Virus record (IMG/VR): IMGVR_UViG_3300007177_000114
Source of the DNA: a virus
Lineage: Duplodnaviria > Heunggongvirae > Uroviricota > Caudoviricetes
Reading direction: 5' to 3' (one strand)
Length of the DNA stretch: 64,000 nucleotides
The stretch's first letter is position 1. Each line of letters begins with the position of its first letter. The notes below the pieces were generated by a model. The model was not told where the DNA came from. It did no database searches and saw only the letters and a program-made list of their open reading frames with translations. Position numbers and translations under genes: made by a program. This document shows, piece after piece, positions 1-64,000 of the stretch.

Positions 1-1
1 C

Positions 2-118
2 ACCTGTTATGGCAGGTAAAGTTAGTTCAACTATAAATTTATTTGTTTGAAGAGTTCCAGATTTAGCTATTTGTGCGCTAAATCTGGCTATATTAAAACC
101 GTGTGAAGCCTCTGGCAT
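2..118 (-). CDS. N-terminal part of a tail tube/baseplate tube initiator (gp54/gp19-like), truncated by the window edge
   Basis: Not in the ORF track. ATG at 118-116 overlaps the gp2 stop (TAATG) and reads MPEASHGFNIARFSAQIAKSGTLPTNKFIVELTLP, open to the window edge. The F-x-I-x-x-F...G...N-x-F-x-V-x-L-x-x-P start is typical of gp19/gp54 folds. Confidence 0.55.
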   Translation of the reverse strand, partial: MPEASHGFNIARFSAQIAKSGTLQTNKFIVELTLPAITG

Positions 119-717
119 TAAACCACATTCCTTGAATCTCTATAGATTTGTTCTGTTGTTGCTTTCTTAAAGCTTTCTGAAGGGAGCATGAGAGCAGCAT
201 CCCAGTAAGTTGGTTCGACAGTTAGATATCTACTTCTAACATGTGCAAAGAGATATCGTTTTACGCAAGGTTTAAAATATTTAAATCTTGTTGCACTTTT
301 AAGGGTTCTATAAGATATATTCAATTTAGTATTTTCATTATATTTGGAATCAGATGCAATTGAATATAAAGCATCCATAAGTTTGGCTCTAAGAATTGGC
401 GGTAAATAGTGAAGATTTATTCCTAGGAAGCCATCAGTATATGATTCTATAACAAATATAAGTGGAAAGGCATCATAATATGGAAGTTCGTCTTTCCATT
501 TTGGATCGTAGAAAAACATAAACATTTTTCCGATATCATCAGATGATATCTTGGTCACGGTGTTTTTTCTGTCACGTACCAATCTATCACGGTCGACTCT
601 TGTTAAAGATCTTGCCGCTTCTCTAAACCAGGTACGAGTATCCTTTTGGCGAATTGTTTGATCAATCCCCTGCGTTTTACCCTGTTTAGCTAGTTGTTGA
701 AATACATACGCAACCAA
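118..717 (-). CDS. gp2: DNA end protector protein
   Basis: GKMFMFFYDPK...LPYYDAFPLIF...FLGINLHYLPP motif; adjacent to gp4. Confidence 0.9.
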   Translation of the reverse strand: MVAYVFQQLAKQGKTQGIDQTIRQKDTRTWFREAARSLTRVDRDRLVRDRKNTVTKISSDDIGKMFMFFYDPKWKDELPYYDAFPLIFVIESYTDGFLGINLHYLPPILRAKLMDALYSIASDSKYNENTKLNISYRTLKSATRFKYFKPCVKRYLFAHVRSRYLTVEPTYWDAALMLPSESFKKATTEQIYRDSRNVV

Positions 718-1158
718 TTATTTTATCCCTAAATGTTCTTCTGTCATAACTTGAAATTTCCACCCACGATCAGCACAATAGTTTTCAGCCGCTTGCCACT
801 TTGCTTTATTGACACCGTATGTAAATACTTCATTAATATATTTACGTGAAACTTTTTGTGGTTTTGTTGGCTCTTTTGTTTGTGCTTTTGGTTTTACTTC
901 AATCATAACAGTTTCACGTTTGCCTTCTTTATTTATTAGGCCAATAATAAAATCTGGAAAATAACGATGTATTCTATTATCAACTGGTGATCTATATGGG
1001 ATTGCAAGTTCTTCTGATTTCCACCAGAGCACATGTACTTTGTGATCCAAATACATCATCAGCTTAAGTTCCCACTGTGATCTATAGACAATCTTTGTCG
1101 GATCGCCTTTGTATTTCTCTGGATTTTTTGGTTTGAAGTAGCCTTGTTTATATCTCAT
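718..1158 (-). CDS. gp4: Head completion nuclease (TnsA-like PD-(D/E)xK)
   Basis: YKQGYFKPKNPEKYKGDP..IVYRSQWE, YFPDF and IEVKP motifs. Confidence 0.92.
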   Translation of the reverse strand: MRYKQGYFKPKNPEKYKGDPTKIVYRSQWELKLMMYLDHKVHVLWWKSEELAIPYRSPVDNRIHRYFPDFIIGLINKEGKRETVMIEVKPKAQTKEPTKPQKVSRKYINEVFTYGVNKAKWQAAENYCADRGWKFQVMTEEHLGIK

Positions 1159-1164
1159 TTCCGT

Positions 1165-1172
1165 GATAAATA
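1165..1172 (+). promoter_or_regulatory. Probable late promoter variant (GATAAATA) for the gp48-baseplate operon
   Basis: One mismatch to TATAAATA, 31 nt upstream of the gp48 ATG, in the divergent intergenic gap. Confidence 0.5.
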
Positions 1173-1186
1173 GAAAATAATAACTA

Positions 1187-1194
1187 TATTTATA
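1187..1194 (-). promoter_or_regulatory. T4-type late promoter for gp4/gp2
   Basis: TATTTATA on + equals TATAAATA on -, upstream of the gp4 start. Confidence 0.75.
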
Positions 1195-1203
1195 GAGGAA
1201 AAG

Positions 1204-2181
1204 ATGGCTTTACCAGCAATATTAGGTGCTCTGGCTGCAGGTTCTGCTACGGCGCAATTTGTAGATGCAATAACTGTTCAAAATACCTATTCACAACAAT
1301 TTCAACAATCATTGACTTTTCCAACAGATTTAGTGTTAACAAACGAAACACCGTATATAACATTTAAATTTGAAATTTATAAAAAAAGATCAATTTATGA
1401 AACTGTTAGCACTGAAACTATTGATAGAAATGGTACCGTAAGATTACCCGTGCCTAGAAATTTACAGGATAGTTTTTCTGTAACCTATAGCCAAGAAAAT
1501 TTAGGACCTGGTATCGGTGCACTAACAAATGCTATTGTAGAGGGAAGCCCAAGAGCTGGTCTAGAACAAGTTCCAGGTGGTTTAGCTTTGCAATTTGGTG
1601 AATCAGCAATTAGAAGATTTTCAAATACTCAGGGTGGTGGACTTTTATCACAAATAGCTGGGGTTGCTGCTGAAGGGGCAGGTGCTGCATATAATGCAAT
1701 CCAAAGCATATCTGGTGTGACACCAAATCCATTTCAAACAATACTTTTTAAAAATCCAAATTTCAAGAAACACCAATTTAGTTGGTCATTTATACCAAAA
1801 AGTGAATCTGAAAGCGAAATATTGAGAAGAATTGTAGAAACATTTCAATATCATATGCTTCCAGGTATTTCTAAAACTGCTAGTATATTTTTTACTTATC
1901 CTGGTATAGTTAGAATATTTTTAAATCCAAATACAAAATATCTTTATAAATTTAAACCTTGTGTGGTTGAATCATTTAGTGTAAATTATGCACCAAATGG
2001 TCCGGCATTCTATAGAAATACAACAGCTCCAGCAGCTCTTAATTTTAATATTACATTCCAGGAAGTTGAATTATGGACAAAGAATGACTTCTTGTCTGCA
2101 ACACCTGGTGGAAATCCACAAGAAATATTACCACCTTCAATTCGACAATTTCTATCTAATATTCCAGGTTTGGGTAGTTAA
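1204..2181 (+). CDS. gp48: Baseplate tail tube cap
   Basis: NPFQTILFKNPNFKKHQFSWSFIPKSESES...P region and C-terminal LNFNITFQEVE; synteny with gp53. Confidence 0.8.
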   Translation: MALPAILGALAAGSATAQFVDAITVQNTYSQQFQQSLTFPTDLVLTNETPYITFKFEIYKKRSIYETVSTETIDRNGTVRLPVPRNLQDSFSVTYSQENLGPGIGALTNAIVEGSPRAGLEQVPGGLALQFGESAIRRFSNTQGGGLLSQIAGVAAEGAGAAYNAIQSISGVTPNPFQTILFKNPNFKKHQFSWSFIPKSESESEILRRIVETFQYHMLPGISKTASIFFTYPGIVRIFLNPNTKYLYKFKPCVVESFSVNYAPNGPAFYRNTTAPAALNFNITFQEVELWTKNDFLSATPGGNPQEILPPSIRQFLSNIPGLGS

Positions 2182-2187
2182 TATTCA

Positions 2188-3054
2188 ATGACAGAGAAAT
2201 ATTTTGAAAAGTTTCCATTGATTCAATATGCAAATACCATTGCAGTTGATATCACTAGAAGCGCTAAAATTTTAGATTCAGTCTATAATAATCCACACCT
2301 TTATTATCTTTATGATATAAAGCAAGGAGAAAGACCTGACAGTATAGCGGATCGCTATTACAACGACCAGTATTCAGATTGGATTTTGCATTTATCAAAT
2401 AAAATAGTAGATCCATACTATCAGTGGTATCTTCAAAATGAAGATTTCAATGCATTTGTTGCTAAGAAGTATGGGTCTGTTCAATTATCACAACTAAAAT
2501 ATAAGTTTTATAGAAATAATTGGTATGAAAATCAAAATCCAATTACAGTGTCAACTTTTAATGCATTAACTGCAGGTGCAAAACAATATTACGAACCGGA
2601 ATATGGATTGAATACACTTTCAATCACACCGCTGCAATATAAAAGAAGAAAAGTAGATTGGACTATAGATACCAACTATCTGATAAAATATACTGTAGCA
2701 AATGGCTCTAATTTTTCTACTGATAATCTTGTAACTATAGCATATACTGGTGGTTCTAGTGGTTCTGGTCAAGTTGCGGCAAGCAATTCTACCGCTGTAA
2801 TTCTAAGATGTGTAGATAATATTCAACTGGTAGGAACTGGTACTCTCAGAAATAGAGAAACAGGAGCAAATACAACATTCACAGAACAAATATTTGTTGC
2901 CAATAATATTCCTGCAGATGAAGCTTCATTTTGGTCACCGGTAACTTATTTTGATTATGAAGATGAGATTAATGAAAATAACAAGTCGATTAGAGTAATG
3001 AACAAATCTTATTATAATATCATGGCCCAAAATATGAAAGATATAATTTCGTAA
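2188..3054 (+). CDS. gp53: Baseplate wedge subunit (LysM-like)
   Basis: YFEKFP..Y, Y.IKQGERPDSIADRYY....DWILHLSN.IVDPYYQW motifs. Confidence 0.88.
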   Translation: MTEKYFEKFPLIQYANTIAVDITRSAKILDSVYNNPHLYYLYDIKQGERPDSIADRYYNDQYSDWILHLSNKIVDPYYQWYLQNEDFNAFVAKKYGSVQLSQLKYKFYRNNWYENQNPITVSTFNALTAGAKQYYEPEYGLNTLSITPLQYKRRKVDWTIDTNYLIKYTVANGSNFSTDNLVTIAYTGGSSGSGQVAASNSTAVILRCVDNIQLVGTGTLRNRETGANTTFTEQIFVANNIPADEASFWSPVTYFDYEDEINENNKSIRVMNKSYYNIMAQNMKDIIS

Positions 3055-4271
3055 TGTCAAATACAGTAGGCGATATTTCAGTAGATACACTTCTTATATC
3101 ATCACCAAGAGGTAACTTAAACTTGTCATCAAGTTTTGTTGCCGCTTCAATATATGAAAGTGTTTTTACACCTGGTACTATTTGTGATATAATTGTACTA
3201 GATGCAACTGATTTTATTAGAACACTTCAAATTTCTGGTGATGAAACTGTTTTTTTCAAATTTAAATCATATGGTGGAGAGTTAGCATCATTTGTTTTTC
3301 ATTTGAATCAAATTAAAGATGTGCAATCAGTTGGTGCTCAAAAAGCCAAAATGTATTCTTTCCAGTGTATTTCAAAAGAGATTATGCACTCAAAGACAAA
3401 TTTAATTCAAAAACACTATAATTCTTTGTGTTCCGAAATGATTAAGGATATCCACACAAATTATCTTAAAAGCACTAAAAAGCTTGTAGATATTGAACCC
3501 ACAGCGATTCCACAAAATATTCTGATTCCTAGTTATACACCATATAAGGCAATAGCAACTATCAGAAGAAGATCAATTTCAAGAGAAAATAAATCATCCG
3601 TTTACACTTATTTTGAAACTAGAGAAAATAATGAGCAGGTATTTAAGTTTGTGACATTTGAAAAAATGTTTGCAGCTAATACTGTGAAGTCATTTACTCA
3701 ATCTGATGCTATTAATACTGATATTTTTGGTGTTGTACCTGACAATAATATTATTGCATATACAGTTCCAAATCAAATATCTTCTATTAACAAAATTAGA
3801 TATGGCGGTCCTAGAGCTGTGGCGCAATTGAATTTTACAACTCAAGAAGAAAAAAGAAATATTGTAAATACTTCAAATACTGATCCAAAAATGACCGCAA
3901 CATTCTTTAGTGAATTCTTTGATGGTGTCCGTAATCCACCTCAATCGGTCATTCCGGTAGATATTTCACAGAGATCAGTCACAAAGATTTCAGAAACAAC
4001 ACCTTCAATTGAAGCCTATATGGCTTCCCTTATCCAAAATTCAATGAAACTTAGAGTACCAGGAGATACTATTTTAGCACCCGGTCAAACTATAGACTGT
4101 AGAATACCGTCAAGAACTGGTCTTACATCACCTGTTAAAGATGATTCTGAAATGTCCGGTAAATTTCTTATAACAAGAATTCATCATAGAATCGGAATGT
4201 TAATCGAAAGACCAAGATACACATGTATAATAGAATGTATTAAAATAAACTATGAAAGCAATGTAGAATGA
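3054..4271 (+). CDS. Baseplate hub / tail protein (gp27/gpD-like)
   Basis: Lies between gp53 and gp5; IYESVF, VPGD..L.PGQ.I and SGKFLITRIHH motifs typical of hub proteins. Confidence 0.6.
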   Translation: MSNTVGDISVDTLLISSPRGNLNLSSSFVAASIYESVFTPGTICDIIVLDATDFIRTLQISGDETVFFKFKSYGGELASFVFHLNQIKDVQSVGAQKAKMYSFQCISKEIMHSKTNLIQKHYNSLCSEMIKDIHTNYLKSTKKLVDIEPTAIPQNILIPSYTPYKAIATIRRRSISRENKSSVYTYFETRENNEQVFKFVTFEKMFAANTVKSFTQSDAINTDIFGVVPDNNIIAYTVPNQISSINKIRYGGPRAVAQLNFTTQEEKRNIVNTSNTDPKMTATFFSEFFDGVRNPPQSVIPVDISQRSVTKISETTPSIEAYMASLIQNSMKLRVPGDTILAPGQTIDCRIPSRTGLTSPVKDDSEMSGKFLITRIHHRIGMLIERPRYTCIIECIKINYESNVE

Positions 4272-5896
4272 CAGAACGTAATTTAGGTGAAACAATTTCT
4301 TGGTGGGTCGGTACTGTTGTTGATGTTATGGATCCACATGAAGCAGGGAGACTAAAAGTACGAATCTTTGGAAGACATGACGATACAGTCAATATTCCAG
4401 ATTCTGCTCTTCCATGGGCTCTTGTAGTGCAACCAGCAACATCTGCTGCAATTGGTAAGATTGGAACTGCACCAGTCGGTGCTGTAAAAGGAACTAAAGT
4501 TGTTGGATTATGGGCCGATGAAGATCATCAATATCCAATAATTCTTGGTACAATTGGTAAATCAGGTGATCCAATTCCAGGTGAGTTTGAAAATGGTGCA
4601 CCAAAGATTGATTGGTCCTATGGTAGTATTCCTTCACCTGCACAGGCTTCTACTCCACACCCTTATAATCCATATGCACAAGTCAGTGGAACTCAACCTA
4701 GATATAGAGTATCAGATATTGATGCAGGTCGTCAATCAATAGCTAGCATTAGAAATAACGAAGGTATTCGAGTTACATATGCGGTTCAAGCTGGAATGCG
4801 TCATCAAAGAACACCAAGTATTGGTTTTGCAAATCCTAGAGATCGTCGAGATGTTTTAGATATATCTAGATCTGTAAATCCTCTTTCAATTGGATCTATA
4901 TTTCCGTGTTTACTTTTTAATATGATAAGTCTGAAAGATTTATTAGCATTTACCACCAGTTTGGTGTCTGCTGCAGCATCAGTCATACGAAATATTATTG
5001 TTGCGGCAATTCAGAATGCTATTCTCAATCTTGCTCAACGACTTGGTGTATTTAAAGTATTACAAGCCATAAATGAAATTGCAGGCCAAATTCAACAGAT
5101 TCAAGATTTGTTTAATGCTCTAAACATTCAAATTTGTGGTGTCAATCTTATTAATCAAGGTTTATTTGATGTTGGTAATCTAGCATTTGCCCAGGCTTTA
5201 AATGGTTTAAATAGTGTTACAGGTTTTGTTTTGGGCGGTGTCCAAAGTGCATTACAAGTTTCAAGTCAGGTTGCTTCAACTTTATTTGATAAAATCATTA
5301 CAAGACCAGCAATTGCTGTTTTAACACCAGACAGCCCTAGACCTATAGATTCTCTTGTTGTTGCAGCACCACCGTCAGATTATATAAGAAGATATTATGA
5401 TGGAGTTGCAGAACAAAATCCATTTCCGGGTTATGTTACATGGGTGGATCCAGTATCCGGTAGAACTGTATATGTAAGATCTCAAACTCCAGAATATAGA
5501 TCGGTTGCAGAACATATGCAGTTTGCTGTTGAAGATTATTTCTCAGAGGCAATTGCTTCTTCACTTCTATCAGGTCGTTTTAATCCGGCAGTATTAGCAC
5601 AAGCATTAATTGGTGCAACTGGCCTTGCGCAAACGTTTGCAGTTGCTTCTTATCTAGGTCAAAACTTCCAAGCATTGGCTAGAGGGGTTTCACCAGTATT
5701 GGCAGGTCTAGTAGGTGCAGCTTTATTTGTTAATATTTCACAAAATATAAGACCTGCATTGAGAGGAACAGTTCTGGAAGGATCTTTAGTGGAAAGAGCT
5801 GTTGATAATTTTGCCCAAGGTCAAGCATTATTAGCAAGAAGACTTAGGGATATTAGAGTTGGTATTGGTCAAAGAATAGAACAGGCGGTTTCATAA
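4268..5896 (+). CDS. gp5: gp5 N-terminal OB-fold protein with a non-lysozyme, helical hydrophobic C-terminal region
   Basis: WWVGTVVDVMDPHEAGRLKVRIFGRH...LPWA...G..VVGLWAD...PIILGTI is the gp5/VgrG OB fold; no T4 lysozyme motif recognised. Confidence 0.8.
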   Translation: MTERNLGETISWWVGTVVDVMDPHEAGRLKVRIFGRHDDTVNIPDSALPWALVVQPATSAAIGKIGTAPVGAVKGTKVVGLWADEDHQYPIILGTIGKSGDPIPGEFENGAPKIDWSYGSIPSPAQASTPHPYNPYAQVSGTQPRYRVSDIDAGRQSIASIRNNEGIRVTYAVQAGMRHQRTPSIGFANPRDRRDVLDISRSVNPLSIGSIFPCLLFNMISLKDLLAFTTSLVSAAASVIRNIIVAAIQNAILNLAQRLGVFKVLQAINEIAGQIQQIQDLFNALNIQICGVNLINQGLFDVGNLAFAQALNGLNSVTGFVLGGVQSALQVSSQVASTLFDKIITRPAIAVLTPDSPRPIDSLVVAAPPSDYIRRYYDGVAEQNPFPGYVTWVDPVSGRTVYVRSQTPEYRSVAEHMQFAVEDYFSEAIASSLLSGRFNPAVLAQALIGATGLAQTFAVASYLGQNFQALARGVSPVLAGLVGAALFVNISQNIRPALRGTVLEGSLVERAVDNFAQGQALLARRLRDIRVGIGQRIEQAVS

Positions 5897-6594
5897 TGTC
5901 AGATGTAGATTATAATAGAAGAAATCCGGACTCATCATTTAATACAGAATATCCTTATAATCAAGCAACAATTACTAGATCCGGGCATGAATTTTATATC
6001 AATGATGCGCCTGGAATGGAAAGTTTGCGTGTTGCACACACCAAAGGGTCTTTTGTTGAAATAAATGAAACTGGTAAATTAAATCTTGTTGCGGTGGATA
6101 AAGCATATTTTTATTATAAAGATGGCGTCACCGAAACAATTGATGGACATAAAGATATTATAATTGCAGGTGCACTCAAAAGCACAGTTGAAAATTCCAT
6201 GGAAGAAATAGTTTCAGGGAATAGATATAATACTATTGGTGGTGACGGTGTTCTTACAGTTGCTCAATCATATCAAGAAACAATACTTAATGACCATGGT
6301 GAAGTTGTTGGAGGTAGAAGAACTACTAGAATTGAAGGTAGTTCTGAATCCAGTATACTTGGTGATAAGGTGGAAACTGTTGAGGGTGTAAAGGTTGATG
6401 GTCTATCCAAAGATTGGTTTACCAAAGCAGGTGGTGGTATTGAAATGCAAGCAGATGGTACAGTTCGTTTTAAATGCAAACGGTTTGTAGTTGATGCAGA
6501 AGAAATAGTTCTCACCACATCTGCTGGTAATATTACAATAACCGCAGCAGGTATTATTAATGCTCGTGGTCAACAAATACATCTCAATGAGTAA
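5896..6594 (+). CDS. gp5 C-terminal beta-helix needle, encoded separately
   Basis: YPYNQATITRSGH.F..ND.PG.E.LR..HTKGSFVEI followed by 8-residue beta-helix repeats; start overlaps the upstream stop (TAATG). Confidence 0.8.
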   Translation: MSDVDYNRRNPDSSFNTEYPYNQATITRSGHEFYINDAPGMESLRVAHTKGSFVEINETGKLNLVAVDKAYFYYKDGVTETIDGHKDIIIAGALKSTVENSMEEIVSGNRYNTIGGDGVLTVAQSYQETILNDHGEVVGGRRTTRIEGSSESSILGDKVETVEGVKVDGLSKDWFTKAGGGIEMQADGTVRFKCKRFVVDAEEIVLTTSAGNITITAAGIINARGQQIHLNE

Positions 6595-6600
6595 ATAAAT

Positions 6601-6858
6601 ATGCCAAGTATACTAAGAAAAAATATAGATTTAGCTGGTGGTTTGATTATTACCGGTTCACCAAATGTTTTTGTAAATGGTGCTGCTGTAGTTCGTATAG
6701 GTGATACTGTAAATCCTCACGGTGATCATTCTACTTCATTTATGCTTACAGGTTCGTCTAAAGTATTTGTCAATGGTCTTGGAGTTTGTAGAGCAGGTGA
6801 TATGGCTTCATGTGGTGATTATGGTACTGGCGGTTCACCAAATACCTTTGCAGGATAG
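6601..6858 (+). CDS. PAAR-repeat spike tip (gp5.4-like)
   Basis: GSPNVFVNG.AVVRIGD, H, GSSKVFVNG..VCRAGD..SCG....GSPNTFAG. Confidence 0.9.
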   Translation: MPSILRKNIDLAGGLIITGSPNVFVNGAAVVRIGDTVNPHGDHSTSFMLTGSSKVFVNGLGVCRAGDMASCGDYGTGGSPNTFAG

Positions 6859-6863
6859 ATTAA

Positions 6864-7286
6864 ATGTCATCAAGAGCAGATAATATAACACAAATAACAA
6901 AAACCCCTGATATTTTTTCAGACTTTTTTACAGATTTTTCAAAGCATCCGGTCACCAAAGAATTAGCTAGACTTCGCAACGATCAATCTATAAAACAGTC
7001 TGTACGCAATCTTATATTGACAAATTATGGTGAAAGATTATTTCAACCAAATATTGGCTCAAATATCTACAGATCTTTATTTGAGCCCAATGATGTTATA
7101 GCGGCCGAAGATATTAGATATCACATTGAAACTACCGTCAGACAGAATGAACCCAGAGTCAATTTATTGCAAGTTGATGTATTTTCAAATCAAGAGAATG
7201 ATTCTATAACTATTAATGTGGTATTTGCGATATTAAGCACCAATCAAATTCAATCACTAGACGTGGTTCTTAGAAGAGTAAGATAA
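6864..7286 (+). CDS. gp25: Baseplate wedge subunit
   Basis: SIKQSVRNLILTNYGERLFQPNIGS...EPRV motif. Confidence 0.92.
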   Translation: MSSRADNITQITKTPDIFSDFFTDFSKHPVTKELARLRNDQSIKQSVRNLILTNYGERLFQPNIGSNIYRSLFEPNDVIAAEDIRYHIETTVRQNEPRVNLLQVDVFSNQENDSITINVVFAILSTNQIQSLDVVLRRVR

Positions 7287-7290
7287 TCAG

Positions 7291-9111
7291 ATGCAAAATA
7301 CATCCATTTCACTTGTATCACTAGACTTCGACACATTTAAAAGCTCACTCAAAACATATCTTAAATCACAAGACAGATTTAAAGATTATGATTTTGATGG
7401 TTCAAACATGTCAGTATTGCTTGATATTTTAGCATATAATACATATAAGAATGCTTTTTATCTAAACATGGTGGCAGCAGAGTCTTTTCTTGACTCTGCC
7501 CAAATTAGAGATTCAGTTGTTTCAAAAGCAAAAGAACTAAATTATATTCCTAGATCCAGAAGATCCTCTGTTGCAAATTTGAATCTACAATTTGCACAAT
7601 CAGGTCTACAAACATTTACCATCCCAGCAGGCACTAGATTCTCTGGCCAAAATTCAAATAATACATTTTCGTATATATCAAATCAAGCAGTCATTCTTTA
7701 TCCAAGTAATGGTTATTTTACTGCAACTGATTTTCCCGTCTATGAAGGTAGAATTTTGACCGAAGCATTTGTTATGGATTATTCTGTGGAAAGACAACGA
7801 TTCCTTCTTTCAAATCCACAAATAGATACAGACAGTCTTACTATAAATGTAAGTGAAGATAATGGAATTACTTTTACAGAATATACACCCACAACAAGTC
7901 TATTCAATCTTACCGCCAATTCAACTGTTTTCTTTATTCAAGGTGCAGAAAATAACAAATATGAAATAGTATTTGGTGATGGTATTCTTGGTAAAAGACC
8001 AATGGACAATTCTATTATCAGAGCACAATATAGAGTCACAAATGGTGCAGATGGTAATGGATCCACAAATTTTGTTCTTGATGATAATCTAGGCACAGTA
8101 AATGGTCTAGGCAATGCAGTTGTTCCAACTATAGTATCATCAGCTGCTTATGGTGGTGCTGAGAGAGAATCTATAGATTCAATTCGTTATAACGCACCAA
8201 GACACTACGAGACACAAGAAAGAGCGGTCACAATAAATGACTTCAAGTCTCTTCTCTTAAGTCAGTTTACTAATATCAAAGCAGTAAATATCTATGGCGG
8301 TGAAGATGTAAAGGATTCAGTTCGTTATGGCAGAGTTTATGTAGTTCCGGTCACATATTCTGGTATCGTACTATCCACAAATGAAAAATCAAATATTGAA
8401 AAATATCTAAAAGACAGAACAGTACTGGGTATTACACCATATGTAATTGATCCTGAAACTCTTTATTTGGTCGTAAATTCAAATGTCAATTTTGATAAAA
8501 AATCCACTGCACTCACACCAACTGATATTGCTTCAATTGTAAAGTCTGCTATTGAGACTTATAATGTAAATACTCTTCTTGATTTCAATATTGAATTCAT
8601 GCTATCCGACTTCACAACTATGATTGATAATTCATATACAGCAATAAGTTCCAATGAAACCAAGATTCAGTTAAAGAAAATAGCCTCAATTGGTCTAGAT
8701 CAGGCTGCATATATTGCAATTGAATTTAATAATAAGATTATACCGGGTACTGTTATCAGTAGTGAATTTTCTGCTGGTGGTAGAACCTATAGATATACTG
8801 ACTACAATCCAAATAATAATACACTTTCAATAGTTCAAAATGCAAACGGCACCACCATAATAAATAGTTCTAAGAATATGTATCTCTGTGATATCACTGC
8901 GGTTGGTCAACAGACTTATACAGTAGCAGGAACAGTTGACTACGAACTCGGTCATATTGATTTAAATCTTATAACTGTAAATTCATTAAATGGGAATCTA
9001 GGTGTTGAATTTTATGCTACCCCTGCCGCAGAAAATATAAAGGCTGGTAGAAATGACTTGCTCACTATTGATGTGGAATATGGAATAAATGTTATTGCTA
9101 GAGAAGAATAA
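7291..9111 (+). CDS. gp6: Baseplate wedge subunit
   Basis: LDFDTFK..LK.YLKSQ..FKDYDFDGSNMSVLLDILAYNT; ESIDSIRYNAP...QERAVT..D. Confidence 0.93.
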   Translation: MQNTSISLVSLDFDTFKSSLKTYLKSQDRFKDYDFDGSNMSVLLDILAYNTYKNAFYLNMVAAESFLDSAQIRDSVVSKAKELNYIPRSRRSSVANLNLQFAQSGLQTFTIPAGTRFSGQNSNNTFSYISNQAVILYPSNGYFTATDFPVYEGRILTEAFVMDYSVERQRFLLSNPQIDTDSLTINVSEDNGITFTEYTPTTSLFNLTANSTVFFIQGAENNKYEIVFGDGILGKRPMDNSIIRAQYRVTNGADGNGSTNFVLDDNLGTVNGLGNAVVPTIVSSAAYGGAERESIDSIRYNAPRHYETQERAVTINDFKSLLLSQFTNIKAVNIYGGEDVKDSVRYGRVYVVPVTYSGIVLSTNEKSNIEKYLKDRTVLGITPYVIDPETLYLVVNSNVNFDKKSTALTPTDIASIVKSAIETYNVNTLLDFNIEFMLSDFTTMIDNSYTAISSNETKIQLKKIASIGLDQAAYIAIEFNNKIIPGTVISSEFSAGGRTYRYTDYNPNNNTLSIVQNANGTTIINSSKNMYLCDITAVGQQTYTVAGTVDYELGHIDLNLITVNSLNGNLGVEFYATPAAENIKAGRNDLLTIDVEYGINVIAREE

Positions 9112-9117
9112 TCAATA

Positions 9118-12100
9118 ATGTATATTGATAAACATATATCACCACTTATTGCTGGTCAGTTCCCTGCTTTCTATAGAGATCAGGGTCCTAATTTTATAGC
9201 ATTTGTAAAGGCTTACTATGAGTGGGCAGAGCAGTCCGGTAATTTCATCGAACAATCTAGATCGTTATTTGATAATCTAGATATTGATCGTACTTCTGCA
9301 GACTTCATTAGTCACTTTAAATCACAATATATTTCACTTCTTCCTGATTCTGTTCTGGGAGATAAGCGTTTACTCATGAAGCATATCTTGGATTTGTATA
9401 GATCCAAGGGCACACCTAGAGCATATAGTTTATTATTCAGAATTCTATTTGATGAAGATATTGAGTTCTATATCCCAAATGATTATATCTTCAAGGCATC
9501 AGATAACGAATGGTTTGTTCCGAAATATATTGAAGTTACCGGTTCACCATATCTTAAGAATCTCATCGGTAAAAGAATATCATCAGTAGGCAAAACAAAC
9601 TCTGCTGTTGTTGATAATTTTGCTACTGTTGTCCGTAATGGTAAAGAAATAAACATTCTATTTCTTATTGCAATCAATGGAGATTTTAATTCTGGATCCA
9701 GAATTATTTGTGATGATTTGTATATTGGAGCCTCTGGTGATTTCATTGACAATTATACTTACTTGCAACTATCTGATGCAGATAAAGCAGGCTATTCTCT
9801 AGTATATACAGATACAAATGGTCCCTTCATTACAGGATCTTTAAGTTCTGTTATCATCGAGAATGGTGGTACTGGATTTAGTGTTGGTGATATTCTAAGC
9901 ATTCAGGGTGGATTTGGTTCTGAAGGTAAACTTAAAGTACTTAGAATCATTAATGATACTAGTGGTAAAGTTTCATTTGCTATTATTGATGGTGGTTCAG
10001 GTTATACATTAAATGCAAATGTTGTAGTATCTGGTGGTGGTGGTGCTGGCGCCACATTTAAAGTAGGTGGCCTTGTAGATAAAGAACTTATCTATATTAA
10101 TACCGATCTTATTTCCACTTATTTCAACACAACTCTTGAATCAAATACTGCAGGTGTAACTCTGGGCATTTCCGGAAATACTGCAGCTTTTTCTGCCACC
10201 GGAAACTCTATCACTTCAAGTTCAAATGTTCTTGTGGCCGACGTCACTTCAACAACTTTAAATAAGATTGCTAATGGAACTTATGTCTCAAATACAGCAC
10301 TTGGTATAAATCTATATGCATATAGATCCGAAGGTTCACTTATCTGGTTTACATCCACAACAGATTCCGACTTAAATAATGCAAATATAGTTGCGGGTGC
10401 AATTGTAGGTAATGCAGCACAGAATGCATTTGTAAGTCTCAATACAGTCTGGCCTAAAACAACTGTGACCGGTAATGCTGTTATAGTATCCAGCAATTCC
10501 ACAACAATAGTAGCAAATACTGTCAACGGTTATTTTATTCCTACCGGGACTGTGAATGATGTTTTCACCATCGGCACAACAAATGTCAATGCTTCGATTA
10601 CATCCGTAACAAGAAATACAGACTGGAATTTTGCCAATTCTGTAGTTGTTCAAGATAATCTAGATGCAGTCATTGGTCAAGTATTGAATTTTCAAGATAT
10701 TGAGATTGGAACAATTGCATTCCTTTCAGAACAAAATCCAGGTTCAAATTATATTGAAAATCCAACCGTCACCGTAACCCAACCTGAAGTTTTGGCCTAT
10801 TTTATTCCAGATGGTAGGGGTGGTTTTAAGGGAAATAATGCAGTCATCAAGGGCTACACATCTTTTGCTAACGGTGTGGTTGCAGGTGCTGAGGTTATTT
10901 CTTCTGGATATGGATATATTGATGGTGAAAGTGTAACAGCACAAAGTGATACCACAAATAATTCCATTTCTGTAATTACCGTTGTTGATTCTACCGGTAA
11001 AGGTGAAGGGAGATGGAAAAATACTAAGAGTTTTATCTCTGATGTAAACTATTTACAAGATAGCAAATTCTATCAGCAATATTCATATCAAATTCTTGCT
11101 CCTAGAATGCTTGAAACTTATGAATCCTTTGTTCGTGATATTGTTCATCAGTCTGGTCTTGCTCTATATGGTAAATATCAACTCAAGGATTTCAAAACAT
11201 CCGAGAGCACATTTGAATATGCTGCCAATACGCAGACATTTGTGACAGATAATCCAATACTCAATCTAGATTTTACCACACTTACTATCAATTCACTTGC
11301 TATTTTCACTAGATTATCCAATGGTTATTATCTAGATGCAAATGGCAATATGACAGTGGCATCAGCAAATACACCTAGATTTGAATATTATTCCAATGGA
11401 TCATTCCGTGGACTTCTAATTGAATCCCAGAGAACCAATTCAATTAGAAATAATAGTATGACTGGTGCAAATACTACCACAAATGCTCTTCCAACAAATT
11501 GGAGTGTTTTTGCTTCAAGCGGTCTTGCTACAAGAGTTTCAGATGTTGGTGTGGTCAATGGTATTGATTATATTGATTTAAGAATTTTTGGAACCACAAC
11601 AAATACATATTATGTTTTGGCATTTGAAAATAGCGCTATCACTGCAACTGCTTCACAACGTTGGACAGAATCATTCTGGGTTTCTCTGATTTCTGGATCT
11701 TTGACAAATATAACTAGTTCCAATATTAATATAAGATGGTCTGGTGGTACTGATTCTGATAGTGCTTTTACACCAACTTCTACATTCACTAGAATTTCAC
11801 AAACCGCATTGTCACCTGCTGGAACAACTTCTGTTTATCCAGCGCTATATTTGAATTTCTCTTCGGGTGTTTATATTGATTTAACACTGCGAATTGGTAT
11901 GCCTCAAATGGAAGCAGGTACTTCCATGAGTAGTGTTATCAGAACTACATCTGCAACTGCAACAAGGGCAGGTGATGTTCTTACAGTCAACTCAACTAGT
12001 TTCTCTAGCATATATAATGAGATATCCAGGGCTGGTGCAGTCTATATTGATGCTATATTCCCTCCGGTAACATCTTCTAATTTTGGTGTATTTGGTATGA

Positions 12101-12453
12101 GCAATAATAATGCATTTGCCAATTCTACATATTTTAGCTATTCTACTTTTAATGCACCAATATATTATTGGCAAGGTGGAGTTGCAGTAGCCATAGGTAA
12201 TACCGTAACACTTCAACCAGGAAGAAATAGACTTGCAGCTGCATGGACTAATAATTCAATTAAAACTTGTTTAAATGGATCAATTGTTGGATTTAACGGC
12301 AACACACCTGTTGGATCTCTATATAATACATACAATAGAATGTATATTGGTAATCTTTGGGGTACCAATGATCAATTCAATGGGCACTTTAGACAAGTAA
12401 AGTTCTATAATAAAACAAAATCAAATACAGAAATAATTGCTTTAACTTCTTAA
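9118..12453 (+). CDS. gp7: Baseplate wedge initiator with fused C-terminal fibre/lectin-like domain
   Basis: FPAFYR...FIAFVKAYYEW, LYRSKGT..AY.LLFRILF and LQDSKFYQQYSY...VHQSG motifs; about 400 extra C-terminal aa paralogous to ORF 26290. Confidence 0.85.
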   Translation: MYIDKHISPLIAGQFPAFYRDQGPNFIAFVKAYYEWAEQSGNFIEQSRSLFDNLDIDRTSADFISHFKSQYISLLPDSVLGDKRLLMKHILDLYRSKGTPRAYSLLFRILFDEDIEFYIPNDYIFKASDNEWFVPKYIEVTGSPYLKNLIGKRISSVGKTNSAVVDNFATVVRNGKEINILFLIAINGDFNSGSRIICDDLYIGASGDFIDNYTYLQLSDADKAGYSLVYTDTNGPFITGSLSSVIIENGGTGFSVGDILSIQGGFGSEGKLKVLRIINDTSGKVSFAIIDGGSGYTLNANVVVSGGGGAGATFKVGGLVDKELIYINTDLISTYFNTTLESNTAGVTLGISGNTAAFSATGNSITSSSNVLVADVTSTTLNKIANGTYVSNTALGINLYAYRSEGSLIWFTSTTDSDLNNANIVAGAIVGNAAQNAFVSLNTVWPKTTVTGNAVIVSSNSTTIVANTVNGYFIPTGTVNDVFTIGTTNVNASITSVTRNTDWNFANSVVVQDNLDAVIGQVLNFQDIEIGTIAFLSEQNPGSNYIENPTVTVTQPEVLAYFIPDGRGGFKGNNAVIKGYTSFANGVVAGAEVISSGYGYIDGESVTAQSDTTNNSISVITVVDSTGKGEGRWKNTKSFISDVNYLQDSKFYQQYSYQILAPRMLETYESFVRDIVHQSGLALYGKYQLKDFKTSESTFEYAANTQTFVTDNPILNLDFTTLTINSLAIFTRLSNGYYLDANGNMTVASANTPRFEYYSNGSFRGLLIESQRTNSIRNNSMTGANTTTNALPTNWSVFASSGLATRVSDVGVVNGIDYIDLRIFGTTTNTYYVLAFENSAITATASQRWTESFWVSLISGSLTNITSSNINIRWSGGTDSDSAFTPTSTFTRISQTALSPAGTTSVYPALYLNFSSGVYIDLTLRIGMPQMEAGTSMSSVIRTTSATATRAGDVLTVNSTSFSSIYNEISRAGAVYIDAIFPPVTSSNFGVFGMSNNNAFANSTYFSYSTFNAPIYYWQGGVAVAIGNTVTLQPGRNRLAAAWTNNSIKTCLNGSIVGFNGNTPVGSLYNTYNRMYIGNLWGTNDQFNGHFRQVKFYNKTKSNTEIIALTS

Positions 12454-12466
12454 GATAGGCATAGTA

Positions 12467-15400
12467 ATGGCGATTCTCACTAATAAACACTCAGTTGATG
12501 TGGCTAATTCATTCATCGACGACGTTAAAAACAACAAAAACATGTACTATACTTTCATGGGTCATCCTGCTCCATGGAGCACTGAACCAGTACCTCCTGC
12601 AGCCAACGATTCATTGAATCAAGTAGAGCAATCAATTTATTCTGACTTAGTCATTGGTAAACTCATAGGAAATACAGATGTTTCACATGTGATACCAAGA
12701 TACAATTGGACAAATAATACTGTCTATGCAAAATATGACAGAAACGATCCAAATCTATTTGACAAGCAATTCTATGTGATGACTGATAACTATGAAGTTT
12801 ATAAAGTTATCGACAATTCATCCAATGGATATTCTACTGTAAAACCATCGCTTATATCTTCACTAGGAACATTTCAGACTGGTGATGGATATATTTGGAA
12901 ATATATGTATAGTGTGGATTCTACATCAAATACTAAGTTTACATCAGCAGATTATATTCCAGTAGCAACAAATACTGCGGTCTCTGCTAATGCTGTCGGT
13001 GGCACTATTGACACCATTTTTGTTTCAAATTCTGGATCTAACTATAACACATATCAGAATGGATACATTTTCAATTATGTAAGTTCATCTGAAATTCAAT
13101 TGCCAAATACTTCCACCATTTCAAATACTACTACATCAACTGTAGATAATTTCTACAATGGTGCTAGCATTTATTTGAAGTCTGGATATGGTGCTGGACA
13201 GATAAGAACTATTTCAGGGTATGTCGGTGCGACTAGACTTATTACAGTAAGTACACCATTTGATGCTTATGCTAAAATTGATCTTTCTAATACCCAAGGA
13301 ACAATTCAAGCAACTCAAACCGCCACACAAATTATTGATAATATCAATCCACTTTATACAAAAGGATATTTTAGCACCGGTGATATTGTTGTCCAGGTAA
13401 ATAATGGTGTCACAGGAACGGTTGCATCTTATAATGGCACAACACTTCGTGTCATAAGAAATAATCTTGCAGTTAATTTCTCTAATACATTCCCTATTAG
13501 AAATACAAATAATGATGGAGTACTAAAGCCAAGTAGAGTTTCCACTACTGCTGGTTCAAATACTGCATCTGCATTCCAGGCAATATTCAATGCTAATTCT
13601 TCTGTAAATAGCACTGCAGATGCTATCAGTTTAGGTGCAAATCAGTATTTTACAGATGGCGACTATGTTTACTATCAAGTAGCAGCTGGTAATACTGCGG
13701 TTTCCGGTCTGACAGCAAATACCTACTATTTCATTGTCGGCTCTAATGCCACTCATGTGAAACTATCATCTACTTCTGGTGGTACTGCATGTAATATTAC
13801 AGCTTCTGCTACTTCTGAATCTGGACATATACTATATGCACCATTATCTAGCAGCTATGCAATCAATGATTTTATCAGAGTGGGAACAAATGCAAATAAT
13901 AATGTCAGAAGAATAACATCTGTAAATACTACTAGTGTTGCAGTCGATACAGGTTTTGATTCAACTGTTGTTGCAGGAGTTCACTATTCACTCACTAATA
14001 TTACAATGCCGGCAACTATTACAAATACAACTGCTACCGGTACTGTAAGCAATGTGAATCTAAATTCTGTCAGACTCAATGTAAGTTCTGCCTCACTATT
14101 TGGTAAAACTCTAATTGTTGGTGAATCTGTTAAAATGGTGGATTCAGCAAACGTGGCTCAGGGCCCAACAGGTGTGGTTGCTTTTGCTAATACTTCTCAG
14201 GTCATTCTTGGTAGTGTCACAGGTACATGGAACTTGGGTAATTATATTTTGGGTTCTTCTTCACTTCAAAGACACTATATTGATCTTGCTGTATCAAGTC
14301 CAAATATAGTGGTGTCAAATCCAGTTGGTACATTTGAAGCAGGTCAAAAGATTATATTCAGTGGTAATGGTTCTGGTAATGCTACTGCAACTGCTATTTC
14401 CGCAATTCCAAATAGTCTTACCGAATTTGTAATCAGCCCAAGAGTCACTATTACCGGTGATGGTGCTGGAGCACAAGCATATGCAGTAGTAAATACTGCT
14501 TCTGGAAGTGGAAATAGTATACAAAGTTTTGTAATGGTCAACCCAGGATCAAATTACACCAATGCAACTGTATCTATTTCAGATGGCACAAATGGCTCAG
14601 GCACTGGCGCACTTGTGGTTCCTTCAATTGGTCCCGTCCATGGACATGGATTTGATGCAGTTGAGGAACTTGGTGGTCGATATGTTGGCATTTATACCAG
14701 ATTTGATACACTTGAAAATGATTCATTCTCATATCCTTCTCATGGATCTTACAGAACAATTGGAATTCTTACCAATCCAATATATCAAGATGTTATTGTG
14801 GATTTGAATGCATTTGACCGTGTAAAATTTGTAATAAGTGGTGCTGCCGGCACATATACACCAAATGAAGTGGTTATTAATGCAAATGCAAGCATACAAA
14901 CTGGCTCTGCAAATCTTTATTCAAATGCAACAGGTATAGTTGTTTTTTCAAATAGCACATATCTTGAATTAAAAAATGTTCGTGGTACTTTCAGTACAAC
15001 AAGCAATACTGCTAATAGATTATACGGTATTTCCTCTGGTGCAATAAGCACACCGGTGTCATTTGCAAATGCTGCATTTGTAGCCAACTCTTCATTTGCA
15101 CAAGATGTTGTGACAGGCACCGTAAAAGATGTAATTACAAATAGTCGACTAAGATTGAATGAAGTCAGTGGTATACTTACAACAAATGCAACTATAAGTC
15201 AAGCATCTTCAAATGCTTATGCAAATGTGACCGCAATCTATACTTCAAATGGTCAAAAGAATGCTTCAACAAACTACGGTAGATACTTCAATCAAACCTT
15301 AAGATTGACTCTCACTTCAAATACTGGGAGCTTCCAAAACGGTGAAACTGTAACACAAGGTGGCGCTAACGGTTATCTTATGTCATCAGTTTATGAAAAA

Positions 15401-15829
15401 GATTTAATAATCAGTGGTGTGACCGGATCATTTTCAAATGGTCAACAAGTAGTTGATATCACTTCTGGTGCTAACGGCTATGTAATCTTTGCAAATTCAA
15501 CATATTTAAAGCTCACTGGTGTTTCTAATAACTTGACATTTGGTGTTGGCAACTATATAAATAATAACTTAGGAGCTAATGCGCAAGTCACCGGTGTTTA
15601 TCCTGTTCTACTTCTATCTGGTATTTCCGGTACCAATACATTTACCGCAAATTCTACTGATATCGTGGGTGGGACTTCTGCAGCACGTGGTCAAGCAACT
15701 GATAGTTCATTGATAACATATCCACAACTGGTGAAAAATAGCGGAAGAGTCATGTATCTTGAAAATATAGCGCCAATTAATAAAACACCAGATTCACAAG
15801 AACAAGTTAAACTAGTTCTAAAGTTCTAG
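12467..15829 (+). CDS. gp8: Baseplate wedge subunit, greatly extended
   Basis: PRYNWT..TVYAKYD...FYVMTDNYEVYK...GDGYIWKYMY at the N-terminus and GRVMYLENIAPI...EQVKLVLKF at the C-terminus; large central insertion. Confidence 0.85.
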   Translation: MAILTNKHSVDVANSFIDDVKNNKNMYYTFMGHPAPWSTEPVPPAANDSLNQVEQSIYSDLVIGKLIGNTDVSHVIPRYNWTNNTVYAKYDRNDPNLFDKQFYVMTDNYEVYKVIDNSSNGYSTVKPSLISSLGTFQTGDGYIWKYMYSVDSTSNTKFTSADYIPVATNTAVSANAVGGTIDTIFVSNSGSNYNTYQNGYIFNYVSSSEIQLPNTSTISNTTTSTVDNFYNGASIYLKSGYGAGQIRTISGYVGATRLITVSTPFDAYAKIDLSNTQGTIQATQTATQIIDNINPLYTKGYFSTGDIVVQVNNGVTGTVASYNGTTLRVIRNNLAVNFSNTFPIRNTNNDGVLKPSRVSTTAGSNTASAFQAIFNANSSVNSTADAISLGANQYFTDGDYVYYQVAAGNTAVSGLTANTYYFIVGSNATHVKLSSTSGGTACNITASATSESGHILYAPLSSSYAINDFIRVGTNANNNVRRITSVNTTSVAVDTGFDSTVVAGVHYSLTNITMPATITNTTATGTVSNVNLNSVRLNVSSASLFGKTLIVGESVKMVDSANVAQGPTGVVAFANTSQVILGSVTGTWNLGNYILGSSSLQRHYIDLAVSSPNIVVSNPVGTFEAGQKIIFSGNGSGNATATAISAIPNSLTEFVISPRVTITGDGAGAQAYAVVNTASGSGNSIQSFVMVNPGSNYTNATVSISDGTNGSGTGALVVPSIGPVHGHGFDAVEELGGRYVGIYTRFDTLENDSFSYPSHGSYRTIGILTNPIYQDVIVDLNAFDRVKFVISGAAGTYTPNEVVINANASIQTGSANLYSNATGIVVFSNSTYLELKNVRGTFSTTSNTANRLYGISSGAISTPVSFANAAFVANSSFAQDVVTGTVKDVITNSRLRLNEVSGILTTNATISQASSNAYANVTAIYTSNGQKNASTNYGRYFNQTLRLTLTSNTGSFQNGETVTQGGANGYLMSSVYEKDLIISGVTGSFSNGQQVVDITSGANGYVIFANSTYLKLTGVSNNLTFGVGNYINNNLGANAQVTGVYPVLLLSGISGTNTFTANSTDIVGGTSAARGQATDSSLITYPQLVKNSGRVMYLENIAPINKTPDSQEQVKLVLKF

Positions 15830-15837
15830 AGGATTAA

Positions 15838-18800
15838 ATGACACTTCAAATAGATCTTTCCCGTAAGCCATATTTCGATGATTTTGACGAAGAAAAGAAC
15901 TTTTATAGAGTTCTCTATCGTCCGTCCACAGCTGTTCAGACTAGAGAGTTAAATCAAACTCAGAGTATACTTCAAGATCAACTTGATAAGTTTGGTCGAT
16001 CCATTTATAAAGATGGATCAGTTGTTGAAGGTTGCTCATTTACATTTGATAATAATTACTTTTACGTAAAAGTAGAAGATAGATTTACCAACGGTTCTAT
16101 TATTGAATCAATTAGTGATTTGGTAGGATCATATGTTCGTTCTGGTAATAGCACTAGCTATCTGGAATCTATTATAGTAAATGCAGCACCAGGATTGGAA
16201 GCTTTAAATCCAAACTATAATACACTTTATCTAAAGTATCTAAATTCCTATACGTATTCAAATGGATCTATAAAGTCTGAATATTCAAATAGTGATATTC
16301 TACAAATCTTTTCATCTGCAAATGTTGCAATTGCCAATGTTACAGTAGCAAATACTACCAATTCAACAGGTCGTGGCTATGCTATGACAACCTCTGAAGG
16401 TGTAATATTCAAGAATGGATTCTTTGTCAGAGTAGCGCCACAAACTTTAGTTGTTTCAAAATATAACAATATTCCGACAGACGTTTCAGTTGGCTTTGAT
16501 CTTGAAGAAGATATTATTACAGCAGAAACTGATCCAACATTAGTTGATAATGCCGCTGGTTCACCCAATGAAGATGCACCAGGTGCACATCGTTTAAAGC
16601 TTGTTCCATATCTTTCTATTCGTTCCTCATCTGATATTACTAACACCGCAACATTCTTCTCCCTAGTTGATTTCAAGAATGGTCTACCTGTTACAATTCG
16701 TACAGACCCACAATATTCTGCATTGGGTAAAGAATTAGCTAGAAGAACATATGAAACAAATGGTGATTATGTTATCAATCCATTTGTTCTTACAGTAGAA
16801 AATAAAAGTTCTACTGATGCCAACAGTGCGTCATATCTAAATCTAGTAAGTTCACCTGGTATCGGTTATGTCAAGGGGAATAGAATTGAATTTCTCAATA
16901 AAAATGTAACAGATCTAAGAAAAGGTCTGGATACATCTACAATTGCAGCACAACAAATCACTGCAAACTTTGGATACTATGTTAACGTCGACGAATATTG
17001 TGGTGATTTCAATAATGATCAAATTGATCAAGTTGAATTACACTCAATTGCAAAGACCGCAATCACAAATAGAACTTTCTTAAGTACTGGTTATTCTTCT
17101 GCTTCAAAGATCGGTACCGCATTTGTTCGTGGTTTTGCTTATGATGACGGTACCCCTGGAACACCACGTGGCAAATATAGACTATATCTATTCAATATCA
17201 ATATGAATTCAGGATTCAATTTTGCTGATGTAAGAAGTATCATCAGATATAACTCTGGTGTCAAAGCGGTAGCAGACTTGGTTCTAGACTATAACGGAAC
17301 TTTACAGGCTTATACTGCAACTATTCAAGATAATGCAAATGAAATTATGGTCCATCCTTTTGGTCAAAAGGCCATTAAAGCTGATGGGTTTGCAAACGTT
17401 CAGTACATCTATAGAAATAGTTCCAATCAGCAGTTCAATACTTCTGGTAGCATGACAATTTCTGTGACAGCAGCAGGGACAGGTTCTGAGAATTTCTACT
17501 ATCAAGGAACTCTTTCATCAGTTGCAGAAGAATCATTTGTTATTATTCCGACACAGACTAGAATTTCAAGTGCCAATCTAAGCGGCACAGTTGCAATATC
17601 ATCCACAAGTGCAAATGTTGTTGGAACAAGCACCACATTTGCAACAGATTTTGTTGTGGGTGAATATATCAATGCCAATACTGAAACAAGAAGAATTAAT
17701 TCAATTGTCAATAACACTTTGATAATTGTCGACTCTGCTTTCTCTGCTACTGGTTCTGGTAAAGCTTACTATAAAGAATTCCCTGCTGGTGTTCCAATTA
17801 ACTTTGGAACTAACGGAAGAACAATTACTATTTCCGGTAATTCTGCGACATTGAATCTAAACCACAGTATCAATGCCACAATGCAATGTACTGTATATTA
17901 CGATGTCAAACGTTCTGAAACAAAACCTGTTGGCAAGGTAATTCAAAGAGATACACACATTGCTATCTATACCGGTAATAATGCTGGTGGTACTACTGGT
18001 CCATGGTGCTTGGGAATTCCGGACGTATTTAAATTAAAACATGTTTACGTCGGAACTACAAAAGCAAATACAAATCCAGACATGCTTATTGACTTCAATC
18101 TGGATAATGGTCAACGTGATTCCTACTATGGTCTATCATATCTTTCATCAAAGAAACCGCTTGCCAATAATCAGTGGCTCCTAGTTGTTGTTGATAACTT
18201 CACATTAGATATCACACAAGGTAAGGGCTTCTTCACAGCAAATTCATACCCAATTGATGATGCTAATACCGCAAATACACAGGCAATTACAACAGCACAG
18301 ATTCAGGTTTATAGTTCTATTGTGACTGGTAAGACATATGATCTAAGAGACTCACTAGATTTTAGACCATATGCCACAAATACTGCTGTTGCAAATGCTA
18401 CTTCAAATACTGCCGCAACTGTAAATCCTGCAACTGCTGCCGCAACTGTATTTGCTGTGGATCCTGTAAATGGTTCTTATCTTCCTTCACCAGATCTACC
18501 TTATCAGTCAACAATTCAATATTATCTCCCAAGAAAAGATAGAGTAAGCCTTACTATTGGTGGGGATATTTTGGTGACAGAAGGTATTTCTGCACAAAAA
18601 CCAATTGCACCACTCGAAGTGCCGGATACTATGACTATTGGTATCGTTGATATTCCTGCTTATCCTACTTTAACTCCTGGTGATGCTGCAATTGCAAGCC
18701 GTTATGATTATGCAGTTCAGTCTTCTATTCAACAGATCAAGCGCTACACAATGGGTGATATTGGCAAGCTTGCCAATAGAATTGATCGTCTAGAATATTA

Positions 18801-20178
18801 TACTTCACTCTCACTAGTCGAACAAGGTGCTAGTTCACTTCTTGTAAGATCAAGCACAACAGGTCTAAATCGTTTCAAGAATGGTATCCTAGTTGACCCA
18901 TTCAAAGATCATACAATTGGTAATACTAATAATCCACTCTATAGAGTTGCTATTGATTCCACCAGAGGTGAAGCAAGACCATTATTTTCTCAGGGCTTTA
19001 TAAATCTATATTATGAAGATTCTGCATCAACTAATACCACAAAAACTGGTGATATTATTACACTTGATTACACTTCAGTTGTAAATCAAAGTCAGAATTT
19101 TGCTTCAAAGTCATTGAATCCTGCTGTAGGAAATCAATATCATTTCAGTGGAACTATGACGCTGGATCCACCAGGTGCTATTAGCGTTGACGTTACAAAA
19201 GCACCAGATGTTATTGGTGATCTAGATCTTTCTTCAAACTGGGTAAATATGCAGAGATATATCTCTGCAGTTTATGGTTCACAGTGGAGCAACTGGACAA
19301 ATACTCTAACTCCTGCTCAACAAAGTGCACTTACCGCCTCTGCATTCTCCAATCAAGTTGTCACTACAAATGTTCAACAATCTCAGAACTATGGTCGTGA
19401 TCTTCAGGTTCAGAATACTCAAAGTCTAGTCACAAATGGAAATTACGTCACAAACGTAAGCACACTTCCATATATTCAGGCGGTTCCTGTATTCTTTACC
19501 GCAAGAGGTATGAAACCAAGAACAACTCTTTATGCATACTTCAATAATATTCCTGTCACCGAATATTGCTATCCGTTGACTGTGTATACCGGTACTGTCA
19601 CTACTTCTGGTGGTCATAAGAAAACCGATGATGGTCGCTTTGTCTTTACTGACAAGAATTCTGTGAATTATGCTTATAATAGTCTATTTGGCTATACATA
19701 TCCTGCAGGTGGTTCACTACAAGCGGATGATAATGGAAATGTCTACGGTATTTTCTTCATTCCTGACTCCACATTTAGAACCGGTGAACTTGAATTTATT
19801 TTGACTGATGTTTCAAATCTTGCAAATCTTGTCAATTCTACAACTATATCTCGTGATACATTCTTTGCAACAAATCTATTTGTGCAAACCGCATCAAATA
19901 GTCAGATTAGAAATCCAACAATAAATACATCAGAACAGACAAATCAAAATTCACTAAATCAGAATACCAATACACCACCATCAAATGATCCTGTGTCTGC
20001 CACACCACCACCTCAATATATTGATCATCAACAATATACAGGTGCTGATGGTGGATGGGTGACAATTTTTGATTATTATACGGTATATACCGATGGTGGT
20101 GGATATGCAACTTACTCAGTATATTCAAATTATAATGGTAATCAGGATCTAAGTGCATATCAAGGTGGTGCTAATTAA
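15838..20178 (+). CDS. VrlC/DUF4815-like tail structural protein, N-terminal part
   Basis: PYFDDFDEEKNFYRVLYRP..AVQTRELNQ.QSILQ; APGAHRLK; LARRTYETNGDY; RFKNGILVDPF. Confidence 0.8.
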   Translation: MTLQIDLSRKPYFDDFDEEKNFYRVLYRPSTAVQTRELNQTQSILQDQLDKFGRSIYKDGSVVEGCSFTFDNNYFYVKVEDRFTNGSIIESISDLVGSYVRSGNSTSYLESIIVNAAPGLEALNPNYNTLYLKYLNSYTYSNGSIKSEYSNSDILQIFSSANVAIANVTVANTTNSTGRGYAMTTSEGVIFKNGFFVRVAPQTLVVSKYNNIPTDVSVGFDLEEDIITAETDPTLVDNAAGSPNEDAPGAHRLKLVPYLSIRSSSDITNTATFFSLVDFKNGLPVTIRTDPQYSALGKELARRTYETNGDYVINPFVLTVENKSSTDANSASYLNLVSSPGIGYVKGNRIEFLNKNVTDLRKGLDTSTIAAQQITANFGYYVNVDEYCGDFNNDQIDQVELHSIAKTAITNRTFLSTGYSSASKIGTAFVRGFAYDDGTPGTPRGKYRLYLFNINMNSGFNFADVRSIIRYNSGVKAVADLVLDYNGTLQAYTATIQDNANEIMVHPFGQKAIKADGFANVQYIYRNSSNQQFNTSGSMTISVTAAGTGSENFYYQGTLSSVAEESFVIIPTQTRISSANLSGTVAISSTSANVVGTSTTFATDFVVGEYINANTETRRINSIVNNTLIIVDSAFSATGSGKAYYKEFPAGVPINFGTNGRTITISGNSATLNLNHSINATMQCTVYYDVKRSETKPVGKVIQRDTHIAIYTGNNAGGTTGPWCLGIPDVFKLKHVYVGTTKANTNPDMLIDFNLDNGQRDSYYGLSYLSSKKPLANNQWLLVVVDNFTLDITQGKGFFTANSYPIDDANTANTQAITTAQIQVYSSIVTGKTYDLRDSLDFRPYATNTAVANATSNTAATVNPATAAATVFAVDPVNGSYLPSPDLPYQSTIQYYLPRKDRVSLTIGGDILVTEGISAQKPIAPLEVPDTMTIGIVDIPAYPTLTPGDAAIASRYDYAVQSSIQQIKRYTMGDIGKLANRIDRLEYYTSLSLVEQGASSLLVRSSTTGLNRFKNGILVDPFKDHTIGNTNNPLYRVAIDSTRGEARPLFSQGFINLYYEDSASTNTTKTGDIITLDYTSVVNQSQNFASKSLNPAVGNQYHFSGTMTLDPPGAISVDVTKAPDVIGDLDLSSNWVNMQRYISAVYGSQWSNWTNTLTPAQQSALTASAFSNQVVTTNVQQSQNYGRDLQVQNTQSLVTNGNYVTNVSTLPYIQAVPVFFTARGMKPRTTLYAYFNNIPVTEYCYPLTVYTGTVTTSGGHKKTDDGRFVFTDKNSVNYAYNSLFGYTYPAGGSLQADDNGNVYGIFFIPDSTFRTGELEFILTDVSNLANLVNSTTISRDTFFATNLFVQTASNSQIRNPTINTSEQTNQNSLNQNTNTPPSNDPVSATPPPQYIDHQQYTGADGGWVTIFDYYTVYTDGGGYATYSVYSNYNGNQDLSAYQGGAN

Positions 20179-20206
20179 TGATTAACAATAAGGGTCTATA
20201 AACTAA

Positions 20207-22993
20207 ATGAATCCTATAGCTCAAACTTTTATAGTCTCCGAGCCGGAAAATGGCGTTGATGCAGTATTTGTTACAGCAATTGATCTTTTCTTTAGAAGAA
20301 AATCATCAATCTATGGCATTGAACTTCAAATCAGAGAAACAGAAAACGGAGTACCAACCAAAAAGGTACTCCCATATGCTTCAAAGATATTACAGCCTAG
20401 TCAGATAAGCATTTCTGAGACTGCAGCATCTGCAACCAAATTTACATTTGATACTCCTGTAGTATTAAGAGCAAATGTACAATATGCAATTACAGTTTCA
20501 CCAATTGGTGGCGATCCAAATTATGATATCTGGGTCGCAGAACTTGGTGCAAATGACGTTGCAAATCCAACAGTCCCCATTTATAAAAATAATCAACTTG
20601 GGTCTCTATTTGTTTCTTCAAATGATTTAAATTTCATTCAAAGACCGACTGATAATTTAAAGTATACGCTTTATACAGCACAGTTTAGTCAGACTAGTGG
20701 TAATGCAGTATTCAGAAATGCAAATAATGATTTTTTCCGTGTTCGTGATATTATCGGAACATTTAGACCTGGTGAACAAATCATGGTCTCAAATGGTTGG
20801 TTGGAACTTGCTGCATTAAATCTATCCGGCGCAAATGTCTTTACAATTGGTGAAATGGTATACCAAACATCAAGTGGTTCTTCACCAAATACAGCAGTTG
20901 GTAAGGTTTATTTTGCTAATACAACTGTTGTCAAAGTTTCAAATCTAGACGGTGCATTTGTAACAACCGGCAATACTACACTTGTTGGCGCCACTTCTGG
21001 TAAAACTTCTGTGATTACAGCTGCATATCAGAATGTTGTGACTACATCCGCAACAAATGTCATCACAGTTCCAGATCCAAGTTATTCAGAATTTGCAAAT
21101 GGGAATTTCATTGCGATATTTACTGGATCAACTTCAAATGCTCAAATTCTACAAATCACTGCAAATAGCACAGTATCTCGAACTCTTACATTATCCGCTA
21201 ATGTAAATTTCACAGATTCAGCCGCTAGAATTACAGCAGTTTATGCAAATGCAAGTCTTTATGGTTATCTAGCATCACAGACACGTTCTTATCCCGAATC
21301 AACATTTGTTGTTGGTGGTGTAAATTCAAACACAACTGTGAACTTTGCTAATACATCTGGTAAACAATTAATCGGTAGAGATTCTGGTGCTTCTGCTTAT
21401 ATTATCTCTCTGGTGGATATGTATTTTGATTCTGTAACTTCACAATTCACAGAAGCAAAACCAAGATTCACTGAAACAAATTGGGGATTCCAGGGTATTT
21501 CAAACACCAAGAATCTAGATGCATCTTATAATTCTGTCAGACAAGATGTGCCATATGAATTCATTGACAGACAGAGAATGCTTATGTCTAGAAGTAATGA
21601 ACTAAAGGCATCACTTGCTATCGGTGGTACTGCTGGAACTAGTTCATTTAAAATCAAAACCGATATGACCACAGCAAATAATAAGAGCTCACCTTATATT
21701 GATACAATAAGAAATCATGCTGTATTCACACACAATATGATTTTCCCTGAAGTATTTCTAAATGGTACTGCACTTAATATTGCTAATTTGACTGGATATT
21801 TTGCTCTAGGTGATACTGTGTGGCAAGGAAATTCCACAACAAATACCACCGGTACTGTTGTTATGTCCAATAGCACATTTATTGCGGTGGCAAATCTTGC
21901 AAGTAGCAATACACAACACATTGCAGGATTTAATGTTGGTGCAAATATAAACTCCACAAATATTTCATCAAATGGTGTTGCAAATGTAACTGCAGTCAAG
22001 GTCTATAATGAGGCTTCATTCCCAACGACAGATCATTCTCGCTATATCTCTAAGAATGTAGTACTTGCTGATAAACAAGATTCTGAAGATCTTATTTGTT
22101 ATCTTACTGCATATAGACCACAGGAAACAAATATTCTTGTGTATGGTCAATTTAGTTCTGCGGATGATTCCGATCCAATTGCTTCCAAGCATTGGTCTAG
22201 ACTTTCTGAAAATACTATTTCTGTTGGATTATACAGCAGTCTAGTAAATAGAGATGATTATGTAGAATTAGTTTATGATCTACCAACTTCCATTCAACTT
22301 CAAAATAATAATGTCTCAACAAACACCAGCTCTGCAATTGTAAATTTTGTCGGTACAGCAGATAATTCTGGTATTAAACCAGGTGATTTTGTTTACATTA
22401 GAGATTTGAGTTATGGTATTACCGGTGTAAGTATTGCCGCAGCAGGTTCTGGATATGCAACTGGTGACCAAGTAAGAATAGATGGTGGTGTGCCTGGCAT
22501 TTTAAATGCAAATGCAGTACTTAGTGTTGTAGCAAATGCAACTGGAAATGTGGTCGGTCTATCTGTAATATCCAAAGGTAGTTATCCAAATAATCAAAGC
22601 CTATCAGCAAATGCCACCGCAAATGTGACTGGTACAGGATCAGGACTTACACTAACCGTAAGCACACTACAGTATGAACAATCTACAAAATTCAATGTGC
22701 GCAAAGTTATTTCAACTCCAAATACATCCTCAATTATTCTAAATTCAAATAATTCTTTTGTGACTGGTAATTCTACTATTGGCGCTGGTGCTATTGGTGT
22801 GATTCCTGGCCTTGAAACTCAATATGGTGCATTTAAATATGCAAATAACGAAGGTATTATAAGATATACTACTGCAACAGATCAGGTATTTGATAGTTAT
22901 AAAACTTTTGCTGTAAAGATTGTTCTTGTTTCTAATAATTCTTACATCGTACCAAGACTTAATGATATGAGAGCCATAGCGCTGCAAGTATAA
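20207..22993 (+). CDS. VrlC/DUF4815-like tail structural protein, C-terminal part
   Basis: Starts NPIAQTF...FVTAIDLFF; RYISKNVVLA; ends FAVKIVL......PRLNDMRAIALQ. Confidence 0.78.
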   Translation: MNPIAQTFIVSEPENGVDAVFVTAIDLFFRRKSSIYGIELQIRETENGVPTKKVLPYASKILQPSQISISETAASATKFTFDTPVVLRANVQYAITVSPIGGDPNYDIWVAELGANDVANPTVPIYKNNQLGSLFVSSNDLNFIQRPTDNLKYTLYTAQFSQTSGNAVFRNANNDFFRVRDIIGTFRPGEQIMVSNGWLELAALNLSGANVFTIGEMVYQTSSGSSPNTAVGKVYFANTTVVKVSNLDGAFVTTGNTTLVGATSGKTSVITAAYQNVVTTSATNVITVPDPSYSEFANGNFIAIFTGSTSNAQILQITANSTVSRTLTLSANVNFTDSAARITAVYANASLYGYLASQTRSYPESTFVVGGVNSNTTVNFANTSGKQLIGRDSGASAYIISLVDMYFDSVTSQFTEAKPRFTETNWGFQGISNTKNLDASYNSVRQDVPYEFIDRQRMLMSRSNELKASLAIGGTAGTSSFKIKTDMTTANNKSSPYIDTIRNHAVFTHNMIFPEVFLNGTALNIANLTGYFALGDTVWQGNSTTNTTGTVVMSNSTFIAVANLASSNTQHIAGFNVGANINSTNISSNGVANVTAVKVYNEASFPTTDHSRYISKNVVLADKQDSEDLICYLTAYRPQETNILVYGQFSSADDSDPIASKHWSRLSENTISVGLYSSLVNRDDYVELVYDLPTSIQLQNNNVSTNTSSAIVNFVGTADNSGIKPGDFVYIRDLSYGITGVSIAAAGSGYATGDQVRIDGGVPGILNANAVLSVVANATGNVVGLSVISKGSYPNNQSLSANATANVTGTGSGLTLTVSTLQYEQSTKFNVRKVISTPNTSSIILNSNNSFVTGNSTIGAGAIGVIPGLETQYGAFKYANNEGIIRYTTATDQVFDSYKTFAVKIVLVSNNSYIVPRLNDMRAIALQV

Positions 22994-23202
22994 TGGAATA
23001 CTTAAAAGTAAAAGACCACAGAGGTATTGTGCGCCAAAAGGCTTCTAGTGCAATATTAAATGTTGATACTCAATCTCTCCTCCAATACAAAGAGGAGAGA
23101 TCTAGAATCAATAAATTAAATAATGTATACGAAGAAAATAATAGACTTAAGAATGAATTAAATGAGATTAAATCTTTAATCCAAGGATTATTAACTAGAT
23201 GA
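22993..23202 (+). CDS. Small conserved coiled-coil virion-module protein
   Basis: KV....VR...S.AILNVD...ELNEIKSLI pattern; translationally coupled after the VrlC-like gene. Confidence 0.65.
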   Translation: MEYLKVKDHRGIVRQKASSAILNVDTQSLLQYKEERSRINKLNNVYEENNRLKNELNEIKSLIQGLLTR

Positions 23203-25040
23203 TAACTATTTCACCGGTAATTAATACCCAAAGTTTTGGCGTTTGGCTTGAAAGAACAAATCAAGTCATTAGTATCATTTCGCAAAATACTGTCACAGCG
23301 GATTCTAGCACCGGTGGCTCACTTACCACTGGTAATTCTTATGTCAATGGATATTTTGGTGCCAATTATGTAATAGTAAATACTGCACTTCGAGGTGGTA
23401 ATCTCACCACTAGCGCCACACTTCCTATTACATCAAATGCAACTTTTAGCGGCACAGTAAATACTTCTGGTCTAGTTAGTGCACTTAGTGGTATAAATGT
23501 AACCGGCACTGCAAATGTAAGTTCAACACTAAATGTCGGTGCAAATGTTACAGTCAATACCACACAGATAAACGTAGGAAATTCAACTGTTAATTCTGTT
23601 GTTGCTCCTACTCAACTAGTAGTGGCAAATTCTACTAATACCGCAACTTTAACTCCAATCAGTTTGACCATCGGAACTACTGTAGCAAATACTACAACTC
23701 TAGCAGTTGGCACAACTACTGTTAATTCCAGTCTAGTAAATACAACTGCAGTCAATGTTACAGGTCAAGTAAACAGCGCCACTTTATTTGCTACAACATC
23801 AGCAAATGTCGGTGCAAATGTTCAACTTACTACCAGTCAACTCTCACTTGGTAATTCAACTGTAAATGCTCTTGCTAATTCCACCACAATTCGAATTGCT
23901 AATTCTACAAATACTGCAACTCTAACTCCAGTTAGTATCACACTTGGTACTACTGTGGTGAATACTACAACAATTGCACTTGGATCTTCATTTACTGCAA
24001 ATAGCACAAGAGTTGTTTTAAGCACCGCTACCGGTCTACAAGCAAACGGTACTATAGGTACTGCAGGTCAATTCCTGCTTTCAAACGGCACTACTGCTTA
24101 TTGGAGCACTGTAACAACTGGATCTGTCACATCAGTTGCTTCTGGATCAGGTTTAACTGGTGGTCCTATCACATCAACCGGAACTCTTTCAGTTCTTGCA
24201 AATTCTGGTATAATTGCAAATACTACTGGTGTCTACGTAAATCCAAATACCGGTATCGTAGTGAATACCTCTGGTGTTTTTGTAAATGCAACTTATATCG
24301 GCACACTATCTGCAAATAATGCAACTTATTTAAATGGACAATTAGCATCATACTATACAAATGCTACAAATATCACTACCGGTACTTTGAATACTGCTAG
24401 ACTTCCTGCTACAGTAAATGTTGCTACTCTTCTAAATATCGGCGCAAATGTAAATATCAATACATCTGCTATATTTGTGGGCAACTCTAGTTCAAATGTG
24501 ATTGCTAATTCGTCAACTATTGCGGTAGGTGCCACAACGGTTAATAGCACCGTAATCAATGTTGGTTCTGTAAATACAAATCTTCTTACAGTGTCTGGAA
24601 ATGCAACATTCTCTAGCAATGTCAATCTTACTTCCGGTCTGCTTACAGTAGCAAATAATGCTACATTCTCTTCAAATGTTTCAATTGCAAATGCTCTATT
24701 AATTGATGATACTCATTATACATCAAATACTTACACATTTAATAATTCTACTGCACGTGCAACAATAGATATTTTTGATACGGCATCTTATAGATCCGCA
24801 GAATATCTAATTCAAGTTACAGACCCAACAACCACACCAAGATCATATCAGATAACAAAAATGACTGTTATCCATGATAATACAACCCCTTACTCAACTG
24901 AGTATAGCAATATTTACACAAATATTCCAATGGGGACTTTTGATGTGAATATTGATACCGCAAATAATTTTCAACTTAGATTTACACCTACAACAGCAAA
25001 TTCTGTTGTCAAACTTTCTAGAAAATCCATTGCGGTTTAA
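23199..25040 (+). CDS. Tail fibre-like structural protein
   Basis: T/N/S/V/A-rich beta repeats; C-terminal FDTASYRSAEY...EYSNIYT...GTFDV...LRFTP domain shared with ORF 25416. Confidence 0.65.
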   Translation: MITISPVINTQSFGVWLERTNQVISIISQNTVTADSSTGGSLTTGNSYVNGYFGANYVIVNTALRGGNLTTSATLPITSNATFSGTVNTSGLVSALSGINVTGTANVSSTLNVGANVTVNTTQINVGNSTVNSVVAPTQLVVANSTNTATLTPISLTIGTTVANTTTLAVGTTTVNSSLVNTTAVNVTGQVNSATLFATTSANVGANVQLTTSQLSLGNSTVNALANSTTIRIANSTNTATLTPVSITLGTTVVNTTTIALGSSFTANSTRVVLSTATGLQANGTIGTAGQFLLSNGTTAYWSTVTTGSVTSVASGSGLTGGPITSTGTLSVLANSGIIANTTGVYVNPNTGIVVNTSGVFVNATYIGTLSANNATYLNGQLASYYTNATNITTGTLNTARLPATVNVATLLNIGANVNINTSAIFVGNSSSNVIANSSTIAVGATTVNSTVINVGSVNTNLLTVSGNATFSSNVNLTSGLLTVANNATFSSNVSIANALLIDDTHYTSNTYTFNNSTARATIDIFDTASYRSAEYLIQVTDPTTTPRSYQITKMTVIHDNTTPYSTEYSNIYTNIPMGTFDVNIDTANNFQLRFTPTTANSVVKLSRKSIAV

Positions 25041-25052
25041 TGGAGATAAACA

Positions 25053-25376
25053 ATGGCTGTAAAAACTAACTTAGTTATTGATCAAGGCGCTGATTTCAAT
25101 TCATCTTTTACATTTACGGACGAATCAGATGAGCCCATTGATTTTACCGCATTTACTGCAAATTCACAAATAAGAAAAACTTATACTTCTAGTACGGCAT
25201 ACAACTTTCAAATTAGTTTAACCAATAATGGAATAATCACTCTTTCAATGAATTCCGCAACAACTTCAAATCTTTCTGCGGGAAGATATGTATATGATTT
25301 GGAAGTTGAATCATCTGGTGTAAGATCTAGACTGGTTGAAGGTACAGTAATTGTCACCCCACAAGTAACTAGATAA
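25053..25376 (+). CDS. Small Ig-like/BppU-like virion protein
   Basis: NLVIDQGADF......D....IDFT.FTA.SQIRK...GRYVYDL.......RLVEG...VTP.VTR pattern common in T4-like tail regions. Confidence 0.6.
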   Translation: MAVKTNLVIDQGADFNSSFTFTDESDEPIDFTAFTANSQIRKTYTSSTAYNFQISLTNNGIITLSMNSATTSNLSAGRYVYDLEVESSGVRSRLVEGTVIVTPQVTR

Positions 25377-25389
25377 AATATTGTCTTTT

Positions 25390-25397
25390 TATAAATA
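25390..25397 (+). promoter_or_regulatory. T4-type late promoter
   Basis: Exact TATAAATA, intergenic, upstream of ORF 25416. Confidence 0.8.
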
Positions 25398-25415
25398 AAA
25401 TAAAAGGGGTTATAA

Positions 25416-26258
25416 ATGGCTGAATCTAATTTTACCGTAAAGAATGGAATAATAGTAAATACCGCATTTACTGCCAATTCAACTGTGCTTCAAGCAAACG
25501 GTTTGACTGTAAATTCTACTGTTGCTACATTCTCTGGAAATGTCAGTGGTACTCTAATTACCACATCACAACCATTTATTACCGCCAATAATGCAAACTA
25601 CGTACGTGCAAATAACGGTATCACATCAAATGCTTCCGGTGTATTTGTCACCCAAGGTACTGGTGTTGTAGTAAATACTACTGGTGTCCATGTAAACTCT
25701 TCATATATTGGCACTTTGACAGCAAACAATGCCAATAATTTAAACGGCCAGCCTGCGTCATTTTACACTAATGCTACAAATATTACCACCGGCACACTAG
25801 ACACCGCTAGACTTCCAGCCACCATAAATGTTGCTACTGCTGTAAATGTCGGCGCAAATATAAATCTTACCACAACTAGAATTAATGTTGGCAATTCAAC
25901 AGTTAATACTTATATTACACAAACTGATGTTGATTTACCATATGCAGTTCTTGGATCCGCTACTTTAACAACTTCCACAACAACTGCCAATCAGACTCTA
26001 GATCAATTTGCATTTGCAGACTTTAAAGCTACCGAATACCACATTTATATTTCATCTGGTACTTCATTTCAATCATGTAAAATTGCGGTATTAACCGACG
26101 GTACTACCGCTTATTCAACTGAATATGCTGTTTTATTGACTGGTTCTTCATTGGCTTCATTTGATGTGACAATCAGCGGTGCAAATGTAGTTCTTAGAAC
26201 AACTCCAGTAAATGCAGTGACAACTTATAAACTTTTTAAAAATCTAATAAACGTTTAA
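25416..26258 (+). CDS. Short fibre/adaptor protein
   Basis: N-terminus near-identical to ORF 28106; middle and C-terminus paralogous to ORF 23199. Confidence 0.6.
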   Translation: MAESNFTVKNGIIVNTAFTANSTVLQANGLTVNSTVATFSGNVSGTLITTSQPFITANNANYVRANNGITSNASGVFVTQGTGVVVNTTGVHVNSSYIGTLTANNANNLNGQPASFYTNATNITTGTLDTARLPATINVATAVNVGANINLTTTRINVGNSTVNTYITQTDVDLPYAVLGSATLTTSTTTANQTLDQFAFADFKATEYHIYISSGTSFQSCKIAVLTDGTTAYSTEYAVLLTGSSLASFDVTISGANVVLRTTPVNAVTTYKLFKNLINV

Positions 26259-26289
26259 TTAAACATTTAAGCACGGGGATAGTGAACCG

Positions 26290-27816
26290 ATGTCTATACC
26301 ACAACCTGCCATAAGTGTGAATTTTGTTCGCACACCAAATTATCTAGATTCTAGAATTACTTTTACTAGATCTACAAATGCTACCTTTGTCGACAAAAAT
26401 CGATTAATTGCTACTGCAAATGTTGATGTGCCTAGATTTGAATATTCATCTGCAAATGGTATATTTCTTGGTCTTTTAAGTGAAGAACAAAGAGTCAATT
26501 ATATACTCCAAAGTGAGAATTTTTCAACCACTTGGTCTACAACTGATATCACAGTTTCAAATAATTCAATTATGGCACCTGATGGTAATATTACCGCCGA
26601 TCTTCTAACAGAAGGTACTGCTAATACTGCTTTGATAAATCAATCAGTGACAGTCCCAACTGCTAATCTAGGTGCTGGATCCATTTTTCTTAAAGCAGGT
26701 CCAAATACTGGTGTGACCTGGGTTAAAGTATTTGTGTCTGGCATTGGTGCAAATGGGGCAGCCGCATGGTTTAATTTAAGTACCGGCGCACTTGGATCCA
26801 ATTCTGTAACCGGCAGTGGATCTCAACCAATTGCAGTCATTGATAGTTTTATTGACGGATGGTATAGATGTAGAGTTTCAGCAAATTGTCCTGGTGAAAC
26901 TACTTTAAATCTAAGTTTTCATTCTGCTGCAGCAGATGGTTCAAATACTAGAGTAAATAATGCTACATATTATGCTTGGGGTGGTCAATTGGAAAATGCT
27001 AGATTGTCTACCAGTTATATTCCTACCACAACCGGTACTGTAACTAGAGCAGCAGAGAGAATAGCAATTGAAGGTAGTAACTTTACTAATGTGTATAATA
27101 CAAAAACCGGTGCAGGAAGTATAGTATTAAATGTAACACTCCCACCAGAATTTGCTCTTGATGATACATCACGTGATTTTATCGGTGTGAGTCGTTCTAA
27201 TAATTTTACTAGATCTATCTATTTGACGCAATCAAATGCTACTTCTTATTGGACAGTTGGTGCATCTGGTGTATATGGTACAAATATTGCGGCAGGTCAA
27301 AATATAATCGGATTGTCGTATAGCACAATAAATAATTACGTTCGTGCATTTAGAAATGGCCCTAACGGAAATACATCAGTCTTAGGAAATTACACAAAAA
27401 ATATTACAGCCAATACTGCAGGTGTAAATGCCACAGCAGACGTAATCTTGTTAACAAGCGCTAATAATAATTTTTTTGTTGGTGACCGTGTCTATTATCG
27501 TGTTCCAACTGGAAATACCGCTATCGGTGGACTTACTGGAAATAATTACTATTATATTTCATTTTCAAATAGCACAGCATTTGCTCTAAGTGCAACATCA
27601 GGTGGTGCTAATATAGATCTAACGGAAGCAAGAACTACCAATCCAGGTGAAACCCATAACATGATCTTAAATGTAGCAATTCCATATGATAGAATTTATC
27701 TTGGTTCACTATGGTCATTTGGCACTAGTTCTGGTCTAAATGGACACTTTAAAAAGTTTGCATATTATCCGACTCAATTAAGCAATACTCAAATGCAAGC
27801 AATTACTTCAATTTAA
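26290..27816 (+). CDS. Fibre/spike protein with lectin-like domain
   Basis: ITFTRST.A..VD......PRFEY....GLL.EEQR.N and QLE.....SYIPT....TRA motifs; paralogous to the gp7 C-terminus. Confidence 0.6.
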   Translation: MSIPQPAISVNFVRTPNYLDSRITFTRSTNATFVDKNRLIATANVDVPRFEYSSANGIFLGLLSEEQRVNYILQSENFSTTWSTTDITVSNNSIMAPDGNITADLLTEGTANTALINQSVTVPTANLGAGSIFLKAGPNTGVTWVKVFVSGIGANGAAAWFNLSTGALGSNSVTGSGSQPIAVIDSFIDGWYRCRVSANCPGETTLNLSFHSAAADGSNTRVNNATYYAWGGQLENARLSTSYIPTTTGTVTRAAERIAIEGSNFTNVYNTKTGAGSIVLNVTLPPEFALDDTSRDFIGVSRSNNFTRSIYLTQSNATSYWTVGASGVYGTNIAAGQNIIGLSYSTINNYVRAFRNGPNGNTSVLGNYTKNITANTAGVNATADVILLTSANNNFFVGDRVYYRVPTGNTAIGGLTGNNYYYISFSNSTAFALSATSGGANIDLTEARTTNPGETHNMILNVAIPYDRIYLGSLWSFGTSSGLNGHFKKFAYYPTQLSNTQMQAITSI

Positions 27817-27826
27817 GGATATTATT

Positions 27827-28066
27827 ATGTTTGATTATTACATCAAAGAAAAAACAAAAAAAGCTTGGGTAAATAATGCAGTACTTGATGGTGTTCTTAC
27901 CCAAGGTGATGATGGGGAATATTATTCAAATTATGATATAGATATTATTGGCGCCATTTCTGGAGTCACTGGATATCACGTAAATATTAGATCTCGTGAA
28001 CCTTTAGAACTTAAATATCTTACCACAGTAGAAAAGCCAAAGACACCGACACGTGTCTGGTTATAA
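27827..28066 (+). CDS. Small partner/chaperone-like protein of the preceding fibre
   Basis: DIIG....GYHVN.R......PKTPTRVW pattern; good RBS (AAGGA). Confidence 0.5.
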   Translation: MFDYYIKEKTKKAWVNNAVLDGVLTQGDDGEYYSNYDIDIIGAISGVTGYHVNIRSREPLELKYLTTVEKPKTPTRVWL

Positions 28067-28069
28067 ATA
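28062..28069 (+). promoter_or_regulatory. T4-type late promoter
   Basis: Exact TATAAATA overlapping the stop of ORF 27827, upstream of ORF 28106. Confidence 0.8.
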
Positions 28070-28105
28070 ATAAAAATTTCAATTTCGGGGACAGGGAACC
28101 GATAA

Positions 28106-31100
28106 ATGGCCGAATCTAATTTTACCGTAAAAAATGGATTGGTGGTAAATACTTCATTTACCGCCAACTCAACAGTATTACAAGCAAATGGCTTGACTGT
28201 AAATTCTTCACTAGCAAACGTAGCAGGTGCTGTTCGTGCTGCAAATCTTACTACAACTACAAATACTGCAACATTTGGAACAGCCGCTTATGTAGTCGCT
28301 GGTGGTAATGTAGGTATTGGAACTTCTTCACCAGATGCTAGACTTGCAGTTTCAGGCACAGCTAATATTTCTGGAAATGTAGTGGTTGGTGGAACTCTAA
28401 CTTCTGCAAATCTTACCACAACTACAAATGTTATCACTATCGGTACTTCTTCCTATTTTGTCTCAAATGGTAATGTAGGTATTGGAACTTCTTCACCAGA
28501 TGCTAGACTTGCAGTTTCAGGCACAGCTAATATTTCCGGAAATACCACAATTGCCGGCATTTTAACTTTAGCAAATCTAAATGTTGGTAATTCTACAGTC
28601 AATGTGACTGCAAATTCCACTGTTATCACTATCGGAAATACCACAGTAAATGCTACCATCAATTCAACTGCATTCTCTGGTAGAGCAAATACTGCTAATA
28701 CTGCAAATACACTAGTCAATACGGAAGGTGTTGGAATAGAACCTCTTCAGCTCCCAAGAGCAATTGATTTGGGTACTGCAGCATTTGTTGATATTGATGC
28801 ACTTTATCAAATTAAAGCAGCAAATACTACAACATTTAGAAGTCTCCAAAGCAGAGAAGCTGATATTATCAATATTCTTGATTTTGGTGCTGTAAGTGAT
28901 GCTCAGACTGCTTATAGCCAAGTCACATGTGATTTTGGATCAAACGTCATTCAGTTTTCAAATAATCTTTTCACAAATAATGACGTAGGAAAGATTATCG
29001 GTATCACTCGTGTAGATAATAGAAAATCAGTATCATTTAATGCAAATACTGATGTTGATAGTGCACTTGATTCTATAGCAATTTCAGAACAAATATTTAA
29101 GGTCGGTGATTCTGCACTTTATGAAGTAAGTGCTGGAAATACTGCAATTGAAGGTTTACAACCAAATAAAAGATATTATGTAACCTTTGCTAATAATACA
29201 CATCTAAAACTTGCAAAATCAATGATTGCACCTGCAATCCAAATTTCAAAAGGTGCAACTGAAGCTGGTCATACTTTATCTTTAATTAAGAGAGAAATTT
29301 CTTTCAATGCAAATGCAGCAGTGGTTCCCGCCACAAATTCCATTTTACTTGGATCTGCTAATCAGTATTTCCAAAATGGTGATTCAGTTTATTATCAAGT
29401 TGATGCTGGTAATACAGCAATCGGTGGTCTTACTGCTAATACCTTCTACTACGTAGTGGGTGCAAATTCCACAAGCATTCAGTTGGCAACAACTAGAGGT
29501 GGTACTGCAATTGCACTTACAAAAGGTTTAACAGAAACTGGTCATTCTTTTTATAGACCATGGACACCATTTATTCAATATAGTACAATTACAGCTGTAA
29601 ATGCTGCTAATAATATTACCGTAACTTCAACTGTATCCAATGCATTTGGTCAACAATTTGGTGCTATTTTCCAAAGTAATTGTGGTATAGTTTGGGGTAC
29701 TGATTCTTATAACGGTCTAGCAAATGCTTTCTCTAGAGCAACAAGTCTAGGTGGTGGCACCGTTTACGTACCATCTGGTAACTATGTTTACGGCCGACCA
29801 CTATATATGGGATCCAATACAGCATTTATTGGTGATGGTCCTTCATCTATTCTTTACAGCGCTGGTCATACAGGTTCACAAGGTGATGGCGCAGGCGCTA
29901 TGATAACCAATATCAACGGTTATTATGCAAATGGTCTAAGCAAGAAAACATACACATCATTTACATCGACTTTTCCAGTAAATCAGATTGATCAAAATTT
30001 AGTAGTACGTGATCTTACTTTCAATCAGATTGGTGGTGTTGCCGGTGGTGCTGGTAAAACTATTTGTTTTATTCTTGCTAAAAATATTAAAATTGAAAAT
30101 TGCTATCTAGAAGCACCTACCATTGTAAAAGACTTTATCTCACTAATCGGTTGTGATAATATCGACGAAATAGGTAATTTTGCTCGTGGTGTGCAAATCA
30201 TGCACGATCACTGGGGTGGATGTTCTTCTCTACGTATTATGCGCAACGTTGCAGAAACGAAATATGATAACGGTCTGCAAGTAATTAATCTTAATGCACA
30301 AGGCACTGCAGCAACTGATTATAATAAATCACAGAATATAATTTGTTCTGATAATATTCTATTCATGAATGGCGGTCTTGAAACCGGTGGTGGTCATACT
30401 GCTATTTTCTTAGATGGTCTACAAATAGGAAGTCCAAGTGAAAATTATGTAATTGAAAATAATACTATCATTGGAAGTTCTGGTTATAAAAATGCTGGTA
30501 TTATCGGCCGTGGCGCCGGCGGTAAGTTCAAAATTTCCGGTAATAGAATATACAATATTGGATCTAGCTCACCTCTGCTTCCAATCCTAATTGGATCTAG
30601 AGCAAATAATAGTACATTTACGCTATCAAGCAATCAGGTGTTTACTACATCTGGCAGCAATGTGGTGGTTATTAATACTGGAGCACATTATCTAACAAAT
30701 AATGCAGTTGATAATGGCGCTTGGTTGAAAGTACCAAATATCGGAACTATTAATGGCATTAATTTTAATGGTGAAGGCGCAAATAGCTATCTCAAAGTTG
30801 CATATGTTCAAAATACAACCGCAGTGGCTGTATATGCACCTTCAGCTGCTTCAAGCACCGGTAACGGAACTTCAACAAATGTATCCGGATATAACTGGTG
30901 GTTTGGCACTCCTCGAGGAAATCATATAACAGAAAATATCATCATAAATTCACCTTCTACTGATACAATCATTCAGAGTTCTAGTAGAAATACTATTATT
31001 TCTGATAATATCGTTGACTATGATGAGCTATATAATCTTCAATATGAATCAGCCATTAAAATAACTTCATTTTTCTCTGATTCCATAGATCACACCATTT

Positions 31101-34100
31101 CAAATAATAGACTAAGAGCAGGTTCAAATACATATGCTTCTGGTACATGGTCTGGTGATGGTAGAATTGCATGGCAAAGTACAATCACACCACCTCTAAT
31201 CATTGACTATAATCATGAAAACAATAGAATAGCGGTCACAGCAAATGTATTTTCTGCAAATATTTCCGCAAATACAGCAACTGTCACTAATTCTAGACGT
31301 CTAAGTGATATCATATCAGAAGTTTACAATGTCAAAGATTATGGTGCAGTTGGTGACGGAAATACAGATGATAGAGCCGCAATTCAGCGTGCAATTGATG
31401 CCGCAGTAGCGTCTGGTAAAGCTGCATCAGTTTATATCCCATCTGGTAGTTACAAGATCGGAAAAACAGCAAATACCGCAGGTATTGCAGATACCCTAGC
31501 AACAAATGGTTTGATTACATATCCTAGTGTAAAGATTAGAGGTGAGCAGGGATCCACAACCCTTCTTGCCGGTAATAATGATATGACAATCATTGGTTAT
31601 AGAAATCTAGGCACATATCAATTAGCTAATGTAGTCTCAGCAAATGTTTCTGGCACAACAGGCACAATCCTTTTTGATTCTGCTCATGGACTTACCACAA
31701 ACAATACTATCCGTTTGATTGACTTTGCTCCAGCTGGCTGGAATGCAGATAGTCTTTACACCGTCACAGTTGCAAATTCCACAGCCGTGACCGTCACAGT
31801 TCCTTCAGGTCTAGCAAATGCTACTTCAATGGGTACTGCTTGGTTTGCAAATAATGGTAACGATAATAATGGCGTATCAAATTTCTACGTAGAGAATATC
31901 AACTTCTCTAGTGCACTTGATACTTCAAATGAATTCTATACAAATTGTACCGCTATCGCACTTATCGGTGATGTAGCACAAAGCAATACCACAGTTTACA
32001 GCCCTACTGAATCTAGAATTGCCACTGTAAATCTAAAAGATATCTATATTTCAGGTCTTAGAACTTATAGAAATGGTATCTATCTAAGATATTGCGCTGG
32101 TACTACTATCAATAACATAAAAGTTCAAAGAGCTTTTAATGGCTTTGTGATTGATCGTTGCGGTGATACAGACTTCTCCGACTGTGAGGTTTTTAATGGT
32201 ATCACTTGGTATCCAAATAATACTGCTACTGAAACAGGTATAGTATCAATAACTCGTTCTGGTGCCACTGCTCCACAGACTGCAACTATCACATTCAATA
32301 AAAAGCATGGCTCTAGAGTCGGCGATCAAATTAAACTTCACAATTTTGATACTATCGAATGGAATCAAGAGGCGGATGTAACAAATAATCTATTCATTGT
32401 GACAGCTGTCACAGATAAAACAATTACATTCAATACTGCACCAGCTGGTGGAACACCGCTTCCTGCTCCAGTTGTGGGATCTGGAGTAATATATTCTATA
32501 AACAACGTTGGTTATAGAATTATTGGTGGGCCATTTGCTTATGACGAAGGCGTTCGTATGGTGAATACAAACGTCAACGGACAAGCTATTGGTCTATGGG
32601 TTCTTGGTCAAGAATGGGGAACTGCAGCATCCTGTTCTTTCTCCACTTCATATGGTGGTGCTGCTATTTTCCAAGGCCTTTCATCCACACTAACCACCGC
32701 CAATTGGCGTTTGACTGCTTGTGATTTCTCCACTTCATATCCATCTATTTCTGGTGATGTGGTCGTGGGCAATCCAACCAAGTCTGGTGTTCTTGTTGAT
32801 GAAAATTGCTTCAATATTCTATTCAGTTCTTGTTATTTTGCTTTGAGCAAATACGGTGCTGCAATTTATGGTAAAGAATGTTCTATTGTTGGAAGCTACT
32901 TCCTAGCAAATTATGATGGTGATATTCTACTATCTAATGCTAGAAGTGTAACTTTAGCAGATAATATCACTTCAAGTGCTGCTGTCACATCTGCTAAATT
33001 TAATGCCAATAGCTCAGTTAATAGCACAGCTGATTCAATTTTCCTAGGCTGGACAAATCAAAATTTTGCAAACGGGGATTATGTATATTATACAGTATCC
33101 ACCGGAAATACCGCAGTATCTGGTTTGACTGGAAATAGCTATTATTATATCGTTGGTGCAAATACCACTGCTGTTAAACTGTCTACTACTTCTGGTGGTG
33201 CAGCAATTAATATCACTGCTTCTGCCACATCTGAAAATGGCCATTTCCTTACAACAATAACATCTGCTGCATCCGGAACAGGATCCAGAACATTTTCTAT
33301 TGCAGAAACTGGTGAATGTATTGGCAATATCATCGTAGGCAACAAATACGTATCTCAGGTCACAACACCTACAAGAACTACTATTTGGAAGAATAATGCC
33401 AATATCTTTGATGAAGATGGCACAAGCAAAAAAGTCAAATTAGCCGTAGGAACATCTATGGTCTATTCTGGCTTTGGCCCACAGTATTTTATTGCAAATA
33501 GCACATTTGTAAATCTAACAAATGATTCAATTCAGCTCAATACTACTTCTCTTGGAGGTTGGGCTGCAAATGATATCTTTACAGTAAATGATACTGTATA
33601 TTATAGATCTTTTGCAGAACAGGGAAATGTGCCACTTGGTGGTCTAGCAAATGTTGGCACTTACTATATTTCATTTGCAAATGCAACTCACATTGCTCTT
33701 GCAAATACACTAGGTGGTGCAAACATCAATCTGACTTCTGTGCCTTCTGGATCACAAGCACACTATATCTACCCAAACGAAGATGCATTTGTCCAATATA
33801 GTGCTGATAGACAAGCAATCATTGGTAAAAATAATCAGATTACTATAAGTGGCAAAACTTCTGATATTACAGTAGGATCTGGTAGTGGTGCTGGTAATAC
33901 TACACTAACTGGTAATACTGTAGTACTCACAAGCTATTCCAATACTTTGATCACAGCCGCAAATGCAGGTGCTTATGTCACCGGTAATACCACTGCTCAA
34001 CTTACTGCTCAAGGAACAAATGGTAATGTAGTTATTTCGGCCACAAAAAATGTTGATATCAGTTCCACTTCTGGGAATGTGTTTATCTATGCAGCAGGCG

Positions 34101-34381
34101 GTCAAGCAAATGTTTATATTGCCAATTTGGTTTCCATCACTTCCGTAACAAATGCTATCAGTCTTGTATCTGCTGGGAATATCACTATTCAACCAAGTAC
34201 AGGTATAGTAAATATTCCAGGAACAAGTCAACTACAAATCAACGGAATAAAAGTTGTAGGAACTAGAGGCGCTGCAATTGCAAACGCAATTACCGGTGCT
34301 AGTGCCACCGCAAATAATGCTGCAAATACTGTGAATTTAATATTGGAAGCTCTTAGAACTCATGGTTTGATTGCACCATAA
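28106..34381 (+). CDS. Giant tailspike / polysaccharide depolymerase with two pectate-lyase-like beta-helices
   Basis: INILDFGAV...A.S.GGGTVYVPSGNY and YNVKDYGAVGDGNTDDRAAIQRAIDAA...VYIPSGSY; N/I-rich beta-helix rungs; several inserted modules. Confidence 0.75.
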   Translation: MAESNFTVKNGLVVNTSFTANSTVLQANGLTVNSSLANVAGAVRAANLTTTTNTATFGTAAYVVAGGNVGIGTSSPDARLAVSGTANISGNVVVGGTLTSANLTTTTNVITIGTSSYFVSNGNVGIGTSSPDARLAVSGTANISGNTTIAGILTLANLNVGNSTVNVTANSTVITIGNTTVNATINSTAFSGRANTANTANTLVNTEGVGIEPLQLPRAIDLGTAAFVDIDALYQIKAANTTTFRSLQSREADIINILDFGAVSDAQTAYSQVTCDFGSNVIQFSNNLFTNNDVGKIIGITRVDNRKSVSFNANTDVDSALDSIAISEQIFKVGDSALYEVSAGNTAIEGLQPNKRYYVTFANNTHLKLAKSMIAPAIQISKGATEAGHTLSLIKREISFNANAAVVPATNSILLGSANQYFQNGDSVYYQVDAGNTAIGGLTANTFYYVVGANSTSIQLATTRGGTAIALTKGLTETGHSFYRPWTPFIQYSTITAVNAANNITVTSTVSNAFGQQFGAIFQSNCGIVWGTDSYNGLANAFSRATSLGGGTVYVPSGNYVYGRPLYMGSNTAFIGDGPSSILYSAGHTGSQGDGAGAMITNINGYYANGLSKKTYTSFTSTFPVNQIDQNLVVRDLTFNQIGGVAGGAGKTICFILAKNIKIENCYLEAPTIVKDFISLIGCDNIDEIGNFARGVQIMHDHWGGCSSLRIMRNVAETKYDNGLQVINLNAQGTAATDYNKSQNIICSDNILFMNGGLETGGGHTAIFLDGLQIGSPSENYVIENNTIIGSSGYKNAGIIGRGAGGKFKISGNRIYNIGSSSPLLPILIGSRANNSTFTLSSNQVFTTSGSNVVVINTGAHYLTNNAVDNGAWLKVPNIGTINGINFNGEGANSYLKVAYVQNTTAVAVYAPSAASSTGNGTSTNVSGYNWWFGTPRGNHITENIIINSPSTDTIIQSSSRNTIISDNIVDYDELYNLQYESAIKITSFFSDSIDHTISNNRLRAGSNTYASGTWSGDGRIAWQSTITPPLIIDYNHENNRIAVTANVFSANISANTATVTNSRRLSDIISEVYNVKDYGAVGDGNTDDRAAIQRAIDAAVASGKAASVYIPSGSYKIGKTANTAGIADTLATNGLITYPSVKIRGEQGSTTLLAGNNDMTIIGYRNLGTYQLANVVSANVSGTTGTILFDSAHGLTTNNTIRLIDFAPAGWNADSLYTVTVANSTAVTVTVPSGLANATSMGTAWFANNGNDNNGVSNFYVENINFSSALDTSNEFYTNCTAIALIGDVAQSNTTVYSPTESRIATVNLKDIYISGLRTYRNGIYLRYCAGTTINNIKVQRAFNGFVIDRCGDTDFSDCEVFNGITWYPNNTATETGIVSITRSGATAPQTATITFNKKHGSRVGDQIKLHNFDTIEWNQEADVTNNLFIVTAVTDKTITFNTAPAGGTPLPAPVVGSGVIYSINNVGYRIIGGPFAYDEGVRMVNTNVNGQAIGLWVLGQEWGTAASCSFSTSYGGAAIFQGLSSTLTTANWRLTACDFSTSYPSISGDVVVGNPTKSGVLVDENCFNILFSSCYFALSKYGAAIYGKECSIVGSYFLANYDGDILLSNARSVTLADNITSSAAVTSAKFNANSSVNSTADSIFLGWTNQNFANGDYVYYTVSTGNTAVSGLTGNSYYYIVGANTTAVKLSTTSGGAAINITASATSENGHFLTTITSAASGTGSRTFSIAETGECIGNIIVGNKYVSQVTTPTRTTIWKNNANIFDEDGTSKKVKLAVGTSMVYSGFGPQYFIANSTFVNLTNDSIQLNTTSLGGWAANDIFTVNDTVYYRSFAEQGNVPLGGLANVGTYYISFANATHIALANTLGGANINLTSVPSGSQAHYIYPNEDAFVQYSADRQAIIGKNNQITISGKTSDITVGSGSGAGNTTLTGNTVVLTSYSNTLITAANAGAYVTGNTTAQLTAQGTNGNVVISATKNVDISSTSGNVFIYAAGGQANVYIANLVSITSVTNAISLVSAGNITIQPSTGIVNIPGTSQLQINGIKVVGTRGAAIANAITGASATANNAANTVNLILEALRTHGLIAP
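28304..28536 (+). repeat. 68-bp exact direct repeat (28304-28371, 28469-28536), with a near-identical copy at 36714
   Basis: ggtaatgtaggtattggaacttcttcaccagatgctagacttgcagtttcaggcacagctaatatttc encodes GNVGIGTSSPDARLAVSGTANIS. Confidence 0.9.
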
Positions 34382-34403
34382 TGGTGAATACCGGAGATAA
34401 TAA

Positions 34404-37400
34404 ATGACAGTAAATATAAAGCTTGCAAGAGTAAATGGGACTTTAGTTCCATATCCTACAAGCGCACCCACTATAGTTTCAACTGCAATAAATGATTTAA
34501 GTTTATATTCTAATACCAGTTCTGTATTAGCTTATGATGCTATCACCTATGCAAATGCAATAGCATATGTCGATGGTAAAGCATTTGTAAATACAAGTCA
34601 GTTGTCTGGTAATCTAGCAAACTACCAGACAACTGCTGGTCTGTCAGGCAACGTTGCTACTTTAACTGCAAATAATTCTACATTTGCATTTGAAAAAACC
34701 GAAAACAGTTTAAATGTAAACAGCGCTTTGATAGCAAATTCAAGTGTCTATCTCGGTTCTGCAAACTTACAGAATATTGAATCAAATATAGTATCAAATT
34801 CTGCAACTGCATATGCAAATTCCGTATCCTATGTAGATGGTAAAGCATTTGTAAATACAAGTCAACTTTCTAGCAATCTAGCAAACTATCAGACCACTAT
34901 AGGATTGGCTTCAAATGTAGCATCATTGACTGCAAATAATTCTACATTTGCTTATGGTAAAACAGAAATTAATTTAAACGTAAATAGTGCATTAAATGTA
35001 AATTCGGCTAGTTATCTAGAATCAGCAAATCTAAGTAATATCCAGACTTACATTACCACAAATGCATCCGCAGCTTATACTAATGCAGTATCTTATGTCG
35101 ACGGTAAATCATTTGTAAATACAAGTCAACTTTCTAGCAATCTAGCAAACTATCAGACCACAGCTGGTCTATCTGCAAATGTTGCAACTTTAACTTCAAA
35201 TAATTCTACATTTGCTTATGGTAAAACAGAAAATAATCTAAATGTCAATAATTCTTTATTTGCAAACTCAAGTGTCTATCTTGGTTCTGCAAACTTAAGC
35301 AATATCCAAACATTTATAACTACAAATGCTAGTGCTGCTTACACCAATGCAGTATCTTATGTAGATGGTAAATTATTTGTAAATACATCTCAACTTTCTA
35401 GCAATCTAGCAAACTATGCTCTTTTGACTGGTGCCATATTCAGTGGAAATGTTCGCACCCAACAGAGTGCACAAGTTGATGGGAATTTAGTAGTATCCGG
35501 TAATTTGACCGTGACTGGAAATGTCACAGTCATCGGGGCAAATAATTTGTCTGTTGTTGATAACATGATATATCTAAATTCTAATAGTACTAGTGCAAAT
35601 CCGGATCTAGGATTTGCCGGCAATTATAATGACGGAACTTATCAACACACCGGATTTTTCAGAGATGCATCTGACGGAATCTGGAAAGTATTTGATAGTT
35701 ATCTTCCGGAACCGGATGCTTCACCTTATATTGATACAACTAATTCTTCTTTTCATATTGCAAATTTCCAAGCAAATATTCTATATGTGGGAAATACCAC
35801 AGTATATTCAACTGTAAATACCACATCATTTAGCGGCACTTCAAATAATTCTACATTTGCATTTGGAAAAACTGAAAATAATCTAAATGTCAATAATGCT
35901 CTTACTGCAAACTCAAGCACTTTTGTTGGTACTGCAAACTTAAGCAATATCCAAACATTTATAACTACAAATGCTAGTGCAGCCTATACAAATGCGGTGG
36001 CATATGTCGACGGTAAATCATTTGTAAATACAAGTCAATTATCATCAAATCTAGCAAACTATCAGACTACAGCTGGATTGGCTTCAAATGTAGCAACTTT
36101 AGCTGCAAATTCTGCTGGATTTTTAGGAAATTCTACCGGTACTATATCAAATATTTCCACTTGGATTACCAGCAATTCTGCAACTGCATATACCAATGCT
36201 GCAGCATATGTGGATGGTAAAGCTTATGTAAATACAAGTCAACTTTCTAGCAATCTAGCAAACTATCAGACTACAGCTGGATTAGCATCTAATGTAGCTA
36301 CTTTAGCCGCCAATAGTTCAACTTATGCTAATGCTTCAATAACAAATACATTTACTATCGGAACATCAACTTACTACGTTTCAAATGGTAATGTCGGCAT
36401 AGGTACCGCTTCACCAATTACTAAACTTGATGTAGCTGGTCAAATTAGAGCTTATAATTCTAAATTTGCGAACGGTGCTACTGGAACAAATCTTATTTTA
36501 AGAACAAACAGTATTGTTGGTGAAACAGCAGCTCTTACCTTCTATAGCACTTTTGCCACCGGCACCGATGTTAACCCAAGAAGATCTTCCGATATCACTT
36601 CTGGTTATAGCACTGGCACATGGGGTAATGAATATCTCTCGTTTAATGTCGGAACAGGTGGGGTAAATGATAATGCAAATACCACCACTGAAAGAATGAG
36701 AATAACAGGTACTGGTAATGTAGGTATTGGAACTTCTTCACCGGATGCTAGACTTGCAGTTTCAGGCACAGCTAATATTTCTGGAAATGTGGTTATTGGT
36801 AGTGCTTTAACTTCTGCAAATCTTACCACAACTACAAATACTACAACAATTGGAACTGCTGCTTACTTTGTTTCAAATGGTAATGTTGGTGTGGGAACAA
36901 ATACCCCAGGTGTAAAACTTTCAATAATTGCACCTGTTAATACCCATATCCTACAAATCGGTGGTAATTCACAGGGAAATCTACCAGGGCCTCTTTTTGG
37001 TGGTTCTTTCAGTTATAACTATTTAGCAGGTTTTCGTGATTTTGGTTTATGGAATAATGATACAACACCTCCAACTATTTCATTTGGTTTTTATCAACTT
37101 ACCAGTACAAATACCTATAGCAATCTTATGTTTATTACTTCTGGTGGGAATGTAGGTATTGGTACCAGTGGAGTTGTAAATGCAAGACTTGCAGTTTCAG
37201 GCACTGCTAATATTTCTGGAAATGTTGCAATTGCTGGTGTCACAACTTTTAGTGCAAATATTATTCTTGGCACTTCTGGTCTATCCGCTAATGGTGGGTT
37301 TGGAACTGCAGGTCAAGTTTTAACAAGCAATGGAACTGCAACATACTGGAATACCGCAGCATCTGGTGGTTTTTCAAATGGTCAATCTATATCAGTAAAT

Positions 37401-37553
37401 AATTTTGTTATAACTGGAAGTTTTACTGCAAATAATTCCAATGGAACTGCAGGTCAAGTTTTAACAAGCAATGGAACTGCAACATACTGGTCTGATACAT
37501 CTGGTGGTATTTCAACTGGTAAAGCAATAGCAATGGCAATGATTTTTGGTTAA
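34404..37553 (+). CDS. Long tail fibre-like protein with tandem 88-aa repeats
   Basis: YVDGK..VNTSQLS.NLANYQTT repeats, GNVGIGT motifs, C-terminal GKAIAMAMIFG. Confidence 0.7.
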   Translation: MTVNIKLARVNGTLVPYPTSAPTIVSTAINDLSLYSNTSSVLAYDAITYANAIAYVDGKAFVNTSQLSGNLANYQTTAGLSGNVATLTANNSTFAFEKTENSLNVNSALIANSSVYLGSANLQNIESNIVSNSATAYANSVSYVDGKAFVNTSQLSSNLANYQTTIGLASNVASLTANNSTFAYGKTEINLNVNSALNVNSASYLESANLSNIQTYITTNASAAYTNAVSYVDGKSFVNTSQLSSNLANYQTTAGLSANVATLTSNNSTFAYGKTENNLNVNNSLFANSSVYLGSANLSNIQTFITTNASAAYTNAVSYVDGKLFVNTSQLSSNLANYALLTGAIFSGNVRTQQSAQVDGNLVVSGNLTVTGNVTVIGANNLSVVDNMIYLNSNSTSANPDLGFAGNYNDGTYQHTGFFRDASDGIWKVFDSYLPEPDASPYIDTTNSSFHIANFQANILYVGNTTVYSTVNTTSFSGTSNNSTFAFGKTENNLNVNNALTANSSTFVGTANLSNIQTFITTNASAAYTNAVAYVDGKSFVNTSQLSSNLANYQTTAGLASNVATLAANSAGFLGNSTGTISNISTWITSNSATAYTNAAAYVDGKAYVNTSQLSSNLANYQTTAGLASNVATLAANSSTYANASITNTFTIGTSTYYVSNGNVGIGTASPITKLDVAGQIRAYNSKFANGATGTNLILRTNSIVGETAALTFYSTFATGTDVNPRRSSDITSGYSTGTWGNEYLSFNVGTGGVNDNANTTTERMRITGTGNVGIGTSSPDARLAVSGTANISGNVVIGSALTSANLTTTTNTTTIGTAAYFVSNGNVGVGTNTPGVKLSIIAPVNTHILQIGGNSQGNLPGPLFGGSFSYNYLAGFRDFGLWNNDTTPPTISFGFYQLTSTNTYSNLMFITSGGNVGIGTSGVVNARLAVSGTANISGNVAIAGVTTFSANIILGTSGLSANGGFGTAGQVLTSNGTATYWNTAASGGFSNGQSISVNNFVITGSFTANNSNGTAGQVLTSNGTATYWSDTSGGISTGKAIAMAMIFG
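34568..36320 (+). repeat. 264-bp (88-aa) tandem coding repeat; six core copies
   Basis: Core VDGK codons at about 34568, 34832, 35096 and 35360 (spacing 264), then 36005 and 36209. Confidence 0.85.
37301..37490 (+). repeat. 49-bp exact direct repeat (37301-37349, 37442-37490)
   Basis: tggaactgcaggtcaagttttaacaagcaatggaactgcaacatactgg encodes GTAGQVLTSNGTATYW. Confidence 0.9.
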
Positions 37554-37566
37554 AGGTATCCGATAA

Positions 37567-37926
37567 ATGGCAAATCCAAATATAGTAAATGTAACTAGCA
37601 TTTTAGGAAAAACTGCAGTTGCAAACTTAAGTACAGTATCAAGTAATATTGTTACAAATAGTGCTGGCAGCAATACAATTGTTAAAATTAATACATTATT
37701 AATATCAAATATCAATGCCACCGCTACATTTGATTTCTCTGCAAGTTTATTTCGTAGCAGTGTAGATTATTCTCTTGCTTCTACAATAGCAGTCCCAGCA
37801 GATGCATCTTTAGTAGTTCTTTCAAAAGATACCGCTATTTACTTGGAAGAAGGTGATTCCATCAGATGCACAGCTTCAGCTAATAATGCTATGGTTGCAG
37901 TATGTAGCTATGAAATAATCAGCTAA
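37567..37926 (+). CDS. Conserved hypothetical virion-module protein
   Basis: MANPNIVNV...VPADASLVVLSK...YLEEGDSI.......SYE.I. Confidence 0.6.
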   Translation: MANPNIVNVTSILGKTAVANLSTVSSNIVTNSAGSNTIVKINTLLISNINATATFDFSASLFRSSVDYSLASTIAVPADASLVVLSKDTAIYLEEGDSIRCTASANNAMVAVCSYEIIS

Positions 37927-37944
37927 ATATGAGGATTTAATAAA

Positions 37945-38919
37945 GTGGGTTTAAATTCTTTAAATGGTGGTATAATCGGAAAGCTTAATACACCGAATAC
38001 TTCTGTAGCATCCGGTGTGTGGTCACTACCTAGACAGTTTTTGAGTAGAACTACAAGTTCATGGCCTGAAAATTTAATCACACTTGATGTAGAATATCTA
38101 GTATTAGCAGGTGGTGGTGCTGGTGGTTCGGATTCTGGTGGTGGCGGTGGTGCTGGTGGTTATAGAAGCTCAATAATAGGTGAATCCTCAGGTGGTGGTG
38201 CATCTGCTGAAGCCGTTGCTAATTGTGTTTTTGGTACTAGTTATACTGTAACCGTTGGTGCTGGTGCTCCTTCACCAGCTACTGCTACAACACAAGGAAC
38301 AAATGGCAGCCCGTCTACTTTTGCTAGCATAACATCAGATGGCGGTGGTTATGGTGGTGGTCGAGTAACTTTCCCTGGATATCCTGCTGCTTCTGGTGGT
38401 TCTGGTGGTGGTGGTAAAGGATCTGCAACTCCCGCTACCGGAGGTGCAGGAACCACAGGTCAAGGTAGAGCGGGTGGTAATTCGGTATCAGGTGCTGCAG
38501 GTGGTGGCGGAGGTGGTGCTAATAATGTGGGCGGAAGTACTTCTACCACTACCCCAGGTAATGGCGGCAATGGTGTAAGTTCAAGTGTAACAGGTACCGC
38601 AGTAACTAGAGGTGGTGGCGGTGCAGGTGCTGGTGCAGGTGCTAATGGCACCGGTGGTACCGGAGGTGGTGGCGGATCATTCTCAGGTGGTTCCGCTGGT
38701 GCTAGCGGCACTGTTAATACTGGCGGCGCCGGCGGAGGTGTTGTTGGTACTACATCTAGACCAGGTGGTGGTGGTTCTGGTATAGTTATTTTAAAATATC
38801 TTGCCACATATAATATAACGGTCAGTGCTGGTTTAACTAGTTCGACTACCACAGTGGGAAGTTACAAAATTACACAAATAACAGCAGGCACAGGAACAGT
38901 TTCTTGGAGTAGCACATAA
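37945..38919 (+). CDS. Glycine-rich fibre/adhesin-like protein (GTG start)
   Basis: VEYLVLAGGGAGG...GGGGAGGY...GGGGSGIVILKY glycine-rich domain; RBS GAGGA. Confidence 0.65.
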   Translation: MGLNSLNGGIIGKLNTPNTSVASGVWSLPRQFLSRTTSSWPENLITLDVEYLVLAGGGAGGSDSGGGGGAGGYRSSIIGESSGGGASAEAVANCVFGTSYTVTVGAGAPSPATATTQGTNGSPSTFASITSDGGGYGGGRVTFPGYPAASGGSGGGGKGSATPATGGAGTTGQGRAGGNSVSGAAGGGGGGANNVGGSTSTTTPGNGGNGVSSSVTGTAVTRGGGGAGAGAGANGTGGTGGGGGSFSGGSAGASGTVNTGGAGGGVVGTTSRPGGGGSGIVILKYLATYNITVSAGLTSSTTTVGSYKITQITAGTGTVSWSST

Positions 38920-38920
38920 T

Positions 38921-39304
38921 ATGGCACACTATGCTTTTTTAGATGAGAACAGCGTTGTCACTCACGTTATAGTTGGAAAAAATGAAGGTGAGGATGGTAT
39001 AGATTGGGAAGAATTCTATGGTGCAGTTCGTACTTCGTATAATACAGCTGCCGGCATATATTATGATCCTCAAACTGGTCAACCAGCAGAAGATCAAAGC
39101 AAAGCATTTCGAAAAAACTATGCAGGTATAGGTTATACGTATGATCCTATAAGAGATGCATTTATTCCACCTAAGCCACACAATAGTTGGATCTTAAATG
39201 AGGATACATGTTGTTGGGACCCACCAATTCCGTATCCAACAGATGGAAATAAATATATCTGGTATGAAGATTTAACCAAATGGATTGTTATTAATTTAGA
39301 TTAA
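38921..39304 (+). CDS. Conserved partner of the glycine-rich protein
   Basis: MAHYAFLDEN.VVT.VIVG...RTSYN...FRKNYAGIGYTYDP.RDAFIPPKP..SW.LNE.TC.W.PP.P.P.DG. Confidence 0.6.
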   Translation: MAHYAFLDENSVVTHVIVGKNEGEDGIDWEEFYGAVRTSYNTAAGIYYDPQTGQPAEDQSKAFRKNYAGIGYTYDPIRDAFIPPKPHNSWILNEDTCCWDPPIPYPTDGNKYIWYEDLTKWIVINLD

Positions 39305-39319
39305 GAAAGAGAAAAAATC

Positions 39320-40060
39320 ATGGCTTTACCTACATCAAGAGCTACTTTTAAAGAGTATTGTTTGAGGGCTCTTGGAAAGCCTGTCATTGAAATAAACGTC
39401 GACGATGATCAAGTAGATGATCGCATTGACGAAGCACTCAAATATTATTGGGACTATCATTTTGATGGATCCGAAAAAATTTATTACAAATATCAGGTGA
39501 CAGATCAAACAAAAATTGATCGCTATGTGCCAATGCCTGAAAACGTTATCGGTGTAGTAAATCTTTTCCCCATCGGACAGGCATTGAATACAAATAATCT
39601 ATTTAATATTAGATATCAGATCGCCCTCAATGATCTTTACACTTTGACTTCTGTTTCAATGGTGCCATACTATATGGCACTGCAGCATGTGCAGTTCCTG
39701 GAACAGATGTTAGTGGGCCAGCAGCCAATTAGATATAATCGACACATGAATAGATTATACGTTGATATGGATTGGAATATTATAAGTTCTGGCGATTACA
39801 TTGTGGCCGAAGCATATCAAATTGTAGATCCAGATGTTTACACTGATGCGTGGTCAGATAGATGGCTTCTTCGTTATGCTACTTGCTTGATAAAACAACA
39901 ATGGGGCACAAATCTAAAGAAGTTTGAAGGTATGCAATTGCCTGGTGGTATCCAATTTAATGGTCAAAAGATCTATGATGAAGCATTACAAGAAAGAAAT
40001 GATCTTGAACGTGATATGATCACATCATATAGTTTACCAGTAACCGATCTGATTGGCTGA
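39320..40060 (+). CDS. gp13: Neck protein
   Basis: YCLRALGKPVIEINVDDDQVDDRID; IKQQWGTNLKKF..QLPGG...NG..IY.EA. Confidence 0.92.
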   Translation: MALPTSRATFKEYCLRALGKPVIEINVDDDQVDDRIDEALKYYWDYHFDGSEKIYYKYQVTDQTKIDRYVPMPENVIGVVNLFPIGQALNTNNLFNIRYQIALNDLYTLTSVSMVPYYMALQHVQFLEQMLVGQQPIRYNRHMNRLYVDMDWNIISSGDYIVAEAYQIVDPDVYTDAWSDRWLLRYATCLIKQQWGTNLKKFEGMQLPGGIQFNGQKIYDEALQERNDLERDMITSYSLPVTDLIG

Positions 40061-40074
40061 GAATATACCTTTTG

Positions 40075-40082
40075 TATAAATA
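40075..40082 (+). promoter_or_regulatory. T4-type late promoter for the free-standing endonuclease
   Basis: Exact TATAAATA 27 nt upstream of the ATG at 40110. Confidence 0.8.
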
Positions 40083-40109
40083 TACCCATGACAAGCAAAG
40101 GAGAAAGTC

Positions 40110-40856
40110 ATGGAAAAGTATGGATTTGTTTATATCTGGTTTGATCGTAAACATAAACGGTATTATATCGGAGCTCATTGGGGCACTGAAACTGATGGTT
40201 ATGTTTGCTCATCGCCGTGGATGATAAAAGCATACAAAAGAAGACCGTTTGATTTTAAAAGACGTATATTGGAACGAATTTATACTAATAGAAAACAAAC
40301 ATTTATTGCTGAAGAAAAATATCTTGATTTAATAAAACAAGAAGAGTTTGGTAAAAAATATTATAATTTACGAAATATAAAAGGTCATTGGTCTGCTGAA
40401 GATAATATTAAAACCATTTCTGAAAAGATTTCTATTAAGACAAAAGAGGCAATGCAAAGACCAGAAGTAAGAGAAAAATATCTTGAGGGTTTAGCAAAAA
40501 GAAATAATAGATCAAGTGATTTAGATGTGCGTGAAAAAAGAAGTAAAGGTATGAAAGGTAAAAATGTTGGCAAAATAACGGTCAAGTTTGCAACCGGTGA
40601 AGGTAAAGCTTTTCATATAACTAAAGATGATCCCAGATTATTAACTGGTGAAGTTATTCACGTTACACAAGGTTTGAAAAGAGGTCCCCACTCTGAAGAA
40701 AGAAAAGAGCATCTAAGAAAAACCTCACATTTTCATGTAATAAATAGCATCAAGAAAAAATGCATGTACTGTGATTTTATGGGTAATGCAGCATCATTAG
40801 GAAGGCATCATAATGATAAATGTAAAAATAAACCTCAATTCATGTGCCTAGGATAA
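40110..40856 (+). mobile_element. Free-standing GIY-YIG (Seg-like) homing endonuclease between gp13 and gp14
   Basis: GFVYIW.......YYIGAH......Y..SS catalytic module; K/R-rich C-terminus with NUMOD3-like PHSEERKEHLR. Confidence 0.85.
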
Positions 40857-40859
40857 CTT

Positions 40860-41609
40860 ATGCGTGGTTCATCAAATTTCTACTTCAATAATTTTTCTTC
40901 ATCTGGAGAACAAGATCTTTTACATGATCTGATTATTGAATCCATCAGTATATACGGGCAAGATATGCTTTATATCCCTAGGGAAGTAGTAAACTACGAT
41001 AAACTTTTGGGTGAAGATGACCAATCAAAATATACCAAATCATATCAGATTGTAACTTATATCGACTCCATAGATGGATTTTCTGGTGATGGGCGCTTTA
41101 TTTCTAAGTTTGGTTTGGAGATTAGAGACCAAGTAAATTTGGTAATTGCACAGAGAGTATTTACAGAAGAAGTTGGATCACAAACTGGTCAATCCAGACC
41201 AAATGAAGGTGATTTAATGTTTTTCCCGTTAAACAGAAAAACATTTATTGTTAGATTTGTTGATAAGTACTCAATGTTTTATCAACTTGGTACTCTTCCA
41301 ACTTGGAAACTTACATTAGAACTATTTGAATATTCCAATGAAATATTTGATACCGGAATTCCAGATATAGATATTCTTCAGGAAAAGTTTTCTTCAAATA
41401 TTATTGATTGGGCATTACTCGATGAAAACGGTGATTACATAGTTGATGAATCAGAAAATATTTTGGTCATTGAAAAATACAATGTTGAATCAATTAACTT
41501 ATTTGCTGATAATGATGTTCTGCAGAGTGGCACAATTAATTTCCCAGAAGGTTCGGATGATTTCATTGACTTCACTGAAAGAGATCCATTCTCAGAAGGA
41601 AATCTATAA
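40860..41609 (+). CDS. gp14: Neck / head closure protein
   Basis: EQDLLHDLIIESISIYGQD..YIPR; SKFGLEIRD; RPNEGDL.FFP; L.LELFEYSNE..DTG...ID. Confidence 0.92.
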   Translation: MRGSSNFYFNNFSSSGEQDLLHDLIIESISIYGQDMLYIPREVVNYDKLLGEDDQSKYTKSYQIVTYIDSIDGFSGDGRFISKFGLEIRDQVNLVIAQRVFTEEVGSQTGQSRPNEGDLMFFPLNRKTFIVRFVDKYSMFYQLGTLPTWKLTLELFEYSNEIFDTGIPDIDILQEKFSSNIIDWALLDENGDYIVDESENILVIEKYNVESINLFADNDVLQSGTINFPEGSDDFIDFTERDPFSEGNL

Positions 41610-42436
41610 TGTTTACAGGTGAACCATTCTATTTTTCTTCCATAAGAAAATATGTCATATTATTTGGTACTCTCTTTAATAATATTAAAATTACAAGATC
41701 GGATAATACCGGTAAGTTAACATCATTGATGAAGGTTCCTATTGGATATGGTCCAAAGGAAAAAATGCTTACACGTGTTATTCAAGATCCAAATATTGAT
41801 AGACAAACCGCAATTCAATTGCCTGTTATGTCATTTGAAATTACTGGTTTCAATTATGATGGTGATAGAAAAAGACAAACCGTTCATCGTATTGCATCAA
41901 TTGATCCAGATAATTCAGCTTTAAATAAATATCAATACAGTCCCGTACCTTATAATATTGGTTTTTCTCTGAGTATATACGTAAAAAATGCAGAGGACGG
42001 TACAAAAATTGTGGAACAGATACTTCCATATTTTACACCAGATTGGACAACAACTGTTAATCTGATTCCTGAAATGGATGTAAAAATGGATATTCCATTA
42101 ATTCTTGAGAGAGTAAGCACTGAAGATACATACACCGGTGATTTTAAAGATCGTAGAGCTTTAATTTGGACTTTAGATTTTACCATGAAAGGTTATCTAT
42201 ATGGTCCAATCAAGAAGTCTGGAATTATCAAATATATTGATGTAAATATCCATATTCCATCTGTTGATGAACTAGTTGATGGTGTTGGGAATACTGAACC
42301 TACCGCTACAATTGCAATTCAACCTGGTTTATTAGCTAACGGTGCACCCACCACAAATTCTGCTCTATCAATTCCTGTCTCACAAATTAAAGCAACTGAC
42401 GACTATGGTTTCGTCATTGATATAACGGAAAACTAA
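41609..42436 (+). CDS. gp15: Tail sheath stabiliser / terminator
   Basis: FYFSSIRKYVILFGTLFN; VPIGYGPKEK; PVPYNI.F.L; QIVEQILPYFTP. Confidence 0.92.
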   Translation: MFTGEPFYFSSIRKYVILFGTLFNNIKITRSDNTGKLTSLMKVPIGYGPKEKMLTRVIQDPNIDRQTAIQLPVMSFEITGFNYDGDRKRQTVHRIASIDPDNSALNKYQYSPVPYNIGFSLSIYVKNAEDGTKIVEQILPYFTPDWTTTVNLIPEMDVKMDIPLILERVSTEDTYTGDFKDRRALIWTLDFTMKGYLYGPIKKSGIIKYIDVNIHIPSVDELVDGVGNTEPTATIAIQPGLLANGAPTTNSALSIPVSQIKATDDYGFVIDITEN

Positions 42437-42437
42437 G

Positions 42438-43022
42438 ATGAAGAAATTAAAAGATATTACACAGACTAAAGCACTCAAAAATGCCGGTGATGCTTACGTT
42501 CCAGACGAGCAACATCATGCTAAAGAGTATACTAGTTCTTCATCAGATTTAAATACAAATTTGATTCGAGCTCATAAAACAAAACATGATAATTATCCGC
42601 ATAAGATTGATTCTTATTATCATCAGTCTATTCATCATCTTGATTCGGCCACTAAAAGACCAATCGGACATCATATACACTTATATTCAGGTCTAGGTTT
42701 CAATCCTGCACATATGAAAAATAAGAATGGTCATGTTCATCTACCGGCTTATACGTCTATGACACATGATAAATTTAAAGCGCATGGATTTTCTATTGAT
42801 AAAAGCTATAAGCATGAAGATGGTGATAGACACATTCTTCATCTTCATATGAAGAAGAAAGATAAAGGTCTTCATGTTTCACATTTTTCTCACTATTATG
42901 ATGAGCATGAAACTATTCTACCACGAAATACAAGAATTAAAATCCATAAAAAGCCAACAGTATACAATGATTACGGAAGAAAAGTACATGTATGGCACGC
43001 ACATATAATTCATCAGGATTAA
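42438..43022 (+). CDS. His-rich ADP-ribosyltransferase-like protein (Alt/VIP2-type fold)
   Basis: Y-T..S..LN..L helix, then LYSG (canonical YRG), YTSMT (STS-like) and EHETILPRNT (ExE.LLPR.T). Confidence 0.7.
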   Translation: MKKLKDITQTKALKNAGDAYVPDEQHHAKEYTSSSSDLNTNLIRAHKTKHDNYPHKIDSYYHQSIHHLDSATKRPIGHHIHLYSGLGFNPAHMKNKNGHVHLPAYTSMTHDKFKAHGFSIDKSYKHEDGDRHILHLHMKKKDKGLHVSHFSHYYDEHETILPRNTRIKIHKKPTVYNDYGRKVHVWHAHIIHQD

Positions 43023-43023
43023 C

Positions 43024-43431
43024 ATGAACGACGATGATCCTATTGGTAAAGCTTTAAATTTACCAACAAATTCAAATAATGCTATAGCAAAAATAATAGC
43101 AAATGCTAAAAATGACTCAGCAAAAGAAGATTTTACTTTTGCTAGAGCCAATATGCGTGAAGTGATCCAAAATGGATCTGATGCTATTGAGAGAATGGCA
43201 CAAATTGCCGATCAGTCTCAAAATGCTAGAGACTTTGAAGTATTATCCAATTTAATGACAACTGTTGTCAATGCCTCTGAGAAATTATTGAGAATTCAAA
43301 AAGCAATCCGTGAAATTGACAAATCAGATGAACCTCATGATCAAGAGACAAAGCAACAAGTAACTAACAATTTATTTGTTGGATCAACTGCAGAACTTCA
43401 AAAAATTATAGCAGACCTAAAGAACAAATAA
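43024..43431 (+). CDS. gp16: Terminase small subunit
   Basis: D..FAR.N...VI..G..A......A.......FEVL..L; NNLFVGSTAELQK. Confidence 0.9.
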   Translation: MNDDDPIGKALNLPTNSNNAIAKIIANAKNDSAKEDFTFARANMREVIQNGSDAIERMAQIADQSQNARDFEVLSNLMTTVVNASEKLLRIQKAIREIDKSDEPHDQETKQQVTNNLFVGSTAELQKIIADLKNK

Positions 43432-43455
43432 TCATTCCTTATAAGGTCAACACCT

Positions 43456-43484
43456 ATTATACCAATAAAGAGTACCAATGTCAA
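43456..43484 (-). promoter_or_regulatory. Perfect sigma70-type promoter, antisense, overlapping the gp17 start codon
   Basis: Minus strand: TTGACA (43484-43479), 17 nt, TATAAT (43461-43456). Confidence 0.65.
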
Positions 43485-44389
43485 CAAATATATTTGAACA
43501 ATTTAAATCTTATAATGGTAATCCAAATTTAAAACGATCTGGAGTTGCCGTTAACTGGACACCTGATATTATTGCAGAATATGCAAAATGCTCACAAGAT
43601 GTAATCTACTTTGTAGAAAATTATATGAAAATTATCAACGTGGATCGTGGTTTAATCAATTTTGAACCGTATGATTATCAACGTGAGATGCTCAAGTCGA
43701 TGACCGAAGAGCGCTATACTATTATTGCTACTGCTAGACAGGCAGGTAAGTCTACGGTTACAGTAGCATTTATTCTTTGGTATATTCTTTTTAATTCAGA
43801 TAAAACTGTAGCATTACTAGCAAACAAAGGTGAAACTGCTCGTGAAATTTTAGGTAAGGTTCAGTTAGCATATCAACATTTACCAAAATGGCTTCAGCAA
43901 GGTGTCACGGAATGGAATAAAGGTTCTTTTGAACTTGAAAATAATTCCAGAGTTATTGCGGCTGCTACATCTTCTGATAACATTCGTGGTTATGCTATTA
44001 ACTTGATCTTTATTGATGAAGCAGCATTCATTGAAAACTGGGATGAATTCTTCACCTCAGTATATCCTACTATCTCTTCCGGTACTTCAACTAAGCTTAT
44101 TCTTGTTTCAACTCCAAATGGTTTAAATCACTTCTATCATATTTGGACAAATGCACAACTAGGTAAGAATTCATATAAACCTATTATGGTTCATTGGTCT
44201 GCTGTTCCAGGTAGAGATGAAGCATGGAAACAAGCCACTCTTGCTGCAATGAACTTCGATACACAGAAGTTTGATCAAGAATATTGCATTACTGGTGATA
44301 TGAAAGTAACTATAAAAAATGAATACGGTGAAATACAAAAAATAACAATTGAAGAACTTTATATGATGTTAAGTTTCTTGGATTTATAA
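43478..44389 (+). CDS. gp17: Terminase large subunit N-extein (ATPase, aa 1-269) fused to split-intein IntN (aa 270-303)
   Basis: ARQAGKST Walker A, LIFIDEAAF Walker B, STPNG, ending FDQEY/CITGDMKV...IEELY. Confidence 0.93.
   Translation: MSTNIFEQFKSYNGNPNLKRSGVAVNWTPDIIAEYAKCSQDVIYFVENYMKIINVDRGLINFEPYDYQREMLKSMTEERYTIIATARQAGKSTVTVAFILWYILFNSDKTVALLANKGETAREILGKVQLAYQHLPKWLQQGVTEWNKGSFELENNSRVIAAATSSDNIRGYAINLIFIDEAAFIENWDEFFTSVYPTISSGTSTKLILVSTPNGLNHFYHIWTNAQLGKNSYKPIMVHWSAVPGRDEAWKQATLAAMNFDTQKFDQEYCITGDMKVTIKNEYGEIQKITIEELYMMLSFLDL
44285..44386 (+). mobile_element. Split intein N-fragment (34 aa)
   Basis: Block A: CITGDMKVTIKNEYGEIQKITIEELYMMLSFLDL, then stop. Confidence 0.88.
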
Positions 44390-44410
44390 ATAGTATATCC
44401 AAGAAACTTA
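44370..44410 (+). promoter_or_regulatory. 14-bp perfect hairpin with late promoter TATAAATA (44385-44392) in the loop, abutting RBS AGGAG
   Basis: TAAGTTTCTTGGAT (44370-83) / ATCCAAGAAACTTA (44397-410); AGGAG at 44410-14; ATG at 44423. Confidence 0.8.
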
Positions 44411-44422
44411 GGAGTATTTTAA

Positions 44423-45085
44423 ATGTGGTGTGTATATTTAATAATAAGGGATGATGGTAAACAATATATAGGCAAAACTAAGATAGAAACAATAAAAAGA
44501 CGTATGAATGCTCATAAAAAATCAAAAAGATTTGCAAATTATGAATTTACATATCAAATAATTGCCCAAACAACAACACACGATGAAGTATTGATTAAAG
44601 AAGAATATTATATAGATCTATATAATACATACAAAGATGGTTTAAATGCAACAAAAACCGGTAAAGGGTGTGGTCATAACTCACCCAATTTTTCAACATT
44701 AGGTATGAAATTCAGTGAAAAACATAGAGAAAATATGAGAAAAAATCATTGGTCTAAAACTGGTAAATATGATCAAACTGGAAGAAAACTCTCTGATGAG
44801 ACAAAAAAATTAATTTCAACTAGTAAAAAAGGTAAAGTTTCATTTACAAAACTAAATGAAAGTGATGTTCGAAATATTTTATTGTTATATTTTTCAAAAC
44901 CCATTTTTGAAAATGTAGATAAAATTCAAAGAAATGGATTACCGCTATCATATGATAGAGCTTTTAGTAATTATTATCATAAAACTTTTAATATATCAGT
45001 GACAGCGCTCAGAAATATTATACAAGGTAAAGTAAAAATATGGCAACCGATATTATCAGAAATAACAGAAAAATACAAATTTTAG
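44423..45085 (+). mobile_element. Free-standing GIY-YIG homing endonuclease between the terminase halves
   Basis: CVYLI.......YIGKT...KRRM..H catalytic module; two NUMOD3-like repeats (FSEKHRENMRK, LSDETKKLIS); C-terminal HTH-like KLNESDVRNI. Confidence 0.85.
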
Positions 45086-46176
45086 GCCCGAATGGATTTG
45101 TAGATTTTACTGGTATTTCTAGAAAAAAAGTTGATTCATTTTTAAAAATAACATTTCCAAATGGTGATATTTTAAAATGTACTGATGATCATAAAATATT
45201 TTATGATCATCAGTTTATAGAAGCAAAAAATTTACCATTTCATACTGAAATTATAAAAGATGTACAATTTGTATATGATCCTATAAATGTAGGTGATGAT
45301 CATTTATATATGGTTGATAATATTATCAACCATAATTGTGTTGAATTCCAAGGTAGTTCTGGTACTCTTATTGCTGGTTGGAAATTAAAACAACTACAAG
45401 CTGCAATCCCTATTCATCAACATGACGGACTATCAGTATATGAAAATCCAGAAAAAGGTCATACTTATATATGTATAGTCGACGTATCAAGAGGAAAAGG
45501 TTTGGATTATTCAGCATTTAGTATAATTGATGTTTCCTCAATGCCTTATAAGCAAGCATGTTCTTTTCGTAATAATTTAATAGCACCTATAGATTATGCA
45601 GAAGTAATCTATAGAGTTGCTAAGTCATATAATACTGCTGCAATCTTAGTAGAAGTAAATGATTTGGGTGAACAGATTTCCACATCATTGCATTTTGACT
45701 TTGAATATGAAAATCTACTTTTTACCGAAAATGCTGGTCGTAGTGGTAAAAAAATATCTTCTGGTTTTGGTAATAATGTTGATAAAGGTATCAGAACTAC
45801 AAAAAGCGTAAAATCTGTTGGATGTTCTATTTTAAAACTATTAATAGAACAAGGTCAATTGTTAATTAATGATAAGCAGACTATTTCAGAATTATCAACT
45901 TTTTCTAGAAAAGGTGTATCATACGAAGCAGAACCTGGAAATCATGATGATATGGTGATGGGTTTGGTTCTATTTGCTTGGTTATCAGATCAAACATATT
46001 TCAAGGATATTACGGATATAAATACTCTTGCTAGACTTCGTGAAAAGACTGATGAAGAGATATCCGCTGAATTGTTGCCATTTGGTTTTGTTGAAGATGG
46101 TCGAGAAGAAGAATCTGTTATCGACCTTACACCTAGAGGAAATTGGTTCTTTCAGGTAGAAGATAGTAATTTATAA
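45040..46176 (+). CDS. gp17: Split-intein IntC (aa 1-99) fused to terminase large subunit C-extein (nuclease)
   Basis: ILGPNGF, CTDDH (block B TxxH), YDPINV (block F), INHN/C; then CVEFQGSSGTLI, VDVSRGKGLDYSA, HDDMVM. Confidence 0.93.
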   Translation: MATDIIRNNRKIQILGPNGFVDFTGISRKKVDSFLKITFPNGDILKCTDDHKIFYDHQFIEAKNLPFHTEIIKDVQFVYDPINVGDDHLYMVDNIINHNCVEFQGSSGTLIAGWKLKQLQAAIPIHQHDGLSVYENPEKGHTYICIVDVSRGKGLDYSAFSIIDVSSMPYKQACSFRNNLIAPIDYAEVIYRVAKSYNTAAILVEVNDLGEQISTSLHFDFEYENLLFTENAGRSGKKISSGFGNNVDKGIRTTKSVKSVGCSILKLLIEQGQLLINDKQTISELSTFSRKGVSYEAEPGNHDDMVMGLVLFAWLSDQTYFKDITDINTLARLREKTDEEISAELLPFGFVEDGREEESVIDLTPRGNWFFQVEDSNL

Positions 46177-46179
46177 ATA
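46172..46179 (+). promoter_or_regulatory. T4-type late promoter for gp18
   Basis: Exact TATAAATA overlapping the gp17 stop. Confidence 0.8.
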
Positions 46180-46223
46180 GAAAAGAAATTTAAGTTTATC
46201 TTCTTTAGAAAGGAGTCCTAAAT

Positions 46224-48296
46224 ATGGCGTTCCCTGTAAGTCCTGATGTAAATGTGACCGAGGTTGATTTAACAACAATCGCACCCAGCGTGGCTACCTC
46301 AACTGGTGCTATTGCTGGTGTGTTTAACTGGGGTCCGATTGGTGAAAGAGTTTCAATTGCTACTGAAAGTGATCTTGTAACTTTCTTTGGTAAACCAAAT
46401 GCAAATAACTATGAAACATTCTTCACAGCAGCTAATTTCCTATCATATAATAATTCTTTATTAGTAGTAAGAGCTGCAAATACCACAAGTATGAATGCAA
46501 ACGGTACATATGGTGCTTTTGCTAATGTCGGTGCTGTTACAAATACAGCAAATCAAACTGTAAAAAATAGTGTAGACTACGAAACAAATAAACTAACATT
46601 TGATGCAAATGTGGTTTACGTTGCAAAGTATGCCGGTGCTCTAGGTAATTCTCTACGAGTTTCAGTGTGTGATAGCGTAAATGCATATCAATCAAACGTT
46701 TCACTAGTTCAATCAGAAGTAAGTAACAACGTAGTAGGTACATTTACTTTAAGCGTCGGCTCAAATACAGCAACTGTTCAATTTACTGGTGATTCAGCTG
46801 CAGCTGCTAATACTTTTGCTGCAAATTTTGCTGCATCTTTCAGCACCGGTGATTTAATTGCTATTGGTAATACCACTGTTGGAACTCAACTTCTATCCCT
46901 AGCATCTGTTTCTGGGCCAAATTCATCAACATCAAATGTTGTGATGCAGTTTACAGGAATCTATACACTTTCTTCTGATTTCAGTGCAAATACACAACTC
47001 ACAAGAAGCTGGGAATATTCCAATCTAGTTGATACTGCACCAACTACATCACAGTTTGTAACAAGTTTTGGTAATACAGCAGCAGTTGATACAATGCATG
47101 TTGTAGTAGTAGATCAAGATGGTAAATTTACCGGAATCAGTGGTCAAGTACTAGAAGTATTTAAAGATATGTCTAGAGCCACAGATGCTAAGTCTGTAGA
47201 TGGTGCTTCAATTTATTACAAGAAAGTTATTAATGAAGGATCAAGATTCATCTGGTGGGCAAATGATAGAGCAAATGCTGTAAGCAATACAGCAGCAAAT
47301 ATTACCAGCTCAACAAATAATTCTGCTCTACGTCTTGATTTTGTTGGTGGCCAAGATGGATTCACTGAATCAAATGCCCCAGTTTCAATCCTAGCAACTG
47401 GATATGATCTATTCAATGCTAAAGAAACTTCAGACATTTCTCTTGTTCTTCAAGGTAAGCCAACCGGTGGCACCACATCAAGTCAAGGTTTAACAGTAAA
47501 TAATTTCCAACTTGCAAATTATCTAATTGATAATATTGCTTCTGTAAGAAAAGATTGTGTAGTACTAATTACACCAGATGATGCTCTTGCTAGAGCAAAT
47601 GTTGGACAGGAAGCTAAATATACAGTAGCATGGGCAAATGTAATTCGTGATACATCATATGCAATGATTGATTCCGGTTATAAATACATGTATGATCGCT
47701 ACAATGATGTTTATCGCTACGTTCCTCTAAATGGTGATATTGCTGGTCTAATGGCAAGAACAGAAAGCACAAATGATGCTTGGTGGTCTCCTGCAGGTTT
47801 CAACCGCGGTCAAATCAAGAATATTGTTAAGCTTCGTTGGAATCCAATTAAGGCAGACAGAGATACACTTTACAAGAATGCAGTAAATCCAGTTGTGACT
47901 TTCCCTGGTCAGGGTACCGTTCTATTTGGTGATAAAACTGCAACAAGAAAACCATCCGCATTTGATAGAATCAATGTTCGTAGATTGTTTATTGTTCTTG
48001 AAAAAGCTATTTCTGAAGCAGCAAAATATTCACTATTTGAATTTAATGATGAATTTACAAGATCACAATTCAGAAATCTTGTCAATCCTTATCTTCGTGA
48101 AGTTCAAGGTCGCCGCGGTATTACAGACTTCCTAGTTGTCTGTGATGGGACAAATAATACACCTGAAAGAATTGATAGAAATGAATTCTGGGGTGATATC
48201 TATATCAAGCCAGCCAGATCTATTAACTTCATTCAACTAAACTTTGTTGCTGTTCGCACTGGTGTCCAATTCTCAACCGTAGTCGGTCAATTTTAA
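46224..48296 (+). CDS. gp18: Tail sheath protein
   Basis: WWSPAGFNRGQI; QGTVLFGDKT....SAFDRINVRRLF; IKPARSINFIQLNFVAVRTG. Confidence 0.96.
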   Translation: MAFPVSPDVNVTEVDLTTIAPSVATSTGAIAGVFNWGPIGERVSIATESDLVTFFGKPNANNYETFFTAANFLSYNNSLLVVRAANTTSMNANGTYGAFANVGAVTNTANQTVKNSVDYETNKLTFDANVVYVAKYAGALGNSLRVSVCDSVNAYQSNVSLVQSEVSNNVVGTFTLSVGSNTATVQFTGDSAAAANTFAANFAASFSTGDLIAIGNTTVGTQLLSLASVSGPNSSTSNVVMQFTGIYTLSSDFSANTQLTRSWEYSNLVDTAPTTSQFVTSFGNTAAVDTMHVVVVDQDGKFTGISGQVLEVFKDMSRATDAKSVDGASIYYKKVINEGSRFIWWANDRANAVSNTAANITSSTNNSALRLDFVGGQDGFTESNAPVSILATGYDLFNAKETSDISLVLQGKPTGGTTSSQGLTVNNFQLANYLIDNIASVRKDCVVLITPDDALARANVGQEAKYTVAWANVIRDTSYAMIDSGYKYMYDRYNDVYRYVPLNGDIAGLMARTESTNDAWWSPAGFNRGQIKNIVKLRWNPIKADRDTLYKNAVNPVVTFPGQGTVLFGDKTATRKPSAFDRINVRRLFIVLEKAISEAAKYSLFEFNDEFTRSQFRNLVNPYLREVQGRRGITDFLVVCDGTNNTPERIDRNEFWGDIYIKPARSINFIQLNFVAVRTGVQFSTVVGQF

Positions 48297-48319
48297 TTCC
48301 TAAGTAGGGGTCAAGGCAA

Positions 48320-48919
48320 ATGGCTTTCAATATCAATGACTTCAAAGCAAGAGGGCTAGCGTTTGGCGGCGCTAGACCCTCACTATTCCAGGTGGATTTA
48401 ACACCACCATTTATTATCACAGATCCAGTCGCCAGCCAAAAACTTACTTTCACATGTAATGCAACTACAGTTCCTCCAGCAAATATCGGTTCAGTTCCTG
48501 TCCCTTATTTTGGAAGAAAAATAAAGCTTGCTGGTGATAGAGAGTTTGATGATTGGAGCGTAACCGTTATGAATGATGAGGATTTCCTTGTCAGAAACAT
48601 GTTCGAAAAGTGGTCCAACTTAATGAATACGCTAGCAAGTAATCTTAAGATTACCCCAGGTAATTCATATAAATCAAATGATGCTACTGTAACACAGTAT
48701 TCAAAAGATGGTAGAATTATCAGAAAATATTCATTTATTGGTCTATTTCCAATCAGCGTTTCAAGTATGGATTTGAACTGGGATGCAACTAATACTATTC
48801 AATCTTTTGGTGTAACTTTTGCATATGATTATTGGGTACCTTTTAGAACTAGTTCCGCACCCGCCTCTGATATTCCAGCTGGTCAACCTGGTGCTGGCAC
48901 TGGTGTAGCATCAGAATAA
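48320..48919 (+). CDS. gp19: Tail tube protein
   Basis: FNINDFK...GGARPSLF; VPYFGRKIKLAGDREFDDWSVTVMNDEDF. Confidence 0.95.
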   Translation: MAFNINDFKARGLAFGGARPSLFQVDLTPPFIITDPVASQKLTFTCNATTVPPANIGSVPVPYFGRKIKLAGDREFDDWSVTVMNDEDFLVRNMFEKWSNLMNTLASNLKITPGNSYKSNDATVTQYSKDGRIIRKYSFIGLFPISVSSMDLNWDATNTIQSFGVTFAYDYWVPFRTSSAPASDIPAGQPGAGTGVASE

Positions 48920-48957
48920 TAAGTATAATTAGTTCAAATATTTGAAAGTAATATAGA

Positions 48958-50685
48958 ATGCGCTTATTCGGCTTCGAGTTTAGTAGAAAAGTTGAAACTG
49001 ATACAATTGCTCCATCATTTGCACCGAAAGAGGCTGATGATGGAGCACTCATCGTTGCCGCAGGTGGTGCTTATGGGACTTATATTGACCTAGACGGCAC
49101 TGTTAGAACCGAAGCCGAATTAGTTACAAAATATAGAGAAATGTCATTACAACCTGAAATTGATGCTGCGGTTGATGAAATTATCAACGAATCAATTGAC
49201 ATTGGTGAAGATGAATTAGTTAGAATTATTCTAGATGATCTAGAAATTACAGAAAAAACTAAAAAAGCAATTCGTGATGAATTTAAAAATGTTTTAAATA
49301 TTTTAAATTTCAACGGTAAAGCTTATGAAATATATCGACGTTGGTATATTGATGGCAGACTTTATTATCACGTGATAATTGATGATAAAGATACAAAAGC
49401 AGGTATCAAAGAACTTAGATATATTGATCCAAGAAAAATTAGAAAAATTCGTGAAGTAAATAAAAGAAGAGTTCCTGGTGGTATTGGTAATGAAGCCGTA
49501 ATACCAAAGGTGCAAAACGAATATTTTATATTCAACGATAAAGGTTTTAATTACGGTAATAAGTCTGTTGGGCCTTCAACCACAGGTTTAAAAATTGCCA
49601 AAGATTCAATTGTTCACGTTGTGTCTGGTTTGACTGACACACAAGGAACAATGGTGTTATCATATCTCCACAAAGCAATTAAACCACTCAATCAGCTTAG
49701 AACTCTTGAAGATGCTTTAGTCATTTACAGACTTGCACGTGCACCTGAAAGAAGAATTTGGTATATTGACGTTGGTAATTTACCAAAAATGAAAGCGGAA
49801 CAATATGTCCGTGATATTATGGTAAAACATAAAAACAGATTAATTTACGATGGATCAACCGGAGAAGTCCGTGATGACCGTAAATTTATGACCATGCTTG
49901 AAGATTATTGGTTACCAAGAAGAGAAGGTGGTAAAGGGACTGAAGTTACCACATTACCTGGTGGTCAAACCCTTGGTGAAATGGATGACGTTCTATATTT
50001 CCAGAAAAAACTTTATGGTACATTAAATGTTCCAGTTAGCAGATTAAATTCAGATGCACTATTTTCCGTTGGTAGAGCTACTGAAATTACGAGAGATGAA
50101 GTAAAATTTGCTAAATTTATTACAAGACTGCGTGCTAGATTTGCTCAATTGTTTATGAGTCTACTTGAAAAACAATTGGTACTAAAACAAATTATGTCAA
50201 TTGAAGATTGGCAAAATATTGCTTCTGATATTAAATTTGATTTTGCAAAAGATAATTACTTTATGGAACTTAAAGATTCTGAAATTATTCAGAATCGTAT
50301 CCAACTAGTTCAGCAACTTGATGGCGCAAATATGGTAGGTAAATATTACTCACATGAATGGGTCAGAAAAGAAATTCTTAAGCAATCAGATGATATGATT
50401 GAAGAAATGGATGAACAGATGGATGAGGAATCCAAAGACCCTAGATGGAATATGGAAATGCTACAACCAACTGGGGATGAAGTACCTGCGCCTGGACAAG
50501 ATCCTCAAGTTACATCACAAGATTCTGCAAATTCTGATGAAGATTCCGGTGATGATAGCGCAAAGAAAATTCAGGATGCTCAAAAAACATATGATCGTCT
50601 AAGCAAAATGAAGCATAGAACAATACAAGATGAATCTAAATATCGTTCTGCTATACAAATTTTAGCAAGAAATAAAGGAAAATAG
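48958..50685 (+). CDS. gp20: Portal protein
   Basis: WYIDGRLYYH; LSYLHKAIKPLNQLRTLEDALVIYRLARAPERR; EDYWLPRREGGKGTE. Confidence 0.97.
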   Translation: MRLFGFEFSRKVETDTIAPSFAPKEADDGALIVAAGGAYGTYIDLDGTVRTEAELVTKYREMSLQPEIDAAVDEIINESIDIGEDELVRIILDDLEITEKTKKAIRDEFKNVLNILNFNGKAYEIYRRWYIDGRLYYHVIIDDKDTKAGIKELRYIDPRKIRKIREVNKRRVPGGIGNEAVIPKVQNEYFIFNDKGFNYGNKSVGPSTTGLKIAKDSIVHVVSGLTDTQGTMVLSYLHKAIKPLNQLRTLEDALVIYRLARAPERRIWYIDVGNLPKMKAEQYVRDIMVKHKNRLIYDGSTGEVRDDRKFMTMLEDYWLPRREGGKGTEVTTLPGGQTLGEMDDVLYFQKKLYGTLNVPVSRLNSDALFSVGRATEITRDEVKFAKFITRLRARFAQLFMSLLEKQLVLKQIMSIEDWQNIASDIKFDFAKDNYFMELKDSEIIQNRIQLVQQLDGANMVGKYYSHEWVRKEILKQSDDMIEEMDEQMDEESKDPRWNMEMLQPTGDEVPAPGQDPQVTSQDSANSDEDSGDDSAKKIQDAQKTYDRLSKMKHRTIQDESKYRSAIQILARNKGK

Positions 50686-50688
50686 TGA

Positions 50689-50898
50689 ATGTCTAATTAT
50701 GATATTACTGATCTAATAGCGTTTAGCTCACAACAGAGACCTGCGGAATTTGAAGCTGCATTTAATGATATTATCTCGTCTAAGCTAGAAACCGCTATCA
50801 ACGACAAAAAAATCGAAGTAGCTCAAAGAATGTTCAACAGAATTGAACAAGAAAAAATAGATATAGAGGATACGGAAGATGGCAAAAACGCTGAATGA
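50689..50898 (+). CDS. Small prohead core protein (gp67-like position)
   Basis: Acidic helical 69-aa protein after the portal gene. Confidence 0.55.
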   Translation: MSNYDITDLIAFSSQQRPAEFEAAFNDIISSKLETAINDKKIEVAQRMFNRIEQEKIDIEDTEDGKNAE

Positions 50899-51760
50899 TA
50901 TTTTAAAGGGAATTAAAGCTTCTAAAATAGTTCCTGGATCCACAGGTAAAGATCCCGGTGTTGATTATGCACCAAAAGCTAAAGCAGAACAAGATCTTGT
51001 GGCTAAGCACAAAACTGAAAAGCATGCTGATAGAGTCGGAAATGATGATGACGTTTATCAGGGTAAAACAGAATATGTTTTAAATAAAGCAACTGAAAAC
51101 CGTCATGGTTACACAGAAGATGAAGCCATGAAAGTCTACGAATCATTAGAAGAAGCTACTCAAAAGCAGATTAATGATAGAATGGATTCACTTATGGCTG
51201 CTAAAAAAGCAGAAAAAGCAGGTGATAAGAAAGCACAATACGGTCATATGGCTAACTATCATATGAAGTATGCTACACATTCTAAAAAGAGCACTGATAT
51301 TGCACACCACAAGTCTCAAGCTGAAAAATACAGATCTGCAGCCAAAGCATTTGAAGAAGAAACAAAATGCAATATGACTGAAGAAGGTAAATATTGTCCA
51401 GTACATGAAAATGCTGCATGCACAAAAACAATTAAAGAATCTCTTGCAGTACCACTTTTAGGTGGTGACGATGAATCTGCAGAAATGGCAAAGACACAAC
51501 TCAGAGCTCTTGCAAATAAAGCACTTGCTTTAGCAATGCATCTAAATGATGATCAAGTTGTTGAACCATGGGTTCAAGCCAAGATTGCAGTAGCTAAAGA
51601 CAATGTTACAGCTGTCCATGATTATATGCTTTATGGCGATCATGATAAACCAGAAAAAGAACAAACTGCACCATATGAAGGTGGCATCGACATGTCTGGT
51701 GCACCAAGAAATACATATCCAAGTTTCTCAGCTGATGTAAATACAGGAAGAAACGTCTAA
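50879..51760 (+). CDS. Prohead core / internal head protein (gp68-like position)
   Basis: K/E-rich; several (L/I/F)xE gp21-type cleavage sites; between portal and protease. Confidence 0.55.
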   Translation: MAKTLNDILKGIKASKIVPGSTGKDPGVDYAPKAKAEQDLVAKHKTEKHADRVGNDDDVYQGKTEYVLNKATENRHGYTEDEAMKVYESLEEATQKQINDRMDSLMAAKKAEKAGDKKAQYGHMANYHMKYATHSKKSTDIAHHKSQAEKYRSAAKAFEEETKCNMTEEGKYCPVHENAACTKTIKESLAVPLLGGDDESAEMAKTQLRALANKALALAMHLNDDQVVEPWVQAKIAVAKDNVTAVHDYMLYGDHDKPEKEQTAPYEGGIDMSGAPRNTYPSFSADVNTGRNV

Positions 51761-52005
51761 TGAATATCATTAAAGCTAGTGCTAATGCTTTTTCTGTTAC
51801 AACTGCAAATAGTGTAAATAACACAACTATACTATTTGTATCAACAACAGCTGCAGCACAGATCAATTTATATTCTAATTCCACTACACAATATGCTTCT
51901 TTTGTTCTTCCAGCAAATCAATATATTTTTGTACAAAAGAATCCAACAGATTTAATTTCAGCAAATACTGCCGTTAACGTTACACCATCGGCTTATAGAG
52001 GCTAA
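51760..52005 (+). CDS. Small hypothetical virion protein
   Basis: Coupled (TAATG); N/T/S-rich like external virion proteins. Confidence 0.55.
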   Translation: MNIIKASANAFSVTTANSVNNTTILFVSTTAAAQINLYSNSTTQYASFVLPANQYIFVQKNPTDLISANTAVNVTPSAYRG

Positions 52006-52006
52006 A

Positions 52007-52684
52007 ATGAAACTTATTTTAGAAGAATCAACAAACTTCGAATTTATTACAGAAGCTAAAGAAGATGGTTCCAAGGATCATTATATCCATGGTATTTTTC
52101 TTCAAGCAGATGTAAAAAATAGAAATGGTAGAGTCTATCCAATGTCCATCATGGAACGGGAAGTAGATCGCTATATGAATGAAGTTGTAAAAAATAATAG
52201 AGCTTATGGTGAACTTGGCCATCCTGCCGGACCACAAATTAATCTAGATAGAGTTTCACATATGATTACGGAACTCAAAAAAGATGGATCTAATTTCATT
52301 GGTAAAGCAAAACTTACAGATACACCAATGGGAAATATTGCTAAAGGATTACTCAAGTCTGGTGCTAATTTAGGTGTATCATCTCGTGGTATGGGCTCAC
52401 TAAAGCCAAATAAAATGGGAATTATGGAAGTTCAAAATGACTTTCGTTTAGCTACTGCTGCTGATATAGTAGCTGATCCTTCTGCACCAGATGCTTTTGT
52501 TAAAGGAATTATGGAAAATGTTGATTGGCTTTATGATCCTGTCAAAGATACATGGATTGAACAGAAATTGCATGAAACCAAAAAATCTATTAGAAAGATG
52601 TCCATGGACGAGCTTGAACATAATAAGTTTAGCATATTTGAGAGTTACATAAAGTCTCTCTCGTCAAAGAATAATCTTTTATAA
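52007..52684 (+). CDS. gp21: Prohead protease
   Basis: GIFLQA..KNRNGRVYP; GELGHP..PQINL.RVSH; GVSSRG.GSL. Confidence 0.96.
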   Translation: MKLILEESTNFEFITEAKEDGSKDHYIHGIFLQADVKNRNGRVYPMSIMEREVDRYMNEVVKNNRAYGELGHPAGPQINLDRVSHMITELKKDGSNFIGKAKLTDTPMGNIAKGLLKSGANLGVSSRGMGSLKPNKMGIMEVQNDFRLATAADIVADPSAPDAFVKGIMENVDWLYDPVKDTWIEQKLHETKKSIRKMSMDELEHNKFSIFESYIKSLSSKNNLL

Positions 52685-52687
52685 ATA
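52680..52687 (+). promoter_or_regulatory. T4-type late promoter for gp22
   Basis: Exact TATAAATA. Confidence 0.8.
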
Positions 52688-52713
52688 TTTCAAATCTTTT
52701 AGGGAGACCTTTA

Positions 52714-53760
52714 ATGTCAGACAAATTAGAAACTATTGATCAAGAAAATACAAACGTGCTTGATGAATCAGTTGCATCCGAAACTTTGAAGCCAGGATCA
52801 CGTTCCGTTGCAGATCCAAAATCAAAGATTGAAGCAATGACTTCAGTTATTGGTGCAATGCATTCAATGCGCAAAGATGATTTAACAAAGTGGTATACAC
52901 AAGCCATGGCTCTTATCGGTAAAGAAGCAGATAGTCTACCATCTGGTGCCAATGCAGATGCAAATGCTTCTTCAGTAGATATGAAGACCGGCAAGGGTCC
53001 AAAGACTCGTGATGCTATGCCAAAACTAAATGTTCGTGAAGATGTTGAAGAAATGTTTGACGGACAAGAACTATCAGAAGAATTTAAAGATAAAGCTTCT
53101 ACACTTTTTGAAGCAGCAGTAAATGCAAGACTCACACTTGAAGCAGCACGTCTTGAAGAACAATACGAAGCTAGACTTGAAGAAGAAGTTACAGAGATTG
53201 CAGAAGCTCTAGAAAAGAAGTTAGACACATATCTTGATTATGTGGTTGAGAATTGGATGAAAGAGAATGAAGTAGCTATTGAATCTTCTCTCCGCAACGA
53301 GATTATGGAAGAATTCATCGACGGACTAAAGGGTCTGTTCGCTGAACACTACATTGATATCCCAGAAGAAAAAATTGATGTAGTTGAAGAACTGGCCGCC
53401 AAAGTAGACGAGCTAGAAACAATGCTTGATGAATCCATCACTGAGAATGCAGAACTCAAAGTAATGGTAACCGAATCTAAGAAAGCAGACATTTTAGAAG
53501 AAATGGCTGGTGATCTTACTATGGTTCAAGCTGAAAAGTTTGCAGCACTCGCTGAGGGAATCGATTTCGATGGTGATATTGATTCTTATAGAAAGAAGCT
53601 GTCATATGTGAAAGAAACATATTTCTCAAAGAAGTCAACTCCAACCACAAATATTGAAGAAGAAACTTTTGAGAGTGAAACAATTACTGAGGGTGTAAAG
53701 TCTTACGACCCAGATGTCAGTAGATATGCTCAAGCAATCTCACGCACCGTTAAAAGATAA
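52714..53760 (+). CDS. gp22: Prohead scaffold / core protein
   Basis: ELSEEFKDKASTLFEAAV; LDYVVENWMKENEVAIE; precedes gp23. Confidence 0.93.
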   Translation: MSDKLETIDQENTNVLDESVASETLKPGSRSVADPKSKIEAMTSVIGAMHSMRKDDLTKWYTQAMALIGKEADSLPSGANADANASSVDMKTGKGPKTRDAMPKLNVREDVEEMFDGQELSEEFKDKASTLFEAAVNARLTLEAARLEEQYEARLEEEVTEIAEALEKKLDTYLDYVVENWMKENEVAIESSLRNEIMEEFIDGLKGLFAEHYIDIPEEKIDVVEELAAKVDELETMLDESITENAELKVMVTESKKADILEEMAGDLTMVQAEKFAALAEGIDFDGDIDSYRKKLSYVKETYFSKKSTPTTNIEEETFESETITEGVKSYDPDVSRYAQAISRTVKR

Positions 53761-53765
53761 AAATT

Positions 53766-53773
53766 TATAAATA
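53766..53773 (+). promoter_or_regulatory. T4-type late promoter for gp23
   Basis: Exact TATAAATA. Confidence 0.85.
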
Positions 53774-53806
53774 CAGATAACCTAACATAGAAAGGGAAAC
53801 TCTAAA

Positions 53807-55171
53807 ATGTATCTAGCTGAACAACTACAGAAGAAGTGGGGGGCCGTTCTCGACCACCAAGATCTTCCTTCAATTAAAGATGCTCACCGCCGTTCAGTCA
53901 CTGCGGTAGTTCTCGAAAACACACAGCGTGCTCTTCGTGAGTCTGCTGCTCACGGTCAATATCAAACTCTATTTGAAGCTGGTATTGCTCCTTCTCCGGT
54001 AAATGCTATCGGTAATCCAGACTCCACAAACGCTGGTGCAATCGACACTTTTGACCCAGTTCTTATCTCTCTAGTTCGTCGTGCAATGCCTAATTTGATT
54101 GCTTACGACATTTGCGGAACTCAGCCAATGACTGGTCCAACTGGACTTATCTTTGCAATGCGTTCTCGTTATAGCAACCAAGCTGGTGATGAAACCTTCT
54201 ACAATGAAGTTAATACATCTTTCAGCACAGTTGTTGCAGGCAACTCAACATTTGGTCAACAGTTTACCGGTACTATTCCTGGTCAAACTAACACCACACC
54301 ACTAGTAAATACCGCTGCTTATAATACAGGCTTTGGTATGCCAACTGCTACTGCCGAAGCTCTTGGTTCCAATAATTCTGGTGCAAGCGACTTTGCACAG
54401 ATGGCATTCTCAATTGAGAAGGTTACCGTTACTGCTAAGTCACGTGCTCTCAAGGCTGAATACACCATGGAACTAGCACAAGACCTTAAGGCTATTCATG
54501 GTCTAGATGCTGAAACCGAACTTGCAAATATTCTTTCAGCTGAAATTCTTGCTGAAATCAACCGTGAAGTTGTTCGTACAATTAACGTAACAGCTGTTGT
54601 TGGTGCACAAGACAATACCACAACTGCTGGTATCTTCGACCTTGATACCGACTCAAATGGCCGTTGGTCCGTTGAAAAGTTCAAGGGTCTAATGTTCCAG
54701 CTTGAACGTGAAGCTAACTATATTGCTCGTACAACTCGTCGTGGTAAGGGTAACATCGTTATCTGTTCTTCTGACGTCGCTTCAGCTCTACAGATGGCCG
54801 GTGTTCTAGATTACGCTCCTGCTCTAAATTCAAACAACCTACAGGTTGATGACACTGGTAATACTTTTGCTGGTATTCTCAATGGTCGCCTAAAGGTTTA
54901 CATTGATCCATACGCAATCGGTGGTAACTATCTAACTGTTGGTTATAAGGGTTCTTCTGCATTCGATGCAGGACTATTCTACTGCCCATATGTTCCTCTA
55001 CAGATGGTTCGTGCTGTTGATCAGCAGAGCTTCCAGCCAAAGATCGGCTTCAAGACTCGTTACGGAATGGTTGCAAATCCATTTGCACAAGGTATTACAG
55101 CTGGTAATGGTGCTCTCACCACCAACACCAACTACTACTACCGCAAGGTGATCGTAAATAACCTTATGTAA
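53807..55171 (+). CDS. gp23: Major capsid protein
   Basis: LVRRAMPNLIAYDICGTQPMTGPTGLIFAMR; YTMELAQDLKAIHGLDAE; FQPKIGFKTRYG. Confidence 0.98.
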   Translation: MYLAEQLQKKWGAVLDHQDLPSIKDAHRRSVTAVVLENTQRALRESAAHGQYQTLFEAGIAPSPVNAIGNPDSTNAGAIDTFDPVLISLVRRAMPNLIAYDICGTQPMTGPTGLIFAMRSRYSNQAGDETFYNEVNTSFSTVVAGNSTFGQQFTGTIPGQTNTTPLVNTAAYNTGFGMPTATAEALGSNNSGASDFAQMAFSIEKVTVTAKSRALKAEYTMELAQDLKAIHGLDAETELANILSAEILAEINREVVRTINVTAVVGAQDNTTTAGIFDLDTDSNGRWSVEKFKGLMFQLEREANYIARTTRRGKGNIVICSSDVASALQMAGVLDYAPALNSNNLQVDDTGNTFAGILNGRLKVYIDPYAIGGNYLTVGYKGSSAFDAGLFYCPYVPLQMVRAVDQQSFQPKIGFKTRYGMVANPFAQGITAGNGALTTNTNYYYRKVIVNNLM

Positions 55172-55208
55172 TATGAACTTTTTATAGTCATACGACTATA
55201 AAATAAAA

Positions 55209-55236
55209 AAACCCCGGAGGGAAACTTCCGGGGTTT
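55209..55236 (+). terminator. Intrinsic terminator after gp23 (possibly bidirectional)
   Basis: aaaccccggagg-GAAA-cttccggggttt: 12-bp stem with one G-U pair, GNRA loop, A-tract before and T-rich tail after. Confidence 0.85.
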
Positions 55237-55279
55237 AATTTTGTTCTAAAATAAATAGAAATAAAAGAGGTGTTTACCC

Positions 55280-55801
55280 ATGTCAATTGTTGATAACAGA
55301 CCAGAAAATATGAATTTTCTCTCACCACTGAACTTTAAGTTTCAGATTAAAAGAACACCTTCGTTGAACTTTTTTGTGCAAAAAGTAAATTTGCCTGGTA
55401 TGACTCTCCCAAATGTTGATGAAAATAATCCATTGATTCGTATCCCTTATTCTGGTGATCATTTACTTTTTGATGAGTTGATGGTTACATTTAAAGTAGA
55501 TGAAAATTTAACAAATTATATGGAAATACACAATTGGCTTAGAGCATTAGGCAAGCCTTCATTTCAAGAATATAAAAATCTGAAATCAAAGTATACTTAC
55601 ACAGGTGAATCAATTTATTCAGATATTTCACTATCAATTCTTACCAGCAATAAAAATCCTAATTATGAAGTTTTATTTACAGATGCATTTCCAATTTCAC
55701 TAACTGGTATTGATTTTACAACTACAGCAGAGGATATTTCATATCTAGAAGCAACTGCAACTTTTAAATATGTAATCTATACTATCAAAAAAACAAGTTG
55801 A
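55280..55801 (+). CDS. gp3: Tail tube terminator / sheath stabiliser
   Basis: NFLSPLNFKFQI...NFFVQKVNLPG; FKVDENL.NY.EIHNWL; FTDAFPISL..I.F. Confidence 0.9.
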   Translation: MSIVDNRPENMNFLSPLNFKFQIKRTPSLNFFVQKVNLPGMTLPNVDENNPLIRIPYSGDHLLFDELMVTFKVDENLTNYMEIHNWLRALGKPSFQEYKNLKSKYTYTGESIYSDISLSILTSNKNPNYEVLFTDAFPISLTGIDFTTTAEDISYLEATATFKYVIYTIKKTS

Positions 55802-55826
55802 CAATTGTTCTAATTTAGTTTATAAT
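55798..55826 (+). promoter_or_regulatory. Perfect sigma70-type early promoter for uvsY-uvsW
   Basis: TTGACA-N17-TATAAT at the late/early boundary. Confidence 0.85.
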
Positions 55827-55842
55827 ATACCATTAATGATTA

Positions 55843-56289
55843 ATGGAGATATATGTGAACTTTGAAGAACTTTTTAATGAATGGGAAAAAGATAGCAATA
55901 TTGATAAAACCAAATTAGATGATGAATCCCTAAGAATTACAAAACTTCATCACAAATATTACAAATTCTTTATTGCTGAAAGATCTAAATTTAAACAACT
56001 TGAAGGTGAATTGAAGAAACTGAGACTAGAAAAAACAGAATTCTATACTCAAGGTCATAATGAAGAAACCAGAGCAAAAGGATGGAAACTTCCTGCAAAG
56101 GGTGTAATTATTAAATCTGATGTACCTATATATGTTGAAGCAGATCAAGATATTATTGATCTTACACTCAAGATTGGTATACAACAGGAAAAGATAGAAT
56201 TTCTGGAATCTATTATCAAGTCTCTAAATAATAGAGGATATAATATTAAAACTGCAGTTGAATTTATTAAATTTATGAATGGTTCGTGA
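55843..56289 (+). CDS. uvsY: Recombination mediator
   Basis: W.KDS.ID...LD.ES..I.KLH.KY; ESIIKSLNNRGYNIKTAVEF.KF.NG. Confidence 0.9.
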   Translation: MEIYVNFEELFNEWEKDSNIDKTKLDDESLRITKLHHKYYKFFIAERSKFKQLEGELKKLRLEKTEFYTQGHNEETRAKGWKLPAKGVIIKSDVPIYVEADQDIIDLTLKIGIQQEKIEFLESIIKSLNNRGYNIKTAVEFIKFMNGS

Positions 56290-57731
56290 TGGATAAAATA
56301 ACTATAAAAAAATATGATGAGGTCTATAATAGAATAGTCTGTGATCCTGGTATTGCCATGGAACTTGCAGATTATTTTACATTTGAAGTTCCTGGTGCTA
56401 AATTTATGCCATTGGTGCGTAATAAAGTATGGGATGGTAAAATAAGACTTTTAAATCCACTGACATGTTTATTATATGCAGGATTGACAGATGAAGTAGT
56501 CAAATTTTGCATAGCAAGAAAATATGAATATGATTTTGAAAATCTTCCCGGTGATGAAGAATTTTCTTTACATGAAGCACAAAAAAAGATTGAGTCTCTG
56601 GGGTTAACTAAAACACCAAGAGACTACCAAATGGATGCTTATGTACACGCAATACGAAAAAGAAGAGCAGTACTACTTTCACCTACTGCTTCGGGTAAAT
56701 CTTTAATCATTTATCTTATCACTAGACATTATAGTCAAAAGACTTTAATTATTGTGCCTACAACTTCATTGGTACATCAGATGGCTTCGGACTTTCAAGA
56801 ATATGGTCTAGAAGATGATTGTGTTCATAAGATTATGGGTGGTGAAGATAAGAATTCAAATAAACAAATATTTGTTTCTACCTGGCAAAGTATATACAAA
56901 CTTCCTCAAACTTGGTTTAATCAGTTTAACCTTGTAATTGGTGACGAAGCGCACCTTTTCAAGGCTAAATCGCTTACAACTATTATGACTAAACTTCCCA
57001 ATTGTAAATATCGTTATGGTTTCACCGGAACACTTGATGGTACTGAAACCAATAAATTAGTGCTTGAAGGTTTATTTGGACCTACTCGTAAAGTCACTAC
57101 AACTGCAGAACTCATGAGTAAGGGCACCGTTGCCCAACTTTTAATTAAAGCATTAGTTTTAAAATATTCAGATAATGATAGAAAATTAGTAAGTAAATAT
57201 GATTATCAAGGTGAACTAGATTTTATTGTATCAAATGACAAGAGAAATAAGTTTATAAAAAATCTTGTTCTTTCATTAAAGGGAAATACTTTAGTATTCT
57301 TTAATTTTGTAGATAAACACGGAAAAGTGCTTTACGACTTAGTCAAGTCAGAATGTAAAGACAGAAATGTACATTTTATTTCTGGTGATGTAAGTGCACT
57401 TGAAAGAGAAGAAATAAGAAAGTCGGTAGAAAATGATAGAAATTGTATTATTTTTGCTAGCTCTGGGACTAGTTCTACTGGTGTTAATATGGTAAATCTT
57501 CAAAATATAGTTTTTACTAGTCCATCAAAATCTAGAGTAAGAAATCTACAATCTATTGGTCGTGCTTTACGTAAATCAGAGACCAAAGTAAATGCAACTC
57601 TATACGATATTGCAGATGATTTAAATTGGAAATCCAAAAGAAATCACACATTAAATCATTTTATGGAAAGAATCAAGATTTATAACTCAGAGTCTTTTGA
57701 CTATAAAATATATAATATAGATCTAAACTAA
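56286..57731 (+). CDS. uvsW: SF2 DNA helicase
   Basis: PRDYQ, PTASGKS, VPTTSLV.QM, GDEAH, QSIGR.LR. Confidence 0.95.
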   Translation: MMDKITIKKYDEVYNRIVCDPGIAMELADYFTFEVPGAKFMPLVRNKVWDGKIRLLNPLTCLLYAGLTDEVVKFCIARKYEYDFENLPGDEEFSLHEAQKKIESLGLTKTPRDYQMDAYVHAIRKRRAVLLSPTASGKSLIIYLITRHYSQKTLIIVPTTSLVHQMASDFQEYGLEDDCVHKIMGGEDKNSNKQIFVSTWQSIYKLPQTWFNQFNLVIGDEAHLFKAKSLTTIMTKLPNCKYRYGFTGTLDGTETNKLVLEGLFGPTRKVTTTAELMSKGTVAQLLIKALVLKYSDNDRKLVSKYDYQGELDFIVSNDKRNKFIKNLVLSLKGNTLVFFNFVDKHGKVLYDLVKSECKDRNVHFISGDVSALEREEIRKSVENDRNCIIFASSGTSSTGVNMVNLQNIVFTSPSKSRVRNLQSIGRALRKSETKVNATLYDIADDLNWKSKRNHTLNHFMERIKIYNSESFDYKIYNIDLN

Positions 57732-57760
57732 CCTATATTTTACCTTTTCCTCAATTCCTT

Positions 57761-57788
57761 ATTATACATACATTATGAAAGTTGTCAA
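57761..57788 (-). promoter_or_regulatory. Sigma70-type promoter, antisense, at the gp55 start
   Basis: Minus strand: TTGACA (57788-57783), 16 nt, TATAAT (57766-57761). Confidence 0.55.
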
Positions 57789-58321
57789 CCATGAATCTTA
57801 CACCTAAGCCTAAAAAGCACTATGTTAATAATGCAGACTTTGTAATAGCATTAAATGAATATAAAGAAAAATTAAAAACTAATCCAAAAGCTAAAATACC
57901 AGATTATATTGGTATATGCATAAATGACATTTGCAATAAAATGGCGACAAGGCCTAATTTCTCAGGATATACTTTTAAAGATGAAATGATTGGTGATGCA
58001 TTAGAAAATTGTCTTGAAGCAGTTGGTAATTTTGATTCAGAGAAATCAATTGCTCGTTCTAGAACATCAACTGTCAATGCTTTTGGTTATTTTAGCTGGA
58101 TTGCATGGAATGCATTTATTAGAAGAATAGCTAAAGAAAAAAAGCAAACATATATCAAATATAAAAACATGCAGAATCTATATATATTTGATGAATTTAC
58201 ATCTATTGATCCTTATAATAATGAAGCAACAAATCAGATTATCGAAGACTTCGAATCCAAGTTGACAAAGTCAAAAAAGAATAGTATAATAGGTATAGAA
58301 AAATTTGTTGACAACGATTAA
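57782..58321 (+). CDS. gp55: Late transcription sigma factor (true start may be ATG 57791)
   Basis: HYVNNADF; RPNFSGYTFKDEMIGDA.ENC; NAFGYFS.I.WNAF.RRI.KEKKQ. Confidence 0.93.
   Translation: MSTMNLTPKPKKHYVNNADFVIALNEYKEKLKTNPKAKIPDYIGICINDICNKMATRPNFSGYTFKDEMIGDALENCLEAVGNFDSEKSIARSRTSTVNAFGYFSWIAWNAFIRRIAKEKKQTYIKYKNMQNLYIFDEFTSIDPYNNEATNQIIEDFESKLTKSKKNSIIGIEKFVDND
58262..58290 (+). promoter_or_regulatory. Perfect sigma70-type promoter for gp47-gp46
   Basis: TTGACA-N17-TATAAT inside the gp55 3' end. Confidence 0.8.
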
Positions 58322-58329
58322 GGATTTTT

Positions 58330-59400
58330 ATGAAAATAGCTATTATAGCAGATACTCATTGGGGTATTCGTGGTGATAATTTAACTTTTATGAATGCCAC
58401 AAAGAAATTTTTAGATGATATTTTCTTTCCAGAACTAGATAAACAGAATATTAAATGTGTTGTCCATCTCGGTGATTTATTTGATCGCCGAAAGATGACA
58501 AATACTATTACAGCCCACAGATTACGTACTGATTTTATCCAACCACTATTAGATCGTGAAATTGACTATCATCAGATCGTGGGCAATCACGATACATTCT
58601 ATAAAAATACAAATGTTGTCAATGCAATTGATGAATTTTTCAGTTATATTGATATGAAGATTTATCGTGATCCTACCGAAGTGATTATCGGAAATCAAAA
58701 AATTCTCATGCTTCCATGGATTTGTGATTCCAATAGAGAAGCAAGTATGAAGTGTATTGCTGATTCTAATTCTAGATATTGTTTCGGCCATCTAGAATTA
58801 GAAGGGTTCGAAATGTATCGTGGGCATTTTGCTACTCATGGTGAAAAATCAACTTTATTTGATAAATTTGAACTTACACTTTCAGGTCATTATCATCATA
58901 AATCCAATAAAAATTCAATAGTTTATGTGGGTTCACATGCCCAATTTACTTGGTCTGATTATGGGGATGATCGTGGGTTTCATATCCTAGATCTTGATAC
59001 TTCAGAGTTGACTTTTGTCAAGAACCCATATATAATGTTTAATAAGATCTTTTATGACGATAAAGATGAGAAATCACTTGATTCTTTGGTCAAAAAAGAT
59101 TGGAGTATTTACACGAATACTTTATGTAAAGTAATTGTGCAAAATAAAACCAATCCTTATTGGTTTGAACTTTTTTGTGAAAAATTAGAAAATGTCAATC
59201 CAATTGACTTTCAAATTGTAGAAGATCATCACAATTTGGATATTATGAGTGAAGATCAATTGATTGATGAAGCAGAATCTACATTGGATATTTTTAAAAA
59301 GCATATATCCCAAATGGAAGATTCTACAATAAATGTAAAAAAACTTGAAAAAGTTATTACAGATTTATATAATAAAGCTATATCAATGGGTGTAGAGTGA
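58330..59400 (+). CDS. gp47: Recombination endonuclease subunit (Mre11/SbcD-like)
   Basis: ADTHWG, HLGDLFDRR, GNHD, FGHLEL, SGHYHH metallophosphoesterase motifs. Confidence 0.95.
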   Translation: MKIAIIADTHWGIRGDNLTFMNATKKFLDDIFFPELDKQNIKCVVHLGDLFDRRKMTNTITAHRLRTDFIQPLLDREIDYHQIVGNHDTFYKNTNVVNAIDEFFSYIDMKIYRDPTEVIIGNQKILMLPWICDSNREASMKCIADSNSRYCFGHLELEGFEMYRGHFATHGEKSTLFDKFELTLSGHYHHKSNKNSIVYVGSHAQFTWSDYGDDRGFHILDLDTSELTFVKNPYIMFNKIFYDDKDEKSLDSLVKKDWSIYTNTLCKVIVQNKTNPYWFELFCEKLENVNPIDFQIVEDHHNLDIMSEDQLIDEAESTLDIFKKHISQMEDSTINVKKLEKVITDLYNKAISMGVE

Positions 59401-61112
59401 TAGTCTTTAAAGTTATTCGATGGAAAAATCTGCTTTCAACAGGTAATCAATTTACAGAAATAAATCTATATAATTCTGGCAATACACTTATTGTCGGAAC
59501 AAATGGAGCAGGAAAATCAACACTACTTGATGCTCTAACTTTTGTTCTTTTTGGTAAAAGTTTTCGAAATATCAATAAGCCACAATTGATGAATACGATC
59601 ACAAAACGTGATCTACTTGTTGAAGTAGAATTTACAATTGGTAAAAATAACTACCTCATTAGAAGAGGTATGAAACCAAATGTATTTGAAGTATTTTGTA
59701 ATGATACAATTCTAAATCAATCTGCTGAAATGCGTGATTATCAGGAAATTCTTGAAAAACAAATTCTGAAGTGTAATTACAAGACTTTTTGTCAAGTTGA
59801 TATTCTTGGTTCAGCATCATTTGTGCCATTTATGCAACTTCCTGCAGCTCAACGAAGAGCGGTTATTGAGGATCTACTTGATCTTCAGGTATTTACTAAT
59901 ATGAATGTTCTTTTGAAAGAACAAATCCAACAGAATAATCAAGACATTCTTGAAAATTCATATAAAAAGAAACTTGTTGACGAGAAGATTAAACTTTTAA
60001 AAGATCATCTTGCAGAAGTTACAAAAAAGAGTACTGCTTTTGTTGAGGAAAAGAAAAATATTATTAAGTCACTCAGAATTAGCATCCCTGAAAAGCAAAA
60101 GAACATTGATATTGTCAATTCTGAAATTGTCAAATTAAACGATTCAATAAAGCATATTGATCAAGCAGCTCTTAAAACAAAATTAGCAAAACTAGAAACT
60201 TTAAAATTTGAATTAACTTCTAAAAAGGAAATGCTCAAGAAAGAGATTCATTTCTTTAAAAACCATGAGCATTGTCCTACATGCAATCAAAATATTGACT
60301 CTAAATTAAGTTGTGATAAAGTACAAATGGGTACTGATAAAATCAAGGAACTTGATGATGGTCTGACCAAACTACAAGTCTTGCTTTCAGATGTAAAAGA
60401 TTTGCTGATGTTATATGATTCAACCATGGCAATTATCAGTGCACATAAAAATACTATAGCCACAAATGAACTTAGCATCAGTCAAATTGAATGGAAGATT
60501 TCCTCAATTGAAAATGAGATTAAATCTGCTACACAAAATATTTCAGAATCGTCTGATTTAAAAATTGTGGACTTTGAAAAACAATTAACTCTAATTGCAA
60601 AAGAATATAATGAACTTCATGAACATAGAGCAGTTCTATCACATGCTGCCGGACTCTTAAAGGATGGTGGTATTAAAACAAAAATTATCAATCAGTACAT
60701 TCCGATTATCAATAAGTTAATCAACAAGTATTTGTCTGCTATGGATTTCTTTGTTGACTTCCAACTCAATGGTCAGTTTGAGGAAACAATTAAATCTAGA
60801 CACCGTGATGAATTTAGTTATGCTTCATTTTCAGAAGGTGAAAAACAACGAATTGATCTTGCACTATTATTCACTTGGCGTGTAGTTGCTAAATTGAGAA
60901 ATTCAATGAGCACTAATCTTTTGATTCTTGATGAGGTGTTTGATTCTAGTCTTGATAATAATTCAACAGAAATGCTCATGCAAATTCTTAATACAATTGG
61001 AGCAGAATGTTCATTGTTTGTAATTTCACACAAGGATCATCTGATTGAAAAGTTTCCAAATATTATCAGATTTACAAAAAATAAAAACTTTAGTAGAATT
61101 GAAGGTCAGTGA
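59397..61112 (+). CDS. gp46: Recombination endonuclease ATPase subunit (Rad50/SbcC-like)
   Basis: GTNGAGKST Walker A, CPTC zinc hook, FSEGEK signature, LILDE Walker B. Confidence 0.96.
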   Translation: MIVFKVIRWKNLLSTGNQFTEINLYNSGNTLIVGTNGAGKSTLLDALTFVLFGKSFRNINKPQLMNTITKRDLLVEVEFTIGKNNYLIRRGMKPNVFEVFCNDTILNQSAEMRDYQEILEKQILKCNYKTFCQVDILGSASFVPFMQLPAAQRRAVIEDLLDLQVFTNMNVLLKEQIQQNNQDILENSYKKKLVDEKIKLLKDHLAEVTKKSTAFVEEKKNIIKSLRISIPEKQKNIDIVNSEIVKLNDSIKHIDQAALKTKLAKLETLKFELTSKKEMLKKEIHFFKNHEHCPTCNQNIDSKLSCDKVQMGTDKIKELDDGLTKLQVLLSDVKDLLMLYDSTMAIISAHKNTIATNELSISQIEWKISSIENEIKSATQNISESSDLKIVDFEKQLTLIAKEYNELHEHRAVLSHAAGLLKDGGIKTKIINQYIPIINKLINKYLSAMDFFVDFQLNGQFEETIKSRHRDEFSYASFSEGEKQRIDLALLFTWRVVAKLRNSMSTNLLILDEVFDSSLDNNSTEMLMQILNTIGAECSLFVISHKDHLIEKFPNIIRFTKNKNFSRIEGQ

Positions 61113-61462
61113 TGAAAGTTATTATAGCCGGAAGTAGAAAAATAAAAGATCCAGAAATAGTTCTTAATGCTATAGAAGCTTCTGGGTATAACATCACCGA
61201 AGTTGTTTCCGGAAAAGCTAAAGGAGTTGATACTATCGGTGAAGCTTATGCAAGAATAAATGATATCCCAATAAAAGAAATGCCAGCAGAATGGGATAAG
61301 TATCCTAAAAATTTTGCAGGGCTAATTAGAAATAAAGAAATGGCTATCTATGCCGATGCAGCCATTATAGTGTGGAATGGTACATCTACCGGAACACATA
61401 ATATGATAGAAAATATGAAAAGAGTTAAAAAACCTTACTTTTTAGTTAAAGTTAAACAATAA
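61109..61462 (+). CDS. SLOG-superfamily (DUF2493/YspA-like) nucleotide-binding protein
   Basis: KVIIAGSR, EVVSG.AKGVDT.GE.YA, AG.IRN.EM, WNG.S.GT..MI. Confidence 0.75.
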   Translation: MMKVIIAGSRKIKDPEIVLNAIEASGYNITEVVSGKAKGVDTIGEAYARINDIPIKEMPAEWDKYPKNFAGLIRNKEMAIYADAAIIVWNGTSTGTHNMIENMKRVKKPYFLVKVKQ

Positions 61463-61471
61463 GGATATAAT

Positions 61472-62593
61472 ATGTTTTTACCTATGCTTTATAAACGGAC
61501 TGCCACAAAAGCAGTTCAAACATGGGTCATTGAGATTGAAGGTGATTCATGGAGAACTATTTCTGGTCAACATGGTGGTGCCATGGTCACCTCTACTTGG
61601 CACAAATGTTATGCAAAAAATACTGGTAAAAAGAATGCAACCACACCAGAAGAACAGGCAATTCTAGAAGCAAAAGCTAAACATAAAAAGAGATTAGAAC
61701 TTGACTATTTCGAGAGTATGGATGATATAGATAATGATATCTATTTCAAACCCATGCTTGCCGCAAAGTATAAAGATCGTGTGGGTAAACTTGATTTTAA
61801 GAAAACAGTGTGGTCACAACCCAAACTAGATGGGATGCGTTGTGTTGTCACAATGTCAGGTATGTATTCACGTGCAGGTGAACTAGTTGTATCTGCACCG
61901 CATATCCATGCCTATATGCTTGAAAATGGATTCTGGGCCAATGATGAATCTTTAGTCTATGATGGTGAACTATATAATCATGAGTTTTATGAAAATTTCA
62001 ATGAACTTATGAGTATTGCTAGACAAACTAAACCATCTATGGATGATCTAAATAAATCAAAAAAATTGCTTCAGTATCATATCTATGATATCACAGGTGA
62101 AAAAGAAGAAACCTTTGATGAACGGTTTGCTTCGAAAGATCTTAAAAATAGTCCGTGTGGTACAATTCAGTTTGTAGAAACTACAGAAGTAAGTAGTCTT
62201 GAACAAATTGATGCTAAGTATGAACAATATCTTGAAGCAAATTATGAAGGTCAGATGATTCGAGTTAATGATTTTTATCATAATAAGAGGTGTAATACAC
62301 TTCTAAAAAGAAAAGAATTCATTGATGAAGAATATAAGATTCTTGATATTGTTGAGGGTAATGGAAATCGTGCTGGTATGGCAGGTAGAATTACACTTCG
62401 AATGAAAGACGGTAGAACATTTGGTGCTGGAATTAAAGGCTCACATGAATATTCTAAAAAACTATTAGCCGAAAAAAACAAATATCTTAATAACGACTCA
62501 GAAGCAACTGTTCGTTATTTTAGACTGACCCCAGACGGAATTCCAAGATTTCCGGTTGCTGTTTATCTTTATGAAAAAGGACGAAATACATAA
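61472..62593 (+). CDS. ATP-dependent DNA ligase with WGR-like N-terminal domain
   Basis: PMLA, QPKLDG.R (motif I), YDGELY, YHIYD, EGQMIR, LLKRK, PRFP. Confidence 0.92.
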   Translation: MFLPMLYKRTATKAVQTWVIEIEGDSWRTISGQHGGAMVTSTWHKCYAKNTGKKNATTPEEQAILEAKAKHKKRLELDYFESMDDIDNDIYFKPMLAAKYKDRVGKLDFKKTVWSQPKLDGMRCVVTMSGMYSRAGELVVSAPHIHAYMLENGFWANDESLVYDGELYNHEFYENFNELMSIARQTKPSMDDLNKSKKLLQYHIYDITGEKEETFDERFASKDLKNSPCGTIQFVETTEVSSLEQIDAKYEQYLEANYEGQMIRVNDFYHNKRCNTLLKRKEFIDEEYKILDIVEGNGNRAGMAGRITLRMKDGRTFGAGIKGSHEYSKKLLAEKNKYLNNDSEATVRYFRLTPDGIPRFPVAVYLYEKGRNT

Positions 62594-63081
62594 TGGAACT
62601 TATTACCCATACTAATAAACTTTTAAAAGAAGTCAGTAAACCATTTGATTTTCGAAATCCACCATTTGATCCACTAGAGTTCTCCCAAGAACTAGTTAAA
62701 ACAATGTATGATCACAATGGGATTTGTCTGGCAGCAATTCAAGTAGGAATCCCTCTTAGGGTATTTGCTATGAGAGGTTCACCAGAAAATTTTGTTTGTT
62801 TTAATCCTAGACTTGTTCAACCATCTGAACAAATGATTAGACTTGAAGAAAAGTCGTTGACATACCCTGGTTTATGTGTTAAGGTAAACCGACCTCAACA
62901 TTGCCGTGTCAGATTTGCTACGCCAAATGGAGAGGTCAGAACAGAAACATTTACGGGGATAACAGCACGTGTATTTCAACAATCCATGGACTTTCTTGAT
63001 GGTCGGCTATTCTATTCAGCTGCTAATCCTATTCATCGTGAGCAAGCTCTAAGGAAGTGGAAAAACAGTGGCAATTTTTAA
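62593..63081 (+). CDS. Peptide deformylase homologue, probably catalytically inactive
   Basis: PDF scaffold (L.K.M...NGICLAAIQVG, F.NP, V.RP, F.G..AR.FQ...D.LDG), but EGCLS reads EKSLT and QHEIDH reads QQSMDF. Confidence 0.8.
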   Translation: MELITHTNKLLKEVSKPFDFRNPPFDPLEFSQELVKTMYDHNGICLAAIQVGIPLRVFAMRGSPENFVCFNPRLVQPSEQMIRLEEKSLTYPGLCVKVNRPQHCRVRFATPNGEVRTETFTGITARVFQQSMDFLDGRLFYSAANPIHREQALRKWKNSGNF

Positions 63082-63244
63082 TTGGACATTAGGCTTAGTA
63101 GCATCTTTGCTATTTACAGCTTTCTGTATTAGTGGTATACTATCTGCACCAGCGGTAATTGTTCTATATGCTTTAGGTTTAAGTATTGGAATTCTTTGTG
63201 TTGGTGTATGTGCTATTACATTATTTTTTGGTATAACATATTAA
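63068..63244 (+). CDS. Small two-transmembrane-helix protein (58 aa, GTG start)
   Basis: Below the ORF-track cutoff; fills the gap exactly; VAIFNWTLGLVASLLFTAFCISGILSAPAVIVLYALGLSIGILCVGVCAITLFFGITY. Confidence 0.5.
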   Translation: MAIFNWTLGLVASLLFTAFCISGILSAPAVIVLYALGLSIGILCVGVCAITLFFGITY

Positions 63245-63245
63245 T

Positions 63246-63788
63246 ATGAATATTTTTTATATTTCTACCGACCCTATCCAAGCAGCACAATGGATGGTAG
63301 ACAAGCATGTAGTTAAAATGATTCTAGAATCAGCACAACTACTGTCTACTGCCCATCGTATTCTTGATGGTGTAGAAGTTGCTGGTAAATCTAAGACCGG
63401 TCGAAATGTAAAGCGTTGGGTATTAAATGACGCTCGTGATCCCGTGATTTACACCGCTACGCATGTAAATCACCCAAGTGCTGTTTGGTGTCGCAAATCA
63501 GTTGAAAATTATAATTGGCTTGTGGATCATTTTCATGCACTTGGTAAAGAATATACATATCGTTACGGTAAGACTCATAAGTGCTTTGAGGGTGAACTAG
63601 CTTATATGCTATCATCGCCACCAAATAATCTTAAGTCTTATGATTGGACGGAAATGCCATCTGCAATGGCTGATGAGTACAAAATCAGCAATGATTCATT
63701 GACAAATTACCGTCATTATTATAAAGTAGCAAAATCTCGTATGCACTCTTGGAAAAATCGCCAACCACCAGAGTGGATTAATTCTTAA
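63246..63788 (+). CDS. Pyrimidine-dimer DNA glycosylase / endonuclease V-like protein
   Basis: MNIF....DP..AA....DKHVVKMILESAQLLSTAH; THVNHPSAVW.R.S..NY.WL..H..AL..EYT.RYGK.H. Confidence 0.8.
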   Translation: MNIFYISTDPIQAAQWMVDKHVVKMILESAQLLSTAHRILDGVEVAGKSKTGRNVKRWVLNDARDPVIYTATHVNHPSAVWCRKSVENYNWLVDHFHALGKEYTYRYGKTHKCFEGELAYMLSSPPNNLKSYDWTEMPSAMADEYKISNDSLTNYRHYYKVAKSRMHSWKNRQPPEWINS

Positions 63789-63809
63789 ACTATAATCAAA
63801 GGATATATT

Positions 63810-64000
63810 ATGAACTTCTCACTTACAGCTAATGATATTGAAACACTCCGTAGTATTCAAGGTAAACTTCATGGTCAAGCAAATGCTATGGGGTGGCATA
63901 ATAAGCCACGAGAAATCGGAACAATGCTTGCACTTTGTCATTCTGAACTATCGGAAGCACTAGAAGGTGCTCGAAAAGATCTAATGGATGATCATCTAAC
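63810..64000 (+). CDS. MazG-like nucleotide pyrophosphohydrolase, truncated at the window end
   Basis: H..A...GW...PREIGTMLAL.HSELSEALEG.RKD.MDDHL. Confidence 0.75.
   Translation, partial: MNFSLTANDIETLRSIQGKLHGQANAMGWHNKPREIGTMLALCHSELSEALEGARKDLMDDHL

Follow-up and report, generated by a model that had tools for sequence, protein, structure and literature searches.

Organization of the terminase locus

The large terminase gene of an uncultured freshwater T4-like phage, known from metagenome assemblies only, is divided between two open reading frames (ORFs) that flank a third. Within the 64,000-nucleotide stretch of DNA that we analyzed (the window), the ORF list places all three on the same strand at 43478 to 44389, 44423 to 45085, and 45040 to 46176, just where the original prediction had put them. 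Pfam assigns Terminase_6N to the first ORF, GIY-YIG and NUMOD3 to the middle one, and Terminase_6C to the last, and the gp15-gp16-gp17-gp18 synteny of the contig is complete around the split terminase. The N-terminal half comprises 303 residues; FDQEY is followed by a 34-residue tail that opens with CITGD (44285 to 44386) and is closed by a stop codon (44387 to 44389). The C-terminal half (378 residues) starts with 99 residues (45040 to 45336), in which we find C47-T48-x-x-H51, D80 within YDPINV, and H98-N99, and continues with Cys100 and VEFQGSSGTLI. Translation bore out the earlier reading of these segments as a 34-residue IntN after FDQEY and a 99-residue IntC with TxxH, YDPINV, and HN/C; the free-standing GIY-YIG gene between the halves, likewise foreseen, makes this a fractured-gene arrangement by the Pfam assignment and the published definition (PMC2677866). 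The features of the locus are listed below.

43478 to 44284, plus strand: N-extein, gp17-type ATPase domain, 269 residues (PF03237, E 3e-20; T4 gp17 structures 3EZK/2O0H/3CPE, E 1e-68 in a PDB sequence search)
44285 to 44389, plus strand: IntN, 34 residues from Cys1, and stop codon (CatN 6DSL_A, E 0.019)
44369 to 44411, plus strand: RNA hairpin across the stop codon of the N-terminal half (minimum free energy, -21.3 kcal/mol; z, -4.7)
44385 to 44392, plus strand: TATAAATA, T4-type late promoter consensus, in the hairpin loop (motif search and folding)
44410 to 44414, plus strand: Shine-Dalgarno AGGAG of the endonuclease gene (sequence and fold)
44423 to 45085, plus strand: GIY-YIG/NUMOD3 homing endonuclease gene, 220 residues (PF01541, PF07460, PHROG 314)
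45040 to 45336, plus strand: IntC, 99 residues, with block B (T48 to H51), block F (D80), and block G (H98-N99) (CatC 6DSL_B, E 2.4e-12)
45337 to 46176, plus strand: C-extein, +1 Cys and gp17 RNase H-like nuclease domain, 279 residues, and stop codon (nuclease domain structures of RB49 and T4 gp17, 3C6A/3EZK/3CPE, E 4e-42; PF17289)
45181 to 45214, unstranded: perfect 34-bp palindrome in the IntC coding sequence, unexplained
45309 to 45334, unstranded: perfect 26-bp palindrome in the IntC coding sequence, unexplained

The terminase halves and the empty site

The N-extein retains the ATPase motifs (Walker A GKST, Walker B IDEAAF, and STPNG), and the break falls at the hinge, the boundary between the ATPase and nuclease domains. 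When the 1,052-nucleotide insert is removed in silico, the exteins join into a 548-residue terminase, as had been predicted; this product aligns over its full length and without gaps with the uninterrupted 548-residue terminases P0002 and P0003, at 98% identity. At the DNA level, the locus is collinear with three intein-free relatives (L001 to L003) up to base 44284 and again from 45340 on. Because the edges of the insert match to the base a 1,052-nucleotide gap against three uninterrupted relatives, the arrangement lies far beyond chance. The junction itself is not the normal gp17 junction that the original prediction described: the codon is TGT here and GAA in L001 to L003, and the residue aligned in T4 gp17 is Thr. 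The change of the +1 residue from Glu to Cys is specific to intein-bearing alleles and is the only junction difference from the intein-free orthologues. We found no near-identical phage genome among deposited sequences, and the best DNA matches (64 to 74%) were to terminase or capsid genes of cyanophages and a Pseudoalteromonas phage. A look-up of the C-terminal half by identity returned no record.

The sequence comes from a metagenome, and related strains, some carrying the insert and some lacking it, are found together, which could produce an assembly chimera of two strains. We consider such an artifact extremely improbable: independent Logan contigs from three studies span every junction with 0 to 3 differences, and the same layout recurs in several unrelated assemblies. 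Three of these contigs match with 0 differences, covering the extein/IntN junction, stop codon, hairpin, and endonuclease start (X5 record 25), the endonuclease/IntC overlap (X3 record 20), and the IntC/extein junction (X1 record 4). The contigs also bear on the idea that the split terminase is no more than a broken gene, left as a dead allele in a defective phage, and that its intein-like flanks are decaying remnants. The genome is known from metagenome assemblies, with no plaque-forming isolate to show viability, but contigs from at least three studies carry the allele at a depth comparable with that of the rest of the gene. Moreover, neither ORF is disrupted, no ATPase, nuclease, or intein motif is missing, and the arrangement is kept with intact frames in many diverged lineages. 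A dead allele is therefore very unlikely.

Two runs with the occupied allele also contain the empty-site joint, with GAAGTA between 44284 and 45343; these are short unitigs with a shorter side of 20 nucleotides, and they come from a relative that is ∼86 to 93% identical and not from the same strain. Another joint, from 44392 to 45527 in runs X1 and X2, has a 24-nucleotide side and unknown letters between its parts, and we treated it as a short unitig of another strain or a repeat. No RNA run is listed among those that carry this allele.

An atypically split TerL intein

In a sequence search, the best PDB match of IntC is CatC (6DSL_B), one chain of the crystal structure of Cat, a consensus atypically split TerL intein. 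A 39-residue piece with IntN has a single PDB match, CatN (6DSL_A), in which residues 1 to 29 align with 4 to 32. These 29 residues form the conserved core of IntN, and the hairpin supplies, in its 5' arm, the codons of the last five, SFLDL; homologous IntN tails are found in L004, L007, L087, and the contiguous intein of P0102. The AlphaFold model of IntC (pLDDT of 83) also has 6DSL_B as its best fold match (TM score of 0.78), and the other 49 of the 50 fold matches listed are all inteins or intein-like HINT domains. The break lies after block A, so that block B sits in IntC, and the 34-residue IntN and 99-residue IntC are on separate ORFs. The placement in the AceL-TerL/GOS-TerL class, proposed from the sequence, is upheld by the matches to both chains of 6DSL and by the fold; the class was also called rare, and this does not stand, as at least 20 distinct IntC-nuclease halves occur among the top 120 database matches. 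The arrangement as a whole is common. The locus shows the features of a class 1 intein: Cys1 directly after FDQEY, blocks B, F, and G, a +1 Cys, the HINT fold, and precise in-frame insertion. A tblastn search of the 64-kb window revealed no second copy of the intein pieces or the endonuclease and none of three other TerL intein types.

Among 21 homologous IntC sequences, H51, D80, H98, N99, and the +1 Cys (C100) are invariant, and position 48 is mostly Thr, with a few Ser. This invariance of the catalytic residues indicates selection on the splicing chemistry. A complex predicted from IntC (residues 1 to 106) and the end of the N-terminal half (residues 262 to 303) scored 0.65, versus 0.16 for the best control; the mark for this score is reached by 51 of 78 solved complexes and by 2 of 108 mismatched pairs. 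Three prediction runs agree in at least 81% of contacts, with a partner pLDDT of at least 71, and Cys1 and its neighbors touch blocks B and F in the predicted complex. Because a like complex, 6DSL, has already been solved, we read this result as a likeness and not as independent proof.

Might the intein halves serve as a noncovalent dimerization handle, with splicing absent or too inefficient to matter? Each half is a domain able to fold on its own, because the gene is interrupted precisely at the ATPase/nuclease boundary; some fragmented phage enzymes are known to assemble with no splicing, one example being the Aeh1 NrdA described in PMC2677866 and PMC3045599; and the complex prediction, which supports binding, is silent on chemistry. 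On the other hand, the residues needed for chemistry only are all present (Cys1, the block B His, the block F Asp, His-Asn, and the +1 Cys), those in IntC being unchanged across the 21 diverged homologues, and the +1 Cys replaces Glu specifically in intein-bearing alleles. In addition, members of the family, AceL-TerL, GOS-TerL, and Cat, splice in vitro, as summarized in PMC11766414. These points make a purely noncovalent role quite unlikely; the conserved residues and the splicing relatives argue that the two halves probably undergo protein trans-splicing.

The endonuclease gene and its hairpin

The product of the middle ORF matches PF01541 (E 3.5e-9, 37.3 bits; cutoff, 22.6), PF07460 (22.4 bits; cutoff, 20.4), and PHROG 314, annotated as homing endonuclease (E 2e-16); against the PDB, only chance-level matches were obtained. 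Homologues occupy the same terminase site in L004 (39% identity) and in Vibrio phage VP-1 (29%), where the domain is fused in frame. The last 46 nucleotides of the gene are shared with the beginning of the IntC ORF, which is read in a different frame, and the start codon of the C-terminal half accordingly lies inside the endonuclease ORF, preceded by a weak Shine-Dalgarno sequence (AAGG/GGTAAAG, ∼12 to 15 nucleotides upstream). The endonuclease has its own AGGAG 8 nucleotides 5' of the ATG. We suggest that this protein is an active endonuclease whose target would be the intein-free terminase allele.

The hairpin at 44369 to 44411 has a main stem of 15 bp, none of 200 shuffled sequences folded as well, and its 3' end meets the ribosome-binding site of the endonuclease gene, with AGGAG directly adjoining the 3' arm. 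An equally placed hairpin of different sequence is present in five related loci (L004 and L084 to L087), giving six loci with this one, and in 5 of 5 related loci folded, the loop of the equivalent hairpin contains TATAAATA, or AATAAATA in L004. Across the window, TATAAATA is found at chance level (11 occurrences versus 10.4 expected). In published fractured genes, a hairpin, frequently with TATAAATA, marks the 5' region of the endonuclease gene (PMC2677866). Regulation of the present gene by promoter and hairpin seems probable. The perfect stem stops right at AGGAG instead of covering it, so sequestration of the ribosome site is weaker here than in L004 or L085.

The two palindromes in the IntC coding sequence also touch conserved motifs: the 34-bp palindrome begins at the block B Thr codon, and the 26-bp palindrome ends in the block G His-Asn codons. 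No such palindromes were found in the IntC regions of L004, L007, and L084 to L088.

A strong hairpin at the stop codon of the N-terminal half, together with the fact that GIY-YIG endonucleases of T4-like phages often sit in group I introns, could suggest that the insert is removed or skipped during RNA processing or translation, as a group I intron carrying the endonuclease gene or by ribosomal bypassing. However, the flanks of the insert are intein halves that continue the reading frames of the exteins. A search of 43000 to 46600 with permissive filters gave no Rfam intron match up to an E value of 10, with chance-level hits only, and L004 and L007 had no Rfam intron match up to 0.1. In L007 and L008, the intein halves are 30 nucleotides apart, which leaves no space for an intron. 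We regard the chance of such a bypass as close to negligible.

States of the insertion site among relatives

Relatives reveal the same site in five states. The three-gene layout with homologous GIY-YIG genes is shared by seven related loci, five of them distinct (L004 to L006 and L084 to L087). The split intein is present without an endonuclease in L007 and L008; P0102 has a contiguous intein; Vibrio phage VP-1 has the endonuclease fused in frame to IntN; and the site is empty in L001 to L003 and in P0002 and P0003. Thus, the site is fixed and its occupancy varies among close relatives, a presence/absence polymorphism. The five states of one insertion site represent plausible steps in the origin and spread of atypically split inteins.

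Proposed mechanism and implications

We conclude that the 1,052-nucleotide insert is very probably a composite selfish element, made up of an atypically split class 1 intein and a free-standing GIY-YIG gene, and that its host terminase is trans-spliced. Two polypeptides would be produced, ATPase-IntN (303 residues) and IntC-nuclease (378 residues). The open, nearly complete HINT fold of IntC would receive the 34-residue IntN, and trans-splicing via Cys1 and Cys+1 would release the 548-residue terminase. When relatives with an intein-free terminase allele co-infect the cell, the endonuclease would cut that allele, and repair would copy the endonuclease gene and both intein halves into it; the intein would spare the essential gene any harm from the insertion and, at the same time, abolish the target site. 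Translation of the endonuclease is probably limited to late transcripts that start at TATAAATA within the upstream hairpin. On read-through terminase mRNA, the hairpin would abut or occlude the ribosome site. Because the large terminase is essential, propagation of the phage should depend on protein trans-splicing. The locus would then be a clean natural case in which an intein renders a selfish element harmless.

A further possibility, which we consider unlikely, is that the late promoter in the hairpin also heads the IntC-nuclease transcript and that trans-splicing acts as a temporal gate on the terminase, with the palindromes, as RNA structure or a protein-binding site, being part of this control and the presence of occupied and empty alleles together in the same water samples marking an invasion still in progress. 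If true, the packaging nuclease would be joined to the ATPase only late in infection.

The practical value of the intein is modest. It had been proposed as a new protein-engineering tool on account of its short IntN, but IntN segments of 25 residues in AceL-TerL, 30 in Cat, and 15 in PolB16 are on record (PMC11766414, PMC10189870), and the gain beside them is incremental. It is one more natural Cys1/Cys+1 intein with a short IntN, from a temperate freshwater phage, and could be screened for splicing rate, orthogonality, and extein tolerance beside AceL-TerL, GOS-TerL, and Cat.

Comparison with known systems

The locus is a new member of the known class of split TerL inteins; the class itself is not new. 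AceL-TerL, GOS-TerL, and Cat were characterized biochemically (Thiel et al. 2014, Bachmann and Mootz 2015, and Stevens et al. 2017, cited in PMC11766414). Like the intein described here, they are hosted by a T4-type large terminase and combine a short IntN with block A only and a long IntC with blocks B, F, and G; AceL-TerL and Cat also share Cys1 and Cys+1. IntN and IntC measure 34 and 99 residues here, versus 25 and 104 in AceL-TerL, 37 and 115 in GOS-TerL (AceL-TerL and GOS-TerL were compared by description), and 30 and 104 in Cat. The Cat consensus is ∼30% identical to this IntC over the fold alignment and visibly more so in HMMER alignments.

Among cultured phages, inteins with a short IntN and a long IntC and with 33 to 36% identity to this IntC are present in TerL of Vibrio phage VP-1 (MH363700), of krischviruses, for example kaaroe (MN850574), and of fletcherviruses of Campylobacter, for example CPX (JN132397). 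VP-1 shares the FDQEY site and a homologous GIY-YIG domain, which is fused in frame to IntN and not free-standing. In kaaroe and CPX, the intein instead lies at Walker B (IDE/C .. HN/CAF); the IntN of kaaroe is fused to a TnsA/endonuclease-I-like nuclease, and the N-terminal half of CPX is not adjacent.

A free-standing endonuclease can also split an essential gene without an intein. In Aeromonas phage Aeh1, as described by Gibb and Edgell and in the accounts consulted (PMC2677866, PMC3045599), mobE interrupts nrdA, an essential gene of a T4-like phage, and a late-promoter hairpin likewise governs endonuclease translation; according to the same accounts, the NrdA halves lack an intein and assemble noncovalently, and the endonuclease is of the HNH type.

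The arrangement as a whole has already been described, in a fractured gp17 gene from a freshwater lake (Dassa et al. 2009; PMC2677866). The fractured genes of Dassa, London, Stoddard, Schueler-Furman, and Pietrokovski, and the Lake Gatun Terminase in particular, are essential phage genes divided into two adjacent same-strand ORFs with a split intein and a free-standing endonuclease between them (PMC2677866). The Lake Gatun Terminase locus further shares a hairpin with TATAAATA 5' of the endonuclease gene, the overlap of the endonuclease and IntC frames, and a freshwater origin, whereas its IntC has 122 residues versus 99 here (PMC2677866). Relative to that study, the present locus is complete and lies on a long contig, where it can be compared with relatives that have an empty site, lack the endonuclease, carry a contiguous intein, or have the endonuclease fused to IntN.

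A terminase gene divided at the interdomain hinge

Within a T4-type late-gene block, the window carries terminase sequences in two open reading frames (ORFs) with a third between them. The positions given for the three ORFs in the original prediction proved exact when they were re-read on the window.

Genes in and around the divided terminase
Upstream of the terminase genes, before the 42438-43022 ORF: gp15 homologue
42438-43022, + strand: small ORF, flanked by the gp15 homologue and the small terminase
43024-43431: small terminase gene
43478-44389, + strand: N-half (ATPase-IntN) ORF, 303 aa
44423-45085, + strand: endonuclease ORF, 220 aa
45040-46176, + strand: C-half (IntC-nuclease) ORF, 378 aa
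46224-48296: tail sheath gene, downstream of the C-half

Pfam assigned Terminase_6N to the N-half, GIY-YIG and NUMOD3 to the middle ORF, and Terminase_6C to the C-half. The N-half matched structures of the T4 gp17 ATPase domain (E about 1e-68) and the C-half matched the RB49 and T4 gp17 nuclease domains (E about 1e-42), which places the break at the interdomain hinge of the packaging motor. The small ORF at 42438-43022 encodes a His-rich protein of 194 aa that matches the ADP-ribosyltransferase exoenzyme family PF03496 (E 7e-13), and it is a phage ADP-ribosyltransferase-like gene amid the late structural block.

Precision of the insertion

Joined in silico, residues 1-269 of the N-half and 100-378 of the C-half give a 548-aa product that aligns over its full length and without gaps to contiguous 548-aa metagenome terminases (98% identity to P0002 and P0003, 93% to P0010). 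The DNA of the window is collinear with three related loci that have the uninterrupted gene (L001-L003) through 44284 and resumes at 45340; where these loci have a single GAA codon, the window holds 1052 nt plus TGT. The +1 residue is Cys in all intein-bearing alleles (window, L004, L005, L007, and L008) and Glu in the empty ones, so the normal junction expected after splicing is correct except for a Glu-to-Cys scar at this position.

We rejected a group I intron as an explanation: neither this nor any other Rfam family was matched in the window region, even at E 10, or at L004 and L007 at E 0.1. In L007 and L008, which have the split intein without an endonuclease, only 30 nt separate the two halves, leaving an intron no room there. 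Misassembly was excluded: runs belonging to three studies yielded independent contigs that, with 0-3 differences, span the endonuclease/IntC overlap and the junctions at both ends of the insert, namely extein/IntN (together with its stop codon and hairpin) and IntC/extein. Two of the same runs also yielded a short contig that links 44284 to 45343 via GAAGTA; this is the empty allele, from a related strain, so the same samples contain both occupied and empty alleles, although the shorter flank of 20 nt limits this evidence. In runs X1 and X2, short contigs link 44392 to 45527, so that 1134 nt are skipped; one side measures 24 nt, and unknown letters separate the two sides. This joint could be another allele or a short-unitig artefact.

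Intein halves and predicted trans-splicing

IntC (C-half residues 1-99) matched chain B of PDB 6DSL, "Consensus engineered intein CatC" (E 2.4e-12), and the sole PDB match of IntN, the 34-residue tail of the N-half, was chain A (CatN) of the same structure (E 0.019; intein residues 1 to 29). An AlphaFold model of IntC with 21 homologues as input (pLDDT 83) has 6DSL_B as its closest solved fold (TM 0.78), and each of the other 49 fold matches listed is an intein or an intein-like HINT domain. When 21 homologous IntC sequences (35-62% identity) were aligned, the invariant residues included C47, block B H51, block F D80, block G H98-N99, and the +1 Cys.

When IntC(1-106) was modeled together with residues 262-303 of the N-half, the best control scored 0.16 and the predicted complex 0.65, a mark that 51 of 78 solved complexes reached, as did 2 of 108 mismatched pairs. 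Since 6DSL is itself a complex of this kind, the score points to likeness and is not independent proof. Contact agreement among runs was at least 81%, and partner pLDDT was at least 71. In the model, Cys1 and its neighbors touch blocks B and F.

We consider it very probable that the locus works as follows. ATPase-IntN and IntC-nuclease would be translated as two separate proteins, and the short IntN would thread into the open IntC fold. Class 1 splicing chemistry (Cys1 thioester, transfer to Cys+1, Asn cyclization) would then produce the 548-aa terminase, and during co-infection the endonuclease would carry the entire cassette into empty alleles. The main rival, in which the halves associate noncovalently without splicing, is improbable, since residues needed only for the chemistry are invariant.

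The endonuclease, its hairpin, and palindromes in the insert

The 220-aa endonuclease has a GIY..YIG pair followed by Arg, His, Glu, and Asn, and a NUMOD3 module; these four residues stand in the usual order, their positions being judged against I-TevI. A homologous endonuclease occupies the same terminase site in L004 (39% identity, full length, E 5e-38), and GIY-YIG genes of 175-229 aa are found at this position in L084-L087. In the cultured Vibrio phage VP-1, a 29%-identical GIY-YIG domain is fused in frame to IntN at the same site. A hairpin precedes the window gene.

44369-44411: hairpin, 15-bp main stem, -21.3 kcal/mol, z -4.7, spanning the N-half stop codon

Its loop bears TATAAATA, and its 3' end lies at the endonuclease's AGGAG. 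In five related loci a hairpin occupies this position, with differing stem sequences, (A/T)ATAAATA in every loop, and a ribosome site in or at the 3' arm; stability is clearly above that of shuffled sequence for the window and L004 hairpins only (others, z -0.8 to -1.3). The window layout is that found for 15 of 16 fractured-gene endonucleases by Dassa et al., who proposed, after Aeh1 mobE, that endonuclease translation is limited to late transcripts starting inside the hairpin (PMC2677866). By analogy, we infer the same restriction at the window locus. A second TATAAATA, at 46172-46179, overlaps the terminase stop codon 45 nt 5' of the tail sheath start, consistent with a candidate late promoter for gp18.

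The three longest perfect zero-spacer palindromes in the 64-kb window all lie inside the 1052-nt insert.

45181-45214: palindrome, 34 bp
45309-45334: palindrome, 26 bp
44606-44627: palindrome, 22 bp

A first-order Markov model of the insert, simulated 2000 times, never produced an arm as long as 13 nt. Each of the two IntC palindromes has one arm that encodes a conserved catalytic block (B, TDDH; G, INHN) and another that encodes an adjacent variable stretch. The palindromes were confirmed in independent contigs, short assembly contigs break at the 34-bp one, and relatives lack them (IntC regions of L004, L007, and L084-L088). Template-switch mutation may have produced them, or they may serve a local function.

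Other terminase inteins in relatives

The N-half of L004 (1199-3340) and L005 reaches 713 aa owing to a second intein at the Walker A site (GK/C .. SHN/S). There the terminase frame runs on for ~400 codons without a stop, through a region that encodes a 258-aa NUMOD3 endonuclease in another frame (L004:1596-2372); this resembles an intein with an endonuclease gene overprinted out of frame. On L088 (1187-4488), the contig encoding P0102, a single terminase gene has three intein insertions. Split inteins interrupt it at the Walker A site and again before Walker B, the latter with a SegE-like GIY-YIG ORF between its halves; a contiguous mini-intein, homologous to IntN plus IntC, occupies the window's QEY/C hinge site. 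In VP-1 (L083, MH363700, 337-3679; Ackermannviridae), the Walker A site is occupied by a contiguous intein; at its FDQEY hinge site, the IntN-GIY-YIG fusion is followed by a separate ORF whose product starts with a short IntC of about 61 aa. The only annotation of this ORF is "terminase like family protein." Two further cultured phages, Escherichia phage kaaroe (L081, MN850574, 742-3853) and Campylobacter phage CPX (L082, JN132397, 2495-3823), have atypically split terminase inteins at Walker B (IDE/C .. SHN/CAF). The kaaroe IntN is fused to a TnsA/endonuclease-I-like nuclease in an ORF annotated "hypothetical protein," and the CPX IntC-terminase half has no adjoining N-terminal half. Directly 5' of the terminase N-half in L087, a 202-aa ORF (778-1386) with Walker A and B motifs and 25% identity to the window N-half encodes a divergent second terminase-ATPase-like protein.

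Comparison with known split inteins

In the window, block A (Cys1) is carried by IntN and block B by IntC, as in the AceL-TerL/GOS-TerL/Cat class, for which this geometry is defining (PMC11766414; PMC2677866). Dassa et al. had already described a gp17-type terminase broken up in this way (PMC2677866); its intein is GOS-TerL. Kinetic and structural studies cover this intein, AceL-TerL, and Cat, their consensus (PMC11766414, PDB 6DSL), and the natural IntN of PolB16, at 15 aa, is shorter still (PMC10189870). The class had been called rare, which it is not: at least 20 distinct IntC-nuclease halves are present among the top 120 matches, seven related loci (five distinct) have the same layout, and inteins of related, atypically split type are found at other TerL sites as well as in cultured phages (coliphages and phages of Campylobacter and Vibrio). 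The window locus is a well-documented addition to this already known class and not a new one. What it adds is a complete genomic context and a set of evolutionary states available for a single site. The site is empty in some relatives and carries a contiguous intein in P0102; where the intein is split, the endonuclease is lacking (L007/L008), free-standing, or fused to IntN (VP-1).
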